A stretch of DNA of 64,000 bases from the human T2T-CHM13v2.0 reference genome, Homo sapiens: NCBI RefSeq assembly GCF_009914755.1, contig NC_060925.1; one strand, written 5' to 3'. Positions 1-64,000 of the stretch are shown piece by piece (position 1 is the stretch's first letter; each line of letters opens with the position of its first letter). A model generated the notes under the pieces. That model was not told the origin of the DNA. It did no database searches and saw nothing but the letters and a program-made list of their open reading frames with translations. Both the position numbers and the translations under genes were made by a program.

Positions 1-10990: not shown

Positions 10991-12577
10991 CTAAAGATGT
11001 GAATGGTCCTATTTCTGGGAAGGCTGTGCTCTTGCTGGGCTGTCAGGTGGCTGTCCTCCTGGCTTGGTGCATGTCACCTTGAACCACCTTGGCACAGCCG
11101 GTTCACTGGGGCTGTGAACCTGAGAACGTGAGCCAGGGCAGGTGTCTTCCCTCCCTAGAGTCACTGTAGCCCCCACTTCCCTGTCACTCCCCAGACATCC
11201 TGCTTGCCTTTAACTGTGGAATGAGCATGAAAGCTGAGCATTTTAAACCTGATCACAGGCTGGAACACAGGGCTACGTGGCCTATAACTTTGAAATGGGC
11301 TGACGGCAGAGTCCAGGAAGTTAAAAAATTAATGAAGAGTCCTGTGCCCCTCCTCCTTGCCATCTTTGAGAGCATCGGCTCCTCCCTTATATTTAATAAG
11401 CGAGCAGCTGGTTTGCGCAGCTCGCCAGCCCTTTGCAAACATCGCCTCTTACGATCTCCCTGCGTGAAGGGCTGGTGCTCCTCCTGATTGACGTGTCAGC
11501 ACAGAAGTGCAGCCGGCAGAGGCCCCCGTGTGTGTGCACTTGCAGCCTGTGGGTGCCGTGTGTGCAATATCACACATGCACATCCTTTCCCCACACAGAG
11601 CACCGAGAAATGTTGGGGCCAGCCAGGTCCCAGGTGCCTTCCCGTCTGGGTGGCGTCACACTTAGAACCTCGCTGGCTGCCCGTGCTTGGTTTTCTCCGG
11701 TTATGCACCAGCTCTCCTTTGCCAGCCTGGAAAGCTGCAGCTGGCTCTGCTTCCTGCATGAAACAGAAATGACTGGAAGGCAGAGAGAGGCGGTATCCCA
11801 GAGGCCGCACCTCTTTCTTTCCTTTCTAAAGTTGTCTCAGATTGGAAGGAATGTTTCTTAAGCCCTTTTGGGGGTGAACAGTGGGAAGCGGGGTGCAGTG
11901 GAGGTGAGGAAACTCGAGTAGCAGCAGGTCCTCTCTTCCTCGGTTGGAACAAAACAAGGTCTGTAGGAGGCTGTGAAATATGATTAAATTGTTGCCAATC
12001 AAAGTCACCTTGGCTCCTCAGGACCCACCAAGGCCATCCTTCAGGTAAACAATAAAGCCGGCATTCTCTGCTAGACCAAGTTCAGGAATCTGCAGCTATG
12101 AAGGTGATTGATGACAGAGTCTTGGGGACAAGGGGATGCTGCTGGAGGGACCGAACAGGAGTCAATTTTCTCAGTGAGGCAGAGGGGATTCTCAGGAGGG
12201 CCCTGGGCCCAAAGCCCTTGCACACTGCTGGGTGGTGGACACAGCTCCCACCCACGGTCTCGGGGGAAGGTGCCACTCCCATCTCTGTGTCTGCTTCTGG
12301 TAAAACAGCAGAGCGCCATGAACCTGGGAAGACGCCACATCCTGCTGCCTCCTCTGTCACCTGTCACCTGTTGCAGCTTCTGGCCTGTTATGCGTGTTAT
12401 ACCGTTGCCTGAGCCCCTGTCCCCCCACCCCTCCCAGGGTTCGTGCTCATCGGTGGCCCCATTTCCTGGCCTCAGGAAGCCCCCAAATCAACCCCTAGTC
12501 CCAGGGAGGATTTCTGGATAAAGAAGGGTTTCAGGTTCTGCTGGCTGAGGAGGCTTGAAGAAGAAAGAACACAGGGA

Positions 12578-13224
<647 letters not shown>

Positions 13225-14143
13225 CTATGTGATCTGCTTGATGGACGGTCAGAGGCCACGGCCCTCTTCCCGCCCCCGTCGGGACTGCACACCTGTCATT
13301 TCATCTCTGCAGGTAGCCCGGCAGCACCGCACTGTGAAGCTCCAGGCTCCTGGGTGACCTGCAAGGGCACATTCAGGAGCTCACAGGATAAAGCAGCAAG
13401 GATGGCTGTTTAACTCCACGCTATTGTTTGGTTTTGTTAGGTTTCGCTCTTGTTAGGTTATTGTGAAGATGCAAATGACTGTCTCGTAGTGGGAAAATAC
13501 AGTCCTTAAAGAGGCATGGGAAATCATTGTGAGATAAACAGTGATGTTGAAACCCATGCAAGTGTCTGAGCTTCTGGTGGTTTAGAAATCAGCTGGCAAT
13601 TGCTTTTGCTATTGATTTCTTCCGGCAAGGGCTGCTTTGGAGAGCCTTGCACACACAGCGAGAGCCATAAAAGGCAGGTGAAAAGGTTGAGGATTTAAAT
13701 CCTGAGTAGAAAACTAAAGGCAGCTTTGGAGCAATTGCTATGAAATTTGTAAGCAACAGTTGAAAATGGGCACCTGGAAAGCGTTTTCCAGATAGGGGCT
13801 GTCGGGTAATGCTGAATATAAATGACCAACTTCCCCAGACAGCCCTGTGCTTTTGTTAGCGCACCACATATCTGGAAGCTATTTTTAAAAATCACCTTTG
13901 TGCTCACAAATTTGCTGGCTAGCAGAAGCCAATCTTCAGTCCAAAGGTTATGATAAATCCAATATTTAGTTGGAAGTTTGCAAAATACCCTCCTTGTGGA
14001 GTCAATTTTTTCATTCTGACTGGCTAAGTCAAGGTGAAAGCTTACCCTTCCTGATTGGCAGGTATCTTGTGTGTCTAATTATGGATCTGGTCTCAAAATC
14101 AGAAGGGTGCCAGGAAACAGGATGGCATTTAAAGCGATACTTG

Positions 14144-14465
14144 GGCTGGGCACGGTGGCTCATGCCTGTCATCCCAGCACTTTGGGAGGCCAAGGCAGGT
14201 GGATCATCTGAGGTCAGGAGTTAGAGATCAGCCAGGCCAACATGGCGAAATCCCATCTCTATTAAAATACAAAAAAAAAAAAAAATTAGCCAGGCGTGGT
14301 GACGTGCGCCTGTAATCCCAGCTACTTGGGAGGCTGAGACATGAGAATCGCTTGCACCAGGAGGCAGAGGATGCAGTGAGCTGAGAATGCACCACTGCAC
14401 TCCAGCCTGGCTGGATGACAGAGTGAGACTCTCTCTCAAAAAAAAATTAATGAAATAAAAATAAA
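14144..14465 (+). mobile_element. AluS (Sx/Sz-like)
   Basis: Full dimer; TSD taaagcgatacttg (14130-14143) and taaagcaatacttg (14466-14479), differing by one CpG transition. Confidence 0.95.
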
Positions 14466-14888
14466 TAAAGCAATACTTGGAGTGATCACAAAACTCAAGC
14501 GAACCTGGTGCCTTCCTTACCAGGGGATTTGTTGATCTCCTCAGGAGGGAGAAAGGACTGATTATAGCCCTTCTGGGGGTCTCTGTCCCTCCTGAAATCC
14601 CAGCAGGAGATAAACATTCCAAAGCAGAAGCTGGCTACAGGCCTCAGTTCAAAGAAGTTACAAAGGATCGGATGTGACCCCTGACAGCAAGACATGCCCA
14701 AACTTGTCGCGTGTCATTGATCTGAGATGGGTCCTTCTGAGCCCACTCTTGGGTGGTCCTGGGCGTGAGGCAGCCCTGTAGCCTGCATGGGCACATTCAA
14801 GGGTGCTGCTCAGGCCTGCCTCTCTGCACCCCGGAAATCGTGTGTCCCAATAGGTTCAGGATATAACACTAGTGATGGAGAAAGTCCC

Positions 14889-15262
14889 TGTGATGGTGAC
14901 TTTTATATACCAACTTGACTAAGCCACAGTCCACAGGTATTTGGTCAAACTCTACTCTGAATGTGTCTGTGAAGGCATTTTTTGGTTGAGATAAACATTT
15001 AAATCAGTAAGTGGGCTTTGAGTAAGGCAGATGACCCCCCATAATGTGGTTGGGCCTCATCCAATCAGTTGAAGGCTTTAAGAAAAAGGCTGAGGATCCC
15101 CTAAGATGAAGTAATTCTGCCAGCAGATGGCCTTTGAACTTGAGCTAAAACATCAACTCTCCCCTGTGTTTCCAGCCTGTGGGCCCATGATGAAGATTCT
15201 GGACTTGCCAGTTTCCATAACCACGTGAGCCAATTCCTTAAAACTTCAGCAACCCCTATACA

Positions 15263-15314
<52 letters not shown>

Positions 15315-15345
15315 CCTATTGCTTCTGTTTCTGTACATAGTCCCT
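14889..15345 (+). mobile_element. ERVL solo LTR, MLT2B/D-like, with internal (CA)n
   Basis: Starts tgtgatgg; shares core with 5919-6250; ends catcctattgcttctgtttct; (CA)n at about 15264-15313. Confidence 0.88.
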
Positions 15346-15589
15346 AAGGCTTATTGGGGTTTGAGCTGTGAAAACAAACCCCTCCAAAGACCACAGGCCT
15401 TTATAAACCACCTTTCCTGTGAATCACATAGAAGTGGACACCACTCGTATGGACATCACTCAAAAGCTGTGATAGAAGCTCCCTCCGTGACTTGATGAGG
15501 AGCAAAAGGATTTAGCTCCACTGCTCTGCTTCATCTCTGGGCAAGGATTCAGGTCTCGGCATCAGGACTTCTGATCAGACAGGTAGGAC

Positions 15590-15710
15590 AGCAGCACAAT
15601 TTGCTGACTGAACGTTCTTGGACAAGCTGCTTAAGCTCACTCAGCCCCAATCTCCTTCTCTGTAGGACAGAGGTAATGGTACTTCTTTCACGAGGTGACT
15701 GTGGTGTCCA
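15590..15710 (+). mobile_element. MIR fragment
   Basis: cttggacaagctgcttaagctcactcagccccaatctccttctctgtag is a degenerate MIR core. Confidence 0.6.
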
Positions 15711-16631
15711 CCCAAGACACTCTGTGTATGGCCTCTAGCCAACAATGTAACCTGATGACATTGTTGTTCCTGCCATGCACTACTAAATTACCTGCAAAGG
15801 TCTAATCGAGTTCATTGCAATGGATCATTACAGAGTTTTCTTATTTAAAATGAAAAAGGGGTCCCTGTAGCATAATTCCGCTGCAAGATGCTGCCTGGTC
15901 AGCAGCATAGCTATTGAGAATGCCAGAGGTGTTTGCAACCCACCCTGGGGCTTAAGCAAGCCTCGACCCTTAGGGCTCTTCCATTCCGGAAAAACATTTC
16001 GGCACCAAGGAGACATCCCAAGGAAAGCACTAGTTTAAAAATGTTGCCTTCCATCAGCTTCCCAGTCTTCATCTAAAACACAAAGATGCCAGAGGCATCA
16101 GTGGTAGAAACCAAATTGGGAACATAAAATGAATGTGAGAAGGACATTTGAGTAGCTTAGAGAGAATTAGGAGCTGTCCAATCTTTGACTGCAAAATCAA
16201 AGCCACAACTTTCGACTCCAGGACACCAGAGTCACAGCAATCATTTGGGAGGGCTGGGGAGAGAAACTCATAAAAAGTTGTTGCAAATTGTATTTATTCC
16301 TTCTTTAGCCAGAGAAGTCTCATCTGTGAACATAAACTCATTAGCAGAGTGATGAGCAGGACTTGAAATGCAGCCTGCGTTCATGCTATCTTTAACTCCT
16401 CATCTTGGACCGAAGCAATGAGACAGAAGGCAGAATATAGTGCATCTTCCCTTCTGCTCAACTGACCATGGAGAAATAGGAGGAACTACATAATACAGGC
16501 TGAGGTGGGGGCAGGGGGCTTGGAGAGAAACCCCTAGCAATGGGATGTGTATGCCAGGGAGCCGCTGTCCCAAAATCTGAGATGACGCACCACTGCAAGA
16601 CAAGAAAAACCCTGTTAAAAGAACATATGAC

Positions 16632-16877
16632 GTCGGGCATAGTGGCTCATGCCTCTAATCCCAGCACTTCGGGAAGCCGAGGCAGGAGGACCACTTGAGC
16701 CCAGGAATTTGAGACCAGCCTTGGCAATATGGCGAGACCCCATCTCTACAAAAACATAAAAAATTATCCAGACATGGTGGCACATGCCTGTAGTCCCGGC
16801 TACTCAGGTGGCTGAAGCAGGAGGATCACCTGAGCTCGAGAGGTTGAGGCTATAGTGAGTCAAGATCATGTCACTGA
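16632..16877 (+). mobile_element. AluJ, 3'-truncated (no A tail)
   Basis: J-type ggaggaccacttgagcccagga and gaggctatagtgag; ends abruptly at gtcactgac. Confidence 0.88.
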
Positions 16878-16974
16878 CACGTGAGCACATGTGGAACCCA
16901 AAAGACAATATCCCAAGCAAGGGCAGATGCTTCTAATGTTGGCTTCCTCTACCAGCAAAAGAATGATGTTTCTG

Positions 16975-17190
16975 GAAGTTAGAAAACTCTGGGGTCAAAT
17001 GCTGGTGCATCCAGACACGACCCGGGATGTAGAGCACATCACTTAGTCTCTCTGAGCCTCAGTTTCCTCTTCTGTAAAAAGTGGCAGTGATGACTTACCT
17101 CATAAGGTAAGTCGTGAGGAGTGGACAGGGTCTCCCATGGAAAATGCCTGGTGTATTGTCCATGCCCAGCATGTGAGTTTCACTAATACG
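16975..17190 (+). mobile_element. MIR
   Basis: tcacttagtctctctgagcctcagtttcctcttctgtaaaa...acctcataaggt...gtgagga. Confidence 0.8.
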
Positions 17191-17499
17191 TAGAAAAGAT
17201 CATTCAGCTTTAATTCCTATCATATTGGTGACCTGACTACAGAATCTGGTGGCTTTGAGTGGTGCTCTGTGTTGTCCCAAGGTTTATTCAAGAATGTCTG
17301 GGAGAAGCAAAAAGTGGAAGCTCCCCACCATGAATTAGAACCCAAAGAACTCCCTATTCATTCACCTTCTCTCTATTCATTCACCTTCTCTCTTTCATGT
17401 GAGATTTTGTTTGGGGCACCGCTTGGAGCGAGCACTTGACATTGTCTCAGCTCCTCCAGGTGCTAAGCTTTGCACAAGGATACCCTCTTTCAACAGATG

Positions 17500-20320
17500 G
17501 ATAGAAATAGAAAACACTGGTGACACACTGTTGGCTTGCTGTGGGGAACATTGCTGGTGGAAATGCAAAATATTATAACCCTATGAAGGAAAATTTGGCA
17601 AAACCTTATTAGCATTTCCCCTTTGACCCAGGAATCCACCTCTAGGATCTATCCCAAAAATTCACTGGGAAAATCATGAAAAGACATGCACACGAGCTGA
17701 ACCAGCACAGCACTACTGGAGAGGGCAGAAGGCGAGGGGCAATCCCAATGCCCATCACTAGGGACTGACCGATGACACCATGGTACTCTCACTTATGTTG
17801 CAGCTGTAAAATGGAATGAGGAATTTTTTTTCATGGCTCCGAAGCAATCTCCAGGATGCAGAGTTAAGTGAAAACAGCAAGGTAGCAAGTAAAAACAGAA
17901 AAGATACATATTTTTTTCATATTATGGTTTCTTCATATGTATGAGAAAAAAATATATGTATAGCATGCATATTTGATATTTGCATGTCAAAAGGACACAG
18001 GAATCAACCTGAAAGAGTTACCAAAGCTGGAACAATTTGAGTGACAAATAATGATAGTATTAGATTATAGTCCAAATACTAAAACAAATATCCATGAGGT
18101 CATACTGATATGGATAAATGATTCAATCAATCAATCAATCATTCAATGAGATAAAAGGAACAAGTCTTCCTTAGAAAGAAAAACATCCCAAGTAATAAAT
18201 ACAGATGTTACCCTCTCCAGGAGCTGGAACTTAATTTCCCTCTCCTTATGGATGAGGTAGACTTAGTGACTCATATGCAGAGAATAGAGTATGGAAAGGA
18301 GAAAATAGTAACTGCAGTGGAGAAACCTGATAGATACCATCTTAGCAAAGTGACTGAGGTTAACATCACCAATGATAAGTCATCTTTGTATCATGCACCT
18401 CCTGATATGATGTGATATGGCATGGCTGTATCCCCACACAAATCTCATCTTAAATTGTAGCTCCCATAATTCCTAAGTGTCATGGGAGGGACCTGGGGGG
18501 AGGTAATTGAATCATAGGGGCAGGTCTTTCTTGTGCTGTTCTCATAAGAGGGAATAATTCTCATGAGATCTGATAGTTTTATAAAGGGGAGTTCCCCTGT
18601 ACACGTGCTCTGTTGCCTGCCACCATGTAAGACATGACTTTGCTCCTCCTTTGCCATCCACCATGATTGTGAGGCCTCCCCAGCCATGTGGAACTGTGAG
18701 TCAATTAAACCCCTGTCCTTTATAAATTATTCAGTCTCAGGTATGTCTTTATTAGCAACATGAGAACAGACTAATACATTATGTGACGAGGACACCTTAC
18801 CTCTGTAGCCTTCTTTCCCTAAACTCACAAGCCCAGTCTAATTGTGATGAAACACAAGACAAGCCCAAATGGAAAGGCCTCCTATAAAATTCCAGGCCAG
18901 CGGACTTGGAAAGTGTCAGGGCCATGAAAAATAGTGAAAGACGAAGGTAACTACCACAGACTACAGGAGACTAAGGAGGCAGGATAACTGACTGCAACAA
19001 GAAATGATATCCCGGGCTGGATTTCAGAACAGAAAAAAGGATATTAGTAAAAAAAAATGGCAAACTTCAAATAAAGTGTGCAGTTTATTTAACAGCATTT
19101 TATCAGTATTAATTTCTTAGTTTTGAAGAATGGACCCTGGTTAAGTAGGATGTTAATAGCAGGAGAAGCTGGGTGAAGAGTGTTCAGGGGCTCTCTGTAC
19201 TATGTCAGCCATTTTTCTAACTAAAATCATTCAAAACAGAAATTTAAAAAATATTTTTATTTGTTATTTTTTATTTAATAACATAGTGGAAGGGTAAAAC
19301 ATAAACTGTAACAGAAAATGGTGACCAAAGAGACATTGAAACAATAGGTTAGTGGGAAGAGCCATAGAACCAAATATTTGAATACACATTGTTTTGTAGA
19401 CTTGACTTTGTAATCTTTTATAAATATTTTATGTAATTTAAAATAAATTTGAAACCATAAAAAGCATGTTTAACTAGATATCCACATGCAAAAGAATGAT
19501 TTTATGATACCACATAAAAATCTCAGCATAAAATGGATCAAATGCCCAAAGCAACTCATAGAAATCTAAAGCAAAAATAAATGAATGAATTTAACTATGC
19601 ATTGAGTTGAGTTGCATGGAACCCAACCATGGAATCTTGCCATAGAAAATAACTAGTTTAAAAGACTTTCAATGAATTGGATTATAAATCCCTAGTAGAC
19701 TGCAATCTAATGTAAAATAAATGTGGAGATATTTGTACAGTTTTCATAAATCATACTTTGGGTGGTACTGCTGTTTTTCCAAGATGGTTATATGTGCATT
19801 GTGAGATAAAAGAGTAAGCAAGTGTGTTAGTATTCTGAAAACAGGACTTTCACTGTGGGAGAAATAAAATATAGATGTAGGACCAATGATGCTTAGTAAA
19901 TATTTCATAGTTCTTACTTTATATTAAAAAATCCATATAAATAATACATTTTCTGATTAAAATGTTTCCTAAATATCCATTATTTCATAGTGTCCACTAA
20001 AAGAACTGAAAATGGTGACACACCCGTAAGCAGCGAGCACTCCCAGCACTCAGACTGTGGTCTCTACCTACCATTAGAGGGACTAGGGCTCCTTAAATAA
20101 ACAGTTGATTTCAAATATGAGGCAGGAAATGAAAAAGATGTGCCCAAGTCACCTTTCATATAGAATGAAAGGAGCTACCAAAGACTACTGGGGTCATATA
20201 ACCATCGTCATCATTAAAGTAATTGTAATAATAATAAAGAAATAATGCTCAAGAGCCAATTTGAATAGATTTATTTCCCAATGGCCAAGAATGTAATAAT
20301 TTGATCATAATTAAGAATAA
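17500..20320 (+). mobile_element. Cluster of old L1M 3' fragments (L1ME-like, then L1MC-like split by THE1B)
   Basis: ttgctggtggaaatgcaaaa, tttgacccaggaatccacctctagga; L1MC-type cagtggagaaacctga...aggttaacatcacca and ggatgttaatagcaggagaagctgggtgaag. Confidence 0.7.
18413..18778 (+). mobile_element. THE1B solo LTR (MaLR)
   Basis: tgatatgg...cagactaataca, 366 bp, close to the recalled THE1B consensus; near-TSD tgatg/ttatg. Confidence 0.92.
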
Positions 20321-20322
20321 TA

Positions 20323-20632
<310 letters not shown>

Positions 20633-21059
20633 GAATCCAATAGGGAAAACACATTTCAGTTCCATATATCAGCAATAAAAATGAAACGTAATTTAGACTT
20701 TTGTTGCTTTGTAAACGGAAAGTTTAAAAATGCTTTTTAAATCCAGGAATACATCTAATAGTAGTTGTATAGGATTTAATGGAGAAAATTACAGGAGATT
20801 TATTTTAAAACACTATAGAAAACATCATCAATGGGTCATGCTTTATAAAAATAAAAATTATCTCCAAATTTATAATGTCATTCAATTCCAATCAAAATTT
20901 CAATTTTTTGTAATGAGAAAATTGATTATCTCATTCTATACTAAAAATGTAAGAGAATAATGAAAATGACTAAAACATTCTTGAGGAAATTAAACAAGGT
21001 GATGTGGGATGTGTTGGGGAGATTGCCATGTCAAAGCATATTATAAAGGCATAGTAGGA

Positions 21060-21489
<430 letters not shown>

Positions 21490-22325
21490 TTACTCTGGGT
21501 CAATGGTAGAACAACGGATTAATCAATAAGTGGAGGTGGAACATTTGATTGTTCTTATAGGAAACAGAATACAGTTAGGTCCCAATCTCATTATCTCATG
21601 CCACATTCAATATTCAATTCTAGTTGTGTAAAGCCCTAAATGAGAAAAGCAAAATAATTTAAATTTAGAAAAAAATTATGGGACTACCTTTAATGTTTCA
21701 CAACAGGGATGTATATTTTTAAAGAAGACTAATAAGGCAAAAACCACAGAAGAAATAATTGCTAAATACAAGTACATTAAATTAAGAAAGAAAAAAACTT
21801 TCTAGTAACAGGAGATACTATTTTAGAAATGCAAAAGTAGCCACAGGTCAGGACAATTAGGCAAGAGAAAGAAATAAAAGGCATTCATATTGGACAGGAA
21901 AAAGTAAAACCATCTCCATTTGCAGATGACATGATTTTGTGCAAGAACATCCTGAGAAATCCATAAACAACCATTAGAGATAATAAACAAGTTCAGTAAG
22001 GCTGCAGAATACAAAATCAATACACAAAAATCAATTGTGTTTTTATATGTTAGCAATGAGCAATCCAGAAAGAAAACAAATAAAACAATGCCACTTACAA
22101 CAGCACAAAAGAGAATAAAAGACTTAGGAATAAATTTGACAGCAGAAGTATAAGCCTTGTACATTGAAAACTATAAAACATAATTGAAAGAAAATGAAAA
22201 TCTAAATAACTGGAAAGATATCATGTGACCATCGATTGGAAGTCTCTGTAGTGAAGATGGCAAACTTCCTAAGCTGATCTATGATCTGCAGATTCCACAC
22301 AACCACTACCAAAACACTAAGTGGC

Positions 22326-22358
<33 letters not shown>

Positions 22359-23391
22359 AGAGATTGACAAGGTAATCCTAAAATTCATATGAAAATTCAA
22401 GGAAATCAGAATAGCCAAAGCAATCTAGAAAAGTTTCAAAACTTACTACAAAGCTGCAGGAATTAAGACTGTGTGGCACTGGCATACGATAGACACAGAT
22501 CAATGGAAGAGTACTGAAAGTTCAGAAATAAGCGTTTATGGTGAATTGATTTTCAATAAGAGTGCCAAAGCAAATCAATTGAGGACATAATAGTCTTTTT
22601 AACTAACAACGCTGATACAACTGGTTATCTACACACAAAAGAATGAAGTTGGATGCATACCTCACACCATATACAAAAAATAACTCAAAATGGATCAAAG
22701 GCCTAAATGTAAGAGCTAAAATGAGAAAGTTGTTAGAGGAAAATATAGGCATAGATCTTGGATTAGGCAATGGTTTCTTAAAGTATAAGCAACAAAATTA
22801 ACAAATAAATTGGAGCTTACCAAAATTAACAAATTTCATGTTTCATGTTTTGAAAGAATAAAGAGAAAAGATGGCCCAGAGATTGTGAAAAAAACTTTAA
22901 ATCTAATATCTGATAAAGTTATAGTATTCAGTATATATACAGAACTCATGGTTCAACAATAAAAAGACAAATATAATGAGCAAGGGATTCAAATGGACAT
23001 TTCTTCAAAGAAGATATGCAAATGGTCAATCAGTACATGAAAAGATGCTTGATCTCCTTACTCATATAACGAAATATTAGCCACAAAAAGGAATGAAGAG
23101 CTGATACATGTTACAACACAGAGGATTCTTGAAAATATTATGGTAAGTGAAAGAAGCAAATCAGCAAGACCACATCGTGTATGAGTCCATTTCTATGAAA
23201 TATCCAGAACAGGTTAAATCCAAAGACATAGAAAGTAGATTGGTGGCTTCCAGGAACTGGGGGAACAGGGAATGGGTCATGTTTGCTAATGGGCATGGGG
23301 TTTCATTTTGGGGTGGAGAAAATGTTCTGGAATTAGATAGTGGTTATGGTTGCACAGCCTTGTGAATGTGCTAAGTGCCACCGATTTGTAT

Positions 23392-23764
<373 letters not shown>

Positions 23765-24368
23765 TGATATGTGAATATATAGATAGACTGGGAAACATAT
23801 TTGTAACAGGCAACAACGAAGGACTAATATTTAGGATATCTAATGTGTGATAACTTTGAAACATGAATAGAATAGGAAAACGAACAAAGTGTGTGAATGG
23901 CCAATTCAATAAAAAGAGAATAAGGATGGCCAATACGTCCATGATATAAAACAATGAGAAACCTTGCACACTGCTGGCAGGAATGTAGGTGGTGTAACCA
24001 CTGGGAATAGCGTGTCAGTACCTGGTGAGATTGGAGATGCAGACTCTGTGGCCCAGCGATTCTATTCCTAGTTATGCAGCCCAGGGAATAACTCCTATAG
24101 CTCAAAAGAAGACGTGTAAAAGAATTCATAGCAATTTTTCTTGGAATGGAAAAAGATCAGAGAAACATCTAAAATGTCCAACCACAGGAAAGCAGATATA
24201 TGTATTAGCAAGGATACTATATCCATGAGCATAAATGAATTAGCACTACAATTTTCAAGAGAGGTAGATTTCACAAATATGTTGAGAAAAATATTTTAAA
24301 TTAAAATAAATAAAAAATGCAAGTTGTTGAACAGTGTATTCAAAATAATGTTGCTCATACAAAGGTCA

Positions 24369-24674
<306 letters not shown>

Positions 24675-24959
24675 TCAAAAGCACATATAGCAATAGCAAT
24701 ACATATGGATGTGTATATATGAGGCAAAGGAAAAGAGATGCATGTACATAAAAAAGCCAAACAGAATAGTGGTTACCTCTTACAGAGAGATAGAGATGTG
24801 TGACTGGGAAGGGGGGCCAGGGAGCTTTAATGACATTGATAACATTTTATTTCTTAACCAGGGTGATGGGCACATGAGCATATATTATTTTGTTCTTTAT
24901 ATCTTATTGTATATCTTGAATATCATGTAAGAATTTCTAAAAGAAAAAAAAATTAGAAA

Positions 24960-25277
<318 letters not shown>

Positions 25278-25861
25278 TCATCAGAACATCAAATTATAAG
25301 ATATCTAGGGCATAAATATAAAATATGTAGAAGAATTAATCTATAAATTTAATGGGATTCCAAAAGGCCAACAGGATATTTTATGAAAGTTAAAAACTGA
25401 TTATTGAAATGATATGGAAGGGTATTTTTAAATGGCCAAGAAAATTTTGAAAGAGCTGAACAAGAATGGGTGGCTGGCCCTATCACAGGTACAAGTTCAT
25501 TATAAAATTATAGAAATAAAAACTATGCCATTGGCAGAGCTATAAGAAATTAAAGCAATGAAACAGAAACCAGAGGCAAGGGATGAACAGATATGCACAC
25601 CTCTAGATAGATCTTGGTTTGACAGAGGTGACCTTAAGTTTGTTATAAGAAAATCAAATTTGTACCTCACAACTGTACACATAAATTGCATATGAGTTAA
25701 AGTTCTTAAATGTGGAAAATAAAGCTTCAACATTTTAAAAGAAATGAGGAAAGGATATCACTTGGAGATAGGGAAGGATTACTTAAAGAGGCATAAAGGC
25801 AATACTTGTAAAGAATCCTAAGAAGCCAAAAAAAAAGTCTGCATAAAGGAGCTTAACATCG

Positions 25862-26448
25862 CTAGTTAATAACATCCAGTAATAAAGGGGATACATTCTG
25901 AGAAATGCATCATCAGGCGATTTCATCACTGTGCAAACCTCATATCATGTACTCACACAAACCTAGATGGTACAGCCTACACACACCTAGACCCTGTGTA
26001 CAGCATGCTGTTCCTAGGATATAAACCTGTACAGCACGTGGCTGTACTGGATACTGCGGGTCATTGCAACACAATAGTATTTGCATATCTAAACATAGAA
26101 AAGATACAATAAAAATACAGTATCAAGGATAAAAAATGGTACATCTGTTTAGGGCACTTACCGTGAATGGAGCTCACAGGACTGGACATTGCTCTGGGTG
26201 AGTCAGTGAGTGAGTGGTGAGTGAATTTGAAGGCATAGGATATTACTGTTCACTCCTGTGGACTTTATAAAGGCTGAACACCTAGGCTACACTAAATTTA
26301 TAGAAAACGTAAAGCAATTGTGCTACAGCATTACAATGACTATGCTGTCACTAAAGGGATAGGAATTTATAATCTTATGAGATCACCGTTTTCTATGCGG
26401 TCTGTCATTGGCTGAAATGTTGTTATGACATTGAATACACAACTGTAT
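25862..26448. mobile_element. Tigger3-family (MER7/Tigger3c-like) DNA transposon
   Basis: ggggatacattctgagaaatgcatc...acacaaacctagatggtacagcctac...gctctgggtgagtcagtgagtgagtggtgagtgaa...ttataatcttatgagatcacc. Confidence 0.85.
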
Positions 26449-26989
26449 TAAGTTCAGGAGAAAAGAGCAACATCAGTCAGTTTCGAGGAATGAGAGGAAG
26501 AGAGGCACCCGGTGGAGGGAGAGACAAGATAAAGGTGAAACCCGACCTGTGGAATCCTCACCTTTTCTTAATCTTACCTGAGTGCAGGGGGCATCTGATG
26601 AGCAGAGACCTCCCCATGTCCTGGTTGTTGGACCCCACCTTATGGTGGTGACATCATCATGAGAAAAGAACATGTAATCATGTGACCTATGATTAAAGGC
26701 AAGGCCATCCATGATGTGGTTCTAGTCTCCTGCAGGGGTGGGCTTCAAGGGGGCAGGAGAGTCCTAGAGGAATTTGAGAGGCACTTGGGCCATAGGAAGT
26801 ATGATGTGTGGCAGGATTAGTGTTTTTCTTGAGACTCTCCTTAAGAAAACACCCAGGCTTTGCTGATCTTTTGCTTTCTCCGCCTTGCTGGTGTGCGAGT
26901 GCACATGGCGAAGCAGGTGGTGATGGAGCCATGTTTTCTTGCCTTGTGTCTGGTGGCCTGCTGCTTAGAGGGGGTCCCCAGGCATCAGA

Positions 26990-27143
26990 GACCAGGGCAG
27001 TCAGAGGCTCAGAAGGAACCAGCCCTGCCAACACCTGGACCTCAGACTATCACAGTCAGCCAGAGCTGTGAGAAAATAAATTCCTGTTGTTAAGCCACCC
27101 AGTGTGTGGTAATTTTTTATGGCAGCCCTAGCAACAGAATGTA
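26990..27143 (+). mobile_element. MLT1 LTR 3' part
   Basis: cagaaggaaccagccctgccaacacc...gtgagaaaataaattcctgttgttaagccacccagt...ggcagccctagcaac. Confidence 0.8.
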
Positions 27144-27149
27144 CTTATT

Positions 27150-27264
27150 ATATCATCTATATCTACATCTATGTCTGCCTGCATCTATCCCTCTACCTGT
27201 CCACCTACCTGCACCTGTGCCTGTATTTATACCTACGCCTGTATTTCTGTTGGTCTATTATATC

Positions 27265-27305
<41 letters not shown>

Positions 27306-27394
27306 TTATCTATTTATCTATCTATCTATCATCTACCTATCTCTCTGTCATCTATCTATCTCTCTGCCTTTGTGTCTATCTACCTATCTCTATC

Positions 27395-27449
<55 letters not shown>

Positions 27450-27632
27450 GTTGGTCTATCTACATATCTATCTATCATCTATCTATCTATGTGTCTATCA
27501 TCTATCATCTATCTATCTAATTTATCGGTATATCTATCTGTCATCTATTTCTCTATGTATCCTCTATCTAGCTACATATCTATCATCTGTCTATCCATCA
27601 ATCATCTATCTATCTATCTACTGATCTATCAA
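27150..27632. repeat. Long interrupted (TCTA)n array
   Basis: Direct reading; gives the spurious IYLSIYLS ORFs. Confidence 0.95.
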
Positions 27633-28129
27633 TCTCCAACACAAATTTCTGAGTGATGAAAGGCAGTGGCAGAGTGAGTTATACTATAAAAATGGAATTC
27701 ATGTAGAGTTAACAGTTCACTTAAAGTTAATAGAAAGGTCATGTTTCTGCTTTGTTGGGCCAAAAGATTCAGTCACCCTTTCTAACTCTCCTCTTTCTTC
27801 TCTGTCCCACATCTGTCCTGGAGGGACACCCTGCCATCTGTACCTTGGAAACACAGGCAGACATTGGCCACCTTCACCACCGTTCACCACTTTCCCACTT
27901 TCACCTAGTCTGTCATTCAAACAGAAGCCAGAGCAATCCTGTTAGACCTAGACTCAGACCCCTTCACTTAGCCTCCAAGAAGAGAAGACATGCAGCCCCT
28001 TTATTCTGAACAGTGAACTCACAGGACAAGAGCCGAGGGCCATCTGGCTGCACTTCCTCCACCCACTTCCTAACTCTTTCCCCCCCTCAGGAGGAAGTGC
28101 TTCTGCAGAAGAGGAGACAGCAATGGACA

Positions 28130-28710
28130 GTGTGAGAGAGGGAGGTGAAGAGACAGAGACAGACAGAGACAGAGAGACAGACAGAGAGACAGAGACAAAG
28201 AGACTGAAAAGATAGAGAGGACAGAGGCAGAGACAAAGAGAAAAAGAGAGACAGAGACATGGAGAAAGACAGAGACAAAACAGAGACAAAGACAGAGAGA
28301 GAAAGACAAAGAGACAGAGAGAGGTAGAGAGAGACAGACACAGAGAGACAGAAATAGACAGAGACAGAAAAAGACAGAGACAGAAAGAGACAGAGAAGAC
28401 AGAGACAGAAAGAGACAAAGACAGAAAGACAAAGAGAGACAGAGACACAGAGAAAGAGACAAAGACAGAGAAGATACAGACAGAGACAGAGAGACAGAAA
28501 GAGACAGAGAAGACAGAGAAGACAGAGACATAGAGAGAGAAAGACAGAGACACAAAGAAAGATGGAGACAAAACAGAGACAAAGAGAAACAGAGAGAAAT
28601 AGAGACAGACACACAGAAAGACAGAAATAGAGACAGAGACAGAAAAAGATAGAGCCAGAGACATACAGAGAGAGACAGAGAGACAGAGAGAGACAGACAT
28701 GGAGAGAGAG
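28130..28710. repeat. GA-rich low-complexity (GAGACA)n-type tract
   Basis: About 580 bp of gagaca/gagacaga/aaagaca units with very few T on the top strand. Confidence 0.95.
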
Positions 28711-28739
28711 GGCAAGCCTTGGGGAATGGGAAACCAGAA

Positions 28740-28865
28740 TGCTGCCCACAGTGAGGGAATCTTTGGGTTGGCTCCGCCCTTGGACTTCTCTAATACAGAA
28801 GCCAGACAAATTTCATTTTTGCTTAAACTGTTTTGAGTGGGGTTTCTTCCACTTTTATCTGAAAC
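28740..28865 (+). mobile_element. Old MLT1 (J/K/L-like) LTR 3' fragment
   Basis: ccttggacttctc...aaatttcatttttgcttaaactgttttgagtggggtttct. Confidence 0.55.
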
Positions 28866-31800
28866 CACCCAGTATGAAGCTTTCGTTGGACCACAGTCAA
28901 TGCATGAAGGTATGTGTGAAATTGAATTGTACTCACTATTTCCAAAGACAATAAATATGAAGAACGAAGTGCTTATTTATCAAACTATTTTCTTGGTGCC
29001 ACAGGTCACTGAATGCTACACGATGAATGTCTCATCATATCATTGTCTCCAGAGTGCCTGGAAGACTTTTGCCACTTCTCTGGGCGTTTTTCTCTGGTGC
29101 GTGCAGAATAGGGGTACTGTGGTTGCTTGTGATCTCACAACCCCCTTCCAGATCCTGAGCAGCAGGAATTGCTTAGAAGTAGATGTACTCTTGCTTACCC
29201 CTTTCCTCAGATCACTAATGGGGTCGTATCTCAGCCAAAGGCAGGACAAAGAGCAGGCCGAGTGTGTCTGCGTGGGTGGGGTTTGGGGAGAAGTTTCTGT
29301 GAGGGAAACAGTGAGCAGGGCCGCTGAAGCAAGACCCAGAGATGTGCCTCCTCCATTACCTGAATCCTTCCTGGATGCTCACCAGGGCAGGGACCCCTGC
29401 CTTCTGCCCACATTGAATGGGTAATGGCCAATCAAGAGAAGTCTGTGCCCATTCACTGTCCTGGGCTGCCATGGAGTCTCTCTCAGGACCCCCCAGCCAT
29501 CTGGATTTTCCCACTCAAAGTGGGACCACCACATGTTGATTCTTGGATGCCTCTTGTATGGCTGCCCTCATCTCTGCCATGGCCACAGGTACCAGCTGCT
29601 AGACCCAGACTTCCTGCTGTCTTCAGCCCAGTTCATCCAGGTTCTCCAACTTTCCACTGGCTGGTGATAACACCCCCGGGGCCCAGCAAATTCCATAGGT
29701 GATGAGTAGCAGCTCCCAGTTTTGCAGGTACTACAACTTGGCCATTGAAAAGCATGTCCCTGGTGGGCAGCCAGGCTGTGGAGAAGGCCCACACATTTCC
29801 CCAAACAAAAGAGGCTGACCTCTGGCCACATGAGGAGAGAAACCTGCAGAATCACGGCTGTAGTGTTACCAAATATTAAAGGAAGGTGCCCAGAGGACAA
29901 CAGGGGCCTCAGAGGAGGCCATGGCTGCTGCAACCTTGGATGCTCTCTGTAGGGACACTCTACTAACAAAGCTCTGTTGTGCTTGTGGCCAAGAATGGAG
30001 GTCACTTTTTGCTCTCTGCAACTCAGAAAAGAGAGTCAGTCAATCCATGTTGTCCAAGGGTGTGTATGTATGTGTTGGACGGGGTGAGGGTAGGGGGAAG
30101 GAAAGATAGAATAAATCTTTTTGTCTTAAGCGTGAAGAACCATATGGGCACGAAGAGGCCTGTTCTAGGGCAGGTGAAAAGCAAACATTTTTTGCCTGTG
30201 TTCAAAGGTGAGAAGCAGAGAGGTGAGGCTGGGGGCGGAACTGGGTGTCAACTCTCAGACGGGGTCATAGTGGATGACAGCTGAATCCTGCCCTGTAGTC
30301 TTCTGAATTTCACATCTTCCAAAGCAGGAGGTAGGGGATGGTGATTAAACGCCCTGAGAATCGAGACAGATACCATAAAAATCATCTGGATACAACTTCA
30401 TTCTATTAAAGCAAATAATTGAAGGGCCCACGCTGTGTTGCCTCCCAGTCTTGTGTGCATACATCCTGTCTTTCATCTGTGCATCCACAAATGCCTTAGG
30501 GATAATGGCTGTTATAAAAATGAAGAATTGCCTAGGTGGGTTCTTTTTTAAAAAATAAAGGAAAGATCATTGTAGGCATTATTTTCTTGAGGGACATGCA
30601 ACAGAAAATGACAACTGGCTTCTCCAACTTTGCCAGGTGTTTCTTTTTTTTTTTTCTGTTTGGTTTTGTTTTGTTTCTGAAGGAAAATGTTCACAAGCAC
30701 CGACATCTCCAGATTTGCAGAAAATTAATTCTGTAGATGATGTGGAAACGATAGCCTATAAAGTTAATGAGATATTACTGAAGTCTGGATAAACAATTAG
30801 CAGTATTAGCTGGGAAGATAAACCAGGACCTGTTGCCATTGAACAGAACTGCAACTAATTAAATTGAAAATTACAGCACAAGTGTGTGAAAACAAAGGCG
30901 AATTGAGCGGGGGCTGAGAATTAATGGAGCTAATATTGCAAAGGCAACACTGTTATTAAAAATGAAAGGGAGGGTGGTGGTATTAAAACCATTCATTTCC
31001 CCCTCCCACATGCTCCACTGGATTCTGTGTTAATCATGGCATTTCTCAGTTGTCCCTATGATCCCGGTGTCTGGTTTTGGCCACTCTGTAGGTCTCTGAA
31101 GATTCTGAATTTACAACTTTTCATGTACATCCCCTGTGTAGCGGTAGTGCCCACTCAAGTGAAGTGGTCCCTTCCTGACCTCACAGACCATCCACATGTC
31201 CCTGAGGCATAAAACTGGCTTCCTTGTTTCTGGGCATGAAGAGCTATAGGCCTCCCTGGGAAAAATTAACTGCATGTCACATCTCGGCATTTTGTGTTAA
31301 AATTCGAGAGCCCCACAGCCCATCTCTCAGGCTCAGGGTGTAAAGCTTTATTTATCCCTTTTAAAAAATTTTCATTTACAGTCTTCCTATTTAATAGTTT
31401 TGCTCCTCTTTCTCCTTGTCTTGGAGAGCTTGGAGCATCCTAGGAAGGCTGGTGGGAATGGAGTCTGGGTGATCCCAGAGGTGAATGGATCTTTCCACCA
31501 GGCGGAGACCTGGATTGAATGGGGTGAATGGCCTGAGGGCTGCTCCGGTCCCATCTCCAAGCAGGTGGAGACTGGGGGAACCACATATCTCTTTGTAAGA
31601 TCCAACATTAGCTGTAACCAAGACAGGAGACAAAAAAGGATTTTGCCCCCTTTTTAAAGCATATCCAAGTGTTCTGAGGGCTCTGCCGTCTTCTGCACCT
31701 GTACACTGAGGGGCCAGGAAGTCATCCCCCTTCTATGACAGCCATTCTCACGCACCATTCATCTATGTGGTGCCGAGGACTTCTCCCTAAAGCTGTGTAC

Positions 31801-34800
31801 CCTGCTCTGCTGACAGAGAAAAAGCCTGCTCCAGAGGGGAATAGACATTGCACAGCCTCACGCAGGCAGCTGGATTGCTACAGAGGTTCTGAGAAAACTA
31901 GAACGGTCAGCCCAGCAGCCTGAGAAAGAACCCGCCATGCTTGAGAATATCTCTGCTGCCCACAGGATTTCCTGGAACTGGAACTAGAGACACTGAACTC
32001 CCAATAGGACTTCTTTTCCAATATGCCAGGCTTCCCCTACTTGGGGAATCTTCCGCTACTGGGCAGATTCCCTCCCTCAGGGCCCCAAGAGTGCTTTCTC
32101 TTTCACTATAAAATGAGGGCATGGGTGGAAGGTGGCGTTCTCTGAATCCCGAATCCTTGAGAATAGACCACTTAATTTTGTCCTCATTGTATTCTCTAGC
32201 TGGACATATCACAGGGCTCAATGGTGGCCCTCAACAGTTATTTAAATCTGTGACATTTAGCTTTCTTTTTAGACCAGCTCAGCTCTGTCTCCTATAGCTG
32301 CTCCATTTAAGAAGAGAGCAGCCCCAGCTCCTTGCTAAAAGATACGTTTAGAGCCTCTGCCTCCCCCCGTGTCATCCCTGCCACGGATAGTGGTTCTCTG
32401 TCTTGCTCTATCATTAGACAAAGGTCAACTATTGACAATCTGGCTAGAGAAGAAGCATTATCAAAGAGGCCAATGGACGGAGCTGCCATGTTTGATGCAT
32501 ACAGTCTCTTTGATCGATCACAACATGAAGGCCTTTGCTTCAGGCACTCTGCTCTAAAGTCTGGCTGGATTTTCTGCAGGAAAGTAGAACTTATTTGGGA
32601 AAACATTGGAGGGGCATTTGCTGCTCAGCAGTGGCCTGCAAGATAGGTTGAAATCTCAACCCACACCAGTGGTGAATGAGTAAAATACCACAAAGGCCAT
32701 TCAACTGGACATCCCTTTACTATCCAGCAAGGACTCAAAGGGCAGTAGGACTGTGTGCTGTGAATGTCCAGCTCCCAGTAGAACCCTCATTTTTCCACAA
32801 AGAACTGGGAGTTGGCGCTAACTGAGCCCCAACCCAAGTTATCCTACACAGGAAGGGAGCCAGGTGCTGGGTTTTCAAGACTCAATCCTATACCCAGTTA
32901 CACTGCACAGAAGGAGGATGATCAATTAGCCTCATTAGTAACTTCCCTATCAATACAGATATGGGTTCCAGAGACACCCATCTAACCAATAGCTGATGAC
33001 CCTATTGATTAAACAAATTCGTATCATTTCAAGTGAAAATAATCATCCAAACAAAATACCAGAAAGAGCTAGACTTGAAAATCTTTCAGCAACTTATCAC
33101 ACATGAGAATAGAGCTGCAGAAAAGATTTTAGTGTAAATACTGTAATTCTGCCAGCAATTAAATAACCTCAAACTGACTCATTATCTTCAGAGTAACATG
33201 TTAATAATTTAACTGACAAACATTTCATAGGTTAATTCTGAAAAGAGTTAAGCATAGATAGATTTAATTGATCTCATATTTACACTAGTTTTTGCGCTTT
33301 TAACTTCAAATGATTTTTTGAAAAGTCAAACAGCGAATAGACATGCCGCATAAATGGTGAAATGACAATGTCATCTCGAAATCATTTGGGGAGAGGAACT
33401 CCATGATAGCACATGAGGATGAAAGAAGACAAAAGTCACTGCACATAGCTATGGCAATGGTGTGTCACACTTAGGTGGGAAGGGGTCCTCTGATGGGAAA
33501 ATTAGGTATCCATCATTTTGCTATCCCTTTAGTTCATTTAAAAATTGGCAAGTGTGTTATCTTATAAGATGTCTCTGGGTGCTTTCTTCATATGTGCATG
33601 TCTTAGACATGCTATGTGCTTGTAAATGGAACTGGTGTTCAAACAATGATTCACAGTATTCAGGGTAAAAAGTTAAATTGGACCCTTTGACCTTGTCTCA
33701 GAAAAGCATTTAATATGTAGTCCCAAACTGTCCACTCTTCAATATGACCTACTCCAGACCCTGGAGAAAGAACAAGTGCAGCTTTAATTGTTATTCGAAG
33801 ATGTACCTGGTATCATATTTCACCTAAATGCTTTCAGCACTAGGTCCTTTGGACAGCTCCACAACAGCACAAATGTTCCTCTCCCGGAGTAGATAATTCC
33901 CTTCTCCAAAAGTTGATTCTGCCATCTCCCCCCCTTATCCTCAGGGTGAGCCTCTGCCAGAACCCAGTGGGGTTCCTGTCTTTCTCCTCCTGGTTTTATT
34001 AGAGAAAACTCCAATATGCAAGCTGGACCGCACCTTCCTACCCCCAGCCCTCACCGTACTTCAAAGTAGACATGTGATCAACAGCCCCTGATCCCATCTC
34101 TTGTCTTCATTTGTTTCAAGAAAAAGATGGATATTGGCTCCTAATTAACCCACCTAACCCTGCAGTTTTTAATATCTTTGCTTTAGTGAAATTCTAGGTT
34201 AAGGTTAATGATTGAACTCTGCTTCTAAGCATGTTCTTTCAGAAGGTAATTCATGCATATGAGAGGATGGGTATGAGGACATAACATGCCTGGGCCACAG
34301 GGTCACGGCAATTTGAAACAACTTTTATCAGGGAAGAGGGCTGGAGTTTGGGTCAGATTCTCAGCTAATTACACACTTTATTCTGGGACTGATTAACATT
34401 CAGAGTCTGCCAAAGCTGCAGGGGAGAAAGAACATGGTAAGAAGAGGTGTTTGAACTAAACCCTCAGATGTCTATTGCATAGAAGGAAGCCTTATGCTTA
34501 GGGATGGATCCAGCCATGACTCTAATTTTCCTCTGTGAGCTTTAAGAATTAACCTTTTCATTGAGAGCTCAAGAGTGAGTACTGTTGAAGGAGAAGAATG
34601 TCACGGTGTGGTGAGTGGAGGCCAAGACAGCCCTGGGTGTGTGGCTTGGCTGCTTCCTCTGAGAGGCTGAGGAGATGGAGGGTTTCCACATAAAACCCCC
34701 CCAATTAAAAATTCCTCCTGTTCTCAACAATACTCAACTCCATCATAGATACAAGCATCATTTCTTGGCTGTGTTAATTTTTAATAAGCTAGTTGCATCC

Positions 34801-35865
34801 AACCTAATCATGCCACTGAGGGCAGTTTGTATATTTTACAAGCACAAATAAATCCCTTCCCAGTCTGCAAGCTCCTTGGTGGCCGTTTGCAAGGGCCTTT
34901 GGGTAGCATCTTTAAACTTTCATCTCCTGTAGGCATCCCTGACTTGTAAGTACCATTGTTGCTCGAATAATTGAATCTATTTAAAGAAATGAAGTCAATT
35001 AACTTTTCAGTTTATGACCAAGAAATAATTTCACTGTGTGTAGTCAGATTCTGCTAAGTATCTGGGGAATCAATTATTGTTTAGAGCTCAGAAAAATCCA
35101 AACAGGATCCTAAACTATATTGGGCAGCCCCTACCGTGGCATTCAGCATGGTCACTTTGGAGCCTGGCCTTGATGGTGAGACACCAAACATTGAAAACAC
35201 TACAGAGGTAACATCTTTAAGCTAGAAACAGATTTTTTTTTCCTGCCAAAATCCTCATGCAAAACTTGTGATTTGGATATTTCTGCCTCTATGCTCTAGC
35301 TTGCACGTAGTTCATTTTTTCTGACTTGGTGGACCTTGCTTCCTTCTGTAAGAAATGCAATACCCACCTAGGTCTCTCTTTAATCTTGTTTTCTTTCTCT
35401 TTGACTCTATGTTCACATTTAGGTATAAGTAATGAATGAGACGTTTTTAAAAAGTGAGATTTTGTGGGGATTTGTATTTTTAATAGGAAATTATATCTGA
35501 GAATATAAAGAATAAAATGTGGGCCATTGGAATATTAGGCTTGATAACGAGCTGAGAAGAGCTCTACAGACTGCTGTGGGTACCAGCTGAGCTCCCTGTG
35601 GGCTGAACCCACAGATTTTCCTCCTTCCTCCGACAGTGGTTCACAGCACGGGCAAGCGTCTGAGAGGGGTGATGACTAAACCCTCTGTACTTTCTCACTC
35701 CTTGAAGCAGAATTCATCCTCTGATGTCAACAGAATGTTCCCTTTGACAATGCCACGAGAAAGGAAATGCCAAGCCTAGGGAGGGTTTTCCAGTGAGCCA
35801 TGAAGACCCACTTTGCTCCAAGCCACTTACCTTCTGGTTTCTTCCCAGGTCCCAGAGTTGCCCCT

Positions 35866-36219
35866 TATATTAGTCCGTTTTCATGCTGCTGATAAAGACA
35901 TACCTGGGTCTAGGAAGAAAAAGAGTTTTAATTGGACTTACAGTTCCACATGGCTGGGGAGGCCTCAGAATCATGGTGGGAGGCAAAAGGCACTTCTTAC
36001 ATGGGGGTGGCAAGAGAGAATAAGGAAGGAGAAAAAGCAGAAACCCCTGATAAACCCATCAGATCTCTCAAGACTTATTCACTATCACGAGAATAGCATG
36101 AAAAAGACCAGCCCCCATGATTCAATTACCTCCCTCTGGGTCCCTCCCATAACACATGGGAATTCTGGGAGATACAAGCCAAGTTGAGATTTGGGTGGGG
36201 ACAAAGCCCAACCATATCA
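35866..36219 (-). mobile_element. THE1 (A/B-type) solo LTR
   Basis: tattagtccgttttcatgctgctgataaagacatac...cacatggctggggaggcctca...gagatttgggtggggaca...aaccatatca. Confidence 0.92.
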
Positions 36220-36539
36220 CCTGCACCACAATCCCACACTGCCTCTCCCTCCTGTTGCCAGTTCTCAACACTTGAGTGACTTCTGTGTCCCAGGGACTGT
36301 GATGGGCACTGAGGATGGAGTACTGAGCGAAGGCTGGCATGCTCCTGGATGCCACAGAAGAAACTCTGGAGAAGAGATGTGAATCCAGAAGCACACTTAT
36401 CTCTGCTGTCTCTGTCTGCCCCTTGGCAGCCTTCTCAGAGTGCACCTCTTGTCTGCCCATGCTGTCGATGTTTATGTGCAGGGTCCTCTACTCTTTTTAC
36501 TCCGAGCATGTGATCGAGGTGGTCCATGGTCTTCCTCTC

Positions 36540-37200
36540 TGAGCACTGTTATTTCATTTCACTATCAATTCTATGCCCATGAATCCCACATCTGTGTCTC
36601 TTATCTACCCATCCTCTCAAACTCCAGATGTGTTTCTAACACTTTTGAATAGACATCTCCACTTGCATGCCCCATCTGCTTCTCAAACTAAACATGCCCA
36701 AACTCTACTTAGTCATTTATGAACATGCTGCCACCAGTTGCCCTGCATTCAAACTAAAGGCATGGGTGTCACCCAAGTCTCTTCCCACTCACTCTTCTTG
36801 TATCTCCAATCCATCACAAAGATGCCAACTTTACCCCCTAGGCCTCTTACATTTCATTTCTTTCATTCTTATTCCTTAATAGATATGTTTGTTCTTTCTG
36901 CCTGTTCTTTTTCTTATTCCTCCATCTTTGCTTGTCTATCCCACCCTAAGCCACTAGACAGCCTTCACGAATGGCACCTCCTCCGTGAAGCCTTCCTTGA
37001 ATCTACACCCCCTGTAATCTTCTCTTTATATGAACCTATCAATCATCTCTTCCTCCTCTCTTGACACATATTTTTGGCCTTCTTATATAAGAATTATTTG
37101 GGCACCTGTTTTGACCTGCCTACTATTTTCCTGAGGAAGATCATGCTGTTTTCATCTCTGTGTTCCCCTTACCTATGACAATCCCTGGCCCATGACTGTT
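36540..37200 (+). mobile_element. L2 fragments
   Basis: agacatctccacttgcatgcccc...ctcaaactaaacatgcccaaa, ctccaatccatcacaaag, cacctcctccgtgaagccttcc. Confidence 0.65.
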
Positions 37201-39107
37201 ATGTGAGCAGCAGGCAACACTAGGCTAAGACCAGGGTCAGGAGGCTCTGTAGAGGACAGGAGACAGCTGCCCCAGCTGCCTCACTGTTCTGAAGAGACAC
37301 TGAGGGGAGAGCTGGCATTCTGGGGTGGTCCAGCTGCTGTATTGCATCTGGCTGCTGCCCCCACCCTATTGGCTGAGATTGGAAGAATGTAATCCTGGGG
37401 GCTCAGAGCCCAAATCTCTCCATCCCATCTTAATACCATAAAGATTACCCTGAAGCACAACTAGGTTTGATGTCACAGGGATCATATGGTGACGTGCAAA
37501 AGCACCCAGGGCTAATGCATTTAACTGTGGCTTGGACTGACCAGGCAAGAGTAAGCCAATTGCGAACCAGTCCTCAGGCAGGTGAATCTGGGGTAGAACA
37601 GGCACTACACTGCAAAAGAGGCTGCAGCCAGGAGTACTGAAGCCATGAAGGCAAAATCGTGGTCCACACTGGGGCTGCCTTCCCTGCCTCTAAGATCTTC
37701 AGGTCCAAGGGGATGGAGTCACTGCTTTCCTTTATCATCCATGGTGAGCTACAGCCAACTAGGGGGCATGTCAATGGCTCCTCTCCTGCAAGGGGAACTC
37801 GAGGAAGGGTCCTACCTGGAAATGCTTTCTGGAAAAATATGTTCCAGAAAGATGCATGCTTTATGAGGCTGGGGTCATCAGGCAGCCCCAGGCTGGTTTA
37901 GGTTTGGGATGTTGAAAAGGTCGTGTGAAAGGTAGCTCATGCATAAGGCAAGGTAACATTTCCCTGATCCTGGGATTTGAGCAATGTTCATCTCCCTCTA
38001 TCTCTGAGTCTGTATACATGGTGAAATTATTTCTTGGTCATAAACTGGAAGTTAATTGGCTCCGTTTCATTAAGTGGCTCTAATTATTTTAGCCCCAGCG
38101 AAGGTTCTGGTGATAGTTACTAATGAGGGTGCTCTTCCTTGTCTCCAGCCTCGGGGACCCTGCTGGCACCTTAGTGGCCTGCTTGAGTTGATGCAGCTTC
38201 GAAGCAATAACTAAGAGGCCCTGGGGGGATGCTCAGGCCAGGGAGGAAAAGAATCAACAGAACTGCGGCCTTGGGAGCAATAGCCTGGATGAAGGCATTC
38301 ATGTACCTCCTGGCTGAATTAGAAATGGGTTTAGAACTTTATCCAACAGCATAAACCAGTGCAAGGCATTCTCAGCAAAAGGGAGAGGCAGAGGGCCGTG
38401 GCTGGGGATGGGGCCTAGAAAGGGCCGGCGGTCCGCATCTGGTGACGATCTTGGGGATTTGGTCCAGAATCGAGGCTCCTGGGAATTCGTAAGGTTGGCC
38501 ATGTTCCTGGAAGGGACACAGAGCCATGTCCTAAAGACTATTTTCTCTTCATTAATTTTATTCAAGAACCACCTATAAGCCTGTAAATGAATAAATGATT
38601 ATACTAAGTGAATAAGAGAGTTACTGAGAATTAACTATTCTCACATGTCTCATTCACAGGAGAGAATTTTTTTTTGTACGGTTGACAATGTTGTTTGGTG
38701 AAATAACTAACTGACACTAATTTTTCCATCCTGAAACTAATTCCTCAAATCCAAAATTTCAGTTTATTCTTAATCCCTTACTCTTGAGTCCAATTGATGA
38801 TGCTTAGATTATGGGAGTATTTTGAGGTATCTCATTCTTACATAATTTGAAATATACTTAGAAATGTGTTAGAAGATATTGGAGAGAGTGGGGTGTGTAT
38901 GTACTTGTGTCTCAGTGGCTACAATAACTATTTTTACAGCATGAAATGGCACTAGTGACAGAATGAAGGATGAGACGATGATGCTGATAATGGCAACAAT
39001 GGTAGCTATTGGGACCTCTGGGCACACTGTTATGATTCTTCCTATCCCAGTCCCCCATCCCCTGGAATACGCCACAAATAGAGAAATAACATAAAGAAAA
39101 ATGAGCC

Positions 39108-39462
<355 letters not shown>

Positions 39463-39769
39463 TCAGTCTAGAAGATGCAGTTCCAGTTCCAATAGCCTCA
39501 AAGCCAACCGCGTCAAGTAGATTTGCCCACCCAGCTCAGGACTCCTGTGTTTAATCGTGGAGGAGCAGAGAGCATGTGCTCTTCCAGAGACAGCCTCATT
39601 TTTATCACCCCAAATTTACCAATGAGATAGGTCACACATCTTCCTGGGGAAGAGAAGAGGGCATAGGCGCAGAGAGAGGTCAGGGGTTACAGACGGAAGA
39701 CCCCTCTGCGCATGGAAGGAAGCATTCTGGGGAAGGAGTGTCTACCGAAGCCAGGGGACAGCCAAGCGC

Positions 39770-39955
39770 CGCATTACTGCTGGGACTCCGTTACTTCTCA
39801 TTTCACCACGGCCTAGATGTAGGTGTCATTGATCCTGTTTTAGAGATGAAGAGACTGACATGGTCAGAAAGTTAGATGACTTGCCCAAGGTCACACAGCT
39901 GGGAAGTGATGGGATGGGGCTTGAACTCAGGCATTTAAAGCCTTGAGACTTTCTG
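39770..39955 (-). mobile_element. MIR
   Basis: ttttagagatgaagagactga...gacttgcccaaggtcacacagctgggaagt...ttgaactcagg. Confidence 0.85.
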
Positions 39956-39989
39956 GATCTTGAATGTTTCTACCTGAAGATTGTGCAGA

Positions 39990-40508
39990 GCTGTGATTCT
40001 CAAAATGTGGCATGAGGACTCCTGGGAGGTCCCTAGACCCAGTGGTGGGTGGGGGTCTTCAAGGCCAAAACTGTTGTCTTCCAGATACTAAGATGATTAA
40101 GATATTACTTGTCCTCTTCACTCTCATTCTCTCTGGGGTGGAGTGGGGAGTTTCCCAGAAGCTACATGACATGGACTGTCACAATGAACCAATTGTGATT
40201 CACTGGAGAAGCAGCTATGGATTCATCTGTCTCCTGTTAAACCAGAGATTCAACAGATTTGCAAAATTTTTGATATAACACCACTCTTCTCATTAATTTT
40301 TTTGTTCCATAAAATATAGTTGTTTTAGTAAAAACGTTTATATTACTATGTAAAAAGCTCATATGTTTAATAAAAAAATATGTTTTTAATTCTCAGTTTT
40401 AATTTCTAATATGATAAATAAGAATAGACATAAATAAAAACTCTGGATCCTCAATTTTTTAAAGAACTTATAGAAGTCCAGAGACCAAAAACTTCGAGAC
40501 CCACAGGT
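39990..40508. mobile_element. Charlie4a-like hAT transposon
   Basis: gattctcaaaatgtgg...gagtttcccagaagctacatgaca...agatttgcaaaa...ccactcttctcattaa...gtccagagaccaaaaacttcgaga. Confidence 0.75.
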
Positions 40509-40649
40509 ATAAATCCCTGCATAAAACCTATGGCCCTGTTGGGCATTCACTTCTGCTCAGGCCTCCAAGAGATGAGTTTAGTCACCAGCCAACCAAAAGC
40601 AAATTTTGAAGAGTGGATTTCAAGAAGGCAGAGAGAAAACCTGGGATTT

Positions 40650-41506
40650 ATTTTTTTTATTCCTTTTCAACTTTTATTTTAGAATCAGGCAGTACATGTG
40701 CATGATGCTGAGGCTTGGAGTAAGAATGAACCTGTCACCCAGGTAGTAAGCATACTACCCAGTAGGTAGTTTTTCAGTCCTTCCCCTGCCCTTCACCCCC
40801 ACTAATAAATCTCAGTGTCTATTATTCCCTTATTTATGTCCATGTGTACCCTATGTTTAGCTTCCACTTGTAAGTAAGAACACATGGTATTTGATTTTCC
40901 ATTTCTGCATTAATTTGCTTAGGATAATGGCCTCCAGCTGCATCCATGTTGCTGCAAAGACCATGATTTCACTTGCTATAGCTACATAGTATTCCATGGT
41001 GTATACGTGCCACATTTTCTTTATTCAACCCATCATTGATAGACACTTGGATTGATTCCATGTCTTTGCTATTGTGAATAGTACTGTGATGTACATAGCA
41101 TGTATCCTTTTGGTAGAAGGATATATTTTCCTTTGGGTATATACCCAGTAATGGGATTGCTCTGTCGAATGGTAGTTCAACTCTCAGTTCTTTGAGAAGT
41201 CTCCAAATTGCTCTCCACAGTGGCTGAACTAATTTACATTCCCATCAACAGTGTACAAGTGTCCTTTTCTCTTCGACCTTGCCAACATTTGTTATTTTTT
41301 GACTTTTTAACAAAACCATTCTGACTGGTATGAGATAGTATTTTATTGTGGTTTTTATTTGCATTTCTCCAACAATTAGTGATAATGAGCATTTTTTCAT
41401 GTTTGTTGGACCTCTTGTATGTTTTCTTTTGAGAAGTGTCTGTTCATGTCCTTTGCCCACTTTTTAGTGGGGTTATTTGGTTTTTGCCTGTTGATTTGTT
41501 TAAGTT
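40650..41506 (-). mobile_element. 5'-truncated L1PA15/16-like LINE-1
   Basis: Reverse 3' UTR and ORF2 C-terminus (ORF 41245-41460: EMQIKTTIKYYLIPVRM); 10-bp TSD cctgggattt at 40640-40649 and 41507-41516. Confidence 0.9.
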
Positions 41507-42769
41507 CCTGGGATTTTGTGTAGCCTGTGTATCTCATAAGTGCTCAGGAAAATCTTAACAAACATCAAGTTTTTCTTTTTTTCTCTAAAAAATCATTTGT
41601 GAGCTCTGTGAAGATACAACCCTAAACCAGGAATTTCCCAGTTTAGAATGGAAGCACACACTTGGAAAATTTACTTTGTGCTTTCTTCACCTTTAACATG
41701 GTAAATGGATATTCAGGACTCAGAATTTACTCTGTTCACTTTGACCTGAACAAATCAAGCCCTCAGCTGTATGGCTTGTGGTGATGCCCAGCCCCTTTGG
41801 AGAAGCCACATGACCCATGAGCTACAGAGGAGACTCAGTTGGTCACGGTTGGACCTGGGCCAAGTCATGACCACGCAAGACCCCTTTATGTCAACAGCCA
41901 CTCCTTTTGCTTCTCGGGCAGCTGTGAGAAGTGATGATGGGACTGGTGATGAGATTCAGGCGGCTCTGGCAAAGCAAAACCAGTCTCTTGCATGCGGCCA
42001 AACTCTTTGCCATTTTTTTTCTCTGTGGAAGATAGAGCTGGAAGGAATCTTGCATATTGGCTTGGTCCAAGACTCTCATTTTACTGGAGAACAGCAGAAA
42101 CCATAGGAGTGAAGCATCCAACCCCTGGTCTCCACCTACTGCTGTTTAGAGTGGTGCCTGAGAATGCGAGGGAAGTGGGGAGTTCTCAGAGAGCCTTTGG
42201 GCTCCAAGCCTGCACAAGAAGCTTCCTGGGGCCCAGAAGATGTGTGCCACCTGGAGGGAGGGTCAGGGCTTGGTCCCTGCAAGGCTGATTCTCTGCACTC
42301 ACAGACTGTGCCTTCTGCTTGGTCAACTGTCTGTTGTAGAGCGTTGATCCTGCATCCAATTTAGTGACTTAATCCTGTGTTCTCTCCCCATGGCCTGGGA
42401 GTTACTTTAATTATGTCTCTAATAATCTTTGTTTTCCAACATCTGGCATGAATCCTTAGTGCCTGCTCATTGAGTGAGTGCATAAATCACTTGACAATGG
42501 TTTAGGATCTGTTCTTCACTTAAATGGGATGGGATGGCATCATCAAAATATCCGGCCCTCTTAATGAATGCCAAAATGACTTCTGGCCTATCTAAGAGAT
42601 GTCCTCCCTTCATAGTAGATGGCATGCCCTGCAGTGTCATCAATTGTTGTCAAAACTTATAGAACAGGGTAGATTGACTTCAGGGGGTTACTTTTTCACT
42701 GATTGAAGTCATGGGAAATTAGGATCAACCAAAGGCTCTTTCAGGTCATACGTTCTAGGGTTTTGTGTC

Positions 42770-43060
42770 CTAAACTCATTTTGTTCAACAATATTTATTG
42801 GATGTCTACAAAGCACCAGATCCTGTGCTGCAGACCCCCACACTCAGAGCTCAGGGTCTTGCTGGGACAATCGGACAAGCAATGGCAGTCTAATCCAGTG
42901 GGATGAGGGAGTAAGAGGCCACGGAGGAGGAGCAGATAACCTGGTGTGGGAAAGGCTGTCCACAGGATGAGTCACTGAGCAGAGACCTGAAGGACAGGTC
43001 CAGGGGAGCTGGGAGGAAGGCAGTGGGGTGGGAGAGGGACGAGACATCTGAGAGGAAGGG
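42770..43060 (-). mobile_element. L2 3' fragment
   Basis: ttcaacaatatttattggatgtctac...gagctcagggtct...actgagcagagacctgaagga. Confidence 0.6.
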
Positions 43061-45534
43061 GCTGCTCGGGTAAGGCCAAGAGGAAATGATACCTCACCAT
43101 GTTTGAGGACACTGGATGGAGTGCTGGGCTCCCTGTCCAGCTGGGCAATCAGTCACCTCAGCACCTCTACTGCCATTTGTCTTGTCTCTGAAATGATGCA
43201 CCATATGAGGGACCCATAGGGAGGGGTGAACTAACTTCTTCCCACCTCCATAGGTTTTCCTGGCCAACATCCCCAGTGCAAAACGTCTTTCAACCCATCT
43301 CATTCTGACCCCCCAAAATTAGAAAAAAGAGCTAAGCTAGACACAATGCAGTCGCAGGCATGGACTGGGACCGAGATCTGACTTTGCATTCTGGCAAACT
43401 GGCATGCCCACTCCTGGCTCCATCAGCAGTTGGCCTGAAATTTGCTGTTTCATGCGAGCAACCCATCTATCAAGGACAGGACAGTTTTGACGGTTATGAG
43501 AATATGTGAAAGTGCTGTTTGGATGATATTAAATGGAGCAAAGTAGGTCAATATTTTCTGGAGTAATGAACTTGAGTTTAATCAACATATCATAAGCAAA
43601 ATTACGTGAAGAAGCATAGCAAGTTATTATTGCTGTATTTGGTTATTTTACTACTTAATCTTCTAATATATGCACATAATAATAAAATAATTTTACTGTG
43701 GATAGAACTCATTTTTCTACAATCATGCAAGTGTATTTAACAGCATGTTAATAATGCATCATGCTATATTTGTGAGGAAATGTTTTTAAAGTTAGACCCC
43801 TTTGGGGACATTGGGCCCCCATGTTCTCACATCCACCGACAACATGGTGGCCTTGCCCACATAGTAGATGCTTAATAAAAATGGGTAGGAACGTTAATAA
43901 GTTTAGGAGTGTGACTGTTTCCAAGATCATCAGCTATACATGGACCAAGGAAGGGCTTCTTATTGGTGTGTGGTTTTTCTGATACAGAACAACCCTCGAA
44001 AATTGGAAGATAGTTCTATCAATCTCAAGGAAAACAGAATGTGTTTTAAAGAGGTCACTTTTATCAAGCTGGAGATCCTTCTCTATGTCCCTCATCACTC
44101 CTGCAAACCTTGGAAGAAGAGTTTGAGTGAGGCAAGGAGAACATAGAAAGACTCAGCAGCTTCCATGTGGGAAGCAAGTTGAGAGCTTGTGCTGAGGAAT
44201 AAACTGGTGCTGGAATCAGAGCCAGCCCTCCTTGCTGGGTGGCTTCAGGGAGGTTACTCACCCTGACTAAGCTTTCACACCTGCCTCTCAAGGTGGAGTG
44301 AGGGCTAAATGAAGGCCTTCCTGGAAGTGCCTATAGCAAACATTGCTCCTGCAGATATATTATTATTATTGTCATAGTCATTATGATCATCATTGTCATA
44401 GTCATTTTCATCATTAGGGCCTGAGGGGAGGCATCCCCATGCCGAATATGCATTTGGTCCCCTGAACCTGATGTATGTTCTTTGGCCAAAACAAAACAAA
44501 CTGACTGAGCCATCTCTACTCTGACCCTGTGAAGTCAGAGTCTGGCACCATTCTGTAGCATGAGCTCCTGTCTTTCTTAAGCCCAGCTGTTTCTTACACA
44601 GTGACATCCCAGGTGCCCTGGGGTTTGGGACTCCTGGCAGGAGAGAAGAGAATGAACCAACCCATTCTGAGAAGTCAGGCATTGTTATGGCCCTGGAGAT
44701 GGGTGGTGAAGGCAAAACCATGTGTGTGTGTGTCTATGGATGCCTGGATTCCTGACCGCAGTCAGCATTGCCCATCAATTCCAGGTCAAAAGAAGGAAAG
44801 GGCTGGGTCCCATGGTCACCAAGCCCTTGCCGCTCTGCTCTTCTTGTGAAAGTGACCTTCAGAGTTTCATCAGCTGATAGCAGACAGCCAGATTGCCCTC
44901 TAGTAAAGCCTAGTTTAAGATCAGTTTCAGGAATTTTCTGGGTGTTTTTATCTTTGCAGTGAAGCCATAAAAGCCCTCATAGCAGCTGGGCAGGCTGCAA
45001 AGTTGATGCTTCCGAGTGGCTCATTAGAGTGTAATGGCATTCCTGAGAGTAGATGTTGCTGCAAGCAGCAGGCAGGAAGCTCATGCGGCAGCAGCCTGAT
45101 GGATACTCCGCGTCAAGGGGGTTCTGGCGGATGCGTGGCAGGCAGGCAGCGGCTACACTCCATGGGCGGTGCTGGGTTGCGAAAGGGGCTGACAGTGCTG
45201 CTCTCCGGCAGAGGGGTGGGGGCAGGTGCATGCACATTGCAGATGAAAAGGTGAGGGGTCTCAGTGGGTGTGATGGGAGTTAGACAACAGCACTGTTTAG
45301 GAGGTGGTTTAAAGCTTTTTCTCTAATTTAAATTGGGTAATAAATTCTGACCCTAACATGAGTATTGTATCTGATGGGATTCAGTTTGGGGAAAAATTCA
45401 GTCTTGAAGTCTAGCAAATTCCAGTTTCGGTCTCAACCTTTGGGTCATCTCGAGGCCTCAGAGAAGGCAATCATTTTGAGACCCACTTTCTTTTCTTAGG
45501 ACAACCCAGACAGATGGGACTTCTCATGATCCCT

Positions 45535-46395
45535 TCCTGTGCGGCAAACCACTCTAACACTTCGTGGTTTATTATAACAGCAATTGTAAGTTATCTCTCA
45601 AAGTTTCATGGATGGACTGCGCTCAGTGGAGCGGTTTTCATCTGGAATCTCTCTGGTCATGTCTAGATGGGGGCTGCATCTTGAGTCATCAAAGGTTTGG
45701 TAGGGCTGGAAGGGCAAACTGGCCTCTTCACTTACATCTTAGGCACCAAATCTGGGCTGGCAGGAAGGCTGGGGCGGGTGGGGCAGCCTGCTCTCTCCAT
45801 GGCCTTTCCATGGGGGTGGCGTGGGCTTCCTTGCAACGTGGCCTTCTCAGAGTAGTTTATTTCTTTTCTTTTTCTTTTTTTTGAGACAGAGTCTCACTGT
45901 GTCACCCAGGCTGGGGTTCAGTGGCATGATCTTGGCTCACTGCAACCTCTACCTCCAGATTCAAGTGATTCTCCTACCTCAGCCTCCTGAGTAGCTGGGA
46001 TTACAGGTGCTCTCCACTACACTCAGCTAATTTTTGCATTTTTAATAGAGATGGGGTTTCACCATGTTGGCCAGGCTGGTCTCACTCTCCTGATCTCAAG
46101 TGATCCACCCACCTTGGCCTCCAAAAGTGCTGGGATTACAGGCGTGAGCCACCGTAGTTGGCCCGAGTCGTTGATTTCTTACACGGCAAATGTCTTCCCA
46201 AAGAGTGAGCATTCTAAGGTGATGGGAATGGAAGCTGCCATCTCTGAAGGCCCTGGCCCGGAAGACAGCACCGAATCACCCCGGCCATTGTCTACTGGAC
46301 AAACTGTCACAGAGCCTGCCCAGATTCAAGTGGAGGGGCAAGGAGTTTTCCTCTCCGTGGGAAGAGTGGCAAAGAATTTTTGTGGCCATCTTTAA
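45535..46395 (-). mobile_element. MLT1H-like LTR split by an Alu
   Basis: caaaccactctaacacttcgtggttta...ctctctccatggcctttcca...gggcttcc; resumes ttcttacacggc...gcccagattcaagtggagggg...gcaaagaattttgtggccatctttaat. Confidence 0.75.
45860..46164 (-). mobile_element. AluS (Sz/Sx-like)
   Basis: Reverse dimer; degenerate TSD gagtagtttatttctt / gagtcgttgatttctt. Confidence 0.93.
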
Positions 46396-46706
46396 TTCTT
46401 CTCTGCATTGAGAAAATGATATTTTCCCCCAAATGCTGCTGCATGAACAAAATGAAGGACAATTTGTAGAGCATCTTGCTGAGTGCCTGACACATACCGG
46501 TGTTCAGTAAATACCCATTTCCTTCTCCTTCGGCCCTTTGTCCTTCCCTAGGCCACTTGCAACTGAGATGCTCTTAGCAACAGCGGAGCCAAGAGACCTG
46601 GCTGGCCCTCCCTTCCCTGAGGGATGGGAAAGTCAGGCCATCAAAGTTTCAGGTTGAGATGGTTTTTCTCAACCCCATCTGCAAGATAGAAACCCATGGG
46701 AGACTT

Positions 46707-47327
<621 letters not shown>

Positions 47328-48046
47328 TAAAATGGGAAGCATTTAAACCCTGTCAATTTTTGCCCTAAGCCTAGGGCTTCTCATGAAGCCCTAGCTGTTT
47401 GACACGAGGCTCCTTTATGTTTCTAAGCTTTCTTCCCCAGGCCACTTCAACGCTGGCAATTGAGGGTTGAACACTGGGGTTCTAGGATACCATGTTCATG
47501 TGCCAGGGTGTGGCAGGGAGAGGACCTAGGAGGAGGTCAGTAGGGATGGTGGCACGGAAAGAATGTGAGTTACCCACAAGCGAAGTCCCAACCAGGCCAC
47601 TGCTTACAGTCACCAGGGGGTGCCACAGCCCTGGGCTCCCTGGTACCCAACAGCAGCTGGAGGGCATGGACAAGGTCATGCCAAGGTGAATCTTCCCCCA
47701 TCTCCCCGCCTCCTCCTGTGAGCAAGGAATGAACTTTTCTTTTCTAAAGATTTAACACCTCATTCATAAAAATAAAATGGTTACATGAGACCCCCTACTA
47801 GAGAGAACACCAAGTACATTTGGTTCCCATCAAGTCCGAGGGCGAGAATGGATATAAATAGTTGGCTTTTAAGAGGAAACTGCTGAGCAGGTGCAAATAC
47901 TCCCCGTACCTTGGAAGTGTCTGCTGAGCCTTATTACTCTGGGTAATTGGGGTTATGTGCCGTTGCTCTCTCTTACGGCCAAGGTTTCTGTTTCTGAAGC
48001 TGGTGCCTCCAGGATGAATTAGCGCCCGCCCCTTCATAAGCAGTGA

Positions 48047-48666
<620 letters not shown>

Positions 48667-49121
48667 TTATCTGAACAAAATTACTCAGTTCTTCACCCAC
48701 GCCTAGATTGCCAGTTCAGTGATGACCAGTTGATTTATTACAAAGAATAGAAAACTGATCAGAAGAATTGTCTCTTATGTAAGATTTTCCTCCTACCGAG
48801 GAGTTTGTCATTTGCTTTCATTCTCTTGATTGATCAAACCAGGCCTCCATTTGAATCGCCTGCAGGGACTTGGTGGAATCAGCAGAAGGGGCAACATTCT
48901 AACATTTTTTGAAAATCAACATCAGTCTTTGAGAAAGTCTCTGATTTATACAAAGTCTCATAGAGCCTCTTACCCCTTTTTAAATAGTTAATTTTTAAAC
49001 ATACTAGGTTTTATTAATTTTGATTATCCATGCTGTGAGTAGCTAATTTGTAACCAACTGTGTGACCTTCCATTGGCCTCAACTGCATAGACATGGAATG
49101 TGGATTTTTGCATAAACCATC

Positions 49122-49486
49122 TGTATTAGTTTGCTGCCATATCAAAGTACTGCAGACTGGGCGGCTTAAACAACGAAATGGACAGTCTCACAGTTCTGAA
49201 CTCTGGAAGTCCAAGATCAACGTGTCAGTCAACAGGGCTGGTTCCTCCTGAGGCCTCTCTCCTTGGCTTGTAAATGCCATCTTCTCTCTGGGTCCTCACA
49301 GGTTCGCCCCTCTGTGTGTCTGTTTAATAAGGATGTCCATTGATTGGGTTATGGCCCACTCTCGTGACCTCGCCTTTACTTGATGACCTCTGTAAAGACC
49401 CCATCTCCACATACACTCATGTTCTGATGTACTATGGGTTAGGACTTCAATATGTGAATTTTGGGGACACAGAGCAGCCCATCACA
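49122..49486 (-). mobile_element. MLT1B-like solo LTR
   Basis: tgtattagtttgct...gactgggcggcttaaacaac...ggaagtccaagatcaa...gaggcctctctccttggcttg...ttaggacttcaatatgtgaattttgggg...gcccatcaca. Confidence 0.85.
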
Positions 49487-50814
49487 CCCCTCAGACCAGC
49501 CCCAGCATCCTGCCTCGCATTGACACCTGACACAGAGGCTGCAAGGATCTGCAGCCAGGCCTGCGGGGGGCTCCTCATCTCCGCCCTCGCTGTGGCTCTG
49601 GCAGCTGCTGCTGACTTGGTTCAGGAAGGGGATGCCCCTCCTGATGATGACCTTCGCTGCCTCTCCACTGGGTTATTTAATATGGCAGGTTTCCTTTCCA
49701 CCTCCCACAGCCGTAAACGAAGACAGATTGCTCCTCTCACGTTTAAGGGCTTTTGAATATAGAGTAGAATTGATCTTATATATGGGAGAGGTAACATTCC
49801 TTGAACACACCAGCATAAGATTGTATTTGATGACAAGGCCCCTCGCTCAGTAAATTCCTCCTTCCAGGGAGATCATAGATGGACGTGCTCCCATATGGAG
49901 GTGAGAACATAGCAGAGATAATGTTTAACTATTTTCCCAATGGGTCTGAGTTAAAATTCTATTTTCCTAATCATTTACCAGAGATTCGCTGCCTCTTAGT
50001 GAAACACAGTTTAGCAAGTCACATAAATCAGATCTGTTGGTAGTCTCTAAACTCACCGACTTCGTTGTTTTTCTGTGTTGTGAGCCTCAGCCTGCCTTGC
50101 CATGCATCTCCCTTGCTCAAGAACCTTCAGTGGCTCCCCATTGCCTCTTGGATCAGACCCAGGTTGTTGTCCCTCGCCTTGTATCCTATTTCCCTCTCCT
50201 GCTGCAAACAGCAACTTCCTTGTCGGAACAGACCAGCTGCTCACCACCCACACACTCCCCCACCACCCTTGAGAGCTCACGTTCTCCACTAAGCTCTCCC
50301 CAGCTACCAACACCTTCAGAACACAGTAAATCTTCTCTTGAGTACATTTTTTGCGTGTATATGAATCTAAACAAGATTCAACTCTGAGGTTGCAGAAGGT
50401 AGAGGAGAGTGAAGAAATGGCACTACCAAGTTCATTCTTGTTGGGCTTCAACAAGAGATAATTTTTTTTTTCAGGCCACAACATGGCATTCTACCTTACC
50501 AATCATGGTTTTGAAATAAAGGCACTGTTTATTTATCCAAATGCTCAAAATATCTCAATCTGCAGATTTCTTTTTACCTCTATGAGATTCAATTCAGTTC
50601 TCTTATTGTTCTTTCTCTCCTGTGATCCTTGGGGTGGGGGAGGGGGGCTTGCACTGGCATGAAGAGGAGACAGCACTGGTCAGTTGACTCACTGAGTGAC
50701 ACCCTGTCATGTCTAATTAAACTACAGGCTTTGTGGACGGCTTAATGGACGTTCTCTGCAGATTTCTCTGGCTTCTGCTTTTCCTGTACTTTTTTTGGAC
50801 TTGTTTTTGCAAAC

Positions 50815-50988
50815 GGCAGTGTCAGGTAGGGCATGGATTTGGGAGCCAGAAAGCCCAGGTTCAAATCCTGACTCTGCCACTTACTAGCTATGTGGCTTTG
50901 GGCAAATTACTCAACCTCTCTGTGCCTTATTTTTTCCAGTTGTAAAATGGAAGATAATACTAGCACCTCTCACCGAAGATTGTTGAGG
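50815..50988 (+). mobile_element. MIR 5' part (probably resumes near 51895-51985)
   Basis: ggttcaaatcctgactctgccacttactagctatgtggctttgggcaaattactcaacctctctgtgcct...tgtaaaatgg. Confidence 0.88.
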
Positions 50989-51897
50989 TGGGTCCAGAAC
51001 TGTGACACTTACATCCGGGCAGTTTACTTATCAGGACTGAAATGAAGGCACTCGCCCCAACCTAACTTTACTATTTGTGCCGAGAAATTCTTGCCAGGAA
51101 GATAAGGCTGTAAATGAGTAAACCACAGAATTATTACCCTCAGCGACAACCCCAAAATCTGTTTGGCAGCACCATAGTTGGCTCCTCTGGGCAAGCAGCC
51201 CCATTCTCAGGACAATAGATCGCTAACTGGGTGGTATGGTTTGGCTGTGTCCCCACCCAAATCTCATCTTGCATTGTAGTTTCCATAATTCCCACGTGTT
51301 ATAGGAGGGATCTGGAGGGAGACCATTAACTCACGGGGGCAGTTTCCCTCATACTGTTCTTGTGGTAGTGAATAAGTCTCATGAGACCTGATGGTTTTAT
51401 AAGGGGAAACCCCTTTGGCTTGGTTCTCATTTTCTCTCTTGTCTGCCACCATGTGAGACATGCCTTTTGCCTTCCACCATGATTGTGAGGGCTCCCCAGC
51501 CGCATGGAACTGTGAGTCCATTAGACCTCTTTTTCTTTATAAGTTACTCAGTCTCAGGTATGTCTTTATCAGCAGTATGAAAACAGACTAATACAACGGG
51601 AAAACCCAATTATTTATCAGATGATTGTTTACTCATCAAAATTTCATCCAAGACGCTTGCCTGGCTATGTCCACCGATCCTAAACCATTATATGGCAAAC
51701 ATCCCAATCAGATCTGTGTATTGAAAAACCCATCTCGAGCTACCCAAACCCAGACCCCCAAAATCTATATGCGTTCCCCCTTCACCTCCCTGTGACCTCT
51801 GTCAAGGTGGAGTTCTCCCCACTGCACTGAGCAATGAACTTGGCCTTGCTTGATCCACAGGTTACTATGGTGCTGTTTGGGAAACTTGGGAGTTAAT
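50985..51897 (+). mobile_element. Old ERV1-class solo LTR (MER89/MER90/MER34-like), split by THE1
   Basis: ggaagataaggctg in the 5' half; ctctgtcaaggtggagttctcccc...gcaatgaacttggccttgcttgatccacagg in the 3' half. Family uncertain. Confidence 0.55.
51232..51595 (+). mobile_element. THE1 (B-like) solo LTR
   Basis: tatggtttggctgtgtccccacccaaatctcatcttg...ggtatgtctttatcagcag...cagactaataca. Confidence 0.93.
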
Positions 51898-52046
51898 GAG
51901 ATTAACTGCATGATCCTTCATTCATAATATCTAAGAAACACTTTGTCAATGCTTGGTGCATGCAGGCAATAGGAATTAGTTATTCTTCTAATACTGTGCC
52001 TCGAAAATCATTTGGGTGCATAAAAACATGTATTTTACTCTCTGTA

Positions 52047-52124
52047 TTTCATTGTGGGACCCACCTCCTGGTCTTCACTGCAACTTTCTCCAGCACCAGA
52101 TCAGACCTAAAAGCATCAAATAGC
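52047..52124 (+). repeat. Left arm of 78-bp inverted repeat
   Basis: Its reverse complement equals 52913-52990 at 76 of 78 positions (aligned by hand). Confidence 0.97.
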
Positions 52125-52912
52125 TTTTAATGCTCAAAAATGGCTGCAAGTGAACAAGCAAAGACAAAGAAGATCTGTCACTGGAAGATAAAATAAAAGC
52201 ACTTGTCAGAATTGCAGCTGCACTGTTGGGGCCTCCGTGGGGCATTTTTAAGCAATGCAAGAATCTGACAGCAGTTCTCAGCCTCTAACCATAAGCAGGA
52301 TCCATGTTGAACAGTAACCATCATCCTTATCACTGCAGTGGCTCTTGTGCAGGTGAAGAAGAGCACGGGCCTCTGTGCCAGGCCAGCATAGAACTTGGGG
52401 TAGGAGGACTTTAAAGAGAATATTTCCTTGTCCCTCACCAGCCACCCGTTGGAGATTTTGATACGCCCCACCCCAGCCTGCTCGACAAGTTTTACAGCGG
52501 AAAACTCAGTAGGAAGGACAGCACTTTTGTATTTTCTTCTCATTCCCTGTTTTCCATGGGATCTTGATGTCAATTTCAGTTTTTGCCACTCACCAGGGTA
52601 CTTCTCAGGAACATGACCTTCATGCCAACCAGTGGAGACAAGAGCTCACAGAGCCTTCCGCAGGATGAGAGCATAGGAAGGATCCACTGGAAAGGCAGGT
52701 ATGCAAGCATTCCAGAATGTTATCTTCTTCCACCTTTTGTAATCTCTTATATTTGGATGTCAGTTCCTTTTGGTACGAGCACCTCAAGAGCATTTCATGA
52801 TGGATGGCAGGGTAGCAAAAGAAGACACATTGCATGTACATGGATGCACACGACTTCTGACCCTGTGACACTTTTCGCAGTTTGACCAACAATATTGATT
52901 TTTGTCTGTGCT

Positions 52913-52990
52913 GCTATTTGATGCTTTTAGGTCTGACCTGGTGCTGGAGAAAGTTGCAGTGAAGACCAGGAGGTGGGTCCTACAATGAAA
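52913..52990 (-). repeat. Right arm of 78-bp inverted repeat
   Basis: gctatttgatgcttttaggtctgacctggtgctggagaaagttgcagtgaagaccaggaggtgggtcctacaatgaaa is the reverse complement of 52047-52124 with 2 mismatches. Confidence 0.97.
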
Positions 52991-54002
52991 GCCAGTTGGC
53001 TGGGAGACTGATTGGTAACAGAGGGAGGCCAGAGCTACTCGCTTACCAGGGCTGATGCCTCTACACCGAAATCGTTGTGGTGATGGGAGTGAGTGAGAGA
53101 TCTCTTTTCTAATGGATGACCCCAGTTCCGTTTGGAGAGGGTATTTGAAACTACTTTTCCAAACTACTTGGCTTGGTTTTCTTTCTTTTCTTTTCTTTTT
53201 TTTTTTGGCCAACACAACTAAATTACCTTTTTTTCCCTCCGAAACAAATTTTTTTGGAAAAATACAACTACCCCCATTTCCTTACACGCCCTTCCCTAGC
53301 ATACAAGCTGGTGAACTTCTTTTGAAATTGATTTAAAAAGTAGGACACGGTGCCTTGTTAATAAGCCATAGGGAGAGCAGAAATGTTGACATTGGCTTGA
53401 AATGTCAAGCCCCTCAGCCATTTTTATTTTAAACCTCAGACCCCGAAGGAACTGTTCTGATTTTCCTCCCTGCATCTGCCAGAAGAGGGTCCTTAGGAAG
53501 GCCACCATGGATGTCAGATGAGCTCTCAGCCCCTCAAAGGCCTCCTCTCAGCTCATTTTGCTTGGAAACTGGCAAACACTCATTCGTATGCATGCCACTA
53601 ATCTGAAATTTATGATAATTCGGAGATACAGTGAATGGAAGGTTTAGCTAAACAAATTTATAATGCAAACAAGATTGCAGGAGGGAGGCTGAACTTCTTG
53701 TAGTTAGCAGCTGATTTCCAAGGACCGGAGGACCCCATTTATGTGATCTATAATTGACTTGCCAATTACCAATCTGTCTTATCTGCTTTTCTGCTAGATT
53801 GAAAGGCGGGGACCTCATGTAGGCTGGGACCAGCCTGGTGCTTAATGCTCAAAGATATTTGCTGATTGAAAAAATGAGTATGTTTTAGTAAAATAAGCGC
53901 CCCAGGGGAAACACTTAGTTTTGGTGATTCAGTATGCTATTTGACAAATTAATCTCTATTTCTTTTAAAACACGCTCTATTTTAGACTTTTCACTAATCT
54001 AG

Positions 54003-54230
54003 ATTATTTGTTCTCAATAGGAGTAATCTTGCCCGCCCCCACCCCGGAGAAACTTGGCAATATCCGGAGACATTTCTTGTTGTTACAAATTAAAGGAATG
54101 GGGGAGGTCCTGGCATAGTGGGTAGGGACTGGGGATGCTACTGAACATTCTACACTATACATGGCAATCCCCGCCCCTGCAAGGTATCATCTGGCCTCAA
54201 TGTCAATGGTGCTGAGCTTGGGAAACCCTG
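54003..54230. mobile_element. MER20 (hAT-Charlie)
   Basis: gttctcaa...ttggcaatatccggagacattt...ctggcat...gggatgct...aatgtcaatggtgctgagcttgggaaaccctg. Confidence 0.85.
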
Positions 54231-55029
54231 ACTAGGGGGCCTTCTTCCAGTTCACCTAGACAAGGGAGCTTGGGGTGTGTGAGTTTCTGGTTAGAATTTC
54301 CGTGGTTTTCAAGTATTTTGGCTCTTGAAGTATTTTGTAATTTCTGCTGTCTGTCCATCATCTCGGACTCCAGGGGTTTCATGAGACAATGAAGAGGAAA
54401 GCTTACTCATGACCATATTCCTGCAGATGAGCAGGCCTAAAGGGGGAAAGGAAGGGACCTCTTTTGCTGCCAGTGAACTCCAGCATCCATTGAGCAATCT
54501 CATTTTTACCACCAGGTGGACTTCCCCTAGGCAATGGTACCTAAAAGTGGTGGGCGTTTTTCAGAGCCGCTCTGTCCTGGACAAACACCAAAGGGACCAG
54601 AAGATGAACAAAAGCTGATGCAATGCAAGGATTAGAGCCCTAGAGAAAGGAGGGTCTGAAATTGCTCCTAATTCCTGGCATTCCTGGCATGAAGCAGAGG
54701 CTGAATACATTATCCCCTTGTGTTGATTGGAAATTTGTTAACTTTTGCCATCTTTTTCTGTCTGTTTGGCCAAGGATTTCATAAAACACAATTTCGTGGC
54801 TATGAAAATGTGCTTGAGAATGTGTCCCATGGTGATGACTTGGAGCATATCATGAGGGTGCAGAAATACAAAATGAAGTGGGGGGGTCTCACCTTCTCCA
54901 AGAAGCTGAATGATCAACCCACTTGCGGGTGTGCATTCATCCCCTGCTCCCAAGCAGGTGGAGACTGCTGTGGGACGTCACGCTCTGCATGGTGATAAGC
55001 TTTGCCATCGTGTTTACCCAAACAAGAGG

Positions 55030-55225
55030 TCAAGAGCATGGTTTTGGAGTGAGACAGAAGTGCAGTCACACCCCAGCTTCATATGTGTGTTGCCCACATC
55101 GCACAAGGAGCCACTTCAATGTAGCACACCTCATTTCCTTAAAATGAGGATAATAATGCCTGGCCTTTCTGGTTGTCATGGCGATGGAGATAATGTGGGT
55201 ATAATGCTCATCCAGATGGGTGTCT
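55030..55225 (+). mobile_element. MIR (degenerate)
   Basis: gtcaagagcatggttttggagtgagacaga...cctcatttccttaaaatgaggataataatgcct. Confidence 0.65.
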
Positions 55226-55289
55226 GCCACAAGGGAGGCCCCAACAGCGATGGCTGCAAACCCTTGGAGGTGGCATTGCCAAAAGCGGA

Positions 55290-55490
55290 CGTCAATAGAT
55301 GTAATGCAAAAATAGTGTCTTGTGTTCAAAAAAGGTTGGGAAATACTGAGTGAAAGGTAAGCAGGTTTCTTTTTCTTTCTTTTTTTTTTTTTTTAACTGT
55401 AGGACTTCTCAGAATCATTAATATGCTAATGTAAATTAAGGCTCTCCAAGAGAGATAAATAGTGGGCAGCATTTTCCAAATGTATTTTAT
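55290..55490. mobile_element. MER103C-like hAT fragment
   Basis: aaaggttgggaaatactgag...caggtttc...aggacttctcagaatcattaatatgctaatgt...ctctccaagag...cagcattttccaaa. Confidence 0.65.
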
Positions 55491-56130
55491 TCATTTCACA
55501 TAATTATTATGTTCATATATATGCAAAACACTGTTTGAGATGCTCAGGATGCTGCAGGAATAAGACAGACAAAGTCTGCTCTCTTGTAGGTTTCATCCTA
55601 GCGAGCAGATAGGAAGGGAGGGAGGGAGAAGGGCAGGAGGGAGGAAGGAAGAAAATACATTAGGAAGGGAAAGGTCAGTGCAGAGAATCAAAATGACTTG
55701 AGATAAGGGGTGGCCACCTCAGCTGGGAGGTCAAGGCAGGACTCCCAAGATATTTTAGCTGAGGACTCTGGGACCCAGATGCAACCAAGGGGCAACCAGG
55801 GCAAAGAACATTCCAGGTAGCAGAAGCAGCTCCTGCAGATGAGCTGCAGCAAGAATGAGCATGATGTCTTCAAGGAAGAGAAAGAGAGTGACCGGCAGGT
55901 GTAGAGCAGGGGAGGGGAAGAGTGGCAGGAGGTGGGGTCAGAGAGGCAGGAAAGCCCCAGTCCTGCAGGATTTGATGTGGGTTTGAGAAGGATCCCTCTG
56001 GTTGCTCTGTTATGAGTATCACAGCAGGTGGGCAAGGTGGAAGCAGAGAGACCATCCAGAGGTTGCTACAGAAGTCCAGGTGGGAGGCAACGGGGGCTTG
56101 AGACAGCGGCAGCAATGGAGGTGATGAGCG
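55490..56130 (-). mobile_element. L2 fragment
   Basis: ggatgctgcaggaataagacagacaaagtc, gaacattccaggtagcagaagcagc, aaggatccctctggttgct, gaagcagagagacca. Confidence 0.75.
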
Positions 56131-56149
56131 TGCATCTCCTAGAGATGTG

Positions 56150-57150
56150 GTGTTGTTTCAAATACACAGTTTCTACTTAAATGTTTGTTCATACGGAATA
56201 GTGCACAAACCATAGGCACACAGCTCAAGGAATTATCAGGAATTGAACATGTCCACGTGTGCCCAACCCAGCTCTCCAGCACACCTTCCCAGCCTCAACC
56301 CATCATCTGGATTCTGAGGGTAACCAGTATCTCAAGTTCTAAGCCATAGAGTAGGGTATGCCTCTTTTATAATTTGTATAATGGAATCATACAATACGTA
56401 TTTTCCCACAAGTGACTTTTTTTGTTCAACATGGTAAGTGATTCGTCCAGTTGTCAATTGTAGCAAGAATTTACTCGTTTTTGTTGCTGTATAGATTTGC
56501 GTTGTTCAAATATACCACGATGCACTTTGCATTGGAGATTTGGGTTGATTCTTATTTTGGCCACTATGAGTAAGGCCGTTAAAGTATACACTCGTTTCAT
56601 GTACACCTAGCAGTGGAATTTCTGGGCCACCGGATACGCACATTTCAACTTCAGAAGATACTATCCAACACTTTTCCCAAGTGGTTGCACCATTTTATGC
56701 TTCCACCAACAGGCTAAGAAGTTTTCAGTTTCTCCCTACTTGGTATTGTGACTTTTTAATTTTAGCTATTCTGGTCAGTTTATAGTGGTATCCTCTCATG
56801 ATTTTAATTTTCATTCCCTGGATGATTAATGAGGTTGAGCATCTTTTCGTGTTTAATGGACCAATTTGAATATCCTCATTTGTGAAGTGCCCATTTAAAA
56901 CCTTCGGCCCATTTTTCATTGCATTTGTCTTTATAAGTGCTTAATATGTGGATGTTTATTTTTTTAAGTTCTAGAATTTCATTTTGATTTATTTTCACAG
57001 TTTCCATTTCTCCGCCAACATTCTATATCTTGTTCTTAAATTTCCTGAACATATTAATCACAGTTACTTTAAGGTCTGTGTCTGAAATCTCAACATCTGT
57101 GAATCACTGTGGGCTTGTTTCTACTGTCTGTTTTTCTCTTGGTTTTTATT
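56150..57150 (-). mobile_element. Old L1M (L1ME-like) fragments
   Basis: aatggaatcatacaatacgta, acacctagcagtggaatttctggg, ttttaattttagctattctgg; ORF 56725-56919 resembles the ORF2 C-terminus (HFTNEDIQ...HYKLTRIAKIKK). Confidence 0.7.
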
Positions 57151-57711
57151 TAATTCTTGCATTTTGTTTAATGCAATAGGACACTGAAAATAGGAGGTGC
57201 TTAACAGGGCTTCCTGTGATAGAAAGGTCCCGAATTTTAATTTTGTTCCCCTAACACTGTGAGATTACCAAGCGCTCTGTTAGCCTCTCAGCTTCCTAAA
57301 CACCATTTTCTTCCTGGTTTTTCAACCTCCAGACTTCTGCTCATAAATCAGGAGCTGCCTGCACAGAGAACACAGCACTACATGGGGCTCCTTCTCTGTT
57401 TTTCTCCTTGCTGGAGGTGGGGAGGGAGATGACCTAATCAGGCTGTAACCAAGCCCTTGCAAGTCAGGATTTATGGTTCTGTTGCTGCTGTTGTTCCTCC
57501 TCCCATTCCTTTTTGGAGGTCTGGGGGAGGCCAGTCTACTGATGGTGGCTCCTACGCCCAGGCTGCAGCCCTTCCTGGTCTGAAGTTGACACCCAGCGTG
57601 CTTGCTGGAACACCTCCTCCTCCTGGACAGCCAGGGCATCTTTCACACCCACTGTCTGCCCCAGGAGCTGCAAACAGCTCTACTCATCTTCTTAGTCTCT
57701 CTGCCACCCCA

Positions 57712-58004
<293 letters not shown>

Positions 58005-58289
58005 TCTCTGCCTCCTTTTGTCAAATCAGCAAATGCTTCAAGTGGAAAAGTCAGGCCACAGCCCTGGCTTGCCTTCTGGAGTGAACCTGTCTCTGGGATC
58101 GTGGTCCCACACTTCCCTGCTATCTCCGTTGCTGTCAGATGCCTTCAAACAGACGTTTTTGGCTTGAAAATGTATTTTTTTCTAATTTCCTACAAAAAGA
58201 CATTTTTCTATATAAAATTTTCTATACTAAAGTTGTTCTGTATGAGACGTCCTAAAGAAGCTTGTCTATCATCTCCAGATGTGGAGCTA

Positions 58290-59280
58290 TGTTGAAAGGA
58301 GAGCCAACAAGATAACATAAGAGAGTGTGTGGGGGGGTGAGAGAAAGCAGGGAGTCAAGGATGGCCAAGGTTTGTGGCCTGAGAAACTGGAAGGATGGAG
58401 TTGCCATTCCTTGAGGCAAGTTGGAGCAGGATTTGGAGTTAAATTTTGGACATGTTGAATTTGAGATGTTGGATCTCCCTGCAGAGCTGTGGACCAAGCA
58501 TTTGGATATTAAATCTGGAGTTTGGGTGAAGGATCCTGGCGGAATTTGCAAATGTGCACACATTGAGCCTGCATTGGGGCTGGAATCTGGACTTTCTGAG
58601 AGGGTCTTGCCTGAAGATGTAAATATGGACTCATTGGCATGTAGATGTTATTTTAAACCATCCAACTGACTGCATAGAGAGTGGATACTCTTGAGAAAAG
58701 TACCAAGGTCTGAGTTCTCTGGCTCTCTGGCTTTAAGAAGCTGCATATAAAAGTATATAACATCTAGTATCCTGTATCTTGCTTAGTTACTTAACATTAT
58801 ACTATAAAATAAAATGTTAAAAAAAAAGAAGCTGTGTAGATGAAGAGAAACCTCAAAGGAGGTGAGAAGGAGCAGGCGCTGATGCAGCAGAGAGACCAAG
58901 AGCATGTGCTGTGTTGGAAGCCAAGGGAAGAAAACCACCAATGAAAGAAGAGAAATCTATTTTCACAAAAGGTGGCATCAAATAGGGAGAATGTGTTACT
59001 AATTTCTGGGACCCTCCAAAACTTATAGGTCAATCAAAGAGTGAGGAGCTGACAGAAGAGTTTGAGCCACAGCTTCCTGCGAGACAGGAAAAATCTGGAA
59101 GAGTGAAGGGTCACAGGAGTCAAGAGGAGATGTGTTCCAAGGAGGAAGTAAGACAAAGTGAGTCAAATACACCGAAATTCAAACAAGATCAAACCATAGC
59201 AGCCACCACTGTCTTTGCAATTTGGAGGTGACTGGTGACTTTAACAAGAGTAGCTCAGTGGAATCATCAGTGGGGACAAA
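58290..59280 (-). mobile_element. L2 fragments
   Basis: gagtcaaggatggccaaggtttgtggcctgagaaactggaaggatggagttgccatt, ttttggacatgttgaatttgagatg, ggaggtgactggtgactttaacaagag. Confidence 0.8.
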
Positions 59281-59284
59281 TGCT

Positions 59285-60420
<1,136 letters not shown>

Positions 60421-60524
60421 GGGCTGTACCAGTTGAACAGGCTTTTTTTGGAGCATTTTTATGAAGCCACATTTTTATGAAACTACATTTTTATCATAGC
60501 CATATTTTGAAGAAAGTAAATCTA

Positions 60525-64000
<3,476 letters not shown>

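What the first reader, a model, noticed from the sequence alone, without database searches (positions are those of the whole stretch)
52047..52990. Orphan 78-bp near-perfect inverted repeat flanking 788 bp: candidate invertible segment or long-range RNA stem
Seen: 52047-52124 and 52913-52990 are reverse complements at 76/78 positions (mismatched pairs 52056/52981 and 52100/52937). The arms resemble no repeat I recognise, outer flanks differ (ctctgta vs gccagtt, so no TSD), and the spacer has no transposase remnant. Established: anthropoid DNA transposons are long extinct and the fossils here are far more decayed, so the pair is young or homogenised by gene conversion; inverted duplications at breakpoints are known products of staggered-break or template-switch inversions. 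Inference: the scar of a roughly 0.8-0.9 kb micro-inversion that may be polymorphic or recurrent. Alternatively, if transcribed, a non-Alu 78-bp duplex with one G-U and one A-C pair, a potential ADAR or Dicer substrate. This is the strongest unexplained structure in the window.
Basis: partly seen in the sequence, partly recalled or inferred. Interest (0 to 1): 0.8.

Follow-up and report, generated by a model that had tools for sequence, protein, structure and literature searches.

The report
Local inverted duplication scar, not transposon
A unique 78-base stretch of human chr1 intergenic DNA sits twice, in opposite orientations, around 788 bases of unique DNA; it looks like the ordinary scar of a one-off replication or repair error rather than a mobile element or a gene.

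Summary
The boundaries are sharp.

In the whole T2T genome the arm occurs only at these two places. The spacer and both flanks match only themselves.

Nothing points to a mobile element or a known RNA:
- There is no target-site duplication.
- None of 10 ORFs scanned hit Pfam.
- Rfam gave only two chance-level rows (E 0.49 and 0.84), both outside the element.

A predicted protein from one unnamed contig matches part of the spacer with at least 7.4% DNA divergence. So the spacer is old orthologous DNA, while the arms differ by only 2.6%.

Best reading: a single local inverted duplication from template switching or staggered-break repair, with or without inversion of the spacer. This is a known class. 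No tool here gives outgroup or pangenome DNA, so inversion versus plain inverted insertion stays open. Nothing supports polymorphism or function. Interest is low.

The parts
52047..52124 (+). Left arm of the inverted repeat (78 nt, no CpG, 47% G+C)
   Evidence: In the whole genome it is found only here and at the right arm.
52913..52990 (-). Right arm, the reverse complement of the left arm at 76 of 78 positions
   Evidence: (97% over 78 nt).
52125..52912 (.). 788-bp spacer of unique, non-coding-looking DNA. Its orientation relative to the ancestral state is unknown.
   Evidence: It matches only itself in the genome. Its ORFs have no Pfam hit. Positions 52313-52543 have a relative, P0001, in another species with at least 7.4% nucleotide divergence.
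52178..52645 (-). 155-aa stop-to-stop ORF inside the spacer, judged a chance ORF
   Evidence: Pfam found nothing. 18 of 5826 stop-to-stop ORFs in the window are this long or longer. The relative P0001 changes frame near its end.
52042..52046 (.). Possible 5-nt outward extension of the pairing (with 52991-52995). Only 3 of 5 positions pair, so this may be chance.

Best explanation
The pair is the scar of one local rearrangement in the primate lineage. A 78-bp piece of ancestrally unique intergenic DNA was copied once, in reverse orientation, about 0.8 kb away. Two routes give this architecture. One is a polymerase template switch to the opposite strand (MMBIR/FoSTeS type). The other is fill-in of a staggered break followed by end joining. 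Either route leaves flank, arm, 788 bp, inverted arm, flank.

I rate two sub-forms about equally likely:
(a) The 788 bp between the arms was inverted in the same event (INVDUP-INV, perhaps with a small deletion at the other breakpoint).
(b) Only a 78-bp reverse-complement copy was inserted, and the spacer kept its orientation.

The structure is most likely neutral. It is not mobile, encodes nothing and needs no function to persist.

Shown: the pair is real and sharply bounded, occurs in two copies genome-wide, has no transposon hallmarks, and its spacer is older than the arm similarity suggests.

Inferred: the mechanism, the age, and neutrality. The age is roughly 13 Myr at 1e-9 per site per year, with a 95% range of 1.6-46 Myr.
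For: The arms match at 76 of 78 positions with sharp ends, and a word-7 blastn finds no decayed extension.

Uniqueness in the whole T2T genome:
- The 83-nt arm gave 2 of 2 candidates, both its own places.
- A 30-nt arm pattern with up to 3 mismatches gave 1 forward and 1 reverse hit, and the reversed control gave 0 and 0.
- The spacer gave 1 candidate, itself.
- The left and right flanks each gave 1 candidate, themselves.

No TSD of 2-10 bp was found at any symmetric boundary shift from -8 to +8. The only matches were a 2-bp one at shift +6 and a 5-mer with one mismatch at shift +8, both lying inside the arms.

P0001, an 84-aa predicted protein from one unnamed 5390-nt contig, matches the translation of 52313-52543 with 15 of 77 residues different. 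That needs at least 17 nucleotide changes in 231 (7.4%). A neutral simulation fits best near 10%. So the spacer is old orthologous DNA, while the arms differ by 2.6% (95% interval 0.3-9.3%).

The class is described in print:
- INVDUP-INV-DEL is the commonest complex SV structure called against T2T-CHM13, 174 calls among 1,247 nonredundant CSVs (10.1101/2024.12.19.629504, section 6 read).
- 17 of 29 Drosophila inversions carry inverted duplications of non-repetitive DNA, 46 bp to about 1.9 kb long. For 12 inversions only one breakpoint is duplicated (PMC1885836, passages).
- Human template-switch copies reach 318 bp (PMC9435742, passages).

Small junction microhomologies fit either arm being the copy. 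TTT begins the left arm and follows it, and GC begins the right arm and follows it (read).
Against: No outgroup or second human haplotype could be read, so neither the one-arm ancestral state nor the spacer orientation is shown.

The age gap between arms and spacer is not significant (2/78 against 17/231, Fisher p = 0.17).

The own-genome DNA search relies on shared words and states that its counts are lower bounds. A very old repeat family at about 65-70% identity could be missed.

The published short-range template-switch scans that I read discarded events with a switch distance above 250 bp. A 788-bp jump is therefore outside what they document.

Most complex SVs in the preprint are far larger, with a median of 91.5 kb.
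Confidence: 0.78

Rival explanations
1. The arms act as substrates for ongoing homologous exchange. On this reading the 788-bp segment flips recurrently and is polymorphic in orientation among humans.
For: Inverted repeats flanking a segment are the architecture of recurrent NAHR inversions (PMC3961182, abstract and passages). Arm identity is 97%.
Against: The arms are only 78 bp, and the perfect blocks are 9, 43 and 24 bp. The inversions in PMC3961182 are 5.1-226 kb with much larger repeats.

No coordinate beginning 4081, 4082 or 4083 appears in the 2 held supplement files of the T2T inversion catalogue PMC10150506.

In the cut supplement file of PMC12350169 the three 'chr1-408x' terms had 0 occurrences. 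The bare number prefixes had 11 occurrences, and none of the 5 passages shown was a chr1 coordinate.

Nothing relevant was found in PMC13721702. There the hg38 number prefixes rested on a recalled gene coordinate.

These catalogues have little power below 1 kb.
Confidence: 0.07
2. It is a decayed, very low-copy cut-and-paste DNA transposon or MITE whose 78-bp terminal inverted repeats were kept alike by gene conversion.
For: Long terminal inverted repeats around an about 0.8-kb interior are the anatomy of a non-autonomous DNA element.
Against: Only the two own copies of the arm exist in 3.1 Gb. There is no TSD.

0 of 10 ORFs scanned have any Pfam family at E up to 10. The 155-aa ORF has no paralogue in the genome beyond chance-level hits. 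The best is E = 0.02 with 4 in-frame stops, and there is no DNA similarity.

No decayed repeat surrounds the arms, as a conversion tract inside an older repeat would leave.

By recall, not from a call: DNA transposons have been inactive in anthropoids for tens of millions of years.
Confidence: 0.04
3. It is a functional long hairpin. The region is transcribed and the 78-bp duplex is used as an ADAR or Dicer substrate or as a structural RNA element. Selection keeps the arms complementary.
For: As RNA, 52040-52997 folds with the arms fully paired. The MFE is -361.9 kcal/mol against -281.3 +/- 8.3 for shuffles, z = -9.7, and 0 of 20 shuffles fold as well. Template switching is reported to create RNA hairpins and new miRNA genes (PMC8794818 and PMC10710096, search listing and start of abstracts only).
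Against: The fold follows trivially from the repeat and is no evidence of use. The element lies outside both annotated lncRNAs of the window, 2.2 kb upstream of the LINC01646 start at 55214 (hub annotation).

Rfam gave no family at or near its threshold in 51000-54000. The only two rows, E 0.49 and 0.84, lie outside the element.

With only two arms and no orthologues, covariation cannot be tested.
Confidence: 0.05
4. It is an assembly or polishing artefact of the CHM13 assembly.
For: None from my calls. The possibility is kept only because raw reads were not available.
Against: Two substitutions between the arms and clean unique junctions are not what a collapsed or chimeric read join typically gives. 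This is inference.
Confidence: 0.02

Closest known systems
INVDUP-INV-DEL / INVDUP-INV-INVDUP complex structural variants in human assemblies (PAV calls; preprint 10.1101/2024.12.19.629504)
   Same: The product has the same layout: a segment flanked on one side by an inverted duplicate of sequence from its other side. It is attributed to template switches. It is the commonest complex structure called against T2T-CHM13, with 174 calls.
   Different: Those calls are polymorphic and mostly large, with a median of 91.5 kb. Here the unit is 0.94 kb, it sits in the reference itself, and inversion of the middle is not shown.
Staggered-break inversions with inverted breakpoint duplications (Drosophila; Ranz et al. 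2007, PMC1885836)
   Same: The duplications are of ancestrally unique, non-repetitive DNA at the ends of an inverted segment. They are 46 bp to about 1.9 kb long and often occur at one breakpoint only. The 78-bp single duplication here fits that range.
   Different: Those inversions are chromosomal in scale, occur in flies, and were polarised with outgroups. This one is 0.8 kb, in a primate, and unpolarised.
Short-range template-switch mutations (Loytynoja and Goldman 2017, PMC5453318; Loytynoja 2022, PMC9435742)
   Same: One event writes a reverse-complement copy of nearby sequence and creates a near-perfect hairpin-capable repeat. Reported copies reach 318 bp.
   Different: The short-read analysis in that work discarded events with a switch distance above 250 bp. 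Here donor and copy are 788 bp apart.
Terminal-inverted-repeat DNA transposons / MITEs
   Same: Inverted termini around a short interior.
   Different: There is no family (2 copies only), no TSD and no transposase trace.
Inverted-repeat-mediated recurrent human inversions (Aguado et al. 2014, PMC3961182)
   Same: Inverted repeats bracket a unique segment.
   Different: Those repeats and inversions are kilobases in size (5.1-226 kb inversions). These arms are 78 bp, with at most 43 bp of perfect identity.

Membership tests
Cut-and-paste DNA transposon / MITE | Terminal inverted repeats | tested here: met
   76 of 78 positions are complementary.
Cut-and-paste DNA transposon / MITE | Belongs to a multi-copy family with the same termini | tested here: not met
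   The arm is found only at its own 2 places in 3.1 Gb. The spacer matches only itself. The search is word-based, so very old copies could be missed.
Cut-and-paste DNA transposon / MITE | Target-site duplication flanking the termini | tested here: not met
   No direct repeat of 2-10 bp was found at boundary shifts from -8 to +8.
Cut-and-paste DNA transposon / MITE | Transposase remnant, or similarity to an autonomous partner | tested here: not met
   0 of 10 ORF translations hit Pfam at E up to 10. A six-frame genome search with the 155-aa ORF gave only chance-level hits.
Inversion with inverted breakpoint duplication (staggered break / INVDUP-INV-DEL) | Inverted duplicate of ancestrally unique sequence at the two ends of a segment, with sharp boundaries | tested here: met
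Inversion with inverted breakpoint duplication (staggered break / INVDUP-INV-DEL) | Segment between the arms inverted relative to the ancestral arrangement | not testable with these tools
   No primate or second human assembly is held. The 5390-nt contig behind P0001 could not be fetched.
Inversion with inverted breakpoint duplication (staggered break / INVDUP-INV-DEL) | Only one arm present in the ancestral state | not testable with these tools
   Searches with ORFs that cross the junctions found no relatives.
Short-range template-switch mutation | Reverse-complement copy of nearby sequence, with a copy length in the reported range | tested here: met
   The copy is 78 nt, and reported copies reach 318 bp.
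Short-range template-switch mutation | Donor within the short range scanned in that work (events with a switch distance above 250 bp were discarded in its short-read analysis) | tested here: not met
   788 bp separates the arms. The filter is quoted.
NAHR-mediated recurrent inversion polymorphism | Long, highly identical inverted repeats (hundreds of bp to kb) | tested here: not met
   The arms are 78 bp and the longest perfect block is 43 bp. Published cases are much larger.
NAHR-mediated recurrent inversion polymorphism | Both orientations present in human haplotypes | tested here: inconclusive
   It was not found in the three supplement sets searched. One file was cut when stored, catalogues have low power below 1 kb, and no haplotype sequences were available.
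Described structured RNA family (Rfam 15) | Match at or near a family's gathering score | tested here: not met
   There were only two sub-threshold rows, both outside the element.
L1 twin-priming inversion (about 85% of human inversions under 2 kb, abstract of 10.1101/2021.12.20.472354) | The sequence is L1, or a retrocopy with a parent elsewhere | tested here: not met
   The arms, spacer and flanks have no other copy in the genome.

The most novel reading that the evidence does not exclude
The 78-bp arms are not just a scar. They may keep flipping the 788-bp segment, giving a recurrent sub-kilobase inversion driven by homology far below the usual NAHR length. Alternatively, the unit may be transcribed upstream of LINC01646 as a long non-Alu hairpin that feeds ADAR or Dicer. 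That would be a one-step birth of a dsRNA locus by template switching.
Probability: 0.07. Interest if true: 0.5.

Novelty: new member of a known kind. Interest (0 to 1): 0.2.

Why it matters
If the reading is right, this is one more fixed or near-fixed example of a common mutational class. It has small value as a clean, sequence-resolved case for studying how inverted duplications arise at sub-kilobase scale. It is also a reminder that a long, near-perfect inverted repeat in human DNA need not be a transposon. It would matter more only if pangenome data showed both orientations, or if expression data showed a processed duplex.

Tried and rejected
1. Transposase idea. By eye I thought frames of the spacer resembled pogo/Tigger motifs. 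Pfam rejected this: 0 of 6 and 0 of 4 ORFs had a hit.

2. Paralogues of the 155-aa ORF in the genome. There were 6 weak hits with E of 0.02 or worse and no DNA similarity. In the representative library, P0002 is a bacterial repeat protein that matches by chance.

3. Getting outgroup DNA.
- Junction-crossing ORFs gave no homologues.
- P0001 was found only as itself, from one 5390-nt contig.
- The search for related loci with P0001 gave 182 pattern matches in genome contigs and 9 in viral contigs, and none was confirmed.
- A 22-nt arm pattern gave 0 matches in both collections.

5. Inversion catalogues. Nothing was found at this place.

6. I first called the repeat at about 51330-51599 an Alu. 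It shows no similarity to the Alu-like arms of the window. By recall it looks like a MaLR (THE1/MST-type) LTR. It plays no part in the finding.

7. Twin priming or a retrocopy was rejected for want of any parent copy.

8. Composition skews across the spacer were too noisy to orient it.

Full report
**Observation**

Positions 52047-52124 and 52913-52990 are reverse complements at 76 of 78 positions. The two mismatched pairs are 52056/52981 and 52100/52937. On a + strand RNA these would be a G-U and an A-C. The repeat finder reports the pair as 83 nt at 95% with 788 nt between the arms, but only 3 of the 5 extra outer positions pair.

A word-7 blastn of 50500-54500 against itself gives E = 1.5e-26 for the pair. 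It finds no weaker similarity continuing inward or outward. The duplicated block is therefore sharply bounded.

The window has 17 inverted pairs of 40 nt or more within 5 kb. The other 16 pair stretches at 20.3-25.2 kb and 45.9-48.4 kb at 70-93% identity. In 14 of them both arms lie in NCBI-masked repeats. In the other 2, one arm lies in a masked repeat and the other in a stretch that the hub's table does not list. This pair alone lies wholly in unmasked DNA, and it is the most similar.

**Is it a transposon?**

The whole T2T genome is held as G000.
- The 83-nt arm finds 2 candidates, both its own places.
- A 30-nt arm pattern with up to 3 mismatches finds 1 forward and 1 reverse match, the two arms. 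The reversed control finds 0 and 0.
- The 788-bp spacer finds only itself. So do the left flank 51605-52046 and the right flank 52991-53700.
- A 2301-bp query across the region returned 42 matches. One was itself, 2 were the arm pair, and 39 were copies of the interspersed repeat at its left end.

No direct repeat of 2-10 bp flanks the unit at any symmetric boundary shift from -8 to +8.

One search lists 12 stop-to-stop ORFs of 50 aa or more. I scanned the 10 that touch the unit, and none has a Pfam family at E up to 10.

The longest ORF is 155 aa, at 52178-52645 on the minus strand. It is not unusual: 18 of 5826 stop-to-stop ORFs in the window are at least that long. Its six-frame search of the genome gave itself plus 6 chance-level hits. 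The best had E = 0.02 and 4 in-frame stops, and there was no DNA similarity.

A caveat applies to all these searches. The genome search works from shared words and states that its counts are lower bounds. A family decayed to about 65-70% identity could escape it, and Dfam was not available.

**An unexpected outgroup glimpse**

I scored the 155-aa ORF against 1.84 billion representative proteins. Two hits reached E of 0.001 or better.
- P0002 is a long bacterial repeat protein that matches a short low-complexity stretch, so it is a chance hit.
- P0001 is an 84-aa predicted protein known from a single unnamed 5390-nt contig. It aligns to the translation of 52313-52543 with 62 of 77 residues identical and then changes frame.

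Fifteen amino-acid differences need at least 17 nucleotide changes in 231 (7.4%). A neutral substitution simulation on the human codons fits best near 10%, with a plausible range of about 6.5-12%.

The human genome has no second copy, so P0001 comes from another species. By recall, this level of divergence matches a monkey rather than an ape. I did not try to identify the source.

This shows the spacer is old, orthologous, non-coding DNA and not a recent arrival. The arms differ by 2 of 78 positions (2.6%, Poisson 95% interval 0.3-9.3%) and have no CpG sites. That corresponds to about 13 Myr (1.6-46) at 1e-9 per site per year, or 26 Myr (3-93) at 0.5e-9.

The arms therefore look younger than the DNA they sit in. 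With so few sites the contrast is not significant (Fisher p = 0.17).

**Mechanism**

The evidence is a single, sharply bounded, reverse-complement copy of unique DNA placed 0.8 kb from its source, with no mobile-element hallmarks. That points to a one-off replication or repair event. Two sub-forms give the same present-day picture:
(a) An inversion of the 788 bp in which one breakpoint was staggered or re-copied, leaving the 78 bp at both ends in opposite orientation.
(b) A template switch that only wrote a 78-bp inverted copy, leaving the spacer as it was.

Both are described classes.
- The PAV preprint reports INVDUP-INV-DEL as the commonest complex structure against T2T-CHM13. It has 174 calls, and INVDUP-INV-INVDUP has 8, among 1,247 nonredundant complex SVs (10.1101/2024.12.19.629504; section 6 read).
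- Ranz et al. found inverted duplications of non-repetitive DNA at 17 of 29 fly inversions. They are 46 bp to about 1.9 kb long, and for 12 inversions only one breakpoint is duplicated. The authors proposed staggered breaks (PMC1885836; passages).
- Loytynoja reports human template-switch copies up to 318 bp, although that short-read analysis discarded events with a switch distance above 250 bp (PMC9435742; passages).
- Human-chimpanzee microinversions of 17-33 nt are all flanked by inverted repeats (PMC8755829; abstract).

The junctions carry 2-3 bp of ambiguity. TTT begins the left arm and follows it, and GC begins the right arm and follows it. This fits microhomology-primed switching but does not say which arm is the copy.

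I could not decide between (a) and (b) and give each about half of the 0.78 I assign to the scar reading.

**Rivals**

*Recurrent flipping by homologous exchange.* This is unlikely with 78-bp arms whose perfect blocks are 9, 43 and 24 bp. Published repeat-mediated human inversions are kilobase-scale (PMC3961182).

I found no entry at this place in the supplement files I could search:
- The T2T inversion catalogue held 2 files with 0 occurrences.
- In the HGSVC 2025 paper the three 'chr1-408x' terms had 0 occurrences. The bare number prefixes had 11 occurrences. None of the 5 passages shown was a chr1 coordinate, and the file was cut when stored.
- The inversion benchmark had one unrelated occurrence. 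Its hg38 prefixes rested on a recalled coordinate.

These catalogues have little power below 1 kb.

*A functional RNA hairpin.* The unit does fold with the arms paired (z = -9.7, 0 of 20 shuffles fold as well), but that follows from the repeat itself. It lies outside the annotated lncRNAs, and Rfam gives nothing near threshold.

*A decayed transposon.* This fails three of its four defining features.

*An assembly artefact.* This could not be tested.

**Verdict**

The micro-inversion scar is a reasonable reading but unproven, since half my weight goes to a plain inverted insertion. Polymorphism and RNA function have no support. This is a new instance of a known kind of structural scar, so interest is low.

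The decisive data are ape and monkey orthologues, pangenome haplotypes and Dfam. None of them was reachable here.

Noticed in passing
window 51250-51600 (NCBI-masked 51330-51599): This is a high-copy interspersed repeat. A query starting at 51400 drew 6138 first-look candidates, and the 39 scored copies were 87-92% identical over about 175-216 bp. It is not Alu-like. By recall it resembles a MaLR (THE1/MST-type) LTR. It ends about 450 bp left of the inverted repeat and plays no part in it.
   Followed up: partly
window 52313-52543 (-): A spurious-looking 84-aa predicted protein (P0001) from one unnamed 5390-nt contig is the translated orthologue of this non-coding human stretch. It is 81% identical and changes frame near its end. 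This is an example of non-coding vertebrate DNA entering protein libraries as an ORF.
   Followed up: yes
window 20319-25245 and 45851-48489: Two clusters of oppositely oriented copies of one short interspersed repeat (Alu by recall) give 16 inverted pairs of 53-274 nt at 70-93% identity within 5 kb. They would form duplexes if co-transcribed. Neither cluster overlaps the annotated lncRNA exons.
   Followed up: no
window 53152-53264: A T-rich run lies at about 53177-53208, between the arms of a weak 23-nt inverted pair (74% complementary). A low-complexity match to it appeared in an unrelated locus. It is probably the tail of an old retroelement lying to the right.
   Followed up: no
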